Source: Nitrospiraceae bacterium
GTDB lineage: Bacteria; Nitrospirota; Nitrospiria; Nitrospirales; Nitrospiraceae
DNA length: 64,000 nucleotides
Direction of reading: 5' to 3'
NCBI GenBank assembly: GCA_046351095.1
Contig: JAXLZC010000001.1
Location: forward strand, 2,793,574-2,857,573
The translations under genes were made by a program, and so were the position numbers. Of this stretch, positions 1-64,000 are shown piece after piece; positions within the stretch are counted from its first letter, which is position 1, and every line of letters starts with the position of its first letter. The notes beneath the pieces are model-generated. The model searched no databases. It was given only the letters and a program-made list of their open reading frames with translations, and was not told the DNA's origin.

Positions 1-111
1 CACAGTCATTCGGGCACCTTACCATGCGGCTGTGCGCAGGGCCAACCGCGAACGTCTTCGCGGGACCGGGTCGGATCGGCCCGGCCCGCAGCGTCGGCAT
101 CGCTCGCGGAA

Positions 112-1143
112 TCAGTTCATGTGGTTGAGGTGGTCGATCAATTGCCGGAGGCGTCCGGCGCTGCGGCGGTTGAATGCAAAGACGAGGCGCGGCAACGTCT
201 GCAACTCCGGTTCGTCGGACTCTTCGGCGAAGGCCTCGCGCTGCGCGAACGTGCCGTCCTGCAGCAAGTCGCGGAAACGTTCTTGCACCGACGCGAGTTG
301 CGCGTCGGACAGCCCCGACTTCAGCCGCATGACGAGCTGGCGGCCGACGAACCGCATCGAGTGGTACCGGCGATAAAACGTGATGATTTCCTGCACCGCC
401 GCTTCTTCGGAATCGACGATCCGGAAGAGGCTCAGGTCTTCCTGATTGATCAAGCCGCGCCCGAGCAAATCTTCCTTGATGAATGCGCGCCAATGGTCCC
501 AGTACTGGGAGTCCGGCGTCTGCAGGCAGACGATGGGTTTGGGGTCGCTTTTGCCGGTTTGCGCGAGCGTGAGCACTTCGAACCCTTCGTCGTGCGTGCC
601 GAAGCCGCCGGGGAAGAGCGCGATCGCGGTCGCTTCCTTCTGGAACATCAGTTTGCGGGTGAAAAAATACTTAAACGTGATCAGCTTCGGATCGTCGGCG
701 ATGGTCGCGTTGGCGCCTTGCTCGAAAGGCAGCATGATGTTCACGCCGAAGCTATGCTCGCGTCCGGCGCCTTCCTGCCCGGCGCGCATGATGCCGTCGG
801 CGCCGCCGGTGATCACCATATAGCCTTCCTGCACCATACGGGCGGCGAAGCGGCTGGCCATCTGGTATTGCGGATCGCCGGGGAGGGTGCGGGCCGAGCC
901 GAAGATCGAAATTTTGGGGCGCTCGCGATAGCGGCTGAACACGGCGAAGGCGTGCCGCAGTTCTTTCAAGGCGCGGTTGATAATTTTCAGATCGAGTAGG
1001 TCGAACTTCGGGTCGTGCAGTTTCAGCACGTTCGCGAGGATTTCCTTAATGAGCACGCCTTGGGGATCGCCGTCGGCGCGGTCCAGCGCCTGCTGCATCT
1101 GCGCGATCAGCGTATCGTTCGAAGGAAGCGGTTTCGTTCGCAT
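112..1143 (-). CDS. LOG/TIGR00730-family Rossmann-fold protein (lysine-decarboxylase-like, PpnN-type nucleotide nucleosidase-like)
   Basis: 343-aa ORF with motifs ISIFGSAR, VITGGADGIMRAGQEGA and PGGFGTHDEGFE, typical of the LOG/TIGR00730 family. Confidence 0.8.
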   Translation of the reverse strand: MRTKPLPSNDTLIAQMQQALDRADGDPQGVLIKEILANVLKLHDPKFDLLDLKIINRALKELRHAFAVFSRYRERPKISIFGSARTLPGDPQYQMASRFAARMVQEGYMVITGGADGIMRAGQEGAGREHSFGVNIMLPFEQGANATIADDPKLITFKYFFTRKLMFQKEATAIALFPGGFGTHDEGFEVLTLAQTGKSDPKPIVCLQTPDSQYWDHWRAFIKEDLLGRGLINQEDLSLFRIVDSEEAAVQEIITFYRRYHSMRFVGRQLVMRLKSGLSDAQLASVQERFRDLLQDGTFAQREAFAEESDEPELQTLPRLVFAFNRRSAGRLRQLIDHLNHMN

Positions 1144-1258
1144 GGGTCGTGGTCTTTCGTTCGCGCGAGCGCAGTTGGGAATCGGGAACGGCTCGGGTGA
1201 CGTTGGAGGTGAAGTGTAACAGGTCGGCGGCGTCGGTCCAAACGGAAGCGGGGCGAGG

Positions 1259-2197
1259 CTACTCGGTTCGGTCCTGCTGCTGCGAGACCCAGAGTCGAAT
1301 CTGCGATTGGTCGGCGGCGGTGAGATGCGTAAATTGAATCGTGATCGACCAGCCGCGACCCTGCGCGCCTGCAGGCGGCGGTTCCGTGGCCGGCGTCTGT
1401 GTCTGCGCGCCGCCGTCCAGCGCGGTCAACGCCGCAGGTGCGGCGTGCGGGGCCGGTGCGGCGACGGCGACCGGTTCCGGACGGTCGTTGTCCGACGAAT
1501 CCGGTCGCGGCATGGCGGCGGCCATGACTTCGCGTGCACTGTCGGCGTCGCGGTTCGATGGGGGGCTCGTCGGCGATTGAATCCGCCCGTACGCCGTGAT
1601 CGCATTCTCGGCGCGCGGCAAGGTGAAAGCGACGGCGACATGCGCGCCCGGCGGCACCTTGATCGGCCCTTCAATGGTGGCGGTCAAATGGCTGAGGTTC
1701 GAGATCGTCCCGGTCTGTTTCGGCGCATGGTGTTTGCCGTCATGCACCGTGATGGTCGCGGGAATCCGCACGGCGCAGGGTTTCGCGACATACACCAGAT
1801 CGCGCGCGCGTAAAACGCCCACCGGTTGATCCTGGCGTGTGACGATCAGGAGCGGCACGCCGGTGATCGCCATGAGCGTCGACGCCTCGTCGAGCGGGCG
1901 GTCGAAGTCGATGGAGTGGACCGGCCGTGACACGACCGTGCGTACCTGCACGTCCTGCGGTTCGACGCCTTGGGCCACGACCTTCTTGACGATATCCGTA
2001 TACGTGAGAATGCCGACCTGACCGTCCGCGTCCTTCACGAGCAGGCAGGGGATCTGCTCCTTCTGCATCAAATAGGCGGCTTTCGCCACCGTGAGGTCGC
2101 CGGGAATCTGCACGACGCCGGGCGTCATCATCTGCGACGCGGAGACGGTCGTCGGGGTGTTGCTGAAGCGTGACACGTTGTCGCCTGGAACTTTCAT
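1259..2197 (-). CDS. CBS-pair domain protein with C-terminal PilZ-like/unknown domain
   Basis: The ORF runs 1259..2305. I trimmed it to the ATG at 2197 (MKVPGD...). It has two CBS-like repeats (MTPGVVQIP...LLVKD; VSRPVHSID...LLIV). The C-terminal beta-rich part has only degenerate PilZ motifs. Confidence 0.55.
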   Translation of the reverse strand: MKVPGDNVSRFSNTPTTVSASQMMTPGVVQIPGDLTVAKAAYLMQKEQIPCLLVKDADGQVGILTYTDIVKKVVAQGVEPQDVQVRTVVSRPVHSIDFDRPLDEASTLMAITGVPLLIVTRQDQPVGVLRARDLVYVAKPCAVRIPATITVHDGKHHAPKQTGTISNLSHLTATIEGPIKVPPGAHVAVAFTLPRAENAITAYGRIQSPTSPPSNRDADSAREVMAAAMPRPDSSDNDRPEPVAVAAPAPHAAPAALTALDGGAQTQTPATEPPPAGAQGRGWSITIQFTHLTAADQSQIRLWVSQQQDRTE

Positions 2198-2329
2198 ATT
2201 GAGAGACGAACCCTGCGGTCGATCGCGGGTGGCCTCATGCGACCAGCCCTGTTCTTGCCACTGTCGCCGCGCGCTTTGTACACTGCCTGCGTGCTGCGCG
2301 GCCATGCGCCGAGCGCCGGTATCGGACCA

Positions 2330-3814
2330 ATGTCTACTGTCTTAGCCCAATTTTTCCGACGCGTCGAGGGAATTTCATTCCACGGCTTCGGCCTGTCTGC
2401 GGACGCCTACCAGCCGGACCTGTTCGATGTGCTCGATGAAATGGGCACACTCGGCTGTGCGCCGGGGTATGTCGAGCTCTTTCGCGCCTCGACACCGATG
2501 CTGGCGGCGATCCGGGATCGACTGCCGACGATGTTGCTGCCATACCATGCCGAAGGGCTATGGCTGACCCACGAGGGCTGGGGCGAGCGGGAGCGCACGC
2601 ACGAATCGGCGGATCTCAGCGGCGCCGTCGAACAGATCGAGACGTTGCGGAGCGCCTGGCTTAATCACGAATGTGCAAGCAAGGTGGTCGGCGGCCATGC
2701 GCTCGGAACGTACCTGCCGCCCTATTGGAGCCGAGAGAGGGCCGAACATTTGGCGGCGAACAGTGTCTTTCTACAAGCGCGGCTCGATGCAGCGGCCGTG
2801 CCTCGCGTCGATGGGCAGGGGCGGAACGACGCCGGTGCGCTCGTGTTGTTGGAGCTACCACCGCTCACGTATTTTTCATTGGGGACGCTTGCGGTGCCGG
2901 AATTTTTCCGCCTGCTCTGCGAACGCAGCGCCTGCGGGCTGGTCTTGGACATGGGCCACCTCTGGACACACTGGAGATACGGATCGGGGCGTGCCGCGGA
3001 GTCGATCGAATCGTTCGTGACACGGTTTCTCGCCGACTTCCCGGTGGAGCGTATTGTCGAGATTCATGTAGCGGGCCTTACGCAGCATCCGACCGACGGT
3101 GACGATGCCGCGCACGATGTGCGCTCGGATCCGAGCCGTGCGCCGCGGTGGCTCGATACACATGGCGCGCCGATTCCCGCCGTGCTGTTCGATATGTTGG
3201 AGCAAGTGTTAGGCGATCCTCGCCTGCGATCGTTGAAGGGTTTGGCGTTGGAAGTCGATACCAAAGAGCCGACGACGATTGCCGAGGAGTTTGCCGCCTG
3301 CCGTGCACGATTTGGTCGTAGGCTCGATGAGATTGCCGTGCGGCCGAGTGCCGGTGTCGAAATCGTCACACAGCGCCAGTTGCATGCGGTGCAATCTACG
3401 GCATCGCTGGACGATGAAGCCTACGCGGCGCTTGTGTTGCCAGGCGACTCAACAGGTGAGGATGCGGCGCATGCGTACGCCACGCGCGAAGGACTCGCAC
3501 GCTATCGCGAGCAGTATCTCCCCTACGAAATTCTCCACTGGGGCGGCGATCTGGTCGAGATGTTTCCGGAGACCTGCGAACGGCTGGTCGCACGCGGCAT
3601 CGATCTGAACCAATTCGTGACCTATTGGTTTGCAGCACCGTCGTTGATCTCCGCGCCCTACGATTTTTTCTTGCTGAAGCTCGCGCGCTTCTTGGCGTTC
3701 GTCGAGTCGGTCGCGCCCGATTGTCTCGACGGCGCCAGGCGAGAAGCGGAGTCGCTGGAAGCCGCCTACGCGCTGGTGAACGCCCCTCCGGTTGCGGCGG
3801 GAGCGCGCCCATGA
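2330..3814 (+). CDS. DUF692/MNIO-like (xylose-isomerase-type TIM barrel, multinuclear non-haem iron oxidase family) fused to a DUF2063-like C-terminal domain
   Basis: Trimmed to the ATG at 2330 (MSTVLAQ...). Several blocks resemble DUF692: YHAEGLWL, NHECASK, GLVLDMGHLW, IVEIHVAGL, WLDTHGAPIP, LALEVDTKEP. The tail (YREQYLPYEIL...MFPETCERL...FFLLKLARFL) resembles the DUF2063 partner domain. The stop overlaps the dus start (ATGA). Confidence 0.5.
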   Translation: MSTVLAQFFRRVEGISFHGFGLSADAYQPDLFDVLDEMGTLGCAPGYVELFRASTPMLAAIRDRLPTMLLPYHAEGLWLTHEGWGERERTHESADLSGAVEQIETLRSAWLNHECASKVVGGHALGTYLPPYWSRERAEHLAANSVFLQARLDAAAVPRVDGQGRNDAGALVLLELPPLTYFSLGTLAVPEFFRLLCERSACGLVLDMGHLWTHWRYGSGRAAESIESFVTRFLADFPVERIVEIHVAGLTQHPTDGDDAAHDVRSDPSRAPRWLDTHGAPIPAVLFDMLEQVLGDPRLRSLKGLALEVDTKEPTTIAEEFAACRARFGRRLDEIAVRPSAGVEIVTQRQLHAVQSTASLDDEAYAALVLPGDSTGEDAAHAYATREGLARYREQYLPYEILHWGGDLVEMFPETCERLVARGIDLNQFVTYWFAAPSLISAPYDFFLLKLARFLAFVESVAPDCLDGARREAESLEAAYALVNAPPVAAGARP

Positions 3815-5034
3815 GTTTTTGGGATCGCCTACCGCGTCCGATTGTCGGTCTCGCGCCGATGGATGGGGTGACCGACGCGACGTTCCGTCGCGTCGTCGCC
3901 TGCTCCGGCAAGCCCGACATTACCTTTACGGAATTCACCCACGTCAACGACATCTGTCGCGCGCCGGAGTTTTTACTCGACTCGCTCATCTATACCGAGG
4001 CCGAGCGTCCGATCGTCGCGCAGATTTACGGGCGCGATCCGGAGCTGTTTTATGTCGCGGCGCAAGTCGTCGGTGCGTTGGGTTTCGACGGGCTCGATAT
4101 CAATATGGGCTGTCCGTCGCGCAGTGTGGCCAATTCCGGTTCCGGCGCGGGACTCATTCGCACGCCGGATTTGGCTCGCGAAATTTTGGATGCGGCGCGT
4201 CGTGGCCTCGACGACTGGGCGATGGGCGCGGCGCTGCCCGTGACGCGACTGCGGAGTGGGCGCACGGAGTTGGTCGCGCGGATGAATACGGTACGCGCCG
4301 GCGACGCGACGGTGGCGCGGCGCCCGCTGCCGCTCTCGGTGAAGACGCGGCTCGGCTACGACTCGGACGTCATCGATTGGTGGATGGATTGGTTGCTCGC
4401 CTCGCATCCGGCAGCGATCACCGTGCATGGGCGCACGTTAGCGCAGATGTATCGCGGGCAGGCGGATTGGAGCGCGATCGCGCGCGCGGCGGTGCGGGCG
4501 CGCGGTACCGGCACGCTGGTGTTGGGGAACGGCGACGTGCAGTCGCTCGCCGATGCGCGACGACGTATCGCGGAAACTGGTGTGGACGGTGTCTTGGTCG
4601 GACGCAGCGCACTCGGCGAGCCCTGGTTTTTTCGCGAGCTGAGCATGGCGCGCGCCGCGTGGTCCGGCGAGAGCGTCGCATCGAGGACCGGCGCCGACAC
4701 GTTCGATCCTGTGGCCGACCGGCCGATGCGGATCGCCGCGATGCTGGAACATGCGCGCGTCTTCGAAGCCGTCGGTGGACGTGCGCGCTTTCAACATATC
4801 CGGAAGCACCTCGGTTGGTACTGTAAGGAATTTCCTCATGCGGCGGTGTTGCGCGGGCGGCTCGTTCGCGCGTCGTCGGTGGACGATGTCCTGCAGATCG
4901 TCGAAACCTTCGACCGAGAATTTGTCGCAGGCGATGCGGCGCCCAGCGCATTGGATCAATCGGCTTCCGGCAGCCTCCCGGCCGTCGATACGCCGCCCGC
5001 GTCCGCCTGCGTGTCGGCGAGTCTCTCCTCGTGA
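3811..5034 (+). CDS. tRNA-dihydrouridine synthase (Dus family)
   Basis: Starts MSFWDRLPRPIVGLAPMDGVTDATFRRV, followed by IAQIYG, DINMGCP and TVHGRT motifs. The start was trimmed from the longer ORF 3625..5034. Confidence 0.85.
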   Translation: MSFWDRLPRPIVGLAPMDGVTDATFRRVVACSGKPDITFTEFTHVNDICRAPEFLLDSLIYTEAERPIVAQIYGRDPELFYVAAQVVGALGFDGLDINMGCPSRSVANSGSGAGLIRTPDLAREILDAARRGLDDWAMGAALPVTRLRSGRTELVARMNTVRAGDATVARRPLPLSVKTRLGYDSDVIDWWMDWLLASHPAAITVHGRTLAQMYRGQADWSAIARAAVRARGTGTLVLGNGDVQSLADARRRIAETGVDGVLVGRSALGEPWFFRELSMARAAWSGESVASRTGADTFDPVADRPMRIAAMLEHARVFEAVGGRARFQHIRKHLGWYCKEFPHAAVLRGRLVRASSVDDVLQIVETFDREFVAGDAAPSALDQSASGSLPAVDTPPASACVSASLSS

Positions 5035-5801
5035 GCGCCGGTCCAGTCGTTGTGCTCGCGTCCACCTCGCCTCGACGGCGCGATCTGCTGACCCTGCTTC
5101 AGATTCCATTCGAGATTGTCTCGCCGGATTTCGACGAAACAACCGTCGCGGGATGTGCTCCGAGCGCGCAGGCCATCGCCTGTGCCGAGGGAAAAGCGCG
5201 GGCCGTTGCGCTTGCATCGGCGACATCGGGACGTCGCCACGAAGCGGCTGACGTTGTCGTGATCGGCAGCGATACCTTGATCGACCTCGATGGATTGGTG
5301 CTCGGCAAACCCGACTCGATCGCGCATGCGCGCGAGATGCTGGCGCAGTTGCGCGGGCGAGCACATCGCATTCGCACCGCCGTGTCGGTTTGTCGCGTGG
5401 GCCGCGAAGCCACGCCGACTCCGATTCCGACAATGTCTACGCGTCTCGTCACAGTCGAGGTGTGGATGAAGGCTTGGTCAACGGCTGACGTCGACGCGTA
5501 TCTCGCCACCGGCGAAAGTCTCGGGAAGGCTGGCGCCTACGCGATTCAAGGCGCGGGCGCCTCGTTGATCGACCGGATCGACGGCGACTTTACCGCGGCG
5601 GTCGGCTTGCCGGTACGCGAGACCGCCGAACTGTTGCGCGACGCAGGTCTATCGCTTCCGCTTGATGTGGACGAATTGTATCGACGTCGTCCGTTCGAGA
5701 ATTGGTCGCGATTTTCTGGATCGTCTTACACGAATCGGCAGGATGCGCGCAGCGATGGTGCGCCTCGAAACAGCGCGGCCCCGCGCCGGTCGCCACGTTG
5801 A
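5031..5801 (+). CDS. maf: Maf-like nucleoside triphosphate pyrophosphatase
   Basis: VVLASTSPRRRDLLTLLQIPFEIVSPDFDE and GKAGAYAIQG motifs. GTG start overlaps the dus stop. The Arg/Ser-rich C-terminal tail of about 50 aa is of doubtful reality. Confidence 0.8.
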   Translation: MSAGPVVVLASTSPRRRDLLTLLQIPFEIVSPDFDETTVAGCAPSAQAIACAEGKARAVALASATSGRRHEAADVVVIGSDTLIDLDGLVLGKPDSIAHAREMLAQLRGRAHRIRTAVSVCRVGREATPTPIPTMSTRLVTVEVWMKAWSTADVDAYLATGESLGKAGAYAIQGAGASLIDRIDGDFTAAVGLPVRETAELLRDAGLSLPLDVDELYRRRPFENWSRFSGSSYTNRQDARSDGAPRNSAAPRRSPR

Positions 5802-5887
5802 AACCGCCTGCCGGTTCACCTAAAATGCCTCTTTTTTCACCTGCCGCCGCCTCGTGGTGTTGCGGCTGCAGCCGTCAGGAGGACCCC

Positions 5888-6568
5888 ATGGTGTCACATG
5901 CGTCTCACGTTATTCGTCGGAATGCCGCGACCGTGGCCGTTGTGCCGCTCGCGTTGATGTTCTGTGCGGTCGTCGCGCCGTCGAGCTGGGCGATCGACGT
6001 GAAGTTGTCGATGGACGAGGCGAAAAAGGCGTTGGCGGCCGGGCGCGAACCGATGGACAAGGCCAACACGGAAGACGAAGTGAAGAAGGTCATGCAGCAC
6101 GCGTCTATGGCCACGCGCGTCGGGGCGGATCCCGAGAAGGATGCGTGCGGGACGAGCGCGATCCTGCGCACGAAACGGTTCTGGCTCGAATCGTTCGGGC
6201 GGAAAGAAGCGACCGAATCCAAGAAGCAGAAGTCGGACGTCCGCATGCCGGACGACAAGATTCAGAAGTATCTCGACATGCCGAATCTGGAAGTCGAAGT
6301 GCAGCTCTGCGGCGACGACGAGTACTTCGCCGAAGGCGCGAAGGTGACGATGCAGCAGAAGGGCAAGAACATCGAGCCGGTGGATGTCGGTCAGGCCGAA
6401 CGCGGCCGTAAGCTGGAACTCGCCGACAAGTCCACCGCCTACCGCTCGCGCTTCACCGCGCGATTTGCGTACGACGCTTTCGATCCGAATGCCAAGACCA
6501 AGTTCCTCGTCACCCAGCAAGACGGGAAGATGAGCGAATTCGACGCCGACCTCTCCAAAGTAAAATAG
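5888..6568 (+). CDS. hypothetical secreted protein (signal peptide)
   Basis: ATG at 5888 follows an AGGAGG Shine-Dalgarno. The N-terminus is hydrophobic (VAVVPLALMFCAVVAPSSWA), then charged and Lys-rich. No family recognised. Confidence 0.5.
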   Translation: MVSHASHVIRRNAATVAVVPLALMFCAVVAPSSWAIDVKLSMDEAKKALAAGREPMDKANTEDEVKKVMQHASMATRVGADPEKDACGTSAILRTKRFWLESFGRKEATESKKQKSDVRMPDDKIQKYLDMPNLEVEVQLCGDDEYFAEGAKVTMQQKGKNIEPVDVGQAERGRKLELADKSTAYRSRFTARFAYDAFDPNAKTKFLVTQQDGKMSEFDADLSKVK

Positions 6569-6595
6569 TCCGTTCCCCGCCGCCGGTTAGCTGTA

Positions 6596-6683
6596 TTTGG
6601 GGAATAAAAACGTAAACTGAATAAAAAGTTGTAAACTGAAGCGTCGCCCCTCCAAATCAATTTGGGAATAAAGTCGTAAACTA
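6596..6683. repeat. three degenerate direct repeats (GGGAATAAA-N2-3-GTAAACT core) at the left edge of the low-GC island
   Basis: The copies are tttggggaataaaaacgtaaactga (6596-6620), ataaaaagttgtaaactga (6621-6639) and tttgggaataaagtcgtaaacta (6661-6683). Confidence 0.6.
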
Positions 6684-7066
6684 GATCAATTGTTTTTGGA
6701 AGCTGGTGTCTAATGGAGGTATCACCATTATCTCTGCCTGAAGCCCAGGGTTCTCGCCCGCGCGCAAGTGATTGCGTGCTCTGCTCAAGCATGCCACCCA
6801 TACTGCTCTAAAGCAGCACTCAAAATGCTGAAATCTAGTCGGCCTAACTGCCCAAGGCAAACTGTGTCGTTTGAGCCTTGATTGATCTCCGACCCCGGTA
6901 AGGTTGGGCGCTAGCTGCAGACGGCCAGGAGCGGAAGTTCGTTGCCGAGATCGCACCGTCATAAAGCGATCCTTCGCTCTGACGCATTACGTTTTAAGCT
7001 CACCTGCGGGCGACAGACCGCGAAGCGAGCTGGCGAACGGCAGGTGGAGTAAAGGATTAGCCAGCA

Positions 7067-7792
7067 CTAAGTGTACCTCGGAGTTCCAAGCAAGCTGGTA
7101 ATTCTGATTCTGTCTTCGATGCCATGCGCCTTCGCGGCGGCCCGAATGGCCTCGGCGTCAGTCTCGGGCAGCAATGGTCCGAGGTAGATGTGCTCGATGA
7201 GCTTTGGAACATCGAACTCCACCTTCACTCCGTGCTCGGGAACTTGAACGCCGAACTCCTCCGCCGTGCGGACTGATACAGCCAAACGAAACTCGCGTTC
7301 CCATGCGAAGGCCATGTGCTTGTACCAGAACCGGTCCATCATGCTTACGCGGAGCCGCTCCTTTAGTAGGTCTACATAATTCACGTTCCCGGCCCACAGG
7401 TCTTCATATCCGTAGTCAGGCTTCAGGCGGAATGGCTTGGCGGCGGCTTGAATTCTGTCTGCATTCGTGCACGCGGCAACACCCTTTCGTGAACCAGCGT
7501 AAAGCTGCCACATCGCATCGCTTTCGTAGCTCGCACGGTGCCAGCAACTGACCTTCGTAAGTCGTCGCAGTTCTTCGAAGGCCTTCTCACCGAACTCTAG
7601 TTCCGTATAGCGAGGGTCAACGGGGAATCCTGGCGGGAGGACAGCCACTGCCCCTTCGAAGGGATCACCAAATTGCCGTGCTGACGCGAAGTACAGATGG
7701 CTGGACTGCAGCAGTTCCAAGAATCTTTCTGTTCTGAAATATCGCCAGAGTTGCTCGTTCAAGTCGAGTTCTTGATTGCCGATAATGCGCAC
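7067..7792 (-). CDS. DUF2971-like protein (uncharacterised family)
   Basis: The maximal ORF is 7067..7834 with a GTG start. An in-frame GTG at 7792 follows an AGGAGA Shine-Dalgarno and is the more likely start. The motif HLYFASARQFGDPFEG matches the DUF2971 signature (LYFSS..FNDPFE). GC is lower than in the flanks. Confidence 0.6.
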   Translation of the reverse strand: MRIIGNQELDLNEQLWRYFRTERFLELLQSSHLYFASARQFGDPFEGAVAVLPPGFPVDPRYTELEFGEKAFEELRRLTKVSCWHRASYESDAMWQLYAGSRKGVAACTNADRIQAAAKPFRLKPDYGYEDLWAGNVNYVDLLKERLRVSMMDRFWYKHMAFAWEREFRLAVSVRTAEEFGVQVPEHGVKVEFDVPKLIEHIYLGPLLPETDAEAIRAAAKAHGIEDRIRITSLLGTPRYT

Positions 7793-7906
7793 GCCGTCTC
7801 CTGTACTGGCTAATGTTGGAGTTGACCGGCACACTGCCGTTGCGTGTCCGTGTCGAACGACCAGTTAGGCCGCATTTCTGACTCCTGCGGGGCTGTCTTC
7901 AACCAC

Positions 7907-8839
7907 TTACAGCCCGAAAAACATCCTCCGCTCCTCGCTCTTGTGCAAATCATGTGTGGCTATGTGATATAGCTTGGGTTCAACTACGTTAGACCATAGC
8001 CGGAAAGGTAGGTCATCGATGCAAATTTCCCCCACGACTGCAGAGAAGTCCTTCTCGTAGCAGTCTCGCAAGATCTTCAAGTTCGTGGACGGAAAGCTGT
8101 CTTTGAACTCTTTGTTGAAGGTTGGATAGAAGTACCGGATGAATGCGGCTTCATACAAACAAATTCGCTCTTCCTCCGTTGTATTGAAAAGCTTGTCTAG
8201 CCCCTGTTTGATTCTCGTTCCGCCTTCATCCTTGTTCTTTGCGAAGGGGTTGATCGAGGTTATCAGCCGATTGTTCGACTCAATCGCCAGCAGGAGAAGA
8301 GTGATTCGATGCCCTTCTGGCACTCCCTTCAACGCGATTTTCTGAAGCGTCTCGTGCTTGAGAAGGCGATCTATGGCATTTCTAGAACCGTCTTGACCAT
8401 AGGCCTGCCCTACATACTTGACCTCGAACTTGAATGCACCTGTGGTAGCAGCCAGCCTGGTCTGCATCTCCATCTCGCTGGGCCGAAATCTTCTTCCGGA
8501 GTCGTCACCGAGGTACCAAAGTTCGCCGTCGGCCTTAAGCGAGAGGCCCTCGGGGAGAACGAATTCGATCACATGGTTTTGCGTGAGGACTTCGAACGTT
8601 AGGAGAAGACTTTGGTCTTTCTGTGCGGCACCGACAAACTCTATCTTTGGGGTATAGCCAATTAGGTAAATGTGGCACGTGTCAATGACGCTCCCCAGCG
8701 GTGCAAGCGCCTCCTTGTCGTAAATGCCCTCTGCCGGGATTGTGCAGAAACTGAGCGCATACATATTTAGTGCATGTTCAATGTTAAAGGCGGCCTTTCC
8801 AAAGATCTCTTCCTTGGTGGGTTTCTTAGAGTCAGCCAC
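7907..8839 (-). CDS. hypothetical 310-aa protein, no family recognised (possible divergent GIY-YIG-like core)
   Basis: GTG start preceded by an AAGGAG Shine-Dalgarno. This is the lowest-GC segment of the window (about 42% in a sampled 60-nt line). The segments KYVGQAYGQDGSRNAIDRLLKH and EERICLYEAAFIRYFYPTFNKEF loosely resemble the GIY-YIG YIG/R..H and E...N elements. Confidence 0.55.
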   Translation of the reverse strand: MADSKKPTKEEIFGKAAFNIEHALNMYALSFCTIPAEGIYDKEALAPLGSVIDTCHIYLIGYTPKIEFVGAAQKDQSLLLTFEVLTQNHVIEFVLPEGLSLKADGELWYLGDDSGRRFRPSEMEMQTRLAATTGAFKFEVKYVGQAYGQDGSRNAIDRLLKHETLQKIALKGVPEGHRITLLLLAIESNNRLITSINPFAKNKDEGGTRIKQGLDKLFNTTEEERICLYEAAFIRYFYPTFNKEFKDSFPSTNLKILRDCYEKDFSAVVGEICIDDLPFRLWSNVVEPKLYHIATHDLHKSEERRMFFGL

Positions 8840-8970
8840 TGTTGTTCTCCTTCATCTCCTGATCCGGTCCAGCCTGTGAAGGTTCAATTGAGTAGCACGT
8901 CGGCCTCGTGCGGTCTAACAATGTTTAGACGGATCCATAATGAGACCGAAGTGTGCGATTTTCTATCCGC

Positions 8971-8999
8971 GATAATGGGGTCGATGGATAATGGGGTCG
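8971..8999. repeat. 13-bp perfect tandem direct repeat (GATAATGGGGTCG x2, 3-nt spacer) upstream of the island operon
   Basis: gataatggggtcg occurs at 8971-8983 and again at 8987-8999, about 130 nt upstream of the GTG at 8839. Confidence 0.6.
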
Positions 9000-9119
9000 G
9001 GAGTTGATGAGCGCCCTATTCCGATCCACAACTCGATGCGAACCCACTTCTAGCTGTCGGCGAGGTGGATCACGTACAATGCGCGGCGTTGCTCGGTCAG
9101 CACGACGGATAGAGAACGA

Positions 9120-10364
9120 TTGTCAGACTTTGATGACGGGAGCGCGTACGATATGGCGATAGAGGGAATTACGCAGCAGGTCAGCGAGCGGTATGCGCGC
9201 GCGGCGAGTACGGGCGAGCAGATGTGTTGCCCGACCAGCTACGACATGCGGCACTTAAAGACGTTTATCCCGGAGGAAGTGCTGAGTATTTCGTACGGGT
9301 GCGGCACGCCGGCGGGATTGGAGACGGTGCGGGCGGGTGAGACGGTGGTGGATATCGGTTCGGGCGGCGGCATCGACTGCTTCGAGGCGTCGCGATTGGT
9401 GGGGCCGTCCGGGCATGTGATCGGGATCGACATGACGGACACGATGTTGACCATCGCGCGCAAGCACGCGGGCGTCGTCGCGGAGAATCTCGGCTACCCG
9501 ACCAGCAACGTAGAATTCCGCAAGGGCATGGCCGATGCGATGCCGATCGAGGACGGCACGGCGGACCTGATCATCTCCAACTGCGTCATCAATCTCGCGC
9601 CGGATAAGCGTAAGGTCTTCCACGAAATGTTCCGCGTCGCCAAGGCGGGCGGACGGTTTACGATTTCCGACATCGTCGCGGATCAGCCCGTCCCGCAGTA
9701 TCTCGTGCACGATGCCGCAAAGTGGGGCGATTGTTTATCCGGGTCGTTGACGTTGGCAGACTATCTTGGGGGATTGGTGGAGGCGGGATTCCGGGGCGTG
9801 CATTTGCTGAAGTCGTCGCCCTGGCAGCGTATCGATGGCATTCACTTTTTCTCCGTGACGCTTACCGGCTACAAGTTGGATCGGAGCGCCGCGTTGGCCG
9901 AGTCCGCTGCGAGTAGCGCAGGTACGGCGCGATTCGCCACGTTGCGTGGACCGTTCAGCCGCGTCGTGGACGAAGACGGGCTCGAGTTTGTGCGAGGGGT
10001 GGCGCAGGCGATCACACCTGAGACGGCACAGCGGTTGATGTCGCCAGCCAGTGCGCCGCATTTCATTGTGTCCGACACACCGGTGAATTTGGGCGGTGAC
10101 GATGCACGCCGACACGCCGTGCTTCCCGCGGAGGCGCCTTGTGTCTGGGCCGGAGATTTTGCGTCGTTGGCTGGTCCGTTCCGTGAGGCGCAGGATGACG
10201 ACCACCATGTGTATCGGCGCGGCGAGCCGCTGGAGATTTGCTCGAAGACGCGCGCGGTGTTGGATCACGCGGGGTATGCGTCGCACTTTGTGATGTTGAA
10301 TCGCGCAAGTCAGCCGGTCGGCGGCGATGCGGTCGCCTGTGCGCCTACCGGTGGGTGTTGTTAG
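9120..10364 (+). CDS. arsM: SAM-dependent arsenite methyltransferase-like protein (ArsM, arsenosugar-cluster type) with about 150-aa C-terminal extension
   Basis: YGCGTPAGLETVRAGETVVDIGSGGGIDCF, IGIDMTDTML and ISNCVINLAPDK motifs. Cys-rich C-terminus (CAPTGGCC). TTG start. Confidence 0.75.
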   Translation: MSDFDDGSAYDMAIEGITQQVSERYARAASTGEQMCCPTSYDMRHLKTFIPEEVLSISYGCGTPAGLETVRAGETVVDIGSGGGIDCFEASRLVGPSGHVIGIDMTDTMLTIARKHAGVVAENLGYPTSNVEFRKGMADAMPIEDGTADLIISNCVINLAPDKRKVFHEMFRVAKAGGRFTISDIVADQPVPQYLVHDAAKWGDCLSGSLTLADYLGGLVEAGFRGVHLLKSSPWQRIDGIHFFSVTLTGYKLDRSAALAESAASSAGTARFATLRGPFSRVVDEDGLEFVRGVAQAITPETAQRLMSPASAPHFIVSDTPVNLGGDDARRHAVLPAEAPCVWAGDFASLAGPFREAQDDDHHVYRRGEPLEICSKTRAVLDHAGYASHFVMLNRASQPVGGDAVACAPTGGCC

Positions 10365-10367
10365 GAC

Positions 10368-11417
10368 TTGCCGATGCCGCCGCTGACGTTACTCGGTCGC
10401 CAGAGTCCGCTTGCCTCGTCCGACGAACAACTTCGCCGCTTGGCCGAGACCGACGCCTGTCCGCCGTTCGAATCCCAATTGGCGCAAGCCGGATTGTTCC
10501 CGCTGCAGGCGACCGGTATTCGTGTCCTCCAACTCAACGTCGGCAAACTGTGCAATCAATCCTGTCGGCATTGCCACGTCGACGCCGGTCCTGACCGTAC
10601 GGAGCAGATGTCGCGCGAAACGGCGGAGGCGTGCCTGGCCGCGCTGGCGCAGACGGATATCCCGACGGTGGATATCACCGGCGGCGCGCCGGAGCTGAAT
10701 CCGAATTTTCGGTGGATCGTCGAGCAGGCGCGCGCGCTCGGCCGCCATGTGATGGACCGCTGCAATTTGTCCGTGCTGTTGATTCCGTCGCAGCAGGACC
10801 TGGCCGAGTTCCTCGCGCAGCATCAGGTTGAGATCGTGGCGTCGCTGCCGTCCTATCGCGCCAGTCAAACCGATGCGCAGCGCGGCGACGGCATTTTCGA
10901 GAAGTCGATCGAAGGGCTCCAGCGGTTAAATGCGCTGGGCTACGGCACGGCGGGGAGCGGGCTCGCGCTGAACCTCGTCTACAATCCCGTCGGGGCGTTT
11001 CTGCCGCCGAAACAAGAGGCGATCGAAGCGCAGTTCCGCAAAGAGTTGCGCACCAAGTACGGCGTGGAGTTCACGTCGCTCTACACGATCACGAATATGC
11101 CGGTGAGCCGCTACCTCGAATGGCTGTTGGAGAGCGGGAATTACGAGGCGTACATGGAGCGCCTCGCGCAAGCGTTTAATCCTGCGGCGGCCGCCGGCGT
11201 GATGTGTCGCACGACGCTGTCGGTAGGTTGGGACGGCACGCTCTACGACTGCGACTTCAACCAAATGCTCGATCTCTCCGTGGACCACGGCGCACCGCGC
11301 CATATCCGCGATTTCGACCCCGCCAGACTCCAGCACCGCACGATCGTCACTCGCAACCATTGTTACGGGTGCACCGCCGGCTCCGGCTCCTCCTGCGGCG
11401 GCGCCGTCACGACGTAG
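10368..11417 (+). CDS. arsS: radical SAM/Cys-rich domain protein, arsenosugar biosynthesis ArsS type
   Basis: Radical SAM motif CNQSCRHCH. C-terminal Cys-rich motif CYGCTAGSGSSCGG. It lies immediately downstream of the arsM-like gene. Confidence 0.8.
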   Translation: MPMPPLTLLGRQSPLASSDEQLRRLAETDACPPFESQLAQAGLFPLQATGIRVLQLNVGKLCNQSCRHCHVDAGPDRTEQMSRETAEACLAALAQTDIPTVDITGGAPELNPNFRWIVEQARALGRHVMDRCNLSVLLIPSQQDLAEFLAQHQVEIVASLPSYRASQTDAQRGDGIFEKSIEGLQRLNALGYGTAGSGLALNLVYNPVGAFLPPKQEAIEAQFRKELRTKYGVEFTSLYTITNMPVSRYLEWLLESGNYEAYMERLAQAFNPAAAAGVMCRTTLSVGWDGTLYDCDFNQMLDLSVDHGAPRHIRDFDPARLQHRTIVTRNHCYGCTAGSGSSCGGAVTT

Positions 11418-11658
11418 CTACGCCGAGCGTTCCGCCCTTCACGATTGCGCCTGGCCGTGCTCGGCTCGGATGAACGCATCCGCTTTAGCCGGTAAGGCAA
11501 ATCATCGGGCGTTGTGCAGACCACTGTGATTATCCATATCGGTGCTGCTGAAGCTTCAGGTATCAGGTATAAGGCGCTGCTAACCCCCTTCCCTCTCGTG
11601 CGTTCTCTGTAGGAAACGAGTAGAGTGCCGGCAGAGTTTGACCCGGGATGGAGCTCCT

Positions 11659-12942
11659 ATGCGGGTGCTGGTCACAGGAGCACATGGGTTTCTCGGTACG
11701 CACCTCGTGCAGGCGTTGCACGGCGTCGGCCACGACGTCCTCTGCTGCGGACGCAACGCGGAGGCGCTGCGCAAAAAATTCCCTTCATGCTCGATACTCT
11801 CTGCAGATTTCTCCTCCGCCACACCCTATGACTGGGACGCCGCATTACGCGGCGTGTCGGTGGTCATCAATGCGGTCGGGATCATTCAGGAATCGGGCAG
11901 CCAGACATTCGAGGCCGTTCATCACCGAGCTCCAACGGCGTTGTTTCAGGCGGCCGAGCGCGTCGGGGTGCGACGGATCATCCATATTTCCGCTTTAGGT
12001 GCGGATGCCGACGCCGTCACGCCCTACCATCGCACGAAGCAAGCAGGGGACGACGCGCTCCGTGCCTTGAAACTGGATTGGGTGATTCTCCAGCCTTCGC
12101 TGGTTTACGGTGCCGGTGGGCGCAGTCATACATTCTTCTCGGCACTTGCCGCGCTCCCTGTCTTGGTTGTCCCCGGCCGTGGCGATCAACCGATACAGCC
12201 GGTTCACGTAGAGGATCTTACTGCCGGGATCGTTCGGCTCGTCGATCTGCAGGCTCCCAGCCGGATGACCATTCCCGTCGTCGGACCGGAGCCGGTCACC
12301 TATCGACATTTTCTCGCCGGCATCCGTGCCTGGTTGGGTTTACGTCCCAGCACCACCCTGTCCATGCCGATGGTATGTATGCGCGTCGTGAGCCGAGTGG
12401 GAGATGTCTGCAAATCGCCTTTCGTCAATTCCGGGACACTTTCTATGCTGTGCCGCGGCAATGTGGCCGACCCAAGCGCATTTTCTACGGCCACAGGAAT
12501 TCGCCCGCGCACGCTTGCGGAAGGGCTTCCTCCACATGGTGCCGACTACGGGACGTTCGCAGCGGCCTGCCTCTACTTTTTGCTCCCGGCGCTTCGGGGC
12601 AGTCTCGTTGCCGTATGGATAGGGTCTGGTCTCGTCAGCCTGTTCGCGTTTCCGATTGAAACCAGCGAGGGTTGGCTGCGGCAGGTCGGTATTCCAGAAG
12701 CGTTGACCAGACCGACTTTAGTCGTGGCTTCTGCACTCGATATCACGTTGGGTCTTGCCCTCGGGGTGCGTTGGCGAGTGGGGCTCGTCCTCGCCGTGCA
12801 ATTCGCGTTGACGCTCGGCTTTACGGTGGTGCTCACGCTGAGTATGCCGGAGTGGTGGGCGCATCCCTTCGGTCCGCTGCTCAAGAACCTGCCGCTGTTG
12901 GCGGCGACGTGGCTGTTGTGGGCCTTGGAGCGGCGCACATGA
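11659..12942 (+). CDS. NAD(P)-dependent epimerase/dehydratase (SDR) fused to a DoxX-like membrane domain
   Basis: MRVLVTGAHGFLGTHLV Rossmann motif. The C-terminal ~130 aa has several hydrophobic helices. The start was trimmed to the ATG at 11659. Confidence 0.7.
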   Translation: MRVLVTGAHGFLGTHLVQALHGVGHDVLCCGRNAEALRKKFPSCSILSADFSSATPYDWDAALRGVSVVINAVGIIQESGSQTFEAVHHRAPTALFQAAERVGVRRIIHISALGADADAVTPYHRTKQAGDDALRALKLDWVILQPSLVYGAGGRSHTFFSALAALPVLVVPGRGDQPIQPVHVEDLTAGIVRLVDLQAPSRMTIPVVGPEPVTYRHFLAGIRAWLGLRPSTTLSMPMVCMRVVSRVGDVCKSPFVNSGTLSMLCRGNVADPSAFSTATGIRPRTLAEGLPPHGADYGTFAAACLYFLLPALRGSLVAVWIGSGLVSLFAFPIETSEGWLRQVGIPEALTRPTLVVASALDITLGLALGVRWRVGLVLAVQFALTLGFTVVLTLSMPEWWAHPFGPLLKNLPLLAATWLLWALERRT

Positions 12943-13433
12943 TTGAGCTGGCCTCGGTGACGAATCTCTATCTGTGGGTGAAGACGTTCCACATGATTGG
13001 GGCTTCGGTCTTGTTGGGAACCGGATTCGGCAGTGCGTTCTTCAAGTGGCACACCGACCGAACCGGCGATCTGTCGTCGATCGTTTTCGTATCCAAAACC
13101 GTCGTGTTGGTGGATAAGATTTTCACCACTCCCGCGGTGGTTCTCCAGTTTTCCACCGGGATTGCCATGGTGTGGATGGGTGGGTATGCATTGACGCAGG
13201 CGTGGCTGAGCCTGGCGCTTGGATTGTTCATTTTTATCGGAGCCTGTTGGCTCCCGGCCGTCTACATTCAGATGCGCTGTCGCGACCTCGCCGTGGAGGC
13301 GCAACGAGCCGGCGCTCCGCTGCCTCCGGATTATCGCCGACTTTCCCGGATCTGGTTTTGGCTCGGGGCGTGCGGCTTCACAGCGATATGGATTGTGGTG
13401 GGATTGATGATCATGAAACCACACTGGGTCTGA
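12939..13433 (+). CDS. DUF2269-like integral membrane protein
   Basis: ATG at 12939 overlaps the preceding stop (ATGA). Begins MIELASVTNLYLWVKTFHMIGASVLLG and has four predicted hydrophobic helices. Confidence 0.6.
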   Translation: MIELASVTNLYLWVKTFHMIGASVLLGTGFGSAFFKWHTDRTGDLSSIVFVSKTVVLVDKIFTTPAVVLQFSTGIAMVWMGGYALTQAWLSLALGLFIFIGACWLPAVYIQMRCRDLAVEAQRAGAPLPPDYRRLSRIWFWLGACGFTAIWIVVGLMIMKPHWV

Positions 13434-13523
13434 CCGAAGCACGCCACATCACTCGCCTCCCATCTTGCGGTTGATCGGCTTCGCGACGATTGATCACAAT
13501 GATCGTGCGTACTATCGTGCGGC

Positions 13524-16355
13524 ATGACCGAATCGCCGCATCGATCGATGGCTTCCACTTCCTCCACATCGTCGGCTCGTCCTTGGCAGTGGCTGGTCCA
13601 TGCCTGCGCTGAGCCGCTTCGGACGGATGCTGTCCGCGGGTTGACTGCGGACGAGGCGGCGCGCCGCTTGGCGGCAAACGGGCCGAACGAATTGCCTGCG
13701 TCCAGCGGCCCGTCAGTGCTGGCGTTGCTGCGCGCGCAGTTTTCCAATCTGATCGTCTGGGTGTTGATCGGTGCGGCGGCTCTCTCGGGCTTGCTGAAAG
13801 ATTGGGTGGACGCGGCGGCCATCCTCACTATCGTCGTCCTCAACGCAATCCTTGGATTCGTCCAGGAGTGGCGCGCGGAGCAGTCGTTGGCGGCGCTTCG
13901 TACGATGGTGGTTGCCAAGGCGCATGTCATCCGGGACGGCGCGATGCATGCGGTGCCGGCGCATGAGTTGGTCCGCGGCGATCTCCTCCAGCTTGAAGCA
14001 GGCGATCGCGTTCCCGCCGATGCGCGTCTGATCTACACCACCAATTTTCATACGCAGGAAGCGTCGCTGACCGGCGAATCCACGCCAGTGCAAAAAAGCG
14101 AGGCGCCGCTTTCGCAAGTCGAGCTTCCGTTGGCGGAGCGTGCGAATCTTGTGTTCATGGGGACGGTGGCGGTGTCGGGCAAGGCCCGCGCACTTGTCGT
14201 CGAAACGGGCCTTCGTACGGAGCTGGGCAAAATCGCCACGTTGATGCAGGAGGCAGAACGATCGGAGCGCAGCGAGACGCCGCTGCAACGGCGCTTAGAG
14301 CGTTTTGGGGTGACGCTGCTCTGGCTTGCGTTGGCCGTGGTGGCGGCGGTCTTCGGCTTGGGGTTGCTGCGTGGCGAGCCGCTGGTGGACATGTTTCTCA
14401 CGGCAGTGAGTTTGGCGGTGGCGGCCGTGCCGGAAGGGCTCACGGCCGTCGTGACGATCACGCTGGCGCTCGGGGTGACTCGGATGGCGTCGCGCCATGC
14501 CCTGATCCGTAAACTCCCTGCAGTGGAAACGCTAGGATCGGCGACGGTCATTTGCACGGACAAGACCGGGACACTCACAAAAAACGAAATGACGGTCACG
14601 TCGTTGTGGCTCGACGGGCGCGAGTTCGACGTCACGGGCGAAGGGTACATCCCTGAGGGAACCATTCGCGAGCTGGGTGCGACGCAGTCGGCGTCCGACG
14701 GAGCCTGGCGCGAGTTGTTGACTGCCGGTGTGCTTTGCAACGGAGCGACGTTGGAAGAGGCGGACGGGCGGTGGCGTATTCTCGGCGATCCGACGGAAGG
14801 TGCGTTGCTGGTGGCGGCGGCAAAGGTCGGACTCACGGCCGAGGCGCTCCAGGCCACACATATGTTTCTCGGCGAAGTGCCGTTCGATCCCGAACGCAAA
14901 CGCATGACGGTCGTGCGACAGGCGCCGCATGGGCCGAGCGCATACGTCAAAGGTGCGCCGGATGTGGTGCTCCGCCTGTGTGCGCAACAGCTCACGGCGG
15001 ATGGGCGCCTTGAACCCTTCACCGAGGCGGCGCGCGATGCGGCGCTGCGCGCCAACAGCGAGTATGCCCATCGTGCGTTACGTGTGTTGGCACTGGCGCA
15101 GCGGTCGTTATCGCAGCCACCGACGACCTACAGGGCGGAAGCTGTCGAAACAGAGTTGGTGTTTCTTGGGTTGGCGGCCATGCAGGATCCGCTTCGGGTG
15201 GAGGCGAAACTCGCGGTTGCGGAATGTCGCGATGCGGGTATCCACACCGTGATGATTACGGGGGATCACAAGGACACGGCGCTCGCGATTGCACAGGAGC
15301 TCGGTATCGTCGGGCCGGATGCGACGCAAGTGAGTGGTAAGGTCGAGAGTGACGCGCGGGCCTTGTCGGGCCTGGATCTCGATCGTCTGTCTGAACGTGA
15401 GCTCGGCGAACGCGTCGAGCGGGTGCACGTCTATGCGCGTGTGTCCGCCGAACACAAATTGCGCATCGTACAGGCGTGGAAGGCGCGTGGTGCGGTCGTC
15501 GCAATGACGGGCGACGGCGTGAACGACGCCCCGGCGATCAAGGCTGCCGATATCGGTGTTGCGATGGGGCAAACAGGCACGGATGTGACGAAGGACGCCG
15601 CCGACATGGTGGTGACCGACGACAACTTCGCGTCCATTGCGGCGGCGGTCGAAGAAGGGCGCGGGATCTTCGACAACATTCGGAAGACCGTGCAGTTTTT
15701 GTTGTCGTGTAATGTCAGCGAAGTGTTCGTGATGCTCTGCGCCGCGGTGTTCGGCTGGCCGCTGCCGCTGTTGCCGATTCAAATTTTATGGATGAACCTT
15801 GTGACGGACGGATTCCCCGCGCTGGCGCTGGCGGCCGATCCCAAGGCGCCGGACTTGATGCGCCGCCGCCCACGCCGGCCGGACGCGCCGTTGCTGAACC
15901 GTCGACGCCTGGTTCTTATTGCCGGGCAAGGGGCCGTCCTGGCAACGGTGGCGCTCGCGGCGTTTGGATATTCGCTGTACGTGCGTGGAGATTCGATCGA
16001 CGTGGCCCGCACCGTCGCGTTCAGCGCCATGGTCGTCGCGCAGCTGGTGCACGCGTTTAATAGCCGGAGCGAACGTGTCTCGATCCTACGACTCGGGTTC
16101 TTCAGCAATCCGTCGCTCCTGCTGGCCGTGAGCGTATCGTTGGCCGCGCACATACTCATTCTCACCGTCCCGGCCGCGTCGGCAGTCTTTAAGGTCGTGC
16201 CGCTTCCGTTCGACGATTGGCTGGCGATCGGATTAGCCGGGCTTGCGCCGCTGGTGTTGATGGAAGCACAGAAGGTGTTCGCACGGCGGGTGAGGAAAGG
16301 CATGCGCGAAGGGATAACGCCGGTCGATCGCGTTCGCGGAAAGATGCATACGTAA
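13524..16355 (+). CDS. cation-transporting P-type ATPase (type IIA, Ca2+/Mg2+-like)
   Basis: 943 aa with TGES, CTDKTGTLT and TGDGVNDAPAIK motifs and 10-TM-like topology. Confidence 0.9.
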   Translation: MTESPHRSMASTSSTSSARPWQWLVHACAEPLRTDAVRGLTADEAARRLAANGPNELPASSGPSVLALLRAQFSNLIVWVLIGAAALSGLLKDWVDAAAILTIVVLNAILGFVQEWRAEQSLAALRTMVVAKAHVIRDGAMHAVPAHELVRGDLLQLEAGDRVPADARLIYTTNFHTQEASLTGESTPVQKSEAPLSQVELPLAERANLVFMGTVAVSGKARALVVETGLRTELGKIATLMQEAERSERSETPLQRRLERFGVTLLWLALAVVAAVFGLGLLRGEPLVDMFLTAVSLAVAAVPEGLTAVVTITLALGVTRMASRHALIRKLPAVETLGSATVICTDKTGTLTKNEMTVTSLWLDGREFDVTGEGYIPEGTIRELGATQSASDGAWRELLTAGVLCNGATLEEADGRWRILGDPTEGALLVAAAKVGLTAEALQATHMFLGEVPFDPERKRMTVVRQAPHGPSAYVKGAPDVVLRLCAQQLTADGRLEPFTEAARDAALRANSEYAHRALRVLALAQRSLSQPPTTYRAEAVETELVFLGLAAMQDPLRVEAKLAVAECRDAGIHTVMITGDHKDTALAIAQELGIVGPDATQVSGKVESDARALSGLDLDRLSERELGERVERVHVYARVSAEHKLRIVQAWKARGAVVAMTGDGVNDAPAIKAADIGVAMGQTGTDVTKDAADMVVTDDNFASIAAAVEEGRGIFDNIRKTVQFLLSCNVSEVFVMLCAAVFGWPLPLLPIQILWMNLVTDGFPALALAADPKAPDLMRRRPRRPDAPLLNRRRLVLIAGQGAVLATVALAAFGYSLYVRGDSIDVARTVAFSAMVVAQLVHAFNSRSERVSILRLGFFSNPSLLLAVSVSLAAHILILTVPAASAVFKVVPLPFDDWLAIGLAGLAPLVLMEAQKVFARRVRKGMREGITPVDRVRGKMHT

Positions 16356-16463
16356 AAATACCTTGCAGTAGGCGTACTTGACAGGGTCGGCCTCGGCTCA
16401 CTAGGCTACACTGTTTGTCGGGCTCTGACTCTGTCCGGCGTCGATGGCGGGTGTGGAGAGACC

Positions 16464-18584
16464 ATGCGCGAGGTGTTTGCTCAGCGGTGGGATCGGCTGG
16501 CTATCCGGAAAAAAGTCTGGGTCGTCGTTCTCCTCATCCTCGGGCCGCTGGTCGGGCTGCTCATCCTGCATCTTTCGCTTGTTCGCGATCTTCTCGCCAC
16601 ACAAGATAGTCGCCATCGCATCATGCTCGCGCGCGAGCAGATTAAAGACGTGCGCCGTCTCGTCGCGGACATCGAAGACGGGTTCCGCGCCTATCTCCTT
16701 ACCAACGATCAGACATTGTTGCTGCCGGTCGCAGAGGCCGAGCGCCGCGTGGCCGGGGTGTTGGCGCAGGCGACGCCGCTACTGGACGATGTGGACGAGG
16801 GGCGCCATGCCCTCGTCGGGATCGGTGTGCAGATTCAAGAATTGTCCCGCTCGAAACATGCGCTGCTCGAACAGGTGCGGCTGGGGCACGAGGGCGCGTT
16901 GCTCGAGTATGTACGCTCGGGACAGGGACTGCAAAAGTCCAGCGATGTGCGAATGGCATTGCGCGCCGTAGAAGATCGGTTGGATGCGCAAGTGCGTCGG
17001 TTGCAGGCGCGTGCGGTGACGATCTCGACTTGGGCTTTCTGGGGGCTGTTAGGCGCAGCGACGGCGGCGGTGTTGTTGGGAGTGGCTGCCATTCGACAAT
17101 TGACGCGGTCGATCACGCGCCCGCTGGATACGGTACGCACGAGCGTCATGCAATTTTCCCAAGCCGGCGATCAACGCGCGCGCGCGCCGCTTCGGACCAT
17201 TCAATCGGGCGACGAGTTGGGCGATCTGGCGCGTTCGTGTGAGCAGATGATGGGGCGGATCACCGCCGACCTGCGCGAATTGGAGGCCCTTCATGACGTC
17301 GGCGTCGATGTCGCGACGTTGCAGCCGGACGGGCTCGACGCCGTCGTACAACGGATCGCCGATCACGCGGAACGACTGTTGGGCGCCGATGTCTGTTTGA
17401 TCCTCAGCCGCAACCAGACCATGGCCTGCTGGATCGTGGAGGCGGCGTCCGGCGAAGCGGCGGATCGGCTTCGCAAGACCGTCATGTTGTGGGAAGAGTT
17501 GCCGCTGTCCGTGCAAGCGTTCGAGAGTGGGAAAGTCGTGGTCGGCGAACGGTTGCGTCAGGATGCGCGGCCGGAGTTGATGCGGCGCAATTTGATCGGC
17601 GACAGCATGCTGGCGGTGCCGCTGCTCTCGCAGGGGACGCCGTTCGGCGTCATGGCGTTGTTGTCGGAGCGGACCATCGCGAAGGCGGACTGGAACGTAC
17701 GCATGGCGGAAAGTTTGGCTGGCGCCGCGGCGGTGGCCATGATGAACGCGCGTTTGTACGAAGCCACGCATCGCAAGGAGCAGCAGACCAGGAAGCGGCT
17801 GCATCAATTGGAGCAGCTCGGCGAAACGCTGGCGCACGATCTCAAGAGTCCCGCCGAACGCATGGCTGGGTTGGTGTCGCTCTTGCGGGTCGAATTGATG
17901 GGCTCGATGACCGAGCGCGCGCAACGTCTGCTGGATTTGATCGCGCAAAACGGCTGGGCGCTGGGGCAACGTGTGGAGCAGATTTTAGCGCTGGCGCGTG
18001 TGGGCGGGCGGCAGGAAGCGTTGGAGGCGGTCGATCCGAATGCCGTGTGGGATGAAATTCTCCAGGCGCGTGCCGCCGAGATCGACGCCGGTTCGATCCG
18101 CATCGACCGCGAGCGAGGGTTGCCGCCGGTTGCCTGTCCGCGTGCGTATGTCTACCAGGTTTTAGACAATCTCCTATCCAACGCCGTGAAGTTTGTGCGC
18201 GGCTGTCCCGATCCCCACATCCGAATCGACGGCGGACGCGATAGCGGTCGGGCCTGGTTCCGCGTGGCCGACAACGGCGTGGGGGTTCCGGCGTCGCAGC
18301 GCGAACGCATTTTCGATCCCTTTGTGCGGCTGAATCCCGACGGTCCGGAGGGCACCGGCATCGGCCTTGCGATCGTGCGTCGTATCGTCGAGTTGTACGG
18401 CGGCACTGCGCTGGTCGAGCCGGACCATACGCCCGGCTGCGCCGTGCGCGTCACCTTGCCGCTCATCGCGTGGTTGCGTGACGGCGTCGAGCGACACGAG
18501 GCGCCCGCGCCCGCTCATTATGTTCCACCGGATGCGGCTCTCGGCGTAGAGGCCGCAGTCCCGACGCTTCCGACGAGGTCTTGA
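16464..18584 (+). CDS. sensor histidine kinase (CHASE3-like N-terminus, HAMP, GAF, HisKA, HATPase)
   Basis: H-box LAHDLKSPA. N and G boxes NLLSNAVKF, DNGVGV and GTGIGLAIV. Central GAF-like region. Confidence 0.85.
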   Translation: MREVFAQRWDRLAIRKKVWVVVLLILGPLVGLLILHLSLVRDLLATQDSRHRIMLAREQIKDVRRLVADIEDGFRAYLLTNDQTLLLPVAEAERRVAGVLAQATPLLDDVDEGRHALVGIGVQIQELSRSKHALLEQVRLGHEGALLEYVRSGQGLQKSSDVRMALRAVEDRLDAQVRRLQARAVTISTWAFWGLLGAATAAVLLGVAAIRQLTRSITRPLDTVRTSVMQFSQAGDQRARAPLRTIQSGDELGDLARSCEQMMGRITADLRELEALHDVGVDVATLQPDGLDAVVQRIADHAERLLGADVCLILSRNQTMACWIVEAASGEAADRLRKTVMLWEELPLSVQAFESGKVVVGERLRQDARPELMRRNLIGDSMLAVPLLSQGTPFGVMALLSERTIAKADWNVRMAESLAGAAAVAMMNARLYEATHRKEQQTRKRLHQLEQLGETLAHDLKSPAERMAGLVSLLRVELMGSMTERAQRLLDLIAQNGWALGQRVEQILALARVGGRQEALEAVDPNAVWDEILQARAAEIDAGSIRIDRERGLPPVACPRAYVYQVLDNLLSNAVKFVRGCPDPHIRIDGGRDSGRAWFRVADNGVGVPASQRERIFDPFVRLNPDGPEGTGIGLAIVRRIVELYGGTALVEPDHTPGCAVRVTLPLIAWLRDGVERHEAPAPAHYVPPDAALGVEAAVPTLPTRS

Positions 18585-20041
18585 TGCACTCGCTGATGGC
18601 CGCTCCCAACAAACCGGCGCGACGTGTCACGCCGTTCACCATCCTCGTGGTGGAGGACGATCCGAGCGACACGGAGTTGATGCTGCATGCGTTGGAGCAG
18701 GCGGATCTGAAGTCCGTCGGCGGTGAGCTGCAACTGGAAGTGCGCGCGACGGCCGAAGGCGCGTTGCGGGTGCTCGAAAGCCAAGCCGTCGACCTGATCA
18801 TCACCGATTACATCTTGCCGGGCCTCGACGGGCTCGATCTCATCAGCCAGATTCAGGCCTCGCATCCCGATCTTCCGGTGTTGGTCGTGACGCGCGTGAA
18901 TGCGGTGACGCACGCGGTGGAGGCGATGCGGCGCGGCGCGTTCGACTACTTACTCAAGCCGGTCGATCCGCAGGATCTCGGCATGCGCGTGCATCGCGCA
19001 ATCCGGTACTCGGAAATTTTGCGACGTAATGCCGCGTACGAGCGCTCCGCCAGCCAGAATCGTTCGATCGGGCAATTGGTCGGCGTCGGCCCCGCATTTC
19101 AGCGGTTGTATCAAGACATTCAAGAAGCGGCGCGTGTGCGTTCCACCGTGTTGATTCAAGGCGAAACCGGCACGGGTAAGGGGCTCATCGCGAAGGCCAT
19201 CCACGAAACCAGTGCCGAGCGGACGAAGCCGTTCCAAGTGATCGACTGCGCGACCGTGCCGGACGGCATGGTGGAAAGCGAACTGTTCGGCCATGTGCGC
19301 GGCGCCTTCACCGGCGCGGTCGCCGACAAGCCCGGATTGATCGAGTTGGCGCACGGTGGCACTGTGTTCCTCGACGAGATCGGCGAGTTGCCGTTACTGC
19401 TGCAGTCGAAGTTGCTGCGTGTGTTGGAGGACGGCGAAGTGCGGCCGCTCGGCGGCACACGCGTGAAGCGTGTGGACATTCGTGTCGTCGCCGCGACGAA
19501 TCAAGATTTGGACGAGCGTGTGCGCACCGGCGCCTTTCGGAAGGACCTGTATTTTCGCCTCGCCGTCGTGTCGATTCGTGTCCCGCCGCTTCGGAAGCGG
19601 ATCGAAGACGTGCCGGTCATCGCCCGCGCACTTGTCGAACATGGCGGGCGCGAAATGGGCAAGCCGTCCATCCGCCTGGATCAGTCGGCCATCGACGCGC
19701 TCTGCGCCTATCCCTGGCCTGGTAACGTCCGTGAATTGCGGAACGTCATGGAGCGGGCCGTCATGATCTCTCGCACGCCCACCATTTCCGGCGAGACGAT
19801 CCATGCGATTCTCCATCCCGGCAGTGAGCAAGTCGCGGGAGAAGGGCCGGATGCGGCGCATCTCGCATTGCCGTACATGGATGCCAAGCGACAGGTTGTG
19901 GCGGAATTCACGCGCGAGTACCTGCGCGCCAAATTAGCTGCGCACGACGGCGTCGTCAGTAAAGCTGCCGAGAGTTGCGGCATTCCTCGGCAGCATTTTG
20001 CGCTGCTCATGAAGCGTTACCTCGACCAGGCTGACGAGTAA
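18581..20041 (+). CDS. sigma54-dependent response regulator (NtrC family: REC, AAA+, Fis-type HTH)
   Basis: The REC domain has the conserved Asp. Walker A GETGTGKG, the GAFTGA sigma54-contact motif and ESELFGH are present. The start overlaps the kinase stop. Confidence 0.9.
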   Translation: MMHSLMAAPNKPARRVTPFTILVVEDDPSDTELMLHALEQADLKSVGGELQLEVRATAEGALRVLESQAVDLIITDYILPGLDGLDLISQIQASHPDLPVLVVTRVNAVTHAVEAMRRGAFDYLLKPVDPQDLGMRVHRAIRYSEILRRNAAYERSASQNRSIGQLVGVGPAFQRLYQDIQEAARVRSTVLIQGETGTGKGLIAKAIHETSAERTKPFQVIDCATVPDGMVESELFGHVRGAFTGAVADKPGLIELAHGGTVFLDEIGELPLLLQSKLLRVLEDGEVRPLGGTRVKRVDIRVVAATNQDLDERVRTGAFRKDLYFRLAVVSIRVPPLRKRIEDVPVIARALVEHGGREMGKPSIRLDQSAIDALCAYPWPGNVRELRNVMERAVMISRTPTISGETIHAILHPGSEQVAGEGPDAAHLALPYMDAKRQVVAEFTREYLRAKLAAHDGVVSKAAESCGIPRQHFALLMKRYLDQADE

Positions 20042-20256
20042 CGTCACGCAGTCCACCCGATCGATCCACGCCGTCTCCGGCATCACGTCACGGCTTATCC
20101 ACACACATTCGTTTCCTCTTCGTAACAATTCCAGGGAGCCACGTCCTCACACCTCTTCATTTTCCTCTACAGCGACCGACGTAACAATCGGCGCATATCA
20201 AAATATTGATCGTAACCTGTTGAAGTTGCAGTGTTGCACAGCGCGCAGCGCTGCAT

Positions 20257-20276
20257 GCGCATAGTTCGATATGCGC
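20257..20276 (+). promoter_or_regulatory. candidate upstream activator site (perfect 7-bp inverted repeat GCGCATA-N6-TATGCGC)
   Basis: The palindrome lies about 125 bp upstream of the -24 element. A near-consensus IHF-like site, ATTCAATGCCTTA (20342-20354), lies between the two. Confidence 0.35.
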
Positions 20277-20392
20277 GCGAGAAGCGTTCCGGGGCGATTT
20301 TGTCCCGTGCGCAGGGCGAAATAATAAAAATACACACGCATATTCAATGCCTTAGCAGGCCTCATTTTTTTCGCCTCCTTTCACTGCAGTTC

Positions 20393-20407
20393 TGGCCCTG
20401 TCCTTGC
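20393..20407 (+). promoter_or_regulatory. sigma54 (-24/-12) promoter for nxrAB
   Basis: TGGCCCTGTCCTTGC compared with the consensus TGGCAC-N5-TTGC. The GG and GC spacing is correct. An NtrC-type activator is encoded immediately upstream. Confidence 0.6.
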
Positions 20408-20590
20408 GATAGGAATCGCCGCGGAATATCGCCCTGTGTTCGTGTTGGCGAGCGCCGTGTGTCACCCATGGGATCGGCCCTCACAATCGGACGTTCGGCG
20501 GAGGAGGGGAGGTGATGGTGGGAGAGCGTCGAAAGGTATCTGTAGGGTTTGGGCGGCGACATGCCGCTCTTAACTGAGGAGGTGTTCGCA

Positions 20591-23500
20591 ATGTTTCTGT
20601 CACGAAGACAGTTTTTGAAGGTCACGGCGGGCACGGTGGCGGCAGCGGCCATTGCCGACAAGGCGCTGGCGTTGACGGCCCTGCAGCCGGTCATCGAGGT
20701 GGGCAACCCCCTCGGCGACTATCCGGACCGCTCCTGGGAGCGCGTCTATCACGATCAGTATCGCTACGATTCGTCGTTTACGTGGTGCTGCTCGCCCAAC
20801 GACACCCACGGCTGCCGCGTGCGCGCGTTCGTGCGCAACGGCGTCGTCATGCGCGTCGAGCAGAACTACGACCACCAGACCTACGAAGACCTCTACGGCA
20901 ACCGCGGGACGTTCGCGCATAACCCGCGCATGTGCTTGAAGGGCTTCACCTTCCATCGCCGCGTGTACGGCCCGTATCGCTTGAAGGGCCCGTTGATGCG
21001 CAAGGGCTGGAAGGAGTGGATGGATGCCGGGTCCCCGGAGCTCACGCCGGAGATGAAGGCGAAGTACAAGTTCGACAGCCGCTACTTGGACGACATGATG
21101 CGCGTGTCCTGGGACACCGCGTTTACCTACGTCGCCAAGGGCATGATCTTGATCGGCACCCGGTACAGTGGTGAGGCCGGTGCGCGCCGTCTGCGCGAAC
21201 AGGGCTATCCGCCGGAGATGATCGAGATGATGAAGGGCGCGGGGACGCGCTGCTTCAAGCACCGCGCCGGTATGCCGGTGCTGGGGATCTTGGGCAAGAT
21301 GGGCAACACCCGGGTCAACGGCGGCATCAACGCCTTGCTGGACACCTGGATTCGCAAAGTCGGCCCGGATCAGGCGCAGGGCGGCCGCTATTGGTCGAAC
21401 TACACCTGGCACGGCGACCAGAACCCGTCGCACCCCTTCTGGTCGGGCGTGCAGGGTTCCGACGTCGACCTCTCGGACATGCGCTTCTCCAAGCTGAACA
21501 CCAGCTGGGGTAAGAACTTCGTCGAGAACAAGATGCCGGAAGCGCACTGGAAGTTGGAGTCCATCGAGCGCGGCGCCCGCATCGTCGTGATCACGCCGGA
21601 GTACAACCCGACGGCGTATCGCGCGGACTACTGGATGCCGTTGCGGCCGGAATCGGACTGCGCCATCTTCTTGGGCGCCATGAAGATCATCACCGACGAG
21701 AACATGCACGACACGGACTTCTTGAAGGGCTACACCGACGCCCCGATCTTGGTCCGCACGGACACGTTGCAGTTCTTGGATCCGCGGGACGTGGTCAAGG
21801 ACTACAAGTTCCCGGACTTCTCCAAGAGCTACTCGGGCAAGATTCAGTCGTTGAAGCCGGAGCAAGTGGAGCGCCTGGGCGGCATGATGGTGTGGGACTT
21901 GGCCAAGGGCCAGGCCGTGCCGTTGCACCGCGAGCAGGTGGGCTGGCACTTTACCGCCAGCGGCATTGATGCGGCGTTGACCGGCACCTACCGGATCAAG
22001 CTGCTCAACGGCCGCGAAGTGGACGCCATGCCGATCTGGCAGATGTACTTGGTGCACTTCCAGGACTACGACCTGGACACCACGCACCAGATCTGCCGCA
22101 CGCCGAAGGACCTGTTGGTCCGGTGGGCGCGCGACAGCGGCACCATCAAGCCGGCGTCGATTCACAACGGCGAAGGCACCAACCACTACTTCCACATGAC
22201 GATCAACAGCCGTGGCGCGGCCATGGTGCTGATCATCACGGGCAACGTCGGCAAGTTCGGCACCGGGCAGCATACCTGGGCCGGCAACTACAAGGCCGGG
22301 ACGTGGACGGCGACCCCCTGGTCGGGCGCCGGGTTGGCGGTGCACACGGGCGAAGATCCCTTCAACAGCACGACGGATCCCAACGTGCACGGCAAGGAGA
22401 TCAAGACCAAGTCGTATTACTATGGCGAAGAAGTCGGGTACTGGAACCATGGCGATACGGCCTTGATCGTCAACACGCCGAAGTACGGGCGCAAGGTGTT
22501 CACCGGCAAGACCCACATGCCGACGCCGAGCAAGTTGCGCTGGGTGGTCAACGTCAACGTGCTCAACAACGCCAAGCACCACTACGACATGGTCAAGAAC
22601 GTGGACCCGAACATCGAGATGCTGGTGACCCAGGACATCGAGATGACCTCGGACGTCAACCACAACGACGTGGCGTTCGCCTGTAACTCCTGGATGGAAT
22701 TTACCTATCCGGAGATGACGGTGACCGTGTCGAATCCGTGGATCCAGATCTGGAAGGGCGGCATCCGCCCGTTGTACGACACGCGCAACGACCTGGACAC
22801 GTTTGCCGGTGTCTCGTCCAAGCTGGCCGAGATGACGGGCGACAAGCGCATGCGCGATTATTTCGCCATGGTGTACATGAACCGGGTGGACGTGTACGCG
22901 CAGCGCATGTTCGACGCCTCCTCGACCTTCTACGGCTACTCCGCCGACGTCATGCTGAAGTCGGAGAAGGGCTGGATGGTCATGGTGCGCACGTATCCGC
23001 GCACGCCGTTCTGGGAGGAGACGAACGAATCCAAGCCGATGTGGACGCGCACCGGCCGGTACGAGAACTACCGGGCGGAGCCGGAGGCGATCGAATACGG
23101 CGAAAACTTCATCTCCCATCGTGAGGGGACGGAAGCCACACCGTATCTGCCGAACGCCATCTTCAGCACGAACCCGTACGTCCGTCCGGACGACTACGGC
23201 GTGCCGATCACGGCGCAACACCACGACGACAAGACGGTCAGAAACGTCAAGTTGCCGTGGGCGGACATCAAGCGGCATAGCAACCCGTTGTGGGAGAAGG
23301 GCTACCAGTTCTACTGCGTGACCCCGAAGACCCGCCACCGGGTGCACAGCCAATGGTCGGTGAACGACTGGGTGCAGATTTATGAGTCCAACTTCGGCGA
23401 CCCGTACCGCATGGACAAGCGGACGCCGGGCGTGGGCGAGCACCAGTTGCACATCAACCCGCAGGCCGCGAAGGACCGCGGCATCAACGACGGCGACTAC

Positions 23501-24028
23501 GTCTATGTCGACGGCAACCCGGTGGATCGGCCGTACCGCGGCTGGAAGCCCTCGGATCCGTACTACAAGGTGTCGCGGTTGATGATCCGGGCGAAGTACA
23601 ACCCGGCGTATCCGTATCACGTCACGATGGCCAAGCACGCGCCATACGTGTCGACGCCGAAGTCGGTGAAGGGGCACGAAACACGGCCGGACGGCCGCGC
23701 CATCGCGCTCGACACCGGCTATCAATCCAACTTCCGGTACGGGGCCCAACAGTCCTTTACCCGGAACTGGTTGATGCCGATGCACCAGTTGGACTCGTTG
23801 CCCGGTAAACACGCGATTGCCTGGAAGATGAAGTGGGGCTATCAAGTGGACAACCACGCGATCAACACGGTCCCGAAGGAATGCTTGATCCGCATCACCA
23901 AGGCGGAAGACGGCGGCATCGGGGCGCGTGGGCCGTGGGAGCCGGTCCGCACCGGGTTCACCCCGGGGCAGGAAAACGAGTTCATGATCAAGTGGCTCAA
24001 AGGCGAACACATCAAGATCAAGGTCTAA
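20591..24028 (+). CDS. nxrA: nitrite oxidoreductase alpha subunit (periplasmic type, Mo-bisPGD, Tat signal)
   Basis: ATG at 20591 follows a GAGGAGG Shine-Dalgarno. Twin-arginine signal SRRQFLKVTAGTVAAAAIA. An Fe-S-binding Cys/His cluster (WCCSPNDTHGCRVRA) and a DMSO-reductase-family fold. The maximal ORF starts at 20549. Confidence 0.9.
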   Translation: MFLSRRQFLKVTAGTVAAAAIADKALALTALQPVIEVGNPLGDYPDRSWERVYHDQYRYDSSFTWCCSPNDTHGCRVRAFVRNGVVMRVEQNYDHQTYEDLYGNRGTFAHNPRMCLKGFTFHRRVYGPYRLKGPLMRKGWKEWMDAGSPELTPEMKAKYKFDSRYLDDMMRVSWDTAFTYVAKGMILIGTRYSGEAGARRLREQGYPPEMIEMMKGAGTRCFKHRAGMPVLGILGKMGNTRVNGGINALLDTWIRKVGPDQAQGGRYWSNYTWHGDQNPSHPFWSGVQGSDVDLSDMRFSKLNTSWGKNFVENKMPEAHWKLESIERGARIVVITPEYNPTAYRADYWMPLRPESDCAIFLGAMKIITDENMHDTDFLKGYTDAPILVRTDTLQFLDPRDVVKDYKFPDFSKSYSGKIQSLKPEQVERLGGMMVWDLAKGQAVPLHREQVGWHFTASGIDAALTGTYRIKLLNGREVDAMPIWQMYLVHFQDYDLDTTHQICRTPKDLLVRWARDSGTIKPASIHNGEGTNHYFHMTINSRGAAMVLIITGNVGKFGTGQHTWAGNYKAGTWTATPWSGAGLAVHTGEDPFNSTTDPNVHGKEIKTKSYYYGEEVGYWNHGDTALIVNTPKYGRKVFTGKTHMPTPSKLRWVVNVNVLNNAKHHYDMVKNVDPNIEMLVTQDIEMTSDVNHNDVAFACNSWMEFTYPEMTVTVSNPWIQIWKGGIRPLYDTRNDLDTFAGVSSKLAEMTGDKRMRDYFAMVYMNRVDVYAQRMFDASSTFYGYSADVMLKSEKGWMVMVRTYPRTPFWEETNESKPMWTRTGRYENYRAEPEAIEYGENFISHREGTEATPYLPNAIFSTNPYVRPDDYGVPITAQHHDDKTVRNVKLPWADIKRHSNPLWEKGYQFYCVTPKTRHRVHSQWSVNDWVQIYESNFGDPYRMDKRTPGVGEHQLHINPQAAKDRGINDGDYVYVDGNPVDRPYRGWKPSDPYYKVSRLMIRAKYNPAYPYHVTMAKHAPYVSTPKSVKGHETRPDGRAIALDTGYQSNFRYGAQQSFTRNWLMPMHQLDSLPGKHAIAWKMKWGYQVDNHAINTVPKECLIRITKAEDGGIGARGPWEPVRTGFTPGQENEFMIKWLKGEHIKIKV

Positions 24029-24102
24029 GGACTACGATCGCGACGTGGGCGTGTCTGAGCAACCAATTGGTCATCACTTGATTATGCGAAGGAGGAACGA
24101 TC

Positions 24103-25391
24103 ATGCCTGAAGTGTATAACTGGCAGCTGGGACGGAAGATGCTGTATCCGTACGAGGAACGGCATCCGAAGTGGCAGTTTGCCTTCGTATTCAATATCAA
24201 CCGCTGCTTGGCGTGCCAGACCTGTTCGATGGCCGACAAGTCTACCTGGCTGTTCTCGAAGGGCCAGGAGTACATGTGGTGGAACAACGTGGAAACCAAG
24301 CCCTACGGCGGGTATCCGCAGTTCTACGACGTGAAGGTCACCCAGCTCATCGAGCAGGTGAATCCGGGCGGTCAGGTCTGGAACGTGCGCGTGGGCCGCA
24401 AGCACCATGCGCCGTACGGGGTGTTCGAAGGGATGACCATTTTCGACGCGGGGGCCAAGGTCGGCCAGGCGGCGATCGGGTACATTCCGACGGACCAGGA
24501 GTGGCGGTTCGTCAACATCTATGAGGACACGGCCACCTCGATGCGCGCCATTGTGGAAGGCATCGATAAGACCGGGTTCTCGCGCGACGAACCGTGGAAG
24601 ATGACGGGGAGCTCCCTCCCGGAGCATGAGACCTTCTTCTTCTACCTCCAGCGCATCTGTAACCACTGCACGTACCCCGGTTGCTTGGCCGCCTGCCCGC
24701 GCAAGGCGATCTACAAGCGGCCGGAAGACGGCATCGTGTTGATCGACCAGAACCGGTGCCGCGGGTACAAGAAGTGCGTGGAGCAGTGCCCGTTCAAGAA
24801 GCCGATGTATCGCGGCACGACCCGCGTGTCGGAGAAGTGCATCGCGTGTTATCCGCGTATCGAGGGTAAGGACCCCTTGACGGGCGGCGAGCCGATGGAA
24901 ACGCGCTGTATGGCGGCCTGCGTCGGGAAGATCCGCATGCAGTCGCTCGTGCGCATCGGCGAAGACGGCCTCTGGGCCGAAGATCGCTGGCACCCCTGTA
25001 CTACGCGATTCGCGTGGAGCAGGTGGCGCTCCCGCTGTATCCGCAGTGGGGCACCGAGCCCAACGGCTACTACATTCCGCCGCGTCATGCCCCGCGTGGG
25101 TACAACCGGCAGATGTTTGGCCCGGGCGTGGACAACGCCATCGAGAAGTATCTCGTGCCGAGCCGCGAATTGTTGGCGGTCCTCCAGCTCTGGCGGGCCA
25201 GTCAGCAGATCGTGTTCCGGTACGACGTCATTCCGGGGCCGAAGGTGTTCGAAACCCAGATCCACGGGAAGCGGTTCGAGATGTACAACGACACCGTGCT
25301 GGGCTTCAACAAGTCGGGCAAGGAAGTGGCGCGCATCCAGGTCGAAGAGCCGATCTACATCAGACCGGCCGAACGCGTAACCTGGTTGTAA
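24103..25391 (+). CDS. nxrB: nitrite oxidoreductase beta subunit (4-cluster Fe-S protein); frame broken by an apparent 1-nt deletion near 24994-24997
   Basis: The N-terminal 298 codons are in frame 1 (MPEVYNWQLGRK...CLACQTC...EDRWHP). The conserved C-terminus (LYYAIRVEQVALPLYPQWGTEPNGYYIPP...ERVTWL) continues in another frame from 24996 to 25391. The frame-1 tail is Arg/Ser-rich nonsense. One inserted base would give a 429-aa protein. Confidence 0.85.
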
Positions 25392-25454
25392 GCAGAGTCG
25401 ACCAGTTGCTGCACGTGTGCGTCTAGACGAGCGCGCGTGCGGTGACCAGGCTCA

Positions 25455-25488
25455 GAAGGGGCAGGGATCGCAAGGTCCCTGCCCCTTC
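25455..25488 (+). terminator. 13-bp perfect stem-loop downstream of nxrB (terminator-like, no clear U-tract)
   Basis: gaaggggcaggga-tcgcaagg-tccctgccccttc. Confidence 0.45.
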
Positions 25489-25597
25489 GTGCGTCTGGAG
25501 CCGATGATACGGAGGCAATGATGAAGCTGGAAGAGCAAACAGCCCAGTTCGATGTGTGCGGCGTGTTGCAGTAGGAGGCGGTCGCTATAACCGAGCA

Positions 25598-25730
25598 TAG
25601 CACTCGGCATGCAGCACTGAGCCCTCAGTCCTCAGCGCTCAATTCTCAGCACTCGATTCTTTGTTCCCAGCACTGAGCCCTCAGTCCTCAGCACTTATGA
25701 CTGAGCACTCATGCCCCAGCACTCACTCGT
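25598..25730. repeat. tandem degenerate heptanucleotide repeat tract (consensus CAGCACT, about 19 units)
   Basis: Phased reading: tagcact cggcatg cagcact gagccct cagtcct cagcgct caattct cagcact cgattct ttgttcc cagcact gagccct cagtcct cagcact tatgact gagcact catgccc cagcact cactcgt. A 25-nt block is repeated exactly (25612-25636 and 25668-25692). Confidence 0.85.
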
Positions 25731-25734
25731 GCCG

Positions 25735-27480
25735 TTATGCCGTCGGCGCGTGCGACTCTTCTTCTGTTTGCCGCAGGGTGTAGAGATAGTGGTAGAGCCC
25801 CTGTTGCGCGAGCAGTTCGTTGTGGGTGCCGCGTTCGACGATCCCGCCTTTATCAAAGACCAGAATCTGATCGGCGCGTTGGACGGTCGTCAGCCGATGG
25901 GCGACGACGAAGGTCGTGCGTCCGCGCATAAGGCGATCCAGGGCTTCCTGCACGAGGCGCTCGGATTCGGTGTCCAAGGCGGAGGTCGCTTCGTCCAGCA
26001 AGAGAATGCGCGGGTTCTTGAGGATCGCGCGCGCAATGGCGAGTCGCTGGCGTTGGCCGCCGGAGAGATTTACACCCTTCTCGCCAACGATTGTCTGATA
26101 GCCGTCCGGGAACTTCACGACAAATTCGTCCGCCAATGCAGCCTTGCTGGCGGCCACGACCTCGTCATGGGTGGCGTCTTCGCGGCCGTACCGAATGTTG
26201 TCGAAGATCGTCCCGCCGAAGAGGACGGTTTCCTGCGGTACGAGGCCGATCTGTTTATACAGGCTGTTCAGTTTCAGGTTGCGCAGATCGTGGCCGTCGA
26301 GCGCGATGGTCCCGTCCGTCGGATCGTAAAACCGATGGAGAAGGTTGATGAGGGTTGTCTTGCCGGAGCCGGTCGGGCCGACGAGCGCGATCACTTCGCC
26401 GGGACGCGCCTCGAAGCTGACGTTCGTCAAGACCGGCGTGCGCGGATCGTAGAAGAAGCCGATCCGTTCGGCGCGCACATGGCCTTGGACGGGCGGCAGG
26501 TCGATGGCGTTCGGCAGTTCGCGGACTTCCGGTTGGGTGTCGAGAATTTCGAAAACCCGTTGCATGGCGCCCTGCGCTTCTTTGATCTGCGCAAAGACGC
26601 GGGCGGCGGCGCCGAACGGCCCGATGAGAATTCCGGCAAAGAGCACAAAGGCCAGCAGGTCGCCCGGCGACACTTGCCCTTCGATCACTTGCGTGCCGCC
26701 GTACCAGAGTACTGCCGCGCCGGCCCCGAAGGTGCAGAGCGTGATCACGGGAATGAAGATGGCCAGCACGGTGGCGCGGCGCAGGGCGACGCCGACGGAT
26801 TGCTGCAACGTCGTCGCAAAACGCGCTTCTTCGCGCTGGGTCTGCACGAACGATTTCACGATGCGGATGCCCGCCAAGACCTCTTCGACGATCGTGGAGA
26901 GGTGGGCGCTGTGATCCTGAATGTCGGTCGAGAGCTGCTTTAATCGTCGGCCGAAGAGCTTGGCCACCACAGCCAACAGGGGCAGCAGCAACAGGATCAA
27001 GAGGCACAGGCGCCAGTTCATGGCGAAGAGGAAGCCGACGCCGCCGATGAACGTCACCAACTGCTTGATCATGTCGATGGGTGTATCGGTCACGATGTTT
27101 TGAATCGTGCCGATGTCGTTCATGACGCGCGACAGGAGTTCGCCGGTCCGACGTTTGGCAAAAAAGCTGAGCGACAGTCCGTTTAAGTGGCGGAACACGT
27201 GTTGGCGGAAGTCCGCCATGATGTGCTGCGAGACCCAGGCAAGCAGATAGCCGTGCCCGACGGACACGACGCCTTGGATGGCCACCACGGCGACGAAGAC
27301 CCAGATGAGCTGCATCATGCCGCCGTAGTCGCGTTGGACGGTGATGACGTCCCACAGGCGTCCGACGACGCGGAGCATGACGAGGTTCAGCAGCGCGACG
27401 ATAGCGATGCAGAGGGTGGCCACGGCCATGCGGCCGAAATATGGACGTAAAAATGGGAGAAACCGACGGTAATAGTTCAT
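25735..27480 (-). CDS. ABC transporter, fused permease/ATPase (MsbA-like exporter)
   Basis: Trimmed to the ATG at 27480 (MNYYRRFLPFLRPY...). Six-TM domain, then Walker A GPTGSGKTT, the signature LSGGQRQR and Walker B ILLLDEATS. Confidence 0.85.
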   Translation of the reverse strand: MNYYRRFLPFLRPYFGRMAVATLCIAIVALLNLVMLRVVGRLWDVITVQRDYGGMMQLIWVFVAVVAIQGVVSVGHGYLLAWVSQHIMADFRQHVFRHLNGLSLSFFAKRRTGELLSRVMNDIGTIQNIVTDTPIDMIKQLVTFIGGVGFLFAMNWRLCLLILLLLPLLAVVAKLFGRRLKQLSTDIQDHSAHLSTIVEEVLAGIRIVKSFVQTQREEARFATTLQQSVGVALRRATVLAIFIPVITLCTFGAGAAVLWYGGTQVIEGQVSPGDLLAFVLFAGILIGPFGAAARVFAQIKEAQGAMQRVFEILDTQPEVRELPNAIDLPPVQGHVRAERIGFFYDPRTPVLTNVSFEARPGEVIALVGPTGSGKTTLINLLHRFYDPTDGTIALDGHDLRNLKLNSLYKQIGLVPQETVLFGGTIFDNIRYGREDATHDEVVAASKAALADEFVVKFPDGYQTIVGEKGVNLSGGQRQRLAIARAILKNPRILLLDEATSALDTESERLVQEALDRLMRGRTTFVVAHRLTTVQRADQILVFDKGGIVERGTHNELLAQQGLYHYLYTLRQTEEESHAPTA

Positions 27481-27706
27481 GGGATATGGGAGCCCGGCCT
27501 CAACTGCTCGGCGGCGGAGTCCGCGCGAGGCGGCGCCCATCATACGGCGGCACTCGGATCGAGTGCAATTCGAAGATGCGGAAAACCGGTGTGCGAGGGG
27601 AGTGGATGCGGTGGGCGAAGGATGGGCGTCGCTCGCCGACAAAAGAAAGGGCGGGCCTCCGTGTAGTCACAGAAGCCCGCCCCCCAATTGCGAACCGACG
27701 ACCGAC

Positions 27707-27925
27707 TTAGATCTGGGCGATCGACTCGATCAAGTTCTTATTGATCGCGACGAAGTCGGCCTTTTCCTTGTCGTTGATAGTCACGTCCGTCAAGCTGATA
27801 AACAGCCGCTGTTCCTCGTTGATGGCATCGGACACGCGATTGCGCATGGGCGGAATCAGGAAATCGCCCATGTACGAGCAATTGACCGTCTTAACGCGGA
27901 TGCGAACTTTCTTGCCTTCTGCCAC
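27707..27925 (-). CDS. hypothetical small protein (72 aa)
   Basis: GTG start follows an AGGAGGG Shine-Dalgarno. Lower GC than the surroundings. No family recognised. Confidence 0.5.
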   Translation of the reverse strand: MAEGKKVRIRVKTVNCSYMGDFLIPPMRNRVSDAINEEQRLFISLTDVTINDKEKADFVAINKNLIESIAQI

Positions 27926-28054
27926 GGGCCCTCCTGTCGCCGGGCGGTGCCCACGCCCCGCGTCGTTGTCGCATCCCCGCGGCCGCTCGGCGCCGTCGCC
28001 TGGACCGAGGGGATCTGAGCATGCGATGAGAGAGCAGCTCTTACAGCGTGCCGA

Positions 28055-28150
28055 CTAGCTCTTGCGACGGAGGAACTTTTGCTTCCTGCGGAGCTTCTTG
28101 TACTTGTGCTTCCGCATTTTTTTCCGCCGCTTCTTCAACACACTGGACAT
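28055..28150 (-). CDS. bS22-like / AURKAIP1-COX24-type small basic protein (31 aa)
   Basis: Absent from the ORF track (shorter than 60 aa). Translation is MSSVLKKRRKKMRKHKYKKLRRKQKFLRRKS. An AGGAG Shine-Dalgarno lies 7 nt upstream. It closely resembles the mycobacterial bS22 pattern MGSVIKKRRKRM.KKKHRKLL. Confidence 0.6.
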   Translation of the reverse strand: MSSVLKKRRKKMRKHKYKKLRRKQKFLRRKS

Positions 28151-28380
28151 AGAGTGCTCCTAACAGAAAGTGAGGCTATCGGTTTTACGCGCCCAAGACA
28201 ATCAATTTAGCAGTCTTTGCACGGGGGTGGCCGAGCAGAGCGGTGCGCGAGAGGTATCGCACAGTGTGTACGGGGTGTCAAGAATGGATCTGGGGATGGA
28301 GTCGTCGGTTAGGCCGGTCAAGCCGGCCGGAGGGCCGCCTTCTTGCTTGACCGGCTGCGGGGCGGTCCATATAGTGCCGC

Positions 28381-28968
28381 ATGCATCAGACCCCCACGCA
28401 CACGATGACACCACTCTTGTTGCATTGGCCGCTGCTCGCAATCCGAAAACTCGTCCCCTGGGGGGTAGTGTTGGCCTGTTTGGTCGGCACGGCCGCCTGT
28501 GCGGGGAAGGGGCCGGTCTATCAGGAAGATCACCAACGGTACGTGGCGATCGATACGACGCTCGAGGGCTTGCGCCGTGCGTATGTCGAGCGGAATCTCG
28601 ACGCGTTCCGCGCCCTGCTGTTGCCGAGCGAGGGACTCGACCGGGTGGAGCGCGAAGTCCTCTCCGATGTCGAGGCGTTTAAACAGATCGGTCTCGACTG
28701 GACGGTGGAGCGTATCTTGATCGACGGCGACATTATCGACGTGTATCTCCATTGGCAAGGCCAGTGGCGACGTGAAGCCGCCGATCCGCCGTTACGCGAG
28801 CGCGGGCAGGGGCGTATGCAGTTCGCCGGTGCGCAGGTTGTGTTGCTCAAATCGGTTGAAGGCAATCTGCCGTTCGGTATGAGCGGCCGCGCCGCCGGGT
28901 TCGAAACACCGTCTACACAATCCTCTCCCTCCGAATCCTCAGCCTCGCCCAGTACGGAGCGTCGGTAA
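28381..28968 (+). CDS. hypothetical lipoprotein
   Basis: Signal peptide plus lipobox (LVGTAAC). No family recognised. Confidence 0.5.
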   Translation: MHQTPTHTMTPLLLHWPLLAIRKLVPWGVVLACLVGTAACAGKGPVYQEDHQRYVAIDTTLEGLRRAYVERNLDAFRALLLPSEGLDRVEREVLSDVEAFKQIGLDWTVERILIDGDIIDVYLHWQGQWRREAADPPLRERGQGRMQFAGAQVVLLKSVEGNLPFGMSGRAAGFETPSTQSSPSESSASPSTERR

Positions 28969-28972
28969 CCGT

Positions 28973-30643
28973 ATGTCGCTTGGGTCCGCTCAACGCCATC
29001 CACAGGAGGCCGACTTTTTGGTCATCGGCAGCGGCGTGGCCGGGTTGCGTGCCGCGCTTGAACTGGCCAAGATCGGCCGCGTGGCGATGGTGACGAAGGG
29101 GCAGCCGTTCGAAAGTAATTCGATGTACGCGCAGGGCGGCGTGGCGGTGGCGCTGAGCGAGGAAGATGACGTCGCGGTGCATTTGCGCGACACGCTTAAG
29201 GCGGGGCATGGACTCTGTCGGCCCGACGCTGTTCGGGTGTTGGTGGAAGAAGGGCCGGCGCGGATTCACGAATTGATCCGCTGGGGCGTGCAATTCGACA
29301 AGGTCGGGAAGGAATTTGCGTTTGCGCGCGAGGCGGCGCACAGCCGCAGCCGCATTTTGCGCGCGCGCGGCGATGCGACCGGCAACGAAATCGTCCGCGT
29401 GTTGATGGCGCAGGCCTATCAGCATGAGCGCATTCAGGCGCTCGACCATTGTTTTACGGTCGATCTTGTCGTGCGCGACGGGCGCTGTACCGGTGTGGTG
29501 GTGCTGGACGAATTGACGGGCGAACGGTCGGTCGTCCCAGCCAAGGCGGTAGTGCTCTCGACCGGCGGCGTCGGCCAGATTTTTGCGCGGACGACGAATC
29601 CTTCCAGCGCGACCGGAGACGGCATGGCTATGGCGTTCCGGGCGGGGGCCGTGCTGGAAGACATGGAGTTTGTGCAGTTTCATCCGACCGCGTTGTATCT
29701 CCCGTCCAGTCCGCCGTTTCTGTTGTCGGAAGCCATTCGCGGCGAAGGCGGGCAGCTCCGCAACATCAAGGGCGAGCTGTTCATGCACCGCTATCACACG
29801 GACGGCGCGTTGGCGCCGCGCGATATCGTGGCGCGAGCGATGTGGTCGGAGATGGCGGCGACCAAGGCGCGGCACGTGTACCTCGATGTCACGCATCTCA
29901 ATCCGGCGTTTGTCCGTCAGCGCTTCCCGACGATTTACGCGACCTGTTTGCGCTACGACATCGACATTACGGAAGAGTGGATTCCGGTGTCGCCAAGCGC
30001 GCATTACATGATGGGTGGCGTGCGCACGGATCGTGATGGCGCGACGAGCGTAGCGGGGTTGTACGCTGCGGGAGAAGTGTCCTGTAGCGGTGTCCATGGC
30101 GCGAATCGATTGGCCAGCAATTCGCTGCTGGAAGGATTGGTATTCGGCGTGCGTGCGGCGGTGGCGGCGGGGAAGTATGCCAATCGGTTACGAGGGACGA
30201 TTCCGACGCCGACGTTGCGCGACCTCGGGATGGAACGGATTGCGCGGTTGGATGACGCCGAGAAACTGCGGAACTCGCTCCGGCGTCTCATGTGGGGGCG
30301 TGTCGGGATCGTCCGTAGCGGCGATTCGTTGGCGAAGGCGGCGGCGCAGCTCGCACGATGGGTCAAGCAGTTGGACGAACCCTACAGCACGCGGAACGAG
30401 TTGGAAGTGAAGAACATGGTGCAGGTGGCCTTCTGTATCGCGGAGGCCTCATTGTGGCGCGAGCATAGTCTGGGCGCGCACTTCCGCGCCGATCATCCGC
30501 AGACGGCGCGTGTCGGGTGGAAACAACATAGCCAGATCGGATGGGAGTTGACGGTGCGCGGTGACGCTTCTGCTCCGGCTGCCGGTATGGCTACACGTGT
30601 GCGAACGCGTAAGCCGACAGGCGCGAAGTCGCGTCGGGCGTAG
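28973..30643 (+). CDS. nadB: L-aspartate oxidase
   Basis: FAD motif DFLVIGSGVAGLRAA, HPTAL, SPSAHYMMGGV and GANRLASNSLLEG motifs. Confidence 0.9.
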   Translation: MSLGSAQRHPQEADFLVIGSGVAGLRAALELAKIGRVAMVTKGQPFESNSMYAQGGVAVALSEEDDVAVHLRDTLKAGHGLCRPDAVRVLVEEGPARIHELIRWGVQFDKVGKEFAFAREAAHSRSRILRARGDATGNEIVRVLMAQAYQHERIQALDHCFTVDLVVRDGRCTGVVVLDELTGERSVVPAKAVVLSTGGVGQIFARTTNPSSATGDGMAMAFRAGAVLEDMEFVQFHPTALYLPSSPPFLLSEAIRGEGGQLRNIKGELFMHRYHTDGALAPRDIVARAMWSEMAATKARHVYLDVTHLNPAFVRQRFPTIYATCLRYDIDITEEWIPVSPSAHYMMGGVRTDRDGATSVAGLYAAGEVSCSGVHGANRLASNSLLEGLVFGVRAAVAAGKYANRLRGTIPTPTLRDLGMERIARLDDAEKLRNSLRRLMWGRVGIVRSGDSLAKAAAQLARWVKQLDEPYSTRNELEVKNMVQVAFCIAEASLWREHSLGAHFRADHPQTARVGWKQHSQIGWELTVRGDASAPAAGMATRVRTRKPTGAKSRRA

Positions 30644-30685
30644 CCTCTTGTGGCGAGGCGCTGCAGGAAAACGTGTAGGTGCGGT

Positions 30686-31360
30686 TCAGCGAATGGATGC
30701 AGACGTGGCGGTGTGACGCCCGGACGGGTTGCTGAGCAAGAAGGTGCGGTAGTAATGCAGGACCTTCTTCACGTACTGACGCGTTTCATCGTAGGGCGGT
30801 AAGGTCTGGTACCGGTCGATCACATGTTCGCCGGCGTTGTATGCGGCGAGCGCCAACGGCAGGTTGCCTTGGAAGCGGTCCAATAAATACCGTAAGTGTT
30901 TTGTCCCGCCTGAAATATTCTGTTCCGGATCGAACGCATCCTCGACATGGTGGAGCTCGGCGGTTTGCGGCATCAGCTGCATGAGCCCGAGTGCGCCGGC
31001 GCGCGACACGGCGCGCGGGTCGTAGTTGGATTCCGTCTTGATGACGGCGCGGACGAGCGCCGGATGTAAGCGCGCAGCCTGCGACGCCTTGGCGATGGCC
31101 GGTTCGAGCTCGCGCGGCGTCAATGTCGCGTGGGGTGTTCCGGCGTAGAGGTCGAGGCGCTTGAATTTCGAGGCGGTCGGTACGTTGGTCAGCGAAATAA
31201 CGCCCTGTTTGTCGACGTACATATAGACGTCGGCGCGTGCCTCGTCGGCGACGGCGGTTGCCGCCATTAGGGCGCCGATCGCCAGTGTGCGGCGAATGAA
31301 CGTCGGGACGACCCAGCGGCGTCCTAGGGGGGTGTCGATATAAAAAGGACAGAGAGCCAT
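30686..31360 (-). CDS. lytic transglycosylase domain protein (SLT family)
   Basis: ESNYDP, GLMQLMPQTA and AAYNAG motifs, plus an N-terminal signal sequence. Confidence 0.8.
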   Translation of the reverse strand: MALCPFYIDTPLGRRWVVPTFIRRTLAIGALMAATAVADEARADVYMYVDKQGVISLTNVPTASKFKRLDLYAGTPHATLTPRELEPAIAKASQAARLHPALVRAVIKTESNYDPRAVSRAGALGLMQLMPQTAELHHVEDAFDPEQNISGGTKHLRYLLDRFQGNLPLALAAYNAGEHVIDRYQTLPPYDETRQYVKKVLHYYRTFLLSNPSGRHTATSASIR

Positions 31361-31479
31361 ACCCTAAAAAGCTATCAGCGGGGGGAGGCACTGTCAAAAG
31401 AAGCCGAAAAACGAGCAGTTGGTGTTGGTTGGAATCAGTCGGTCGGCAATGGCTTCCGGGGAGAGCTCCGGGGACCTCT

Positions 31480-32361
31480 CTAATGAGAAGCCCTGAGGAG
31501 CGTTTGGACGTGCTCACGGAATCGGTTTTGGAGGTCGCGTGTCAGCGGACCAGGCGAGCCGCTGCCGATAGAAGTCCCGTCGAGGGAGCGGACCGGCAGG
31601 ATTTCGGAGCTGGTATTGGTCACGAAACATTCGGATGCCTGCCTCAGTGTTTCGATAGGGAACGGGCCTTGTTCCGTTCTAATACCGGCATCTTGCGCCA
31701 GTCGTAGGACCAATTCGCGTGTCAGGCCGTCCAGGATGCCGCACGAAACGGCCGGTGTGCAGAGGCGGCCGTTCGAGACGAAAAAAATATTGCTGATCGT
31801 ACATTCCGCGAGCTCGCCGCGCGTATTCAACATCACGGCATCGTAGACCTTGGCCGCCAAGGCCTCGCGCTTCGCCAAAATATTATTCAAAAAATTGAGT
31901 GACTTGATCTGTGGGTTCAGCGCTTCGGCCGGATTGCGTCGTGTCTGGGCTGTGATGAGCGTCACGCCTTCCGTGTAGTGCGCTGTCGAAGGGCGCACGA
32001 GCGGTTTCGTCATGATGACGATGGTGGGCGACGGGCAGAGCGCGGGATCGAGGCCGATGTCGCCGGGGCCGCGCGAGACGGTCATGCGAATATAGGCGTC
32101 GCGGTCCGCGGTGCCCACGTCGTTGCGCCGCATGGCCTCCTGCAGAATCGGCAACCAGGACGACGCTTCGCGCGGAATACGTAACCCGATCAATTCCGCC
32201 GAACGATAGAGTCGTGTCAGGTGCTCGTGTGCGAGGAAGATCGTCGCGCCGTAGGAGCGTAACGTTTCATAGACGCCGTCCCCGTAGAGAAAGCCGTGGT
32301 CGAAGACCGAAATCGTGGCCTGTTCCTTCGGGACGAACGTATCGTTCAGATAAATCCACAT
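31480..32361 (-). CDS. class IV aminotransferase (aminodeoxychorismate lyase / branched-chain aminotransferase-like)
   Basis: VFDHGFLYGDGVYETLRSY and a fold-type IV pattern. It lies directly downstream of the pabB-like gene. Confidence 0.75.
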   Translation of the reverse strand: MWIYLNDTFVPKEQATISVFDHGFLYGDGVYETLRSYGATIFLAHEHLTRLYRSAELIGLRIPREASSWLPILQEAMRRNDVGTADRDAYIRMTVSRGPGDIGLDPALCPSPTIVIMTKPLVRPSTAHYTEGVTLITAQTRRNPAEALNPQIKSLNFLNNILAKREALAAKVYDAVMLNTRGELAECTISNIFFVSNGRLCTPAVSCGILDGLTRELVLRLAQDAGIRTEQGPFPIETLRQASECFVTNTSSEILPVRSLDGTSIGSGSPGPLTRDLQNRFREHVQTLLRASH

Positions 32362-32370
32362 CGTGAGTCC

Positions 32371-33888
32371 TTATGCGAGTCCTTCGTAGCTGCGACTGAG
32401 AGCGGAAAAAAATGCCTGCCCCTTGTGCATCGTTTCGTCATATTCCCGCGCGGGATCGGAATCAGCCACGATTCCCGCGCCGACCTGTAGATAGCCTGAG
32501 CTGCCGGTCAACAGCATGGTGCGGATGAGGATATTCCAGTCCATGTCGCCGGTGCGGCTGACATAGCCGAGTGCACCGGTGTAGATCCCGCGGCGCACCG
32601 GTTCGAGTTCGTCGATGATCTGCATGCAACGGACTTTGGGAACCCCGGTGATTGTGCCGCCGGGGAAGACAGCGCGGAGCACATCTGCGCCTGTCCTGTC
32701 GTCGCGTAGCTTCCCCCGCACATTCGACACCAAATGACTGACGTGCGAGTACTGTTCGATGGCGAGAAATTCGTCGACGGCGACAGTGCAGTACTCGCAA
32801 ACGCGACCCAGGTCGTTGCGTTCAAGATCCACAAGCATTACGTGTTCCGCGCGTTCCTTTTCATTCGCCAACAATTCATGTTTGAGCCGATCGTCTTCCC
32901 AGGCACCCGTACCGCGCGGCCTTGTCCCGGCAATCGGCCTGGTGTCGACGAGGCGACCTCGTTGCCGCACGAGGCGCTCCGGCGAACAACTCACGAGCGT
33001 CAGGTCGTCGAACGTCATGAGGCCCGCGAACGGCGAGGGATTGATACGGCGGAGGCGGTCGTACAGCGCCGTGCCGATGTGTGCGTGCGACGGATCGCTG
33101 TGGCCGTCGAGTGCCGTAAGGTCAAAGCTGAATCGGTGCGACAAATTCGCCTGATAGATATCTCCCGCGCGAATGTAATCCTGACAGCGCACGACACGCT
33201 CCATATACGCGGCGCGCGTTTGCCCGGGGAGCGGCGTCATCGCCTGCCAATTAAACGCAGAAAGCGGGGCGATCATTGGCGCCGTGAGCTCGGTGTGCCA
33301 TGCGTGCAGCCGCGACAGCCCTTCTTCGTATAGCGTCGAACGAGCGGTGTTACGAAAGCGCGCGGCCGACGGCGTGAACATCAAATGGACCATTCGGTCG
33401 GCATGGTCGATAGCACCAACCGTTTCGTAGAAAGCGACGTGGAGGTCGGGCACTAGGACGTCGCAGTTTGCGAGGGAAGGTAGGCGTTCGAGTCGGCGCA
33501 CGTAGTCGTAGCTCAAGTATCCGACAGCTCCACCGACAAACGGCGGAAGATGCTTCTGCGGTTCGAGCGCATCCGATGTGACGGTGTCGATCACCGTATC
33601 GAGCGGGTCGGTCGTGAGCGCGGTATGACCCGCATGGCTGGTGAAGATCGCCTGCCCATTCTCGACGCGTATTGTGCCCGATGGGCGGTGACCAAAAAAC
33701 GAGTAGGTAGATTGCCCAAGCGGAGGTCTGCCGGTCTCCAGGAGAAACGCCGGTCCGTCGCTGGTGTCGAGGCGGCCGTAGCACGCGAAGGCGTCCACAT
33801 CCGCTTGCGGGAAGGACAGCACCATGGTCTGAGGTGGCCCCTCGGTATAGCCCTGGCGAGACGGATTGATGGCCGGCTGATTCTTCAC
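32371..33888 (-). CDS. pabB: aminodeoxychorismate/anthranilate synthase component I (chorismate-binding enzyme)
   Basis: SPERLV, FPGGTITGVPKVRCMQIIDELE and RGIYTGALGY motifs. Confidence 0.8.
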   Translation of the reverse strand: MKNQPAINPSRQGYTEGPPQTMVLSFPQADVDAFACYGRLDTSDGPAFLLETGRPPLGQSTYSFFGHRPSGTIRVENGQAIFTSHAGHTALTTDPLDTVIDTVTSDALEPQKHLPPFVGGAVGYLSYDYVRRLERLPSLANCDVLVPDLHVAFYETVGAIDHADRMVHLMFTPSAARFRNTARSTLYEEGLSRLHAWHTELTAPMIAPLSAFNWQAMTPLPGQTRAAYMERVVRCQDYIRAGDIYQANLSHRFSFDLTALDGHSDPSHAHIGTALYDRLRRINPSPFAGLMTFDDLTLVSCSPERLVRQRGRLVDTRPIAGTRPRGTGAWEDDRLKHELLANEKERAEHVMLVDLERNDLGRVCEYCTVAVDEFLAIEQYSHVSHLVSNVRGKLRDDRTGADVLRAVFPGGTITGVPKVRCMQIIDELEPVRRGIYTGALGYVSRTGDMDWNILIRTMLLTGSSGYLQVGAGIVADSDPAREYDETMHKGQAFFSALSRSYEGLA

Positions 33889-34026
33889 GCCCCCATCATA
33901 TCGGGATGGCTTCGGCGGATCTACGTGGTCTGTCGGAGGAGCTGTTGGAATGTCTGACGGTGTGGAAGGACGTGTGAAGCTGCGCGCTCGCTCTCAGGAG
34001 GAGCGAGCGCGCGGTACCTGGTGAAA

Positions 34027-34653
34027 TCAGTATCGTGTCGACTCGACCTCGGAGGTGGATGAGGGCGAGAGCGTCTCTTGTTTCAATCGGCGCTCGGCAG
34101 CCCGATCGGCGAGCTCGGTCATTTTTTTCTTCAGAAACGATTCGCGTTCGTGCGTCGCGGCATCCTGCACCATTTTCAAGGCGCCGGCATCGTCGGTCTC
34201 GACCAAGGCGTGGGCAGCGGCTTCGCGCACGAGCGTGTCCGTCGATTGCAGGTGCGGGGCGATCGTTGAGGTCGCCTTCCCCTTCGACACGCGTGCGAGG
34301 GCGATCAGTCCGCGCCGCAGCAGCGGCTGGTTGGGTTTCGGATCTTTCACTAGGGAGCCCAAAAACGCCTCGACCTTCGGGTCGTTCTGATAATACCCGA
34401 GGTAGGACGTGGCACGCGCGCGATACGCAATATCTTGGTCGGGGTCTTGTGCGATGGCGATGAGATGCGTGGGCACGTCCGGGCCGAACTTTTGTAACTC
34501 TTCGGCGGTGGCGACGTGTTCCTCGGCCGCCAATAGGTTCTGCAAAGATTGTCGTGTGGTCGTCCGTGCGCCTTCCGCGGATGCATTCGAGGCGGCGCAT
34601 CCGTATTGTCCGACCAACATCATGATCGTCAATGCTGTAAGCAACCTGGTCAT
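34027..34653 (-). CDS. HEAT-repeat lipoprotein
   Basis: Lipobox LVGQYGC. Repeated helical units resemble HEAT/PBS-lyase repeats. Confidence 0.55.
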   Translation of the reverse strand: MTRLLTALTIMMLVGQYGCAASNASAEGARTTTRQSLQNLLAAEEHVATAEELQKFGPDVPTHLIAIAQDPDQDIAYRARATSYLGYYQNDPKVEAFLGSLVKDPKPNQPLLRRGLIALARVSKGKATSTIAPHLQSTDTLVREAAAHALVETDDAGALKMVQDAATHERESFLKKKMTELADRAAERRLKQETLSPSSTSEVESTRY

Positions 34654-34686
34654 CGGAGGTTCCTTTCTATCGGCCGCTGTGTGGCC

Positions 34687-35925
34687 TTAGCGCACGAGCG
34701 GATTGCGGACGAGGACGAAGGATTGATTCGCGGAAATCTGGTCGCGTGGGCCCAGCGAATCGGGGCCTTGCGTCCAGAACATCAGATTCCGCGCGCCGCC
34801 GGCGATGCCGCATTCCGTCGGGTCGACGCCTTGGTCGCCGTCGCCGCCGGGAGGGAGATCCACCGTCGCCAAACATTCGGGCGTATCGGGGATGGGATCG
34901 ACGTTCACAAAGTTGGTCGGCGAACTCGGCGTCGAGCCGGTGCGTTCGGTCGCGTGGAAAAGGCCTAAGTAGTGGCCCACCTCGTGCGCCATGGTCCGCC
35001 CGCGTCGAACGAGGTCGCCCGATTGGAGCGAACCGATGCGTGGTGCCACGAGCGAAATGGCGATCCCGGACGATCCGGTGCCTTGCATCCGTGCCGGTCC
35101 CGGAATGCCGCCAGAAATGCCGAGCACACCGGCGATGCCATCAAGCTGAATGTCTTGTACGAAAAAGATGTTCAAGCCGATGTTGGCGTCGTCCGGTGGC
35201 CGCAGCGAAAACAGTTGAGCCTGTTCCTCCGAGCCTTCTAGGACGGCGAACTCGGACGCAGCGTTGTTGGGACAATCGAACGTCAGCGTATTCCCAGGCT
35301 GAATGCCGGCCTGTGCCAGGATGCGACGGAATTCGGTGAGGATCGTCAGGAACCGCTGGTCGGACAAGGCGGTTTGCGCCGAAATGTCTTCGATGCCGCA
35401 GAAGACGAGATTCACGTCCAAGGTGCCGCCGGTGGGGTTCAGTCGGTGGTTCACCACTCCCCACAGTTGCACCGTGGTGTCGGCATTGTGCGGATTACCG
35501 ATTTGGAATTGATACTGACCGTTTTCGAATGTGTAGGTGGTGGTTTGCGGCAGCATGCCGGCCGTCACCGGGAAGGTCGCCTGCTGAAAGAGATTTTTCC
35601 CGATCGGATCCAGATCGTTCGCATCCGCGGTGACAAGCGTTTGTCCGGAAGGGCTTTTTACGTTGGTGATGACGCCGGGACGTTGCGAGTCGTTGGGAAT
35701 GGCCATCAAGAGCAGCGACGACGCGCCCTGCGCAGTGACGGCGATAGGCGTACTCAGCAAGCGCCCCGCTGGGATAGTATAGCTGCCGAGATTTTGTACA
35801 TCGCCGGCCGAAGGCGGCGGCACAATCGCTGTCGGCGCAGGCGCGGGATCGCTCCCTCCGCTACAGGCGGTCAGTGTGGCGGCGACAAGCGACAGGGACA
35901 AGAAGGCATATCGCGTGATCGACAT
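34687..35925 (-). CDS. metzincin-type zinc metalloprotease lipoprotein (M43-like)
   Basis: Trimmed to the ATG at 35925 (MSITRYAFLSLSLVAATLTACSGG, with a lipobox). Zinc motif HEVGHYLGLFH. Confidence 0.6.
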   Translation of the reverse strand: MSITRYAFLSLSLVAATLTACSGGSDPAPAPTAIVPPPSAGDVQNLGSYTIPAGRLLSTPIAVTAQGASSLLLMAIPNDSQRPGVITNVKSPSGQTLVTADANDLDPIGKNLFQQATFPVTAGMLPQTTTYTFENGQYQFQIGNPHNADTTVQLWGVVNHRLNPTGGTLDVNLVFCGIEDISAQTALSDQRFLTILTEFRRILAQAGIQPGNTLTFDCPNNAASEFAVLEGSEEQAQLFSLRPPDDANIGLNIFFVQDIQLDGIAGVLGISGGIPGPARMQGTGSSGIAISLVAPRIGSLQSGDLVRRGRTMAHEVGHYLGLFHATERTGSTPSSPTNFVNVDPIPDTPECLATVDLPPGGDGDQGVDPTECGIAGGARNLMFWTQGPDSLGPRDQISANQSFVLVRNPLVR

Positions 35926-36121
35926 AATGTGGTCCTTGTGGTGCTTAAAATCGACTGTACACATGTCGCATACCGAAAACCGCAGATGCCATACCTCATC
36001 CGTCCTGTAGGCAGGAAGCGGCAGACGTTGCTCGATGTCGCCGCATCCTACCAGACCGACGTGGCGTGATGTCGATGCTATCCGTAGACGACGCGAGGAT
36101 CGGTTCTGCGCCACACATGCC

Positions 36122-36151
36122 TTGACTTTTCTGCATATTTCTTGTTTGAAT
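36122..36151 (+). promoter_or_regulatory. candidate sigma70-type promoter of the atp F0 cluster
   Basis: TTGACT, an 18-nt spacer, then TTGAAT, about 60 nt upstream of the atpZ-like start. Confidence 0.3.
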
Positions 36152-36212
36152 AGCGCGCTTTTTGAGCGATGATTCGCGCCCGATGGGTGTGCGAGCCCTG
36201 TAGAGCCACCCC

Positions 36213-36431
36213 ATGCCCCCCACTTCGGATCCATTGTATGCGGGTCTGGGTCAAGCGCTCCGCATCGGCACTGAGGTGCTCGCTGCGCTGATCGTCGGCG
36301 GTGGGCTTGGATGGGCGCTGGACACCTATGTGCTCCAGTCCGGTCCGTGGGGAATGGTCGGTGGGCTGGTCCTCGGGGTGGTGGCCGGTGTGCGGAATGC
36401 CTACCGTGCCGCAGAACGCTGGAAAGCCTGA
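36213..36431 (+). CDS. AtpZ/AtpI-like small membrane protein of the F0 operon
   Basis: 72 aa with two hydrophobic helices (LAALIVGGGLGWALD; GGLVLGVVAGV). It is the first gene of the atp cluster. Confidence 0.6.
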   Translation: MPPTSDPLYAGLGQALRIGTEVLAALIVGGGLGWALDTYVLQSGPWGMVGGLVLGVVAGVRNAYRAAERWKA

Positions 36432-36464
36432 TCGACGTTCGGTGCGCGCCCCTTACCAGGGCTG

Positions 36465-37235
36465 TTGAAGGAAGGATCTGCGGTGGAAGAAAGTCCGCTT
36501 CATCCGTTCGAATTGCACGAAATCGTGCCGATGTCTCTGTTCGGTCTCGATATCTCGATCAATAAGGCCGTGATCTGGATGTGGATCGTGGTCGGATTGA
36601 TCGCGATTCTTATGATCTCCGCTGCCAAAGCAAAAAGTTTGGTGCCGGGGAAGTTGCAGAGCCTCGCGGAGATGATGGTGGACTTTATCCGCGGCATCAT
36701 CTTGGACACGATGGGGCCGCAGGGCATGAAGTTCTTCCCGTTCATCGCCTCGCTCTTTCTCTTTATCTTGTTCAGTAATTTATTGGGCCTGATACCTGGT
36801 GCGTACACCGTCACCAGCCAACTCATCGTGACCACCGTTTTTGCATTGGTCGTGTATGGCCTGAGTCTGGTGTTGGGCTTCATGCTCCACGGGGGGAAGT
36901 TCCTCGGGATTCTCGTGCCGCCCGGGACGCCGGGCTGGTTGTTGCCGTTGATGATCCCGATCGAGTTGGTCAGCCAGTTAGCGCGACCCGTGTCGTTGGC
37001 CGTTCGTCTTTTTGCGAATATGACCGCGGGGCACGTGATTTTGGGCGTGCTCTTCGGATTGGCGATCAGCGGGGGATTGCTGATCGGCTGGTTGCCCTTT
37101 GCGTTTACCATTGCGATGAACGGCCTCGAGTTGGGTATCGCCTTCATCCAAGCCTATATCTTTACCGTCCTGACCTGTGTGTATCTGGGCGATGCCGTGA
37201 CCTTGCATGGTCACGGCGACGACCACGCCCATTAA
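36465..37235 (+). CDS. atpB: F0F1 ATP synthase subunit a
   Basis: LSLAVRLFANMTAGH motif in a polytopic membrane protein. An alternative GTG start at 36483 follows AAGGAAGGA. Confidence 0.9.
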   Translation: MKEGSAVEESPLHPFELHEIVPMSLFGLDISINKAVIWMWIVVGLIAILMISAAKAKSLVPGKLQSLAEMMVDFIRGIILDTMGPQGMKFFPFIASLFLFILFSNLLGLIPGAYTVTSQLIVTTVFALVVYGLSLVLGFMLHGGKFLGILVPPGTPGWLLPLMIPIELVSQLARPVSLAVRLFANMTAGHVILGVLFGLAISGGLLIGWLPFAFTIAMNGLELGIAFIQAYIFTVLTCVYLGDAVTLHGHGDDHAH

Positions 37236-37284
37236 TCTTGTTATCGACGCAGCGATTGACCGATTAGAAGGAGGAGATGACGAC

Positions 37285-37515
37285 ATGGATTCAGCAGCAG
37301 CCGCATTGTTGGGTATGGGTTTGGCCGCCGCAGGATTTGCCGGAGCCGGCGTGGGGATCGGATATATCTTCGGCAAGATGATCGAAGCGGTCGCCCGCCA
37401 GCCGGAAGCGGAAGGCCGTGTCGGCAAGTATATGTGGATCGGGTTCGCGTTGGTCGAAGCCATCGCGCTCTACGGTCTCGTCATTGCCTTCATCATCATG
37501 GGGCTCCGCAAGTAG
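37285..37515 (+). CDS. atpE: F0F1 ATP synthase subunit c
   Basis: ATG at 37285 follows GAAGGAGG. Contains GAGVGIGYIFG...ARQPE...FALVEAIALYGLVIAF. Confidence 0.9.
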   Translation: MDSAAAALLGMGLAAAGFAGAGVGIGYIFGKMIEAVARQPEAEGRVGKYMWIGFALVEAIALYGLVIAFIIMGLRK

Positions 37516-37553
37516 GTTCGCAGGCGCGCGCCGCGCTCGCTTGTGTCGTTCAT

Positions 37554-37591
37554 GGATGGAAAGTCGTAGCCCGGAGCTGGGCTTTCCATCC
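37554..37591 (+). other. intercistronic stem-loop between atpE and atpF
   Basis: The 10-bp outer stem is ggatggaaag/ctttccatcc, enclosing a CCC/GGG inner stem. Confidence 0.4.
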
Positions 37592-37620
37592 CGTTCTTCA
37601 TCTCAATTTGGGTAACGACG

Positions 37621-38130
37621 ATGCCGCAATTTGAAAGCCACTTCTACTCCTCGTTGATTTTCTGGGAAGTGATCTCCTTCGCGATCCTGTTTTGGGTGCT
37701 CTACAAGTTCGCCTTCCCGGCGATCTTAGAGACCTTGGAGTCGCGCGAGCGGAAGATTCGGGAGTCGTTGGAACTGGCGGATCGGCAGCGTGCAGATGCA
37801 GAGCGGACACTCAAGCAATACGAAGCCAAATTGGCGCAGGCGTCCAAGGAAGCCGAGCAGATCTTGGCGCAAGCCAAGGAACGCGCCACGCGATTGCTGG
37901 AAGAAAACGAGCAACGCCTGACGGCCGAAGCGGAACGTATCAAGGGCGATTCCACGCGCGAGATCGAGCAGGCACGCCGGACGGCCTTGCAGGACATTCG
38001 CAAACAAACCACCGAATTGGCGTTGATGGTAGCGGAGAAGGTCGTGCAACGCAGTTTGACCGACGCCGACCACAAGCGCTTTGCGGATGAAGCGTTGGAC
38101 GCGTTGGCACGGAACCAGGGGAAGGCGTAG
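37621..38130 (+). CDS. atpF: F0F1 ATP synthase subunit b
   Basis: One N-terminal TM helix followed by a long charged coiled coil. Confidence 0.85.
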   Translation: MPQFESHFYSSLIFWEVISFAILFWVLYKFAFPAILETLESRERKIRESLELADRQRADAERTLKQYEAKLAQASKEAEQILAQAKERATRLLEENEQRLTAEAERIKGDSTREIEQARRTALQDIRKQTTELALMVAEKVVQRSLTDADHKRFADEALDALARNQGKA

Positions 38131-38235
38131 TTCTTCCCCGCTGGCTGTGTGTCGGTCGGTGAGTGGCTTGTTGTCTGACGCTGCAGAGAGGCCATATCTC
38201 GCAGCGCAGTCTCTAGGTCGGTGGTAGATTCGAGC

Positions 38236-39120
38236 TTACCGACTCGCCTCGTGTGAATCGTCGGCGGGCGCGTAGTTGGCCTTCCCCGGGCGATATCCTT
38301 CTTGGTCGATTTCTACCGCATCAAATCCCATCAACTGGAGTCGGGCGTTTAAGTCCCGCTCTCGCTGAAAGGCGAGGAGTGCGGGGACTTCATCCGCGCC
38401 TACTTCGATCCGTGCACGTTCGCCGATCGCCCGTACGCGCACTTGGCGAAATCCGACAGCGACAAGATAGGCCTCGGCCCGTTCGATGCGTCTGAGGAGC
38501 GCGTCGGTAATGGCCTGTCCGCGGATGACGCGCGACGAGAGGCATGCGGCCGCAGGTTTGTCGGCGATGCTGATCCCCAAGAGATGCGCCACCGCGCGAA
38601 TATCCGCCTTCGTGAATCCCGCCTCGACGAGGGGGCTACGTACCTGCCATTCGTGTGCGGCTCTGATCCCCGGTCGATCGTCTCCGAAGTCGTCGAGGTG
38701 CACACCATTGACGACATATTGGAGTCCCAGCTCTTTCCGCAAGGTCTCCATCCCCGAGTAGAGGTCTGTCTTGCAGTGATAGCAGCGCATGGCGTCGTTC
38801 TCGGCAAAGGCTGGGATCGCCAATTGGTCGGTCTGGTGCCACAGGTGACGGCAGCCTATTTCTTTTGCAAGTTGTTCGCACGCCAGGCGTTCGCTTTCGG
38901 GAAAGGTCGGGGAGACAGCCGTCACGGCGACGGCATGGGGGCCGAGGCGGTCGTGCGCGACGCGAAGGACGAGCGTGCTGTCGATGCCGCCGGAGAAGGT
39001 CACAAGGACGGATTGAAGCCGGTCGAGGACATCACAGAGTGCGGCATGTTTCGTGGCCGGATCGGAGGCAACGATGGCGTTTGAAGAGGCGGCCGCCTGC
39101 CGGTCGGCCGGGCGGCTCAT
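38236..39120 (-). CDS. larE: PP-loop ATP-utilising enzyme, TIGR00268/LarE family (sulfur transferase-like)
   Basis: PP-loop TFSGGIDSTLV and conserved Cys residues (CYHCK). The start overlaps the stop of the upstream M16 gene. Confidence 0.7.
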   Translation of the reverse strand: MSRPADRQAAASSNAIVASDPATKHAALCDVLDRLQSVLVTFSGGIDSTLVLRVAHDRLGPHAVAVTAVSPTFPESERLACEQLAKEIGCRHLWHQTDQLAIPAFAENDAMRCYHCKTDLYSGMETLRKELGLQYVVNGVHLDDFGDDRPGIRAAHEWQVRSPLVEAGFTKADIRAVAHLLGISIADKPAAACLSSRVIRGQAITDALLRRIERAEAYLVAVGFRQVRVRAIGERARIEVGADEVPALLAFQRERDLNARLQLMGFDAVEIDQEGYRPGKANYAPADDSHEASR

Positions 39121-40517
39121 GGCTTGGCGTCGGTGGAGACCTTCGCCTTCGATTGATCGCCGACGACGACCAAGGCGTAGTGATGCGGGTCGAGGTACAG
39201 CTTGGCGGCGCGGAGGACGTCTTCCTTGCCGACGCGGTCGATCCAGCGCGGATACTGCGAGAAGTAGTCGAGCCCCAAATTATGCAGCTCTACGAGACTG
39301 AGCGTTTGTGCAAGTTTCGTCCCTGTATCCAGACGCAACGCAAAACTGCCCATCAGATAGGCTTTCGCGTCCGCTAGCTCTTGATCCGACACGGGGGATT
39401 CGCGAATGGCTCGGAGTTCGTGCAGTACCGACGCGATCGCTTGATTGGTCGCTTCCGTCCTGGTTTGCAGGCTGATGTAGAACGGTCCTGGTGCGACGCG
39501 TCCATCGAACTGACTGGTCACGCCGTAGGCAAGGCCTTGTTTGTCGCGGATCGTGTCCATCAACCGAGAGCCGAATCCGCCGGCACCAAAAACGTAGTTC
39601 AGCACCGTCACCGCGTAATAGTCTGGATTGCTGCGGCTCACGCCCGGGTGGCCGAGTACGATGCTCGATTGCGTCAGCTCCTTGTTGATCAATTTCAGCG
39701 TCGGTTTGGCAAGGGGCTGCGCGGCAGTCGGCTTCCCGGGGGCCACACCGCCGGGCTTCCACCCGCCGAAATATTTCACGACGAGGGCGGCCGCCTCCTC
39801 CTGCGTCACATCACCGACCAAGCTGAGGATGCTTTGGTTGGGTACGTAGTGTTGCGCGTGAAAGGCCTGCACATCTTTCAGCTCGATCAGCGGGATCGTC
39901 GATTCCGTGCCCGACACCGGCCAGCGATACGGATGGCCGGGGAAAATCATCTGCGACAGCGCGCGCATCGCTACCGTACCGGGGTCGTCCTGCTCGCTTT
40001 GTAATTGCCCCAAGACTTCGCTGCGTACGCGTTCGACTTCGTGTTTCGGGAAGACCGGATTCTGAATGATGTCCGACAGGAGCGAGAAACCCAGGTCGAC
40101 GTCCTTCTTGAGGATACGGAGCGTCGCGTTGCTGAAATCTTCCGACGCGCGCGCGCTCAACGAGCCGCCGACGAATTCGATTTGTTCGGCGAGTTGTGCG
40201 CTCGTGCGTGAGGTTGTGCCCTCGTCCAGCAGGCTCGCCGTTAGGTTGGCGACGCCGGCTTTGTCATTTGGGTCCTGCGCGGATCCCGCTTTGACCAGTA
40301 CATGCACGTCCACCATCGGCAGTGCATGTTGTTCGAGGTAGAGGACGATCAAGCCGTTCGGGAGCGTCCAGCGGACCGGGCGTAGTTCCGTCGCGTCTGC
40401 CTGCGACACGAAGGGTGACGCCCAACCGACCACGAGGACAAGGGCGCACAAGGCCATCGCCGCCACGCGGTGTGTGCGGGAACTCATGGTGGCTGTCTGC
40501 GTGCCGACAGTGCGCAT
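39117..40517 (-). CDS. M16-family peptidase, non-catalytic partner (no HxxEH)
   Basis: Insulinase fold pattern with a signal peptide. The zinc motif is replaced (NLTASLLDEGT). Confidence 0.8.
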   Translation of the reverse strand: MRTVGTQTATMSSRTHRVAAMALCALVLVVGWASPFVSQADATELRPVRWTLPNGLIVLYLEQHALPMVDVHVLVKAGSAQDPNDKAGVANLTASLLDEGTTSRTSAQLAEQIEFVGGSLSARASEDFSNATLRILKKDVDLGFSLLSDIIQNPVFPKHEVERVRSEVLGQLQSEQDDPGTVAMRALSQMIFPGHPYRWPVSGTESTIPLIELKDVQAFHAQHYVPNQSILSLVGDVTQEEAAALVVKYFGGWKPGGVAPGKPTAAQPLAKPTLKLINKELTQSSIVLGHPGVSRSNPDYYAVTVLNYVFGAGGFGSRLMDTIRDKQGLAYGVTSQFDGRVAPGPFYISLQTRTEATNQAIASVLHELRAIRESPVSDQELADAKAYLMGSFALRLDTGTKLAQTLSLVELHNLGLDYFSQYPRWIDRVGKEDVLRAAKLYLDPHHYALVVVGDQSKAKVSTDAKP

Positions 40518-41911
40518 CAGTGTCGGTGCGCCGGCTCTCCGGCATCGGAGCCGGATGGCGGCGCATCTCCCTGTGTATGCGTGGGAATCAAGATGCCGAC
40601 GGTTCGAGCGTCTTGGATCAAATATTTCGCCGCGACACGCTGCACATCTTTCGCGGTGACGGCGCGGATCCTGTCGACGTATTGGCCGACATTTCGCCAG
40701 CCGGCGCCGACCGTTTCGGCTTCGCCGAGCAACATGGCGTGGCGGAAATTCGAATCTTGCTGAAAGATAAACTCGGCTTCCACGTTGTTCTTCGCGCGCT
40801 GGATTTCGACGTCGGTCGGGAGGCTGGTTTGAATGCGGTGAATTTCCTGCTGCAGCGACGCTTCCACCGCCTCGACCTTTTGGCCGGGTTTCACGACGCC
40901 GTAAAAATAAAAGAGCCCCGGGTCGGCCTGCATCAGCGTGTATTCCGCGCCGACGGCGAGTGCGAGCTGTTGATCGTACACCAGGCTGCGATAGAGCCGC
41001 GCGCTGCGTCCGTGCGACAGGACCGATTCGAGGACGGCCAGCGCGTAAGCATCGTCGCTTTTAAAATTCGGCGCGCGGTAGCCCATCATCACGAACGGCA
41101 ACTGCGCATCGCGTTTCAGCACGAAACGGCGTTCGCCCCGTTGCTCCCCTTCCACGGCGGTCGGCGGCGTCGGCGACGGCCCACGCGGGATCGGCTCGAA
41201 CAGCTTTTTCACCGTCGGCATGATCTGCTCGGCTTTGACGTCGCCGACGACGATCAGTGTGGCGTTGTTCGGCGAATAGTAGGTGTCGTAGTGCCGTTGG
41301 AGATCGTCGAGCGTCATGGCCGTCAGGTCGCCGAACCAGCCGATGACCGGCCAATGGTACGGATGGCTGAGAAAGATCTGCGCGAACAGCGTTTCGACGA
41401 GGAAGGCTTGCGGGTCGTCTTCGATACGCAAGCGACGTTCTTCTTTGACGACTTCGCGTTCGCGGTGAAATTCCTCGCGGTCGAGTTGCAGCCCCTGCAT
41501 GCGGTCCGCTTCCAGTTCCAGCGCCAACGTCACGCGGTCCGCCGACAAATTTTCGAAGTACGCGGTGAAATCCTGGCTCGTGAAGGCGTTATCCATCCCG
41601 CCGATCTTTTTGATGAGGCGGGAGAAGGTGCCCTTGGGATGCTTCGCGGTCCCGTTGAACATCATATGTTCGAGCATGTGGGACAGTCCGGCGCGCCCCA
41701 TAACTTCGTGACGCGAGCCGACCTTGTACCAGACCTGCACGGTGGCGACCGGCGCTTTCGGCACCTCGACGATCAGCACCTTCATGCCGTTGCTCAGAAG
41801 AAATTCTTTGGGCTCGCTCGCAACGGCAGGTGTCACACAGACCGACAGACTCGCACAGAGTCCGAGTGCGAGGAGTGCGACACCAAAACTTTGAGGCAGT
41901 ATACGTAGCAT
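40517..41911 (-). CDS. M16-family zinc peptidase (catalytic subunit)
   Basis: Trimmed to the ATG at 41911 (MLRILPQSFGVALLALG...). Inverted zincin motif HMLEHMMF. Confidence 0.85.
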   Translation of the reverse strand: MLRILPQSFGVALLALGLCASLSVCVTPAVASEPKEFLLSNGMKVLIVEVPKAPVATVQVWYKVGSRHEVMGRAGLSHMLEHMMFNGTAKHPKGTFSRLIKKIGGMDNAFTSQDFTAYFENLSADRVTLALELEADRMQGLQLDREEFHREREVVKEERRLRIEDDPQAFLVETLFAQIFLSHPYHWPVIGWFGDLTAMTLDDLQRHYDTYYSPNNATLIVVGDVKAEQIMPTVKKLFEPIPRGPSPTPPTAVEGEQRGERRFVLKRDAQLPFVMMGYRAPNFKSDDAYALAVLESVLSHGRSARLYRSLVYDQQLALAVGAEYTLMQADPGLFYFYGVVKPGQKVEAVEASLQQEIHRIQTSLPTDVEIQRAKNNVEAEFIFQQDSNFRHAMLLGEAETVGAGWRNVGQYVDRIRAVTAKDVQRVAAKYLIQDARTVGILIPTHTQGDAPPSGSDAGEPAHRH

Positions 41912-41975
41912 GCGGGATATTGGGGGACGCGTCGTCGCGTCAGCGAGGCATGCTAACAACCGCTTTCGAAGCGAG

Positions 41976-43178
41976 TCAAGGCACGGGGCGCGCCGGACGC
42001 GGTGCCGCGCGGCGTGGCGGGCGAGTTGGGGTGATCGGCGGTTGTCGGTGGGCTTGTGTCGTCGGCGATGCGGCGCTGTCGGTCTGCGCAGCGGGGACAC
42101 GACCGAGTTGGCCGCAGGCGCCGAGCACGTCGCGCCCTTTGCTTTTGCGAATAAAGACATCGATGCCGGCTTGCCGCAAGACCGATTGAAACGAGAGAAC
42201 CATCGGTTCGGACGGCCGACGTAGCGGGTTTTCCGGAAAGGGGTTAAATGGGATCAAGTTCACCTTACACCGGAGGCCGCGCAGCAGAGCGACCAGTCGC
42301 GTCGCATCGCCCAGCGAATCGTTCTCCCCGGCGAGCAACACGTATTCGAACGTCAGCCGGTCGCGCGCCTTCAGCGGAAATTGCCGACAGGCTTGCATCA
42401 AGGTACGGAGCGAGGCGGTGCGTGTGGCCGAAGGCATCAACCGCGCGCGCTGGGCTTCGGTTGTGGCGTTCAACGAGATGGCGAGGTTCACCCCGAGCGG
42501 CGCGACATCGGCGATCCGCGACGCCATACCCGCCGTCGAGAGGGTGATACGTCGCGCGGCGAGGCCTACGCCCCAATCTTCGTTGGTCAAAATGGCGATA
42601 GCGGCCGCCGTCGCATCGAAATTGGCGAGCGGTTCGCCCATTCCCATGAAAACGATGTTCGTCAGGCGTTCCTGTTCGCCCAGCCGATCTTGGACGCTCA
42701 GCACCTGGTCGACGATCTCGTGTGTTTTCAGGTTGCGGAGCAGGCCCATGGTCCCTGTCAGGCAAAAGCCGCAGTCGAAGGTGCAGCCGACCTGTGAGGA
42801 GACGCAGAGCGTGCGGCGGTCGGCGTCGGGAATCAGGATCGACTCGACCGTCAGGCCGTCTTCCAGCGTGAACAAAAACTTTTGGGTGCCGTCGCCGGCC
42901 GTCAATACCGTGGCGAGCGGCAGGCGCCGAATCGTTGTCCGTGCCGCCAGCGTCGCCCGCGCGTCCTGCGAGAGGTCGGTCATGGCGTCGATTGAGCGGA
43001 CGCGTTTGGCGTAGAGCCAGCGCAGGATCTGCTTGACGCGGTAGGGCGGCCAACCCAACTGCGCCACGAGGTCCCGCAGGTCCGTCTCGCTGAAGCTCAG
43101 GAGATTCGGCAGGTCGGCGGTCGTGGAGGCGGCGCTGGATGCGGACGACGGGTCGATGGCGATGGGAGGCTGCGACAT
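41976..43178 (-). CDS. rlmN: 23S rRNA/tRNA adenine-C2 methyltransferase RlmN (radical SAM)
   Basis: YRVKQILRWLY, CVSSQVGCTFDCGFCLTG and MGMGEPL motifs. Pro/Arg-rich C-terminal tail. Confidence 0.9.
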   Translation of the reverse strand: MSQPPIAIDPSSASSAASTTADLPNLLSFSETDLRDLVAQLGWPPYRVKQILRWLYAKRVRSIDAMTDLSQDARATLAARTTIRRLPLATVLTAGDGTQKFLFTLEDGLTVESILIPDADRRTLCVSSQVGCTFDCGFCLTGTMGLLRNLKTHEIVDQVLSVQDRLGEQERLTNIVFMGMGEPLANFDATAAAIAILTNEDWGVGLAARRITLSTAGMASRIADVAPLGVNLAISLNATTEAQRARLMPSATRTASLRTLMQACRQFPLKARDRLTFEYVLLAGENDSLGDATRLVALLRGLRCKVNLIPFNPFPENPLRRPSEPMVLSFQSVLRQAGIDVFIRKSKGRDVLGACGQLGRVPAAQTDSAASPTTQAHRQPPITPTRPPRRAAPRPARPVP

Positions 43179-43390
43179 GGCGGGAGCGTAGCACGGCAGA
43201 AATTCGGCTCACAACCGGAGGATCCGGCCTGCGTCGGGCTGCACCTCATCGGCATTTGCGACGCCGGTCACTCGTGGCAGTTCTGTACGGAAGATTTTCT
43301 AGACGGCGATGACCTGCTATACTGCAGAGGATTCGATGAGGCACGTGTCTCGTCGGCTCGAATCCCTCGCACAGAACCTTCTGACCACGC

Positions 43391-45904
43391 GTGCCCTCCA
43401 TGCTGCTGCGCTCACGTCGATATCGCGTTCCTAATCAGCTCGTTCGTAGCCCGCACGCTGCGCCTATGGCCCATTGCCTGCGAGCCAGTCTCGTGGCCGC
43501 GGGGCTGGTGATCGCAGGGTTGTACGGAGCCACGTTCGGCGCAGCACAGGCCGCCAATTCAGAACCTACACAATCGACGTCGGACGCGACCCCGGCCACG
43601 ACTCCGCCATCTTCGACATCGACTACGACGAACGCCGCGACTTCATCCACTGCAGGGCAACCTGCTGTCGTCTGCGATGACCCTGAACGATGTTTCCGCG
43701 AGGCGATGCAGCGAACGAATCGTACGTCGCCGCTCGACGCGAAAGATGTGCTTGCTCGCCTCGATAAGTTGCAACCGATTCTGGAGCAGCATGCCGGGTC
43801 GCTCTGGGCAAAACGCGCGGGGTTGGTGATGGGGGTGGCGCTGCGCGAGCGCGATCCCGGACGCGCGATCCAACATTTGCGAATGGCGCGGCGTGACTTT
43901 CCGGTGCTCGATGAGTATGTGCGGCTCTGGACGGGCCAGGCGCTTATGGCGGCGGGCGATACGGCGGAAGGCGCGGCGATGCTGCAGTCCATCGGAGAAG
44001 TGGCGCCGGGCAGCCTAATCGCCTCGCGCGCCACGTTCGAAGCGGCGGAAGGCTGGTATCGGAGCGGCCATTGCGACCGAGCCATCGCGCTGTATCCGAA
44101 GGCGTTCCGGACGGACGACAACGAAAAAATCAAAGACACGACGTTCCCCGCCGGGTACCTGCATCTCGCCGACTGTTTCCAGCAGTTGCAACAATCGGCC
44201 GACGCGCAAGACACCTGGCGGCGACTTTGGGTGAAGTATCCCGGCGCGCCCGAGGCAAGGGCGGCGTATCAGCGGCTGACAGCACCTGGCCCAACGACGT
44301 TCAAGCCTTCTGCAGAAGATCGATTGGCGCGTGCGAAAGAACTACACGCGCAGGCGTTGCACGAGGAGGCGATCGAAGAGTTTCGTCAGGTGTTCGCTGG
44401 GCCCGCCGGATTGTCGGCCGGGGCGTTGAGCGAGGCGAAGTCCAAGCTGGGCATGTCCTACGTGCGCGTGAAGCGGTACGACCAAGCCAAGACCGTGTTC
44501 CAAGAATTAATCTCGGCGCGCGCGTCCGAAGCCGGTGAGGCGGTGGTGTGGCTCGCGCGCGTGTATCTACGGTTGTCCGAAGGCGAGGCGTTGCTGAAGT
44601 TGCCGCAGGCCTATCCGAAGGTGTCGCTCACGAGCGAGCAACGGGCGATGGTTTATATCCTGCGCGGTGTCTGGCAGGAAGATCAGAACAACAGCGTGGC
44701 CGCGGCCGAGGCATACAAAAAGGCGGCGGAGCAGGGTGTTACCAGCAACCACTATAGCGAAGCGCTCTGGAAAATCGGCTGGGTCTGGTATCGCGCCGGC
44801 CAATGGAAATTGGCGTTGGCCGCCTGGGAGAAGTTGGCCGCGCAACCAGAGCGGGACACGTTGGTGCCGCAGGCCCTCTATTGGATGGCGCGCACCGGCG
44901 AGCGGAATAAAGATTCGCGGGCCAATGATTGGTATCGCCAGGTCTGCCAACGGTATCCCGTGACGTATTATTGTCAGCTCGCGCGTCAGCGCGATGCGGG
45001 CTTGCCGTTGCGTGTCACGACGGCCGATCCCACGGTGGATTTGCCTGGCCCCGAAAGCCTGCCTACCGACAAACGTGAGGAAGTGACGCGCGACCCTGCC
45101 TATCGCCGTGCCGTGGAGTTGCGGTTGTTAGGCTTGGATCAGGATGCCGCGCGTGAGTTGACCGACCTGACGCAGCGCCATGCGCGCGAGCAACCGGTCG
45201 TGCTGGCGCTGTCGCGGTTGTTGGGCGAGGCCGGGGCGCATGGGCAGGCCTTGCGGTTGGCGCGTGTGCATTTCCGCGATGAACTGGAATTGCGCGGGAC
45301 GCTGAGCACTCCGGCCTTGTGGAACGTCGGGTATCCGACCGTGTTTGTGCCGACCATCGCCGCGCAGGGTATGAAGGGTGTGGATCCCTACTTGGCGGCG
45401 GCCGTGATCCGCGAGGAAAGCCAATACGATGGGCGCGCCGTCTCGCGCGTCGGCGCCATCGGGTTGATGCAGGTCATGCCGGCGACGGCCAGCGCGGTCG
45501 CCAAACGATTCGGCTTGGCGGACGTGACGCGCGACGAATTGTTCGACGAAACGACGAACGTGCGGATCGGCGTGCGGTATCTGGATCAGCTCTTGGAGCA
45601 GTTCCAAGGCAACGTCCACTACGCGGTCGCCTCGTACAACGCGGGTCCGCAGGCGGTCGCCTCCTGGGTTGCGAAACACGGCAGCAGGGATCCGGACGAA
45701 TTCGTGGAGTTAATTCCCTACCAAGAAACCCGACTCTACGTGAAACGCGTCGTCCGCAGTTATCGCGAGTATCGCCGACTGAACGACGCGGATCGTAGCA
45801 CTGCGACCGATCGCGCGACCGCGCCGGTCGCCGCTGCTGCAGCGGGCGGCGCAGCGCCCACCCCCGTGTCGTCGTCGCCTGCGCTTGCCGTCGCGACGGA
45901 GTAG
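43391..45904 (+). CDS. soluble lytic murein transglycosylase (Slt70-like, TPR/superhelical N-domain)
   Basis: The C-terminal domain carries EESQYD, GLMQVMPATA and SYNAGP. Long helical-repeat N-terminus with a signal sequence. Confidence 0.8.
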   Translation: MPSMLLRSRRYRVPNQLVRSPHAAPMAHCLRASLVAAGLVIAGLYGATFGAAQAANSEPTQSTSDATPATTPPSSTSTTTNAATSSTAGQPAVVCDDPERCFREAMQRTNRTSPLDAKDVLARLDKLQPILEQHAGSLWAKRAGLVMGVALRERDPGRAIQHLRMARRDFPVLDEYVRLWTGQALMAAGDTAEGAAMLQSIGEVAPGSLIASRATFEAAEGWYRSGHCDRAIALYPKAFRTDDNEKIKDTTFPAGYLHLADCFQQLQQSADAQDTWRRLWVKYPGAPEARAAYQRLTAPGPTTFKPSAEDRLARAKELHAQALHEEAIEEFRQVFAGPAGLSAGALSEAKSKLGMSYVRVKRYDQAKTVFQELISARASEAGEAVVWLARVYLRLSEGEALLKLPQAYPKVSLTSEQRAMVYILRGVWQEDQNNSVAAAEAYKKAAEQGVTSNHYSEALWKIGWVWYRAGQWKLALAAWEKLAAQPERDTLVPQALYWMARTGERNKDSRANDWYRQVCQRYPVTYYCQLARQRDAGLPLRVTTADPTVDLPGPESLPTDKREEVTRDPAYRRAVELRLLGLDQDAARELTDLTQRHAREQPVVLALSRLLGEAGAHGQALRLARVHFRDELELRGTLSTPALWNVGYPTVFVPTIAAQGMKGVDPYLAAAVIREESQYDGRAVSRVGAIGLMQVMPATASAVAKRFGLADVTRDELFDETTNVRIGVRYLDQLLEQFQGNVHYAVASYNAGPQAVASWVAKHGSRDPDEFVELIPYQETRLYVKRVVRSYREYRRLNDADRSTATDRATAPVAAAAAGGAAPTPVSSSPALAVATE

Positions 45905-45986
45905 TCCACGCGGTTGACAGGCGGGGAGCGGACTTTTATAGTGCGAGCAGGTCCCACCACCTTCTGCGTGGAGTGAGTCACCCCGC

Positions 45987-46241
45987 GTGGCGCTCGACAA
46001 ACTCGGTGCCGTCGAACAACGTATCAAAGATCTGGTGAAAGTGACGCAAGAGTTGCGTCAGAAAAACCAGTCGCTCGAACAGGACGTGCGGACGTTACGC
46101 GCGCGCTTGGCCGCGCAGGACGACGTGACGCGCCGGTGGGAGCGGGAGCGCGCGCATATCCGCGCGCGGGTGGAAAAAGTCTTGAACGAAGTGGAAATTT
46201 TGGAAGCGTGGGAAGAATCCAAGGAGGTGCCCCTTGGCTAA
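45987..46241 (+). CDS. ZapB-like coiled-coil protein
   Basis: 84-aa heptad-rich protein immediately upstream of zapA and overlapping it. Confidence 0.5.
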   Translation: MALDKLGAVEQRIKDLVKVTQELRQKNQSLEQDVRTLRARLAAQDDVTRRWERERAHIRARVEKVLNEVEILEAWEESKEVPLG

Positions 46242-46530
46242 GACCGTGAACGTGGACATCTACGGACAGCGGTACGCGTTGCTCGGCGACGCGGACGAGA
46301 CGTATGTGCGGCGACTGGCCCAGTATGTCGACGAGCATATGCGCGCGGTCGCCGAAGGGTTGAAGACGGTCACCCCGTCGAAGCTGGCCGTGTTGGCCGC
46401 CGTGAATATCGCGCACGAATTGTTTCAAGCCGAGCGGTTGCGCGCCCAGAACGAAGCGGATGTCGAACGGCGTATGTTGTCGTTGATGCAGTCCATCGAA
46501 GAGCAGATTCCCTCCTCGTTGCCCCGCTAA
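46234..46530 (+). CDS. zapA: cell division protein ZapA
   Basis: VNVDIYGQRYALLGDADETYVRRLAQYVDEHM...LAVLAAVNIAHEL. TTG start after AAGGAGG. Confidence 0.8.
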   Translation: MAKTVNVDIYGQRYALLGDADETYVRRLAQYVDEHMRAVAEGLKTVTPSKLAVLAAVNIAHELFQAERLRAQNEADVERRMLSLMQSIEEQIPSSLPR

Positions 46531-47168
46531 TTTCAGTCGGTCCCGTCCGACGCTCCGCGCGCCGTCGCGCGTCAGGCCGCGGTTCGCGCTCGGTTGCATC
46601 CCGCAGACGCCTTTGTTACTCTCTCCCCCGCTGTACAAATTTTTATGTCACGGAGTCCGAGCAGTCGGGACGACGGAGACGAGTGAGACATTTCAGGTCC
46701 GCGGTATGATGCAGGTGGACGCGACAACGACTTTTGTGTGCGTAATCCCGATCCTCATGGGACTCCGGTGCCTGGTACACGGAGTTCAGAGCAGAATGCG
46801 CTGCGGAGCCTGGCTTCGCAGCGTGCTGAGTGCAAGTGTGCGTGCAGTGTCGGTCGAACCCGTACGGCAGCCCCTTCCGATCCGCGTCACGCGGGTGGTG
46901 CCGATGCGGTACGCCTCCTCGGGGATCCACCCGACGGCGGCGCCCAGCCGAGGACGGCCTCGGCGTGTCGACGATACGGTACGACGCTGACTGATCGAGA
47001 CGCGATCCTTCCGAGCAGCTTCCACGCCTGATTTTCGTGCTCATCCTCCATCTCTGTGCGTCGGGCCGTCGCCCACGTCGCAGCCGTTCGTCCGATCGCT
47101 CCTACCGACAGACGGTCTCTTGCAGCCGAACCCTGGCGGGCGGCTCGAGACTGTGAAAGGGGGGTACC

Positions 47169-48734
47169 TTGCTGACGGTGCTGACCTATATTGCCATTGC
47201 GCTTGTGGGCGCCGTGTTGGGCGTGGGCGGCTATGAAATGATGCGTCGGCAGCAGCAGGCGGCCGGTCGCGATCGTTTGTTGGAAGAGGCGAAGCAGTCG
47301 GTCCAAAACGCGGAACGCCAAGCCGAAAACGTCGTCAAAGAAGCGAAGCTGGAGGCGAAGAGCCTCTTGATGCAGGCGAAGGCCGACTTCGAGCGGGAAC
47401 AAAAGGACAAGTCGGTCGTCTTGGTCGAACAGGAGCGGCGCCTCACGCAGCGCGAGGAAAACCTCGACCGTCGCGGAAGTGCCTTGGACAAACGCGACCA
47501 AGAGTCGCAGCGCCGCGAGCAGACGCTGGAGCAACGCGAAGCCGGCGTGCGGACAAAAGAAAACGATGCGACGCAGCTCTTGAAAGAACGCCGCGAGGCG
47601 TTGGAGCGCGTGGCCGGCCTGACGGCGGACGAGGCGAAGCGCCAGTTGCTGAGCGAATATGAAAGTCAGGTGCGTGTCGAAGCGGCGAGCCTCGCCAAGC
47701 GCACGATCGAGGAAGCGAAGGAAACGGCGGAGCGCGAAGCGCGCGAAATCATCACGCGGTCGATCCAACGTGTCACGCGCGACTACGTGAACGAGGCGAC
47801 GATTTCGGTGGTGCCGATCCCGAACGACGCGATGAAGGGGCGCATCATCGGCCGCGAGGGGCGCAATATCCGCGCGATCGAAGCGGCAACGGGCATCGAC
47901 CTGATCATCGACGAGACGCCGGAGGCCGTGATCATCTCCGGCTTCGATCCGATGCGGCGCGAGATCGCGAAGATTTCGCTCGAACGGCTTATGCACGACG
48001 GGCGCATCCACCCGACGCGTATCGAAGAGATCGTCGAAAAGGTGAAAGTGGACGTCGAGAAGTTGATGATCGAGGATGCCGAGAAGGTCATCTTCGAAGT
48101 CGGCCTGTCCGACTTCCATCCGGAGATCGTGAAGATTCTCGGGCGCCTGAAGTATCGCACCAGCTACGGGCAGAACAATCTGTATCACGCGCGCGAAGCC
48201 GCCTACATTTGCGGCATCATGGCGTCGGAATTGGGGCTCGACGTTCGGCTGGCGAAACGCGGGGCGCTGCTGCACGACATCGGCAAGGCGGTGAGCCATG
48301 AAGAGGAAGGCCCGCATGCGATGTTGGGCGCGGATATCGCGAAGAAGTACGGCGAGAACGAAAAAATCGTGAACGCGATCGCGGCGCACCACGAGCAGGT
48401 CGAGCCGATTTGTCCGGAGAGTGTGCTGGTGGCGGCGGCGGAAGCCCTGTCGGCGGCGCGGCCCGGTGCGCGACGTGAGGCGTTGGAGTCCTACGTCAAG
48501 CGGCTCGAAAAGTTGGAATCGTTGGCGACCTCGTCGAAGGGTGTGCAGAAGGCCTACGCGATTCAAGCCGGGCGCGAGATTCGTGTGATCGTCAAGCAGG
48601 AAGACCTGACCGACAGCGAATCGTTTACGTTGTCGCGCGACCTGGCGAAAAAGATCGAACAGGAGTTGACCTATCCAGGCCAGATCAAGGTGACGGTGAT
48701 CCGGGAAAGTCGCTATGTGGAATACGCCAAGTAA
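47169..48734 (+). CDS. rny: ribonuclease Y
   Basis: N-terminal TM helix, coiled coil, KH domain ([13 protein letters not shown]) and HD domain (LLHDIGK). Confidence 0.9.
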
Positions 48735-48818
48735 CGGTGCCGAGGTGTCGCGGGGCGGTGTCTCCCGCCCCGTGGCCCAGGCACGGCGTTCCCGGCGGAG
48801 GGTGATCGAAAGCAATTT

Positions 48819-49598
48819 ATGAAAGTTCTGGTCATCGGCGACATCATGGGCGAGCCGGGCCGTCGTGCCGTGACGCGGTGGATGCCGCGTCTCGTCGGGC
48901 AGCACGGTATCGACATCGTCGTTGCGAACGGCGAGAACGTGGCCGGCGGATTCGGCATCACGCCGGACTTGGCCGACGAGTTGTTCGACCTGGGCGCGGC
49001 GGTCATTACGACCGGCAACCATGCCTGGGACAAAAAAGAAATCTACGACTATTTTAAGCGGGAGCCGCGGCTCTTGCGTCCGGCGAACTATCCCAGCGGC
49101 GCGCCGGGCGGTGGGCGAGTCATTGTCGAAGCGGCGTCGGGCGAGAGGCTCGGTGTGTTGCATCTGCAGGGGCGCGCGTTTTTGCCGACCATCGATTGTC
49201 CGTTTCAGACGGCGCAGCGGGAAGTGGCGGCGCTGAAGCAGGAAGTCGCTGCCGTGGTCGTCGATATGCACGCCGAAGCCACGAGCGAAAAAATGGCGAT
49301 GGGGCATTTTCTCGACGGGCAAGTCTGCGCGGTTGTGGGTACACATACCCACGTGCAAACCGCCGACGAACAGATTCTGCCGAAGGGCACGGCCTACCTG
49401 ACCGATATCGGCATGACCGGGCCGATTCACTCCGTCATCGGCATCAAAAAAGAGTTGGCCATCGAAAAGTTTTTGACCGGGATGCCGCGACGGTTTGAAG
49501 TCGCCACGGGACCCGCCGTGTTCTGCGCGGCTTTAATCGAACTCGACGCTACGTTGGGCAAAGCGATCCGCATCGAACGCCTTCGTTTGGGCGAATGA
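48819..49598 (+). CDS. ymdB: YmdB-family metallophosphoesterase (TIGR00282)
   Basis: MKVLVIGDIMG and ANGENVAGGFGIT motifs. Shows the rny-ymdB synteny known from Bacillus. Confidence 0.85.
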   Translation: MKVLVIGDIMGEPGRRAVTRWMPRLVGQHGIDIVVANGENVAGGFGITPDLADELFDLGAAVITTGNHAWDKKEIYDYFKREPRLLRPANYPSGAPGGGRVIVEAASGERLGVLHLQGRAFLPTIDCPFQTAQREVAALKQEVAAVVVDMHAEATSEKMAMGHFLDGQVCAVVGTHTHVQTADEQILPKGTAYLTDIGMTGPIHSVIGIKKELAIEKFLTGMPRRFEVATGPAVFCAALIELDATLGKAIRIERLRLGE

Positions 49599-50989
49599 GC
49601 CGACAGCCAAGCCTCTTTCCATCCGATCCTTCGCCGCAGGCGCCTGCGCCGCCGACGGTCTGGACCGTTTCGCTTCTCAACCAACGCATTCGCCACACGC
49701 TGGAAGGGCGGTTCGGCGAAGTGTGGGTGGAGGGTGAGGTCTCGACCTTACGCATCCCCAGCTCCGGCCACGTCTATTTCACGCTGAAGGATGCGACCAG
49801 CCAAATTCGTGCGGTGCTGTTTCGGTCGGCGGCGCAAAAGGTCCGCTTCGCGTTACGCGAAGGCCTGCAGATTGTGGTGCGCGGCAGCCTGACGGCGTAC
49901 GAGCCACGGGGCGAATACCAAATCGTCGCGCAGGCCGTGGAGCCGAAAGGCGTCGGCGCGCTTCAACTGGCCTTCGAGCAATTAAAGCAGCGGCTGGCGG
50001 CGGAGGGTCTGTTCGATCCTGCGCGTAAGCGACCGCTGCCGGTGCTGCCGCAGGCGATCGGTGTGGTGACTTCGCTGACGGGCGCTGCGATTCGCGACAT
50101 CCTCTCAGTGTTGGGGCGGCGGTGTCCCTATAGCCGGATCGTGATCGCGCCGACGCCGGTGCAGGGCGACGGCGCGGCCGAGCAAATCGCCGCGGCGATT
50201 GCGTTGCTGGGGGAATCAGGGCTGGTCGATGTGCTGATCGTCGGGCGAGGCGGCGGTTCGTTGGAAGACCTGTGGTCGTTCAACGAGGAGGTCGTCGTGC
50301 GAGCCATTGCCGCCTGTCCGGTGCCGGTCGTCTCCGCCGTCGGACATGAAATCGATGTGACACTCGCGGATTTCGCCGCCGATCATCGTGCGCCCACGCC
50401 GTCGGCCGCCGCCGAAGCCGTCGTGCCGGTGATGGACGAGGTGATCGCGCGCGCGGAGGACTTCTCCATGCGCCTGGGTCGTGCGGTCCGACTCACGTTG
50501 GATGCGCATCGACAGACGATTGCGCTCTGTCGCAGCCGATTGCAGCAGCAACGGTTTCCCATTCAACGGCAAGCGCAGCGCCTGGACGACTTGTGGAGTC
50601 GCCTGACGACGTCGGCGCAGGATCGTGTCATGCGATTGCGGCATCGTGTGGAATTACGGCACGCCGACTTGTCGTTTCATAGCCCACGCCACGCGGTGCG
50701 GGCAGCAGTGACGCGGGTGGGACAGCAGGAGTCTCGCCTTCGCGAACGGCTCCATGCCGGACTCGCGGGGCGACGGGAGCGGCTGGCCGGTGTCGCCGCC
50801 TCGTTGGAGGCGCTCAGTCCGCTGGCCACGCTCGGACGTGGGTATAGCATCGTGCGGCGCGAGCCGGATGGGCAGGTGGTTCGAGACGCGCGGACAGTAC
50901 AAGCGGGCGATCGCATACGTGCGCTCCTGGCTCAAGGCGCGTTACTCTGCACCGTCGATCGGACGGTTGAGGATCGAGATTCGGCGTAG
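49595..50989 (+). CDS. xseA: exodeoxyribonuclease VII large subunit
   Basis: OB-fold N-terminus (VWVEGEVS...SGHVYFTLKD) and GRGGGSLEDLW. Confidence 0.9.
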   Translation: MSRQPSLFPSDPSPQAPAPPTVWTVSLLNQRIRHTLEGRFGEVWVEGEVSTLRIPSSGHVYFTLKDATSQIRAVLFRSAAQKVRFALREGLQIVVRGSLTAYEPRGEYQIVAQAVEPKGVGALQLAFEQLKQRLAAEGLFDPARKRPLPVLPQAIGVVTSLTGAAIRDILSVLGRRCPYSRIVIAPTPVQGDGAAEQIAAAIALLGESGLVDVLIVGRGGGSLEDLWSFNEEVVVRAIAACPVPVVSAVGHEIDVTLADFAADHRAPTPSAAAEAVVPVMDEVIARAEDFSMRLGRAVRLTLDAHRQTIALCRSRLQQQRFPIQRQAQRLDDLWSRLTTSAQDRVMRLRHRVELRHADLSFHSPRHAVRAAVTRVGQQESRLRERLHAGLAGRRERLAGVAASLEALSPLATLGRGYSIVRREPDGQVVRDARTVQAGDRIRALLAQGALLCTVDRTVEDRDSA

Positions 50990-51111
50990 GCATTCGATGC
51001 GCCGCCGTGTGGGCCTAGATGGGTGCTGGGCGTGGCGCTTGACCGGCGGTTTGTCGACCGTGTAAGCACATAGTCTCTTGTGCGACGAATCCGAGCGAGT
51101 GGGGATCGTAC

Positions 51112-51375
51112 GTGGCTGTAAAATTCGAACAGGCGATGGCGCGATTGGAAACCATCGTGATGGAATTGGAGCGGGGCGAACTGCCGCTCGACGAGTCGCT
51201 GCGTATTTTCGAGGAGGGGATTCGCCTCTCGAAGTCCTGTCTCAAATTGCTCAACGACGCCGAGAAAAAGGTCGAGATTCTCGTCCAAGATAAAAACGGC
51301 AAAAAGACGCTCCATGCTCACCTGCTGAATGAGGACGAGGCAGAGGAATCCGAGGACGAATCGGACGACGCCTGA
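51112..51375 (+). CDS. xseB: exodeoxyribonuclease VII small subunit
   Basis: FEQAMARLETIVMELERGELPLDESLRIFEEG. Confidence 0.85.
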   Translation: MAVKFEQAMARLETIVMELERGELPLDESLRIFEEGIRLSKSCLKLLNDAEKKVEILVQDKNGKKTLHAHLLNEDEAEESEDESDDA

Positions 51376-51448
51376 GGCGCCGGCGTTCAGATATCCCGAT
51401 ACCCTGTAGCCGTCTGTGCTCCCTCTGTCGTGAGCCGTTCGTTCCCCT

Positions 51449-52252
51449 GTGTCCCCCATGTCTTCCCCTAAACCTCCCCGCCGTGTGCGCCTCGATCGAC
51501 TGCTTGTAGATCGCGGGTTAGTGGAATCCCGAGAGCAAGCCTGCCGATTGATCATGGCGGGTGCTGTCAAAGTATCAAATGCGCGCGCCGACAAGCAGGC
51601 GATGCTGGTGCCGGCCGACGCGCCCATCGATATCGATCGTCCTACCACCAGTTATGTCAGCCGAGGCGGCGAAAAGCTGGCGCCGGCGTTGGACGCTTTC
51701 AGGATCGATCCGTCCGGCCTGGTCGCCATGGACGTGGGCGCCTCCACCGGCGGGTTTACCGATTGCCTGCTGCAACGCGGCGCGGCGCGCGTCTATGCGG
51801 TGGATGTGGGTTACGGGCAGATGGCGTGGCGCATCCGCCAGGATCCGCGTGTCGTGATGATCGAGCGACAAAACATGCGGTACCTGCCGCATGACTTGGT
51901 GCCGGAGCCGATTCACTTGACCGTCATCGACGTGTCGTTTATTTCGCTGACGTTGGTGTTGCCGCCGGTGACGAGCTTCCTCGCTCCTGGTGCCTACGTA
52001 GTCGCCCTGGTGAAGCCGCAGTTCGAAGTGGGCAAGGGCCAAGTGGGGCGCGGCGGTATCGTGCGCGACGATGCGCAGCGTATGGAAGTAACCCAAAAAA
52101 TCGTGACTTTTGCCGAGGACTGTGGTCTAAGAATCGTGGGCACATTGGAGTCCCCGATCGCCGGCCAAAAGGGCAATCGGGAGATTCTGGTGGGCTGGCA
52201 ATGGGAGGGGCCGCGGCGCGCGGCCGGTTCCACGGGCAACCAACTCGTCTGA
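51449..52252 (+). CDS. tlyA: TlyA-family rRNA 2'-O-methyltransferase
   Basis: S4 domain (RLDRLLVDRGL) followed by an FtsJ-type SAM motif (DVGASTGGFTDCLL). Confidence 0.85.
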   Translation: MSPMSSPKPPRRVRLDRLLVDRGLVESREQACRLIMAGAVKVSNARADKQAMLVPADAPIDIDRPTTSYVSRGGEKLAPALDAFRIDPSGLVAMDVGASTGGFTDCLLQRGAARVYAVDVGYGQMAWRIRQDPRVVMIERQNMRYLPHDLVPEPIHLTVIDVSFISLTLVLPPVTSFLAPGAYVVALVKPQFEVGKGQVGRGGIVRDDAQRMEVTQKIVTFAEDCGLRIVGTLESPIAGQKGNREILVGWQWEGPRRAAGSTGNQLV

Positions 52253-52267
52253 CCGCAAGAGGTTCGT

Positions 52268-53191
52268 ATGAAAGTGTTGGTGACGGGCGGCGCGGGGTTT
52301 ATCGGGTCACACCTTGTCGACCGGTTGGTGCAGGAAGGCCACGAGGTGGTGGTCGTCGACAACCTTTCGACCGGCAAGCGGAAGAACGTCAATAAGGCAG
52401 CCACGTTTTACAAGTGCGACATCCAGAACACGCGCCTCGAGCGGATTTTCCGGAACGAGCGCCCCTCGGTCGTCATGCACCTGGCCGCGCAGATGAACGT
52501 GCGCCGGTCGGTGGACGAGCCGATGTTCGATGCGAACGTGAATATTTTGGGCACGCTCAACGTCGCCGAGCAGGCGGTCCGGCACGGTGCGCGGAAGATC
52601 GTGTTTGCCTCGTCAGGCGGCGCCATCTATGGGGAGCAGGACATTTTCCCCGCGCCGGAAACGCATCCCACGCGGCCACTGTCGCCGTACGGTATCAGCA
52701 AGCTGAGCGGCGAGCACTATCTCGCCTACTACCAGCGCGTCTGCGGTATTCAGACGGTCTGTCTGCGCTTCGCGAACGTGTATGGGCCGCGGCAGGATCC
52801 GGAAGGCGAGGCGGGTGTTGTCGCGATTTTTATCCAAAAGCTGTTGAACGGCGAGCAGCCGGTCATCAACGGCAACGGGCGGCAGACGCGCGACTTCGTC
52901 TACGTCGAGGATGTCGTCGAAGCCAACCTCTCGGTCATGGCGCAGGGTGTGGAGGGGGTGTTCAACGTGGGCACCTCCGTGGAAACGACCGTGAACGAGG
53001 TGTTCGGCCACATTCGCGAGAGTGCGCAGTCCGAGGCGAAGGAAGTGCATGGTCCCGCCAAGAAGGGCGAGCAATTGCGTAGCTGCGTCGATCCTACCAA
53101 GTTGAAGCAGCAGCTTGGGTGGGAGCCGCGGATGACGTTGGCGGAAGGGTTGAAGCGGACGGTCGAGTATTTCCGCGAGAAGCTGAAGTAA
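52268..53191 (+). CDS. NAD-dependent epimerase/dehydratase (UDP-glucose 4-epimerase-like)
   Basis: MKVLVTGGAGFIGSHLV and the YGISK catalytic motif. Confidence 0.8.
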   Translation: MKVLVTGGAGFIGSHLVDRLVQEGHEVVVVDNLSTGKRKNVNKAATFYKCDIQNTRLERIFRNERPSVVMHLAAQMNVRRSVDEPMFDANVNILGTLNVAEQAVRHGARKIVFASSGGAIYGEQDIFPAPETHPTRPLSPYGISKLSGEHYLAYYQRVCGIQTVCLRFANVYGPRQDPEGEAGVVAIFIQKLLNGEQPVINGNGRQTRDFVYVEDVVEANLSVMAQGVEGVFNVGTSVETTVNEVFGHIRESAQSEAKEVHGPAKKGEQLRSCVDPTKLKQQLGWEPRMTLAEGLKRTVEYFREKLK

Positions 53192-53200
53192 CGATGTGAC

Positions 53201-53231
53201 GGACCCGGAGCGGAGGCTCCGCTCCGGGTCC
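53201..53231. terminator. bidirectional GC-rich hairpin between convergent genes
   Basis: The 14-bp arms are ggacccggagcgga/tccgctccgggtcc. Confidence 0.6.
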
Positions 53232-53244
53232 GCCGGCTATCGGG

Positions 53245-53568
53245 TCAGTAGCGGGCGACCGCCGGGTCGACCTGCACACTCCAGGCATCGATCCCACCGG
53301 TCAGATTCCTCACGTTCGGGAACCCTTGCTGCAGTAGAAAGTTCGTCGCATCGGCGCTCCGCATGCCGTGGTGGCAGATCGCCACGATCTCCGACTTCGG
53401 GTCCAGCTGCTTGAGGGACTGCGGCAACGTCGCCAACGGGATCAGCACCGACCCATCCAGCTTCGCCAGCGCAAACTCCCAAGGTTCCCGCACGTCCAAC
53501 AGGACGGGCTTCTTGCCCTGATCCAACTCGGCTTTTAATTCCTTCACCGTAATGCTAAATCCCGCCAT
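53245..53568 (-). CDS. rhodanese-like sulfurtransferase domain protein
   Basis: 107 aa with the active-site loop CHHGMRS. Confidence 0.85.
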   Translation of the reverse strand: MAGFSITVKELKAELDQGKKPVLLDVREPWEFALAKLDGSVLIPLATLPQSLKQLDPKSEIVAICHHGMRSADATNFLLQQGFPNVRNLTGGIDAWSVQVDPAVARY

Positions 53569-54015
53569 ATTGCGCTCCTTCCATAGGGGTCATCGGAAGG
53601 CCTAAGACTAGGCAGCGGCCACGCGCCTGTCAACCGCGAGGAGCGGGGTGTGCGCGGTAGGTAGTATTTTCGCGCAGACGCCCTGGGGCCAGTTGCCGAC
53701 CGCTCCGTGACCGAGGGGAGGAGCGGCATCTACGCAAAGATGCCTTGGCGGTAAATTGGGTGGGGAGGCGGGAGTCGGATCAGTTGCGCTGGGGGCAGAG
53801 GCGTAGGCAGCTGCCTCTGTCCAGGCGGTGGCCCTTTTTGCCCAGCGGTATCCAAACTCGAACCCTTCGCAGGCGCTGTCGTGCCGGCGGCAGTTCGGAT
53901 CTGTCTAACATATTGAAAGTAGGTGTGAAAAATAGGCTTGTCCGGTGTATTTTAGGTACAAAGCTTGCTCATAATCCAGCCCAGGGGCTGCCCTGGGTTC
54001 ACGGAAAGGTGACTC

Positions 54016-54348
54016 ATGGCGCGTAAGACGGCTCCCGGACTTGTGGTGTTCGTGACCAGCCCGACCAGGCGAGAGGCGACTCGAATCGGGAAGACGGTAG
54101 TCGGCGAACGCTTGGCGGCCTGCGCTACGCTGCTCGGCCTAGTGGATTCCATCTACTGGTGGAAGGGCAAGGTCACGCGGGGGCGGGAGGTCCTGTTGGT
54201 GCTCAAAACGACCTCGGCGCGGTACGGGGAGCTGGAGGCGCGGATCACGTCCCTCCATAGCTATGAGGTGCCGGAAATCGTCGCGCTGCCGATCGGCCGT
54301 GGGTACCCTCCGTACCTAAAATGGCTGGCCGAAGAGACTTGTAACTAG
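54016..54348 (+). CDS. cutA: divalent-cation tolerance protein CutA
   Basis: VVFVTSPTRREA...LAACATL...SIYWWKGKV...LKT pattern. Confidence 0.85.
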   Translation: MARKTAPGLVVFVTSPTRREATRIGKTVVGERLAACATLLGLVDSIYWWKGKVTRGREVLLVLKTTSARYGELEARITSLHSYEVPEIVALPIGRGYPPYLKWLAEETCN

Positions 54349-54454
54349 CTGAAATATAAATGGAAATCACGCATGAATTTTTGCGTTGACCGTCCGGAAT
54401 TGCTTGGCTAGACTCAGGAAACTCGAAAGACTGGTTGGATGGTTCTAACGTTGG

Positions 54455-55501
54455 GTGGACAGGCCTATGACGAACAGCACTGAACAAACCGACACCTACA
54501 CGGTGGTGATCTTCCGGGGGTCCACCTCGAAGCCGTTGCGCTTCAATTTCCCCCGCAAGTTCATCCAAAAGGCGTTGATCATCGGCCTGTGTTTCCTGGT
54601 GGCGGACCTGATCGTGGTTTCCCATTACGTGGTGCGTACCAGCGAGGTGTCCGAGCTGAGCGGGTTCCGGTCCGAGGCCTTGAGCGCCCGTGCCCAGACG
54701 GCCGCGTTTTCCTCTGCGGTGGACGACCTCAAGCGCCGCTTGACGGCTATGAAGGAGATCAACCAGCGCCTGCGTGTGATGTTGGGGATCGAAGAGGTGA
54801 AGACCGGCGATCTGACGAACGGGCAGGGTGGTGACGCCGAGCCCCCGACGGACGCCTCCGAGGTAACCGAGGAAGAAACGCCCTTAGCCGAGAATACCAA
54901 GGTGCTGTCGGATGACGCGGCTTCCGTGGCCGAGAGCTCGGCTGAGGCTGTGGCCTCGCTTCCGGCTCCGGTCGGCGACGATGCGACCCACCTGCAGCTG
55001 GCCTCCCGTGTGAAAGAAGAAATCGAGCGGTTGACCGCCCAAGCGGCGGCAGAAGAGCGGACGCTGAAGGAGTTATCGCAGGTTGCGGAGCAGCGGTCGT
55101 CCCGTTGGGCCTCGACCCCGTCGATCTGGCCGGTTCGTGGCTGGGTAACCTCGGGATTCGGTCCGCGTATCTCGCCGTTCACCGAAAAGCCGGCCTGGCA
55201 TGACGGGTTGGATATCGGCGCCGCTCCGAACGCGCCGATCCAGGCGCCTGCCGGAGGCCGTATCACCACCGTGCAGCACGATCCGAAGATGGGCAACATG
55301 GTGCGTGTGGACCATGGGTTCGGTATCGAGACCGTCTACGGTCACTTGTCGAAGGCCTTGGTGAAGGAAGGGCAGCGTGTGAAGCGCGGCGATGTCATCG
55401 CCCTGGTCGGCAGCACTGGTCTCTCCACCGGCCCGCACCTCCACTACATGATCAAGGTCAACGGTACCGCCATCGATCCGCATAAATACATCCTCGAATA
55501 G
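54455..55501 (+). CDS. M23-family peptidase (murein endopeptidase-like)
   Basis: HDGLDI, VDHGFGIETVYGHL and GSTGLSTGPHLHY motifs. An alternative ATG start lies at 54467. Confidence 0.85.
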   Translation: MDRPMTNSTEQTDTYTVVIFRGSTSKPLRFNFPRKFIQKALIIGLCFLVADLIVVSHYVVRTSEVSELSGFRSEALSARAQTAAFSSAVDDLKRRLTAMKEINQRLRVMLGIEEVKTGDLTNGQGGDAEPPTDASEVTEEETPLAENTKVLSDDAASVAESSAEAVASLPAPVGDDATHLQLASRVKEEIERLTAQAAAEERTLKELSQVAEQRSSRWASTPSIWPVRGWVTSGFGPRISPFTEKPAWHDGLDIGAAPNAPIQAPAGGRITTVQHDPKMGNMVRVDHGFGIETVYGHLSKALVKEGQRVKRGDVIALVGSTGLSTGPHLHYMIKVNGTAIDPHKYILE

Positions 55502-55511
55502 CATCCCAACA

Positions 55512-55533
55512 GCCCGGCCTTTCGGGGCCGGGC
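55512..55533 (+). terminator. hairpin after the M23 peptidase gene
   Basis: gcccggcc-tttcgg-ggccgggc, 10 nt after the stop. Confidence 0.5.
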
Positions 55534-55756
55534 CTGGGGCGATCCTCCGTCCCTCACTCCGGTTTCCCTCGTATCCTTCGTCTTCCTCTCCCTGGTTTCT
55601 TCGCAAGCGTGAACACCTTCGCCCTTGCGCTCGTTCATCGAACACTCTCGTGTTTGTTCCGCTTGGCCCGGCCGACCTGATCGTGTAGGCTGCCCGCGCG
55701 ATGCGCCGGTTTCTGCACCACCGCCCCGATTCACACCTCGGTATAAAGAAGGATCT

Positions 55757-57421
55757 ATGACGACGCCACGAACGACTGCCGAGCTTGCCGCCGATCTTGG
55801 ATTAACGCCTGACGAATGGATTCCATGGGGGCGTCACCGCGCGAAGGTGTCGCTCGATGTGCTTGACCGGCTCTCGCCTCGTCCCGAGTCGCGCTACATC
55901 CTCGTAACGGCGATCAATCCCACCCCGCTCGGCGAGGGGAAAACGACGACATCGATCGGTCTGGTCATGGGGCTGTCGCGCTTGGGAAAACGCGCGGTCG
56001 CGACGCTCCGGCAGCCGTCGATCGGGCCGGTATTCGGTATTAAGGGTGGCGGAACGGGAGGCGGCAAGGCGCAACTGGTCCCGATGGAGGACATCAACCT
56101 GCACCTGACCGGCGATGCCTACGCCGTGGCGGCGGCGCACAATCTCCTGGCCGCCTTCACCGACAACCATGTGTTTCACGGCAACGAATTGACGATCGAT
56201 CCAGCGACGATCCGCTGGCCGCGTGCCATGGCGGTAAGCGACCGCGCACTCCGTCACGTGCGACTGTCGGCCGACGACGGGGTGCACAATCGGGACGGAC
56301 AATTCGTCATCACGGAAGCGTCCGAGATTATGGCGATCCTCGCCTTAGCCGCGAGCCGGGACGATCTACAGGCGCGACTCAATCGCGTCATGGTCGGGCT
56401 CAGGCGTGACGGCCGTCCAGTGACGGCGGCGGATCTGCAGTGCGGCGGGTCGATGGCGGTGTTGCTCCAGGACGCGCTGATGCCGAACCTGGTGCAGACT
56501 CGCGAGGGCACGCCGGTCCTCGTGCACTCGGGGCCGTTCGGCAACATTGCGCATGGAAACGGCTCGATCCTGGCCGATGCGATTGCATTGCGGTGCGCCG
56601 ACTACGTCGTAACCGAAGCGGGATTCGGCAGCGATCTCGGGGCGGAGAAGTTTTTTAACATCAAATGCCGTGCCTCCGGACTGGCCCCGCGCATGGCGGT
56701 GCTGGTCGTGACGTTACGCGCGTTGAAGCTGCATGGCGGTGCGGGGCCGGCTAAAAGCGGACAGCCGTTGCCTGCGAACCTCACCGGGCCGAATCGCGAA
56801 GCGCTGGAGCGTGGGATCGGCAACATGGAACAACATATCGCCAACGTTGCCGCGCATGGTGTACCCGTGGTGGTGGCCATCAACGCGTTTCAAGATGATC
56901 CTGCCGACGAGTTGGCCTGGGTGCGGGACAAAGCGAAGGAGGCGGGCGCCGTGGCGGCGGAAGTTTCCACCCATTTTATGGATGGCGGCGTCGGGGCAGA
57001 AGCTTTGGCGCGGGCCGTCGTGGCGGCGAGTGACAAGCCGTCGACGTTTCGAGTCTTGTATCCCGACAACGCGACGATCAAAGACAAGATCGCGACAATT
57101 GCGACGAAAATCTACGGTGCGAAGCAGGTGCACTACGAACCGGCGGCGGAACGCCAGATCGAAGAAGCGACGCGGTTGGGGCTCGGCCATCTGCCTATCT
57201 GCATGGCGAAGACGCCGCTGTCCTTGTCGCACGATGCGTCGCTCAAGGGGCGACCGAGCGGCTTCACGGTGCCCATCAAGGAACTGCGTATCCTCGCGGG
57301 TGCAGGATTTCTCACGGCCGTCTGCTCCGGCATTCAGTTGATGCCGGGGTTGCCGAAACGTCCAGCCGGAGAGCGGATCGGGATCAATACCCAGAGTGGG
57401 AAGATCGAGGGACTGTTCTAG
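55757..57421 (+). CDS. fhs: formate--tetrahydrofolate ligase
   Basis: ATG at 55757 follows AAGAAGGA. PLGEGKTTTSIGL motif. The maximal ORF starts at 55625. Confidence 0.9.
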   Translation: MTTPRTTAELAADLGLTPDEWIPWGRHRAKVSLDVLDRLSPRPESRYILVTAINPTPLGEGKTTTSIGLVMGLSRLGKRAVATLRQPSIGPVFGIKGGGTGGGKAQLVPMEDINLHLTGDAYAVAAAHNLLAAFTDNHVFHGNELTIDPATIRWPRAMAVSDRALRHVRLSADDGVHNRDGQFVITEASEIMAILALAASRDDLQARLNRVMVGLRRDGRPVTAADLQCGGSMAVLLQDALMPNLVQTREGTPVLVHSGPFGNIAHGNGSILADAIALRCADYVVTEAGFGSDLGAEKFFNIKCRASGLAPRMAVLVVTLRALKLHGGAGPAKSGQPLPANLTGPNREALERGIGNMEQHIANVAAHGVPVVVAINAFQDDPADELAWVRDKAKEAGAVAAEVSTHFMDGGVGAEALARAVVAASDKPSTFRVLYPDNATIKDKIATIATKIYGAKQVHYEPAAERQIEEATRLGLGHLPICMAKTPLSLSHDASLKGRPSGFTVPIKELRILAGAGFLTAVCSGIQLMPGLPKRPAGERIGINTQSGKIEGLF

Positions 57422-57427
57422 GGGGGA

Positions 57428-58288
57428 TCAGCGCTGCTTCAAGTAGCGGAGAAACTCGGAGTCCGGCGTCAGCACAAGCGTCGTGTCTTTGGTGAGGCTC
57501 TTGCGGTAGGCCTCCATCGTACGCGTCAGTTCGAAAAATTTCGGATCTTGTTTGTAGGCCTGCGCGTAGGTCTTGAAGGCGAGCGCGTCGCCGTCGCCGC
57601 GTAAGAGCTCCGCGCTTTTGTATGCGTCCGCCAGTAAAATCTCCCGGTCGCGATCAGCTTCCGATTTAATCTTCTGCGATTCCTCCGCGCCTTCCGCGCG
57701 ATACTGCTTGGCTTGCCGTTCGCGCTCCGCCTGCATACGCCCGAACACATTTTTTTCGTTCTGCTCGGGAAGATCTGCGCGCTTGATACGTACGTCTTCA
57801 ATCGTAATGCCGTAGGACGAGGCCTTTTCGTTCGCGCGCTGCGTGACCAATTGCATGATCTCGGTGCGCGTCTGCGAGACGATTTCAGACAAGATGCGAC
57901 GTCCGACTTCTACGCGGAGTTCCGAGTAAATGATGTCGTCGAGGCGCCGCAGGGCGCCCGCCTGCGATTGAAAGGCCTGAAACACTTTCAGCGGGTCGGT
58001 GATCCGCCATTTGGCGAAGTTGTCGATGACGAGCGTTTTTTTGTCTTGTGTGATGACGTCTTGCGGGGCCGAGTCGTAGTCCAGCAGCCGTTTGTCGAAG
58101 TATGTGACTTCCTGGATGAACGGCGTTTTGAAATACAAACCTGCTTCGGTGATGGTCCGTACGGGTTTTCCGAGTTCGACGACGATGGCGCTCTGCGTCA
58201 CGTCGACCACGTAGAGCGGCGACGCACCGAACAGAAAGAGCAGCGCCACCACTACTACGAAGGTGGTCACCAGTCCTTTGCGACTCAT
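57428..58288 (-). CDS. hflC: protease modulator HflC (band-7/SPFH)
   Basis: N-terminal TM helix, SPFH domain, and pairing with hflK. Confidence 0.9.
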   Translation of the reverse strand: MSRKGLVTTFVVVVALLFLFGASPLYVVDVTQSAIVVELGKPVRTITEAGLYFKTPFIQEVTYFDKRLLDYDSAPQDVITQDKKTLVIDNFAKWRITDPLKVFQAFQSQAGALRRLDDIIYSELRVEVGRRILSEIVSQTRTEIMQLVTQRANEKASSYGITIEDVRIKRADLPEQNEKNVFGRMQAERERQAKQYRAEGAEESQKIKSEADRDREILLADAYKSAELLRGDGDALAFKTYAQAYKQDPKFFELTRTMEAYRKSLTKDTTLVLTPDSEFLRYLKQR

Positions 58289-59322
58289 TGGGCGGGTGCC
58301 TCGGCGGTTGCTGCGCGCGGGCCGCGCGAGAGACGGTCCAATGGCAAGTAGGGCTGCATCCGGTCGGCGACCTTGCCGTCCAAGATCACCTTATCGACGT
58401 TCGCCAGGACCTCTTCCATCGTCTCCACGTAGATACGTTTCGAGATGACGTCCTTTGCCTGGTCGTACTCTTTCAACGTTTTGAGGAAGCGCGAGGCTTC
58501 GCCCTCCGCGCGGGCGAGGCGCGCCTGCGCTTGGCCCTTCGCTTGGTTGATGATCTCGGCAGCCTGCCCCTTTGCGCGCGGGATGATGTCGTTGCGATAC
58601 CCCTGCGCTTGATTGATGAGGCGCTCGCGATCTTCCTTCGCGCTGGCCACGTCTTTGAACGCCGCCACCACGGCCGCCGGTGGATCGACATCCTGCAGCT
58701 GAATTGCCGCGATCTGCACGCCGGCGTTGTACCGATCCAAAATACCTTGCAGCAGCTCCTGCGTATTTTGCTGGATCTGCGCTTTCCCGGTCGTCAGCGC
58801 ATCGTCGATTTTCGTTTTGCCGATGACTTCGCGCATCGCCGCTTCCGCCGCTTCGCCCACCGTGTCGTCTACGTCCGCCACTTGGAAGAGGTATTTGCTG
58901 GCGTCGCTGATTTTGTATTGCACGATAAATTCGATGGCCAAAATATTTTCGTCGCCCGTCAGCATCAACGCTTCTCGGGGGACCATCACGGATTGGCCGC
59001 GCGGGTCCTTACGGAAGCCCACTTCGAGGCGGTGCAGTTTGGCGACTTTCGGATGAAGGACGTTTTCGACGAGCGGCAGTTTCAAATGCGGCCCTGGACC
59101 GACCGTGCGGACGACACTGCCGAAACGACGGACGACGCCCTCTTCGTCCGGTCCGACGATGAAGGCGCTTTGGAGCAGGATCAGGATGACCAACGCGATC
59201 AGCGCAAACGTGCCCAACCCGCGTTTCGGCATGAGGTCTTGAAATTGTGCGGAGGCACGACGAAGCGCTTCGTCGACTTGGTCGTCCTTCTTATTCCAGG
59301 GATCGTTGGGATTCCAGACCAT
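58285..59322 (-). CDS. hflK: protease modulator HflK (band-7/SPFH)
   Basis: SPFH domain. Its stop overlaps the hflC start. Confidence 0.9.
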   Translation of the reverse strand: MVWNPNDPWNKKDDQVDEALRRASAQFQDLMPKRGLGTFALIALVILILLQSAFIVGPDEEGVVRRFGSVVRTVGPGPHLKLPLVENVLHPKVAKLHRLEVGFRKDPRGQSVMVPREALMLTGDENILAIEFIVQYKISDASKYLFQVADVDDTVGEAAEAAMREVIGKTKIDDALTTGKAQIQQNTQELLQGILDRYNAGVQIAAIQLQDVDPPAAVVAAFKDVASAKEDRERLINQAQGYRNDIIPRAKGQAAEIINQAKGQAQARLARAEGEASRFLKTLKEYDQAKDVISKRIYVETMEEVLANVDKVILDGKVADRMQPYLPLDRLSRGPRAATAEAPAQ

Positions 59323-59461
59323 GCGGCCTACGACGGAGATCGGATGGAGCGCGTGAGAAATTCAGCCTAGCAGGTTTACCCAGGCAGCACAAGGACGAGG
59401 TCTGCGTGCCGGGATATAAAGATCATCCGTGTGCGGATTCGTGAGAAGACGGCTCTTGACT

Positions 59462-59479
59462 CATCAAAAAAAATTGATG
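59462..59479 (+). promoter_or_regulatory. candidate ArsR operator (CATCAA-A6-TTGATG) between a -35-like TTGACT and a -10-like TAGGGT
   Basis: Perfect 6-bp inverted repeat. TTGACT lies at 59456-59461. The arsR ATG at 59492 is close enough to suggest a leaderless or very short leader. Confidence 0.4.
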
Positions 59480-59491
59480 TAGGGTGACGGT

Positions 59492-59812
59492 ATGAAGCAG
59501 GCCATCCAGATTGATGCCGAACGTGCAGCCGAACTCTTCCATGCGCTGGCCGACCCGACGCGCATCGACATCCTCAACGAGTTGAGCGGCGGCGAGCGGT
59601 GTGTGTGTGAGCTCACCGAGTCGATGGATGCCGCGCAATCGCGCCTCTCGTTTCACTTAAAAGTCCTGAAGGACGCCGGGGTGATCGTCGATCGGCGCGA
59701 GGGGCGGTGGATGTATTACCGGATTGCGGCGCCCGCGGTCGAGGAATTGGATGCGATCATCGAATCGTTCCGCGCGATGCAGCGGACACGCGGCGGACGC
59801 GGCTGCTGCTGA
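59492..59812 (+). CDS. arsR: ArsR/SmtB-family metalloregulator
   Basis: LADPTRIDILNELSGGERCVCEL (wHTH with a CVC metal site). Confidence 0.85.
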   Translation: MKQAIQIDAERAAELFHALADPTRIDILNELSGGERCVCELTESMDAAQSRLSFHLKVLKDAGVIVDRREGRWMYYRIAAPAVEELDAIIESFRAMQRTRGGRGCC

Positions 59813-59837
59813 ACGGCTGATTTTTTTGTGGGCAATA

Positions 59838-59855
59838 GATCAAGAATTATTGATC
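59838..59855 (+). promoter_or_regulatory. second ATCAA-N6-TTGAT palindrome upstream of arsM
   Basis: gatcaa-gaatta-ttgatc shares the half-site core of the site at 59462-59479. Confidence 0.35.
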
Positions 59856-59892
59856 GACGATGTGTGACGGCGATTAAACAAGGAGGGACATC

Positions 59893-60747
59893 ATGGAATC
59901 GAGCGACATTAAACAATTTGTCCGGGAGAAATACGGCGAGGCGGCGAAGCGTGCGACTTCCGGCGGCAGTTCCTGTTGCGGCGCTGCGCCTGCGCTGGGC
60001 AACGTCGATCCCATCACCATGAATTTGTATTCTGACGGCGAAGCGGCCGCGCTTCCGGCGGATGCGGTGGCGGCGTCGTTGGGCTGCGGCAATCCGACGG
60101 CACTAGCCGAATTGAAGCCGGGCGAAACCGTGTTGGACCTCGGCTCGGGCGGCGGCATCGACGTGTTGTTATCCGCGCGCCGGGTGGGGCCGACGGGCAA
60201 AGCCTACGGGCTCGACATGACGGATGAAATGTTGGCGTTGGCTCGCAAGAATCAGCAGGCGGCGGGCCTAACCAACGTCGAATTTCTGAAGGGCGAGATT
60301 GAGCAGATTCCGTTGCCCAATGCATCGGTCGATGTCGTGATTTCCAACTGCGTGGTGAATCTCTCGGGCGACAAGCCCGCCGTGATCCGCGAGATCTTTC
60401 GTGTGCTGAAGCCGGGTGGGCGTGTGGCCGTGTCGGATGTGGTGGTGAACGGCGAAGTGCCGCCGGCCATTCGTCGCAGTATGGAGCTGTGGGCGGGGTG
60501 CGTCGCAGGCGCGCTCGACAAGGCGCAGTTTCAGGCGCTCCTTGAGCAGGCCGGATTCGACGCGGTCGACATCGAGCCGACGCGTATCTATACGGCGAAG
60601 GATGTGGAAGCGTTTATGGAAGGCACCGAGCTTGCCGGCACAGCAACGCATGTCGCCGCGCAAGTGGAGGGGAAAATCATGAGCGCGTTTGTGCGCGCCA
60701 CAAAACCGGCGCTGGTCGAGCAATCCTGTTGCGGCGGTTGTTGCTGA
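59893..60747 (+). CDS. arsM: arsenite S-adenosylmethionine methyltransferase
   Basis: [32 protein letters not shown] and [12 protein letters not shown] motifs. C-terminal CCGGCC. Confidence 0.9.
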
Positions 60748-60748
60748 C

Positions 60749-61867
60749 ATGGAACTGGCGCAACCACCATCGATCCTTGCTGCCGGTGCCGCCGCGCCTC
60801 CGACCGAGAAGCGGCTGAACCTGTTCGAGCGCTATCTGTCGCTGTGGGTGGCCTTGTGTATGGTCGTCGGTGTGCTGTTGGGGCGAAGCGTGCCGAGCGT
60901 GATTCAGTGGTTGCGTGACGCGGAGTTCGGGCAGGGCAGTCACATCAACCTGCCCATCGCGATCCTCATTTGGTTGATGATCGTGCCGATGATGATGAAG
61001 GTGGAGTTCGCCGCCATCACACGTGTCGGCGAGCGACCGGCCGGGCTTGCCGTGACGTTGTTCGTGAATTGGGTGGTGAAGCCGTTTTCGATGGCATTCC
61101 TCGCGTGGCTCTTTTTCCGCTACTTCTTCGCCGGATGGATCGGCGCGGCGGAAGCGGATCAGTACATCGCCGGTGCGATCATTCTGGCGGCGGCGCCCTG
61201 TACCGCGATGGTGTTTGTGTGGAGTTATCTCACCGACGGCGACCCCGCCTACACGCTCGTCCAAGTGTCGGTGAACGATCTCATCATGCTCGTGTTGTTT
61301 GCGCCGTTGGTGGGGCTCTTGGTGAGCGGCGCGTCCGCGCTCACGATTCCGCTGGCCGTGCTCGTGTATTCCGTGCTCGCGTTTATCGTCATTCCGCTGG
61401 CGATGGGCGTCGTGCTGCGCCGTTGGCTGATCCAGCGGCACGGTCGGACCTGGTTCGAAGACGTGTGCCTGCCGCGCTTTGCTCCCGTGACCATCGGCGC
61501 GTTGCTGCTGACGCTCGTGCTGATCTTCGCCTTTCAGGCGGACAATCTCTTGGGTAAACCCGGGCATGTTGTGCTGATCGCCATTCCAATTTTGCTGCAA
61601 GTGTATCTGAACGCAGGGTTGGCGTATGGCCTCATGTGGTGGCTACAGGTGCCGCATGCCGTCGCGGCGCCCGGCGCGCTGATCGGTGCCAGTAACTTTT
61701 TCGAGCTGGCCGTGGCGACTGCGATCGCTTTGTTTGGCGCCGATTCCGGCGCGGCGCTCGCGACCGTGGTCGGGGTGCTGGTGGAAGTGCCGGTGATGTT
61801 GTCTGTGTGCCACGTGTGCAATCGCACGCGTGAGTGGTTCCCGGTGCAGGAAATTGCACGCGCATGA
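60749..61867 (+). CDS. acr3: ACR3-family arsenite efflux transporter
   Basis: ATG at 60749 (MELAQ...). LNLFERYLSLWVALCM, AAAPCTAMV and LIGASNFFELAVA motifs. Confidence 0.9.
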   Translation: MELAQPPSILAAGAAAPPTEKRLNLFERYLSLWVALCMVVGVLLGRSVPSVIQWLRDAEFGQGSHINLPIAILIWLMIVPMMMKVEFAAITRVGERPAGLAVTLFVNWVVKPFSMAFLAWLFFRYFFAGWIGAAEADQYIAGAIILAAAPCTAMVFVWSYLTDGDPAYTLVQVSVNDLIMLVLFAPLVGLLVSGASALTIPLAVLVYSVLAFIVIPLAMGVVLRRWLIQRHGRTWFEDVCLPRFAPVTIGALLLTLVLIFAFQADNLLGKPGHVVLIAIPILLQVYLNAGLAYGLMWWLQVPHAVAAPGALIGASNFFELAVATAIALFGADSGAALATVVGVLVEVPVMLSVCHVCNRTREWFPVQEIARA

Positions 61868-62292
61868 GTACGTCGACAAAACCGAGTGTCTTATTTCTCT
61901 GTACGGGGAATTCCGCAAGGAGCCAAATGGCCGAAGGCTGGTTGCGCCACCTGGCCGGCGAACGGTTCGACGTCTTCAGCGCCGGGACCCAGCCCGTGGG
62001 ACTGAATCCGGGATCCGTCGAGGCGATGCGCGAATGCGGCATCGATGTCTCGCAGCATCGTTCCAAACACGTCGATGAATTCGCTGGGCAAACCATGACC
62101 TATGTCGTGACGGTCTGCGATCGTGCGAAAGAAACGTGCCCGATCTGGCCTGGGCGTACGACGGTGATCCATTGGAGCTTCGACGATCCGGCCGGTGTGG
62201 CCGATGCCGAAGCGCGACGCGCGTCGTTCCGCCGCGTGCGAGACGAAATTCGCAGGAAGATCGAAGGGTGGTTGCAGTCCGTCGCTGGTTGA
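61864..62292 (+). CDS. arsC: arsenate reductase (LMW-PTP/thioredoxin-coupled type)
   Basis: ATG at 61864 overlaps the acr3 stop. P-loop VLFLCTGNSARSQMAEG and the downstream Cys pair region (VTVCD...CP). Confidence 0.9.
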   Translation: MSTSTKPSVLFLCTGNSARSQMAEGWLRHLAGERFDVFSAGTQPVGLNPGSVEAMRECGIDVSQHRSKHVDEFAGQTMTYVVTVCDRAKETCPIWPGRTTVIHWSFDDPAGVADAEARRASFRRVRDEIRRKIEGWLQSVAG

Positions 62293-62345
62293 GCGAGAGA
62301 AGTCAGCCGGGGTACGTGGTCCGGTCCGTTTCTGTGTGCGTAGCG

Positions 62346-62768
62346 TTATTTCTTCCGGGCGGTTGTACGACGTGTTGGACCAGAAGCGGGGGATGCGCGT
62401 CTGCTCGGCCGCTTCGACGTGGGTTTTGAAGTACGGCGTGTAGCTGCCGCCTCCTTCGCCGCAGCACAGGCGGCTTCCGCCCAACTCAGCAGCAGATCCT
62501 GTTGTTCGAGAATGTCGACAGGTACCTCGTAAAACGAACGCAACGTTTGCGTTGGACTCGGCCGGAACGGCTTCATGCCTTGGGCGACATATGTCGCACG
62601 CGTGTCGTCGGATACTTTGAAGTAGAGTCGGCCTTTGTGCACGATGCCGATGAAGCGATCGCGCACGTAGAGCCCGTGCCCGCCGAACATTCGTCGGCAG
62701 AGTAACCCGCGAAGATCCGCCAGTTGATCCGACACAAACTCCGCAAAGGCGTCTCGTGCCGTCGTCAT
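62346..62768 (-). CDS. TfoX N-terminal domain protein
   Basis: RRMFGGHGLYVRDRFIGIVHKGRLYFKV. Confidence 0.7.
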   Translation of the reverse strand: MTTARDAFAEFVSDQLADLRGLLCRRMFGGHGLYVRDRFIGIVHKGRLYFKVSDDTRATYVAQGMKPFRPSPTQTLRSFYEVPVDILEQQDLLLSWAEAACAAAKEAAATRRTSKPTSKRPSRRASPASGPTRRTTARKK

Positions 62769-62778
62769 CGTACGTCCC

Positions 62779-63636
62779 TTACCGTGGTTTCCGCGCTGCT
62801 ACCATACGGACTGCAATCGGGAACGTCACGCGGCCCTCGCGGAGAAACGGCGTAGTCGCTTGTTTGATACGCTGCTGCACATCCGTAGATTGTGCGGGCG
62901 TCAACCCGGCGATCAACTTTTGGATCGGCGCGGCGAGCTCCATGATGCTTGCGAGATATTCGTCCGGCGACGCATAGGACCACTCCGCAAAAAATTCCTG
63001 CTCGGTCGCGTCCGCGAGTCCCGCTTGCTGCAGCATGCCGACGAGATCGCCGGGCTTGGCGAGACGAAAGATGCCGGGGGCGGAGGGATCCGGCGCAGGA
63101 ACCTCGACCACCTGCTTCAACGCCCCCATCGCCAAACCGAGCGACGGATTTTTATCCGGCGCCGACCACACTGCCGCCGCGAGCCACGCACCTTGTTTCA
63201 AGACACGCGCGATCTCCGCTACCGCCTTCGGAATGTCCGGCAAAAACATGAGACAGAACCGACTGATGACCGCATCGACCGAGGCGGTCTCGAACGACAG
63301 CGCAGTCACATCGCCGGTGTGAAATGTGGCATTGGAAAGGCCAAGCTTCGTGGCTTTGCGACGCGCCACGTCCAACATCTGTGAGGCCAGGTCGATCCCT
63401 GTGACGGAGCCCGTCTGACCGACGACCTGTGCTGCGAGCAGCGCCGGATATCCTGTGCCCGAACCGAGATCCACCACACGCATCCCCGCGCGCACACGTG
63501 CGTCGCCGACGAGGCGATGGTTCAAGCACGCCATCTGTTGATCGAAAAACGGATCCCACTTTTCCCACCCGCTCGCGACCCGATTCCAATCCTGCCGCTG
63601 CGTCTCGATCACTTGCTCCGGCGTCGGCTGAGGCAT
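62779..63636 (-). CDS. class I SAM-dependent methyltransferase
   Basis: SAM motif I VVDLGSGTGYPAL and a Methyltransf_11-like layout. Confidence 0.8.
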   Translation of the reverse strand: MPQPTPEQVIETQRQDWNRVASGWEKWDPFFDQQMACLNHRLVGDARVRAGMRVVDLGSGTGYPALLAAQVVGQTGSVTGIDLASQMLDVARRKATKLGLSNATFHTGDVTALSFETASVDAVISRFCLMFLPDIPKAVAEIARVLKQGAWLAAAVWSAPDKNPSLGLAMGALKQVVEVPAPDPSAPGIFRLAKPGDLVGMLQQAGLADATEQEFFAEWSYASPDEYLASIMELAAPIQKLIAGLTPAQSTDVQQRIKQATTPFLREGRVTFPIAVRMVAARKPR

Positions 63637-63813
63637 CGTATGTCCTTTCTGCGTGGCGGTGGTTCAGTGCGTGTCGCCCCACGATACGAAAGCTCGTCCG
63701 CTCGATCAAGTGGTGCTTGTAGGGGACGCAACCCATGGGACGTTGTTCATCTGGATTTTTGACAGGCCATTTAGGCCGGTGTACTGTATGTGTAGCGCTT
63801 ACACATGGAGGGG

Positions 63814-64000
63814 ATGATGCCGACGAATCTTGCCATTGACGATGCGTTGCTTGAGCGCGCTCGGCGAATTGGGAAGTTGTCCACCAAAAAGGAAACGGTG
63901 ACGCAAGCGTTGCTTGAGTTTATACAGCGGAGACGACAGCGCGATATCCTCAAGTCGCTCGGGACTTTTCAGTTCAGAAAAGGCTGGGACCATAAGAAAG
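63814..64000 (+). CDS. VapB-like (RHH/DUF2191-type) type II antitoxin, 3'-truncated by the window end
   Basis: Absent from the ORF track because there is no stop in the window. GGAGGGG Shine-Dalgarno, then MMPTNLAIDDALLERARRIGKLSTKKETVTQALLEFIQRRRQ. Confidence 0.55.
   Translation, partial: MMPTNLAIDDALLERARRIGKLSTKKETVTQALLEFIQRRRQRDILKSLGTFQFRKGWDHKK

Follow-up and report, generated by a model that had tools for sequence, protein, structure and literature searches.

A pair of minus-strand genes of low GC content lies among plus-strand genes in the chromosome of a Nitrospiraceae bacterium. The original prediction took the pair for one horizontally acquired operon, an uncharacterised kind of defence system of two genes. 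Do A and B, as the genes are called here, belong together functionally, or did something else make them neighbours? The window analysed was a 64-kb stretch of a 3.16-Mb contig, and it was compared with fetched loci of homologues (numbered with L). We believe, with a probability of roughly 75%, that positions 6919-8971 are a horizontally acquired, integrase-less remnant of integron cassettes (CALIN-like) consisting of two independent single-gene cassettes. We take CALINs to be attC clusters that have no integron integrase, a category that reportedly comes from the IntegronFinder work of Cury et al. in 2016.

Composition and Surroundings of the Locus

The island 6569-9119 is the lowest-GC stretch of 2.5 kb in the window, with a GC of 0.527 against 0.615 for the whole window. 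The predicted GC drop was real, and its size had been exaggerated by single-line values of 42% and 70%, since the flanks have a GC of 0.60-0.66. Compared with 36 long ORFs, gene A had a GC of 0.501 (z = -5.5) and gene B a GC of 0.555 (z = -3.0). The ORFs of A (7907-8839, 310 aa) and B (7067-7834 in its longest form) are both on the minus strand. Their neighbours are on the plus strand, as originally described: a gene for a 226-aa hypothetical protein (5888-6568) and arsM (from 9120 or 9153). No relatives of the flanking proteins U0172_13270 and Maf at 90% identity or more were present in the collection.

Convincing genes were absent from 6569-7066 (about 498 nt) and 8840-9119 (280 nt), which agrees with the non-coding brackets and short direct repeats noted before. 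The AT-rich spacer 6569-6841, of host or island origin, carries two copies of an imperfect 34-nt direct repeat (6597-6630 and 6661-6694, 76% identical) and has no homology to any fetched locus. On the other side, a perfect 13-nt tandem repeat (GATAATGGGGTCG twice, at 8971-8983 and 8987-8999, with a 16-nt period) abuts the end of the mobile unit at 8971. No tRNA was found in the whole 64 kb, and no IntI-like tyrosine recombinase was found in these 64 kb of the contig (best tblastn E 0.72), in line with the earlier reading. The IntI probe picked up recombinases in L010 and L047. An integrase could lie elsewhere on the 3.16-Mb contig. Rfam gave no matches in 6000-9600. Two candidates were discarded. 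The 93-aa ORF at 6681-6962 on the minus strand was rejected as a gene, its counterpart in L058 stopping at codon 15, and an 11-nt perfect inverted repeat (6840-6850/7862-7872) was not used as evidence, about one being expected by chance in 2.9 kb.

A Mobile Unit and Its Carriers

A unit of 2,053 bp (6919-8971, minus strand), composed of a leader, cassette A, cassette B and a tail, is common to L134, L136, L137 and L138 at 96.7% nucleotide identity. Its ends are sharp and the flanks there are different, which supports horizontal acquisition of this DNA. L053 and L054 share 7511-8971 with the window; the homology breaks at 8971. Contigs L058 and L139 carry B only and share 6922/6925-7812/7813 at 96% identity. 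In L053, A is intact and B is truncated. The defence gene DSR1 adjoins the unit in L134 and L053. The intact pair was found in two different contexts, namely the window and L057 on the one hand, and L134 and L136-L138 on the other. That the intact block is kept in at least two contexts is compatible with selection for the pair and does not require it.

The conserved leader upstream of cassette A (8920-8971, minus strand) contains repeated TTATCGCGGAT and TTATGGAT motifs, is common to L053, L054 and L134, and is possibly attI-like. A similar leader, about 70% identical by eye, stands ahead of a 70%-identical A homologue after cysD/cysNC in L006. An inverted core, GTCTAAAC-ATT-GTTAGAC (8913-8930, minus strand), has a canonical R' box (GTTRRRY) at its end, 73 nt before the start codon of A, and GTTAGAC also precedes A in L006. 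The core gave weak palindromic covariance-model matches on both strands (8.6-8.9 bits), and its attI-like character is a resemblance only. Cassette B is closed by a conserved tail of 62 nt (6922-6983, minus strand) with GAGGA-N8-ATG and a hairpin; two further copies of the tail follow attC sites in the L139 array. Leader and tail are both foreign to textbook cassettes, and the end of the unit at 8971 does not coincide with a canonical cassette boundary.

attC Sites in the Window

Two covariance models, R1 and R2, were derived from attCs of the fetched loci; they are home-made and roughly calibrated, and R2 is independent, being trained only on attCs of other cassettes. In the training sites, the R and L boxes paired in 85% of cells versus 21-45% with slid partner columns, and the L boxes covaried. 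The models replaced a regex scanner (strict R boxes, ungapped L run), which missed the island sites and gave two palindromes elsewhere. Single-sequence DNA folding of the spacers was unremarkable (z -0.3 to -1.8); folding energy alone fails to identify these sites.

The attC of cassette A (7808-7870, minus strand, 63 nt) reads GCCTAAC-TGGTC-GTTCGAC...GTCAAC-TCCAAC-aTTAGCC. It was the best R2 match on both strands (128 kb searched), with 25.1 bits and E 0.0014, the runner-up reaching 14.1 bits; under R1 it ranked third. It begins 36 nt past the A stop codon, and L004 and L005 show the same stop-to-R'' spacing in their A cassettes. R'' (GCCTAAC) fits the consensus, the first base of R' (aTTAGCC) is A instead of G, and the L boxes GTTCGAC and GTCAAC pair with one extra G. 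The decayed attC of cassette B (6984-7062, minus strand, 79 nt) begins 4 nt past the B stop codon and reads GGCTAAT-CCTTT-ACTCCACCTGC...GCAGGTGAGC-TTAAAAC-GTAATGC. R1 placed it first in the 128 kb searched, yet with 15.6 bits and E 0.17; the R2 match was partial (8.8 bits). Both R boxes are mutated (GGCTAAT has AAT for AAC, GTAATGC has GTA for GTT), and the L box ACTCCACCTGC pairs with GCAGGTGAG with one extra G. In position and architecture the site is homologous to canonical attCs behind the B homologues of L055, L065, L067 and L068 (55-61 bits). A weak third site, GCCCAAC...GTTAGGC (6842-6909, minus strand; R2 9.0 bits, E 7.1), has consensus-like R'' and R' boxes and no L-box pairing visible by eye, and may be a chance occurrence.

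By definition, an attC site lies directly 3' of an ORF on the same strand, is 57-141 nt long and has mutually complementary boxes R'' (RYYYAAC) and R' (GTTRRRY). The sites behind A and B have this position and length. Each has an L''/L' stem with an extrahelical base and spacers of 5-6 nt, and the covariance alignments place them in the modelled helices. Their R boxes depart from the consensus, the homologous sites elsewhere are canonical, and we read the departures as decay. Intact attCs score 20-68 bits, and among the sites of the window only that of cassette A was individually significant under these roughly calibrated models. Three of the 13 R2 matches at E <= 10 were on the gene strand within the 2.5-kb island, where about 0.25 would be expected. 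Neither a terminator-like T-run after A or B nor a sigma-70 consensus promoter was found.

Homologues as Cassette Cargo

Homologues of A are bounded by strong attCs, as found with the covariance model, in L004 (5864-5945 and 6967-7036), L006, L007, L009, L022 and L023. Several A loci of Vibrionaceae and Marinomonas show attC boxes by eye, and many A homologues have no recognisable attC. Homologues of B are likewise bounded by strong attCs in L055, L059, L065, L067, L068, L072, L087, L090, L098 and L107. R1 gave eight attC matches on the gene strand of the L139 array; six of these score 20-39 bits, and the other two are weak (10-15 bits). The B-only homology to L055 begins at window position 7813 (L055 1047). 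This base, the T that directly follows the G of GTTAGCC, marks the canonical crossover point of integrons. In about ten B homologues, the upstream DNA is unrelated as far as GTTAGCC followed by AGCACAGGAGAC. Diverse homologues of A and of B occur as discrete single-gene cassettes in unrelated arrays, with breakpoints at G/TT. Plasmid searches gave distant relatives only (54% identity at most).

The first 133 loci fetched included 55 with A and 81 with B, and both were present only in L053, L054 and L057. These three and L134-L138 represent one DNA lineage of about 97% identity. At none of the 52 genome loci of A homologues did a homologue of B lie within 6 kb, and 50 of the 52 share no conserved neighbour whatever. 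Among the loci compared, the A and B families do not co-occur across lineages. B alone at 96% identity, with a break exactly at the cassette junction, and the truncated B beside the intact A of L053 also speak against the proposed operon. A and B are ordinary integron cassette cargo rather than a new kind of system, and each is independent of the other.

Gene A, a Predicted GIY-YIG Protein

Gene A (7907-8839, minus strand; U0172_13280, publicly "hypothetical") encodes a predicted 310-aa GIY-YIG-family nuclease. Its start is GTG behind AAGGAG, as originally called. The protein had been regarded as an orphan, but 810 homologues were found at E <= 0.001; those in Acidovorax, Comamonas, Geomonas, Idiomarina and others are 65-95% identical, and the family is patchy yet highly conserved across phyla. 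In 45 sequences, down to 23% identity, Y142, G144, Q145, R158, H162, E230 and N242 are invariant. Y142, R158, H162, E230 and N242 presumably correspond to the GIY-YIG catalytic Tyr, Arg, His/Tyr, Glu and Asn, as mapped from I-TevI and UvrC. A has YIGQ, then R-x3-H, then E-x11-N, in keeping with the catalytic set of GIY-YIG nucleases such as Eco29kI, UvrC (N-domain) and I-TevI. It differs from them in that YIG has no "GIY" strand next to it. The invariant I57-Y58 lies about 84 residues upstream, and this spacing suggests a large beta-rich insertion between the GIY and YIG strands. A partner methyltransferase is absent.

The A homologues P0291, P0295, P0297, P0300 and P0306 pass Pfam GIY_YIG_2 (PF20815) with 24.8-28.3 bits against a cutoff of 22.4; residues 119-310 of A align to P0300 (E 2e-25), and one distant member of the family is named "GIY-YIG nuclease family protein". 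A also matches phrog_15714. The window protein itself had no Pfam match at E <= 1, no PADLOC match and, like B, no NCBIfam match. Foldseek with an AF2 model of A (pLDDT 84) against PDB and BFVD returned noise and no GIY-YIG structure, although a whole-chain search may miss a core of about 90 aa; a first model (pLDDT 64) against PDB also gave noise. Used as a profile against PDB sequences, the A alignment gave no match.

Gene B, a DUF2971 Protein

Gene B (7067-7792, minus strand; U0172_13275) encodes a 241-aa DUF2971 protein of the PADLOC PDC-S31 family. It starts at GTG 7792 behind AGGAG, and nearly all homologues and the public call are also 241 aa long. The GTG start behind a Shine-Dalgarno predicted for each gene thus exists for A and, at 7792, for B. 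The gap between A and B is therefore 114 nt instead of 72 nt. B matched PDC-S31 (PDLC04993) with E 2e-19 over almost all of its length (residues 20-249, aligned to positions 8-234 of the 245 in the profile), phrog_34615 with E 1e-28 and, marginally, Pfam DUF2971 (22.5 bits, cutoff 22). Across 21 sequences, H85, Y98, E165 and E167 do not vary. The B alignment found no match among PDB sequences in a profile search.

The statement that no function is assigned to DUF2971 has been superseded. The domain is a predicted ADP-ribosyltransferase that has a conserved Tyr and ExE and falls into the H-Y-E clade beside DarT and AbiGi (PMC12522546). Aristaios, a DUF2971 protein from a Lactococcus plasmid, was experimentally shown to be a single-gene abortive-infection system against phages (PMC11381338). 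B is accordingly predicted to be an ADP-ribosyltransferase, a fold assigned on the basis of these two studies (PMC12522546; PMC11381338). B resembles Aristaios and PDC-S31 in its DUF2971 domain, its single-gene unit and its predicted fold; Aristaios has 316 aa against the 241 aa of B, the two being likened via the domain, and PDC-S31 is a candidate single-gene defence family only. DarT, the ssDNA thymidine ADP-ribosyltransferase toxin of DarTG, is of the same H-Y-E clade, and B has the invariant H85, Y98 and E165-x-E167. B differs from DarTG in that a DarG-like macrodomain antitoxin is absent beside it, and no DarT model in PADLOC matched B at E <= 1.

Discussion

In this study, we propose that a cassette remnant was placed between a host hypothetical gene and arsM of a Nitrospiraceae genome, with two single-gene cassettes head-to-tail on one strand. 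Cassette A would run from the GTTAGAC R' box through the 310-aa GIY-YIG-family gene to the 63-nt attC, and cassette B from the TTAGCC half-site through the 241-aa DUF2971 gene to the decayed attC and the 62-nt tail. Because the crossover base at the A-B junction is A for G and mutations affect both R boxes behind B, the cassettes are probably frozen together as one 2-kb block, which explains the adjacency of A and B without functional coupling. The locus shares with integron cassettes and CALINs the single-ORF modules on one strand, the lack of a consensus sigma-70 promoter and of a nearby integrase, the imperfect-palindrome attC of 63-79 nt (R''-L''...L'-R') after each module, the boundaries at G/TTRRRY and the occurrence of the same genes in unrelated arrays. 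It differs in having one statistically solid site, two mutated R' boxes (aTTAGCC, GTAATGC) and one mutated R'' box (GGCTAAT), an extra leader of about 50 nt and the tail, and in lying amid housekeeping-type genes of a Nitrospiraceae chromosome. The mutated R boxes indicate that the array is probably dead. With no IntI ORF in 64 kb and no sigma-70 consensus promoter, it is not a complete integron.

At least one third of the tested unknown-function cassettes of mobile integrons confer phage resistance (bioRxiv 10.1101/2024.07.02.601719). The candidates of the window resemble such phage-defence cassettes, which occur as BRiCs in mobile integrons and in sedentary chromosomal integrons and are small unknown-function cassettes with stand-alone anti-phage genes (10.1101/2024.07.02.601719; 10.64898/2026.03.17.712381; PMC12614218), except that the integron platform is missing here and A and B are candidates. 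GIY-YIG or ADP-ribosyltransferase cassettes are not mentioned in 10.1101/2024.07.02.601719 or 10.64898/2026.03.17.712381. The cassette make-up of the locus and the independence of A and B are shown by the present data. The biochemical activities and defence phenotype that we infer for A and B would make each a lone conflict effector. B would be an NAD+-dependent ADP-ribosyltransferase, similar to DarT or AbiGi, leading to abortive infection as in Aristaios. A would be a metal-dependent GIY-YIG endonuclease that cuts nucleic acid, most plausibly invading DNA. The predicted conflict role is plausible in this form, given the PDC-S31 match of B, Aristaios and the adjoining DSR1 elsewhere; as a two-gene system it is not supported.

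It is unlikely that A and B are transcribed together as a single two-gene system for defence or abortive infection, such as a nuclease effector with an ADP-ribosyltransferase sensor or effector. The genes are on the same strand with no terminator-like site in the 114 nt between them, the intact pair is kept in two contexts, the mutated crossover base means that they are inherited together, and multi-ORF defence cassettes are known (10.1101/2024.07.02.601719). Against this, every co-occurrence comes from the one lineage of about 97% identity, A is present at only three of the 81 B loci (L053, L054 and L057) and B lies within 6 kb at none of the 52 A genome loci, L058, L139 and L053 uncouple the two genes, each is a complete single-gene cassette elsewhere, and PDC-S31 and Aristaios are single-gene entities. 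Similarly, we consider it quite improbable that A is a selfish, free-standing homing-type GIY-YIG endonuclease gene able to spread, along with its leader, into intergenic sites, with B as a hitch-hiker and a role for A other than defence. Such an element would account for the GIY-YIG residues, the patchy and highly conserved distribution, the phrog_15714 match, the insertion of leader and A behind housekeeping genes in L006 (cysNC) and the window, and the many homologues without a recognisable attC. But a substantial minority of A homologues are attC-bounded, with covariance support at no fewer than six loci, so integron capture is a demonstrated route; an intron, intein or phage-gene context was not seen, and the neighbouring DSR1 fits a defence island.

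The least credible reading, and a highly improbable one, takes the island for the remains of a prophage or another non-integron islet (a "moron" pair) and the attC-like hairpins for ordinary terminators or chance palindromes. Both proteins match PHROG families, only one of the three sites in the window reaches significance by itself and an integrase is absent from the 64 kb, but phage structural or replication genes do not flank the pair and no T-run follows either gene. Moreover, the A-B spacer gives the best R2 attC match of the 128 kb and has the correct layout (R''-spacer-L''...L'-spacer-R'), the homology breaks at G/TT half-sites, and the homologues lie within multi-attC arrays. These data favour the two-cassette remnant. 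A bolder and rather doubtful extension of it is that the A family is a previously unrecognised stand-alone anti-phage GIY-YIG nuclease, in which a beta-rich insertion of about 80 residues would part the GIY strand (invariant I57-Y58) from YIG. The family would be spreading over Proteobacteria, Bacteroidota and Nitrospirota, for the most part as an integron cassette that carries a conserved attI-like leader of its own, often beside DSR1. The same doubt, taken jointly, covers a weaker variant in which the frozen A-B block has turned into a cooperative nuclease-plus-ADP-ribosyltransferase system.

Overall, an apparent mystery island of two defence genes becomes a fossil cassette cluster, a known kind of mobile element, whose cargo families are already flagged (DUF2971/PDC-S31) or recognisable (GIY-YIG). 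In a cassette array, lying side by side within a low-GC islet is no sign of an operon. The widespread and universally "hypothetical" A family is nominated as a testable single-gene nuclease cassette, and integron cassettes or their relics bring candidate defence genes into the Nitrospiraceae chromosome.

Genomic setting of the island

The low-GC island at 6569-9119 is best explained as the relic of an integron cassette cluster that lacks an integrase and carries two independent single-gene candidate conflict effectors. Both genes lie on the minus strand, gene A at 7907-8839(-) (310 aa) and gene B within a longest ORF of 7067-7834(-), and both are labelled 'hypothetical' in the source Nitrospiraceae MAG. 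The left flank consists of Maf (5031-5801(+)) and a gene for a 226-aa hypothetical protein (5888-6568(+)). The right flank begins with an ArsM-like methyltransferase gene at 9120(+) (9153 in the public call), and beyond it lies the arsenosugar radical-SAM gene arsS(+). These two genes follow each other directly within 9120-11417(+) (arsS: TIGR04167, E 8e-137), and this arsenic-organification pair adjoins the island. The GC drop that had been noticed at first is real: the GC content of the island is 0.527 versus 0.615 for the window, the lowest of any 2.5-kb stretch in the 64 kb. Measured against 36 long ORFs, A has a GC content of 0.501 (z = -5.5) and B one of 0.555 (z = -3.0).

No tRNA was found in the window, and the island region contained no Rfam family and no sigma-70 consensus promoter. 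A class-1 integrase probe of approximate sequence gave no match below E 0.7 in the window, and the same probe found recombinases in two fetched loci. In an AT-rich spacer 3' of the 226-aa gene (6597-6694), 34-nt direct repeats occur in imperfect form and GTAAACT is present three times. The spacer had no homology to the fetched loci; it may mark the end of the island or be a regulatory or terminator region of the host, and all of 6569-6918 may be of either host or island origin.

A and B: probably independent genes

The original prediction that A and B form a two-gene operon was not borne out. In the 52 genome loci that contain an A homologue, no B homologue lay within 6 kb, two B-only contigs matched the window at 96%, and clustering of the ORFs neighbouring A homologues gave no family common to more than three loci. 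Among 133 loci, A occurred in 55 and B in 81, and both occurred only in L053, L054 and L057. Loci L134-L138, fetched after this count, are further copies of the same DNA lineage. A and B are not a conserved pair.

The extent of DNA shared with the window differed between contigs. L134, L136, L137 and L138 share 6919-8971 (96.7%), which contains A and B, and have different flanks. L053 and L054 share 7511-8971, that is, A and the first ~94 codons of B, beyond which their 3' part differs and a canonical attC follows. Only B is shared by L058 and L139 (6922-7813, 96%) and by L055 and L056 (7052-7813, 89%). The gene at L053 1259-1765 is a chimeric or truncated DUF2971 gene of 168 aa. Its first ~94 codons are 97% DNA-identical to B before the sequences diverge, and at its end stands a canonical attC (GCCTAAC...GTTAGTC, 44.6 bits), a structure that points to recombination within a cassette ORF.

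Cassette boundaries and attC sites

The B-only homology starts at the first T of TTAGCC; before it, L055 has a G (GTTAGCC) and the window has an A. Judged by its sequence, this breakpoint is the place, G|TT, at which crossover occurs in integron R' boxes. In ~10 B homologues, the upstream DNA was unrelated up to ...GTTAGCC|AGCACAGGAGAC-start. Textbook attCs follow many of these homologues, for example GGCTAAC-CCCTC-ATTCCAGCGG...CCGCTGAAT-TCAAAC-GTTAGAT in L068, and GCCTAAC...GTTRRRY sites follow A homologues in L004, L006, L007, L009, L022 and others. The stop-to-R'' spacing after A is 36 nt, identical in the window, L053, L004 and L005.

Two attC covariance models were trained, R1 on 16 sites adjoining A or B homologues and R2 on 20 sites from other cassettes only. 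The R/L boxes of each training set paired in ~85% of cells, compared with 21-45% in slid controls, and the L boxes showed covariation. The models detected same-strand arrays in the fetched loci, and R1 placed six gene-strand sites each in L004 and L009 and eight in L139. The best R1 matches scored 39-68 bits, and the weakest listed at the E <= 1 cut-off ~16 bits.

The window was searched with R1 and R2 on both strands with filters off. The top R2 match was the A-B spacer, 7808-7870(-) (25.1 bits, E 0.0014; runner-up 14.1 bits), which ranked third with R1. The top R1 match, 6984-7062(-), lies directly 3' of B (15.6 bits, E 0.17). A third weak attC-like site was found at 6842-6909(-) (9.0 bits, R2). 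Of the 13 R2 matches at E <= 10, 3 fall within the 2.5-kb island on the gene strand, and by our own estimate ~0.25 would be expected. Two further weak matches lie isolated and far from the island, at 45098-45133(-) (14.1 bits, E 0.48), merely an R-box palindrome (GCCTAAC…GATAGGC), and at 52921-53008(-) (12.6 bits, E 0.93); both are probably due to chance.

The site after A has a damaged R' box (aTTAGCC), and the site after B has damaged R boxes (GGCTAAT and GTAATGC). Because of this damage, the array is probably no longer recombination-competent, which would explain why A and B move as one block. At L061 179-265, an attC before a B homologue resembles the site after A (…ACGCGGACACGCAAC…GTGCCGGT…TCCAAC) and has a canonical R' box, GTTAGCC. 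The 178 nt upstream of it gave no match to A. The likeness in sequence suggests an attC type common to different cassettes.

Ends of the block

On the right, the block stops at 8971, which differs from a canonical cassette end. A leader of ~50 nt ends in GTCTAAAC-ATT-GTTAGAC and contains repeated TTAYSSGGAT-like motifs, and L006 has a similar leader in front of an A gene with 70% identity, at an insertion behind cysD/cysNC. We take this layout of direct repeats and a simple site to resemble attI1, with no accompanying integrase. Exactly at the right homology break lies a perfect 13-nt tandem repeat (8971-8999, GATAATGGGGTCG twice, 16-nt period), and a similar CCCC..ATTAT motif occurs at the equivalent place in L006.

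At the other end, a 62-nt tail (6983-6922) is also found 3' of B in L058, L134 and L139. Similar conserved elements of ~62-75 nt stand after attC-like sites and before different cassettes in L139 (1430-1498, 4633-4706 and 7034-7101). The tail element (6922-6983) contains a hairpin and GAGGA-N8-ATG, the start of a short mini-ORF rich in arginine (M-T/A-V-R-S-R-R-R-T-S). The element is possibly a 5' leader that several cassettes share, or else a small repeat.

Predicted functions of the two proteins

Protein A, initially called an orphan, has 810 homologues, and a second branch of 585 members is centred on Bacteroidota. Searches of A against Pfam, NCBIfam and PADLOC gave no match. Across 45 sequences with identity down to 23%, E21, I57, Y58, Y142, G144, Q145, R153, R158, H162, E230, N242, K246, D264 and E271 are invariant. 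The pattern Y-I-G-Q ... R-x3-H ... E-x11-N is presumably the GIY-YIG signature. Five distant family members passed Pfam GIY_YIG_2 (24.8-28.3 bits, cutoff 22.4), one of them named 'GIY-YIG nuclease family protein' in UniRef, and the matching region aligns to residues 119-253 of A. The AF2 model with a deep alignment was confident (pLDDT 84, pTM 0.81). Foldseek against PDB and BFVD gave no meaningful match, so the fold is without structural confirmation.

B starts at GTG 7792 with AGGAG upstream and has 241 aa, the length of the public gene call and of almost all B homologues. With this start, A and B lie 114 nt apart rather than the 72 nt first given. B matched Pfam DUF2971 marginally (22.5 bits, cutoff 22) and gave a clear match over almost its whole length to PDC-S31, a single-gene candidate in PADLOC (E 2e-19). 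It also matched phrog_34615. The best 120 of 575 B homologues have 67-98% identity and come from Burkholderiales, Shewanella, Chromobacterium, Pseudomonadaceae and Planctomycetes MAGs. H85, Y98 and E165-x-E167 are invariant in 21 of the best homologues. The view that DUF2971 has no assigned function has been superseded: it is a predicted ADP-ribosyltransferase of the H-Y-E clade, close to DarT and AbiGi (PMC12522546), and Aristaios, a DUF2971 protein of lactococcal plasmids, was shown by experiment to be a single-gene anti-phage system, acting by abortive infection as inferred by its authors (PMC11381338).

Neighbourhoods and significance

Elsewhere, a gene for the defence-associated sirtuin DSR1 adjoins the A-B block in L134, where it consists of two ORFs, one of 334 aa (E 6e-52) and one of 934 aa (E 1e-167), and adjoins the L053 block (1,253 aa, 1,143 bits). 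The coordinates are L134 4710-8515 and L053 2796-6557. The two L134 ORFs overlap, and the split is perhaps a frameshift or a split variant. In L055, B lies near a type-IV-A DinG-like helicase, and L139 is a multi-cassette array including a PDC-M72B-like gene. These defence-island-like neighbourhoods of the block and of B support a conflict role of the cargo without proving it. The original prediction of horizontal acquisition was correct, and that of a defence role is plausible. With a candidate cargo of a GIY-YIG-family nuclease and a DUF2971/PDC-S31 predicted ADP-ribosyltransferase, the cluster is a further example of a kind of element already known.

Follow-up and report, generated by a model that had tools for sequence, protein, structure and literature searches.

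A heptanucleotide array behind the exporter stop codon

In this work, we analysed a repeat tract lying between the 3' ends of two convergent genes, one encoding an nxrB-like iron-sulfur subunit and the other an MsbA-like ABC exporter, within a 64-kb window (i.e. the whole stretch of DNA analysed). The following features were delimited at this locus:

24103-25391, plus strand: nxrB-like iron-sulfur subunit gene in two frames (ORFs 24103-25380 and 25014-25391; TIGR03478 in both pieces)
25455-25488, unstranded: perfect 13-bp G+C-rich inverted repeat with an 8-nt loop (arms 25455-25467 and 25476-25488, 100% complementary)
25598-25730, minus strand: heptanucleotide tandem array of 19 units, based on phasing and periodicity statistics, sited just after the exporter stop codon
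25599-25733, minus strand: predicted self-paired RNA hairpin of the array (47 pairs: 23 G-C, 15 A-U and 9 G·U; apex loop at about 25661-25668)
25612-25636, unstranded: exact 25-nt block (3.5 units), copy 1, sequence CAGCACTGAGCCCTCAGTCCTCAGC
25654-25667, unstranded: two irregular units, CGATTCT TTGTTCC, at the top of the predicted hairpin (phasing and fold)
25668-25692, unstranded: exact 25-nt block (3.5 units), copy 2, sequence CAGCACTGAGCCCTCAGTCCTCAGC
25735-27642, minus strand: MsbA-like ABC exporter (permease and ATPase), ORF of 635 codons (TIGR02204, TIGR02203; coding score 196.7)

The exporter matched TIGR02204 and TIGR02203 with E values of 1e-164 to 1e-171, under the curated cut-offs. 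Its stop codon occupies 25735-25737 and is separated from the array by 4 nt, the distance given in an earlier note on this DNA. On the opposite side, the nxrB-like gene stops at 25389-25391, i.e. 206 nt from the array, and the inverted repeat 25455-25488 lies in between. This repeat could fold in both senses, neither strand carries a U-run, and it is probably the shared transcript end of the two convergent genes. Since the array lies between the exporter stop codon and this hairpin, it is expected in the 3' UTR of the exporter mRNA and would be reached from nxrB by read-through only. No intrinsic (Rho-independent) terminator, defined as a G+C-rich hairpin with a U-run, was found on either strand from 25300 to 25800, nor any sigma-70 promoter-like site around the tract. 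Comparison with the Rfam covariance models gave only a chance-level miRNA match, located at the hairpin 25446-25494 (E 0.3), whose 19 bits compare with a gathering score of 90.

The unit is hereafter named as CAGCACT on the plus strand and as AGUGCUG in the exporter mRNA sense. Read in steps of 7, the tract 25598-25730 gave 19 phased heptads, including 15 that end in CT and five exact CAGCACT, in agreement with the earlier note. The duplicated block that it had reported corresponds to the two exact 25-nt copies listed above, 56 nt (8 units) apart, which may be read as a sign of growth by in-register segmental duplication. It had further placed the AGCACT cores at spacings of 14 or 21 nt throughout; the spacings are 14, 35, 21, 21, 14 and 14 nt along the tract, so that all are multiples of 7 and one departs from the description.

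Identity of the tract with itself at lags 7, 14 and 21 was 0.55, 0.62 and 0.55, respectively, against 0.27 +/- 0.04 in 5000 dinucleotide-preserving shuffles (z = 6.8, 8.3 and 6.4), and 0 of the 5000 shuffles equalled the tract. The maximum identity over any lag was 0.47 among 2000 shuffles, and the tract itself did not exceed 0.27 at the remaining lags up to 29. Tandem Repeats Finder returned rows of period 7 and period 14. The period-7 signal is thus above what composition predicts. The view of the tract as non-coding was borne out by the ORF calls, as the tract sits between two stop codons and no ORF passes through it. Phase-variation (contingency) repeats are near-perfect, lie in a promoter, a 5' UTR or a reading frame, and switch expression by their unit number; the tract is degenerate (five exact units among 19) and located 3' of both flanking genes, which sets it apart from them.

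Within the 64-kb window, the tract is the only such heptamer array. Isolated CAGCACT copies in the low-G+C island (at 6814 and 7062) had also been pointed out; the six copies that the window contains outside the tract are at chance level (5.4 +/- 2.3 expected).

Heptamer arrays in the host genome and its relatives

The host genome (3.19 Mb, 61% G+C) was scanned for lagged identity with a 42-nt window and an identity threshold of 0.6. This recovered 52 tracts at lag 7, against 0-2 each at lags 5, 8, 10, 11, 13, 16, 17, 19, 20, 22 and 23. Three unit families were distinguished in the G-rich sense: AGTGCTG (i.e. that of the window tract), GAAGACG (with variants GTGAGAC and GTAAGAC) and GAATGTT, represented by 13, 25 and 8 sub-tracts, respectively. 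Clusters of at least three cores in phase numbered 46 modulo 7, the tract included, and 0-2 for moduli 5, 6 and 8-11. According to a codon-usage gene caller trained on the host genome, 43 of the 46 sub-tracts are intergenic. The genome-wide count proposed earlier thus makes the tract one of about 45 intergenic heptamer arrays. AGCACT/AGTGCT hexamers are under-represented genome-wide and equal on both strands, which rules out a polar motif of the Chi or KOPS type.

Arrays are anchored to ORF ends in a defined orientation. Twenty-five of them, including the tract (4-12 nt past the exporter stop, purine sense), start 0-15 nt past a stop codon or include it; the genes concerned score well, and all 25 arrays are in the purine sense of their mRNA. 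About 11 arrays precede an ATG by 5-60 nt; these read in the pyrimidine sense, and no Shine-Dalgarno-like sequence separates them from the ATG. Both cases follow a single polarity rule, whereby the G-rich strand runs 5' to 3' away from the nearest ORF; consequently, two-armed sites read as a G-rich arm followed by a C-rich arm on the top strand. An automated count supported this polarity (33:10, p 6e-4), with arrays lying a median of 11 nt from their proximal ORF and 84 nt from the other one. Arrays are over-represented in convergent spacers (12, with about 6 expected) and under-represented in divergent ones (2, with 5.5-8.5 expected; p about 0.007-0.009). Orientation was better predicted by the adjacent gene (about 25:3) than by the replichore (31:14), which rules out an explanation by replication strand. 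The same polarity was found in three congeners and a sister genus (19:3) and at low-G+C, mostly Nostocales, loci carrying the AGTGCTG unit (20:2 at stops, 8:1 at starts); it was weaker at high-G+C loci of other phyla (25:10), where ORF calls are noisier.

In order to assess conservation, relatives were compared with the host genome (G000). AGTGCTG-type arrays were found in G001, G003, G004, G008 and a few others, and none in G002. The GAAGACG triple-core pattern was counted 51 times in G000 and 7 times in G008, and 80 other genomes of the order had counts of 0-1. The nxrB/exporter synteny is retained in the congeners G002 and G004, whose spacers of 600-760 nt are array-free. Twenty-nine exporter homologues (65-77% identity) were retrieved from one metagenome scan, in which the best match reached 77% identity and no close strain was represented; an AGTGCTG-type array followed the exporter stop in none of the 29, and a different heptamer array followed it in one. 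Conservation, one of the points raised by the earlier note, therefore holds for the AGTGCTG family, which is present in relatives, and fails for the orthologous site. As the array is missing at that site, any function at the tract is argued to be dispensable.

The unit extends far beyond the order. A search with three exact CAGCACT units over one genome per prokaryotic species gave at least 120 stretches; among the matches listed were Nostocales, Acidobacteriota, Chloroflexota, Gemmatimonadota, Nitrospirota, Planctomycetota, Chlorobiaceae and others. AGTGCTG triple-core matches numbered 588 in Calothrix PCC 7716 and 118 in a Chlorobiaceae MAG, against 0-1 in controls, and Nostoc also carries the CAGCACT/AGTGCTG unit. 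Belonging to a genome-wide set of intergenic heptamers, with a unit shared with these cyanobacteria, the tract deserves the comparison with the short tandemly repeated repetitive (STRR) sequences of cyanobacteria that was made from its letters.

Predicted RNA folding and PF05635 genes

Folded in the exporter sense, the tract reached -62.5 kcal/mol (z -5.2), 0 of 200 shuffles folding as well, and the resulting hairpin is predicted to cover the first ~135 nt of the exporter 3' UTR. In the nxrB (plus) sense, the value was -35.9 kcal/mol (z -1.5). When G·U pairs were forbidden, the energy rose to -44.8 kcal/mol, equal to the shuffle mean, and the long hairpin was gone; the structure would therefore be specific to RNA and to one strand. 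This is explained by the unit itself: AGUGCU self-pairs through two central U·G wobbles and its complement AGCACU does not, so that the two halves of the array form a hairpin in one sense only. Over the whole AGTGCTG family, mean folding was -0.33 kcal/nt in the purine sense against -0.12 kcal/nt in the opposite sense. The GAAGACG and GAATGTT families folded weakly in both senses, and the hairpin thus cannot be a common property of the three-family class; the trait common to all three unit families is an outward strand that is C-poor and G-rich. The tie of the tract to the exporter stop codon and its folding in the exporter RNA sense alone are points that go beyond the earlier note. The hairpin is predicted from one sequence, no relative having an array at this site.

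The arrays further proved to be associated with genes of the 23S-rRNA intervening-sequence (IVS) protein family, PF05635. The host genome has a single such gene (C1:1878337-1878648, 120 bits), situated downstream of a methyltransferase-like (ubiE-like) gene, between its stop codon and the ATG that opens the following gene, and it is enclosed in the following feature:

C1:1878289-1878741: PF05635 stem-loop module, with inverted AGTGCTG arms enclosing the PF05635 ORF

The two AGTGCTG-family arms, GTGCTGCGTGCTGAG and CTCAGCACGCAGCAC, are 410 nt apart and their 15-nt cores are perfectly complementary. The chance of finding arrays on both flanks of a given gene of G000 is about 3e-4. Taking G000, G001, G004 and G008 together, 10 of 11 PF05635 genes are bracketed by short-period inverted arrays, whose units comprise the GAAGACG type, GGTCATT, several other heptamers and, in two cases, a 9-nt period. 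The GGTCATT arms, found in G001, are a rotation of the STRR2 unit TTGGTCA. The orthologous spacer contains the gene and its AGTGCTG arms in G000, G004 and G005, cargo-less arrays of other units in G001 and G003, and a plain spacer of 81 nt in G002.

The PF05635 link is strong for this local bracketing only. Across 80 genomes of the order, co-occurrence of the unit and PF05635 showed no enrichment, PF05635 being present in 3 of 7 unit-positive genomes and in 37 of 80 overall. At the tract itself no IVS-type module was found, as there is no such ORF in or beside it and its units all run the same way. The host genome encodes RNase III, and the predicted duplex of the tract comprises 47 pairs. By analogy with known intervening sequences, the PF05635 bracketing and the states of the orthologous spacer tie these repeats to putative RNase III-processed intervening-sequence elements.

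Relation to known repeats and possible origins

Intergenic heptamer repeats have been known since 1990, when STRRs were described in heterocystous cyanobacteria (Mazel et al. 1990, as cited in PMC4692102), and in 2007 heptamers were reported, with polymerase slippage as the proposed cause, as the most over-represented long simple repeats of many bacteria (Mrazek et al. 2007, as cited in PMC4679880 and PMC4692102); they are still without established function or origin. The host arrays resemble STRRs in their 7-nt tandem units, their many dispersed intergenic copies and the presence of several families per genome. They differ from them in their non-cyanobacterial host, which encodes NxrAB-like proteins and whose relatives make up an order outside the cyanobacteria, and in their lower copy number (about 45 arrays). 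Moreover, the unit CAGCACT is distinct from those of STRR1-3 (CCCCAGT, TTGGTCA and CAACAGT), so that the tract is no STRR in the strict sense.

A closer parallel is provided by the intergenic arrays of Xanthomonas (GGGAATC) and Nostoc PCC 7120 (GGGGAYT), for which neither a function nor a regulatory effect was found (Rehm et al. 2015, PMC4692102). There, the ORF is nearer on the 5' side of the G-rich strand (on average 28 against 160 nt), 70-75 convergent pairs are involved, arrays are scarce between divergent genes, and they vary among close species (PMC4692102). The host arrays share with them dispersed intergenic heptamers, ORF-proximal G-strand polarity, convergent pairs, few divergent spacers, and variation in length and sequence between close relatives. 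In contrast, AGTGCTG, GAAGACG and GAATGTT are mostly devoid of the G-runs required for a G-quadruplex, and the host is a nitrite-oxidoreductase-bearing member of another phylum. As the polarity is kept by such units, it cannot be a quadruplex property.

Two other systems were considered. Direct TAACTGA repeats occur in marine Beggiatoaceae, some cyanobacteria and Bacteroidetes (MacGregor 2015, PMC4679880); like the host arrays, they are intergenic and gene-oriented, with one unit spread across distant phyla without an evident transfer mechanism. Unlike the main class of the host genome, which follows stops, they lie mostly upstream of starts, in a stop-rich orientation and in sets of 2-6. In Coxiella, the tandem heptamers of the 23S IVS vary in number among strains; they precede the S23p ORF and lie where RNase III cuts (PMC4990558). 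The likeness with S23p/PF05635 IVSs of Coxiella and Leptospira resides in the host PF05635 gene, which lies inside inverted arms of the tract's own unit, whereas the tract has no ORF, has a single orientation and lies outside 23S rRNA, in what is expected to be an mRNA 3' UTR. Our literature search retrieved no paper pairing Nitrospira with heptanucleotide repeats and none naming AGTGCTG/CAGCACT as a bacterial repeat.

Being tandem, dispersed, non-coding and endowed with G-strand polarity, the tract is a heptanucleotide long simple-sequence repeat of the STRR-like class, and as such a further example of a known, still unexplained class of bacterial repeats. Three handles on this class emerged: (i) the ORF-end polarity holds for units that mostly lack quadruplex G-runs; (ii) the two AGTGCTG strands differ sharply in RNA, and the sense that forms the hairpin is the one found after stop codons; (iii) an AGTGCTG stem surrounds the sole PF05635 gene, and among six related genomes one orthologous spacer ranges from filled through differently filled to empty.

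We consider it about an even call that the tract is a cargo-less member of the genome-wide STRR-like family and that any effect is exerted in RNA, as a 3' duplex. The array would have been created and resized by slipped-strand mispairing or by unequal exchange between units. It may belong, together with the arms of IVS-type modules, to one class of fast-turnover stem-loops, of which the cargo-bearing form would be the intervening-sequence module. The array would be dispensable for the exporter. Its effect would be exerted in the exporter mRNA, where the likeliest form is a double-stranded 3' structure open to RNase III, as are IVS stems; the duplex could also stand in the way of 3' exonucleases, and of read-through from either of the two converging transcripts, exporter and nxrB.

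Alternatively, the array may be a functionless by-product of slippage under neutral drift, its position and orientation reflecting merely what the neighbours tolerate: purine units, which carry TGA/TAA, close the reading frames after genes, and pyrimidine units bring neither starts, stops nor structure ahead of a start codon. We regard this as possible, if on balance doubtful. It is consistent with the absence of the array at the orthologous site in congeners and metagenomic relatives, with the patchy distribution across related genomes, with the different units filling one orthologous spacer in different genomes, with the stop codon lying inside the array in several cases, with the 2-4 stop codons that the exporter-sense tract carries in each of its frames, and with the lack of any function found in Xanthomonas (PMC4692102). 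However, drift does not predict a median anchoring of 11 nt to one ORF where hundreds of nt are possible on the opposite side. Perfect (GAAGACG)n arrays are stop-free yet show the same polarity, which also rules out stop codons in all frames as a general rule. The abundance of the AGTGCTG unit in distant phyla, with controls at 0-1, and the specific association of arrays with PF05635 genes likewise argue against neutrality.

The preferred reading of a cargo-less array acting in RNA, if at all, may be carried further: bacterial heptamer arrays would be more than products of slippage, deriving from a widespread stem-loop insertion element whose complete form, the 23S rRNA intervening sequence, carries the PF05635 four-helix-bundle gene. 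The arrays would represent its arms and its cargo-less remnants, and the tract an RNA-processed solo element. We find this unlikely. If true, it would account for STRRs, for the excess of 7-nt repeats and for the polarity seen in Xanthomonas, in Nostoc and in the host genome, and such elements would settle at ORF boundaries, G-strand outward, in many phyla.

The plus strand of the tract might instead serve as a Rho-loading (rut-like) stretch, halting read-through from nxrAB before it enters the exporter gene in antisense. The nxrAB operon is typically strongly expressed in nitrite oxidisers. A rut site calls for Rho and for an unstructured RNA stretch, rich in C and poor in G, of at least ~80 nt. 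Over the 133 nt of the tract, the plus strand has a C content of 37.6% and a G content of 18%, its fold is no more stable than those of shuffles (z -1.5), and Rho is encoded in the genome. A similar arrangement is seen at the second nxrB copy of the genome (C1:2102129-2102560; 97% identity across the end of the gene), behind which come a hairpin and, after it, pyrimidine-type heptamers over 160 nt (41% C, 11% G). Against this stand the anchoring of the array to the exporter stop rather than to that of nxrB, its location beyond a strong hairpin, the co-directional arrangement of the genes flanking about half of the stop-adjacent arrays, and the finding of the same polarity in Nostocales, cyanobacteria not being known to encode Rho. 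This makes a role in Rho loading quite improbable.

Still less credible is a platform of repeated sites for a protein that reads single-stranded heptamers or the repeated duplex, candidates being the PF05635 protein itself and OB-fold proteins of the cold-shock or S1 type. Regular unit spacing with a conserved core of 5-6 nt and variable other positions would suit such a protein; one cold-shock protein (CSP) per heptamer was raised as a binding idea for TAACTGA (MacGregor 2015, PMC4679880), and a heptamer-binding factor was postulated in work on Nostoc recO/recF. No candidate protein co-varies with the unit, PF05635 presence is not predictive across the order, and three unrelated unit families coexist in one genome, all of which speak against it.

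Diversity-generating retroelements have Avd accessory proteins, to which PF05635 proteins are related. This kinship, together with a polarity that matches telomeric G-strands exactly on either side of the intergenic centre, would suit break-repair scars, i.e. G-rich repeats added to the 3' ends of a double-strand break by a reverse-transcriptase or telomerase-like activity, from which the outward G-strand polarity would result; we judge these scarcely believable, given that the higher-order periods of paired arms are independent and the arms were not copied from a single template, and that a single RVT_1 gene is present in G000 and none in the array-bearing G001, G004 and G008, which leaves a reverse-transcriptase origin unsupported. 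The tract probably matters little to the nitrite oxidiser's own biology.

PF05635 module and its arms

A single gene of the 23S rRNA intervening-sequence protein family PF05635 was found in the genome (G000). It lies in the spacer that separates a ubiE-like gene from the following ORF, and is enclosed by arms of the heptamer family to which the studied tract belongs (AGTGCTG in the G-rich sense, CAGCACT on the opposite strand). These arms include a 15-nt perfect complement, its two halves 410 nt apart.

G000:C1:1878289-1878741 (L230:1453-1905), PF05635 gene and arms: AGTGCTG-family arms on both sides.
G001:C6:24285-24599 and flanks (L232), PF05635 gene of a congener: GGTCATT / AATGACC arrays either side.

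The ubiE-like spacer of G000 was compared with the orthologous loci (L240-L247) of the related genomes G001-G005. PF05635 with AGTGCTG arms occupied the spacer in three of these six genomes (G000, G004 and G005); two others carried cargo-less arrays of other units (TGACGNN-type in G001, CATTGAN-type in G003), and the spacer of G002 was plain, with a length of 81 nt.

The GGTCATT arms of the G001 gene correspond to a rotation of TTGGTCA, the classical unit of the cyanobacterial STRR2 repeats. In a sister genus (G008:C55; L238 and L239), two PF05635 genes were found between inverted arrays of the GCCAGTTGA-type, the period of which is 9 nt rather than 7; the arms of such modules are therefore not strictly heptameric.

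Intergenic regions downstream of nxrB and exporter genes

Hairpins were located downstream of both nxrB copies of G000, the second of which is 97% identical over the gene end.

Window 25455-25488, between the convergent genes: G+C-rich hairpin, perfect 13-bp.
G000:C1:2102560-2102820, outside the window, 3' region of the second nxrB copy: G+C-rich hairpin, then heptamers.

No U-run was detected at the window hairpin on either strand; if this hairpin ends transcripts, termination there would depart from the canonical intrinsic pattern. Downstream of the second hairpin, pyrimidine-type heptamers (CGTCTTT and CAGCACT-like) extend for about 160 nt, with a content of 41% C and 11% G. The window nxrB-like gene is split between two reading frames in the assembly (ORFs 24103-25380 and 25014-25391; site 24985-25016), both pieces of which matched the type II DMSO-reductase beta-subunit family.

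On the exporter side, heptamers of another kind (CCTCTAG / CCCTAGC type) form an array about 5 nt past the stop codon of a distant exporter homologue on metagenome contig Ga0194132_10000692 (L136). As this 7-kb locus contains four lag-7 tracts, its source is another heptamer-rich organism.

Relation between unit families

Within a single spacer (G000:C1:466105-466203), a CAGCACT-family arm stands opposite a GAATGTT-family arm. All differences between these families are transitions, and the two can still pair through G.U, which suggests that they form one superfamily. The sole match to reverse transcriptase (RVT_1) in G000 is located at C1:1988867-1989280, within a 529-codon ORF.
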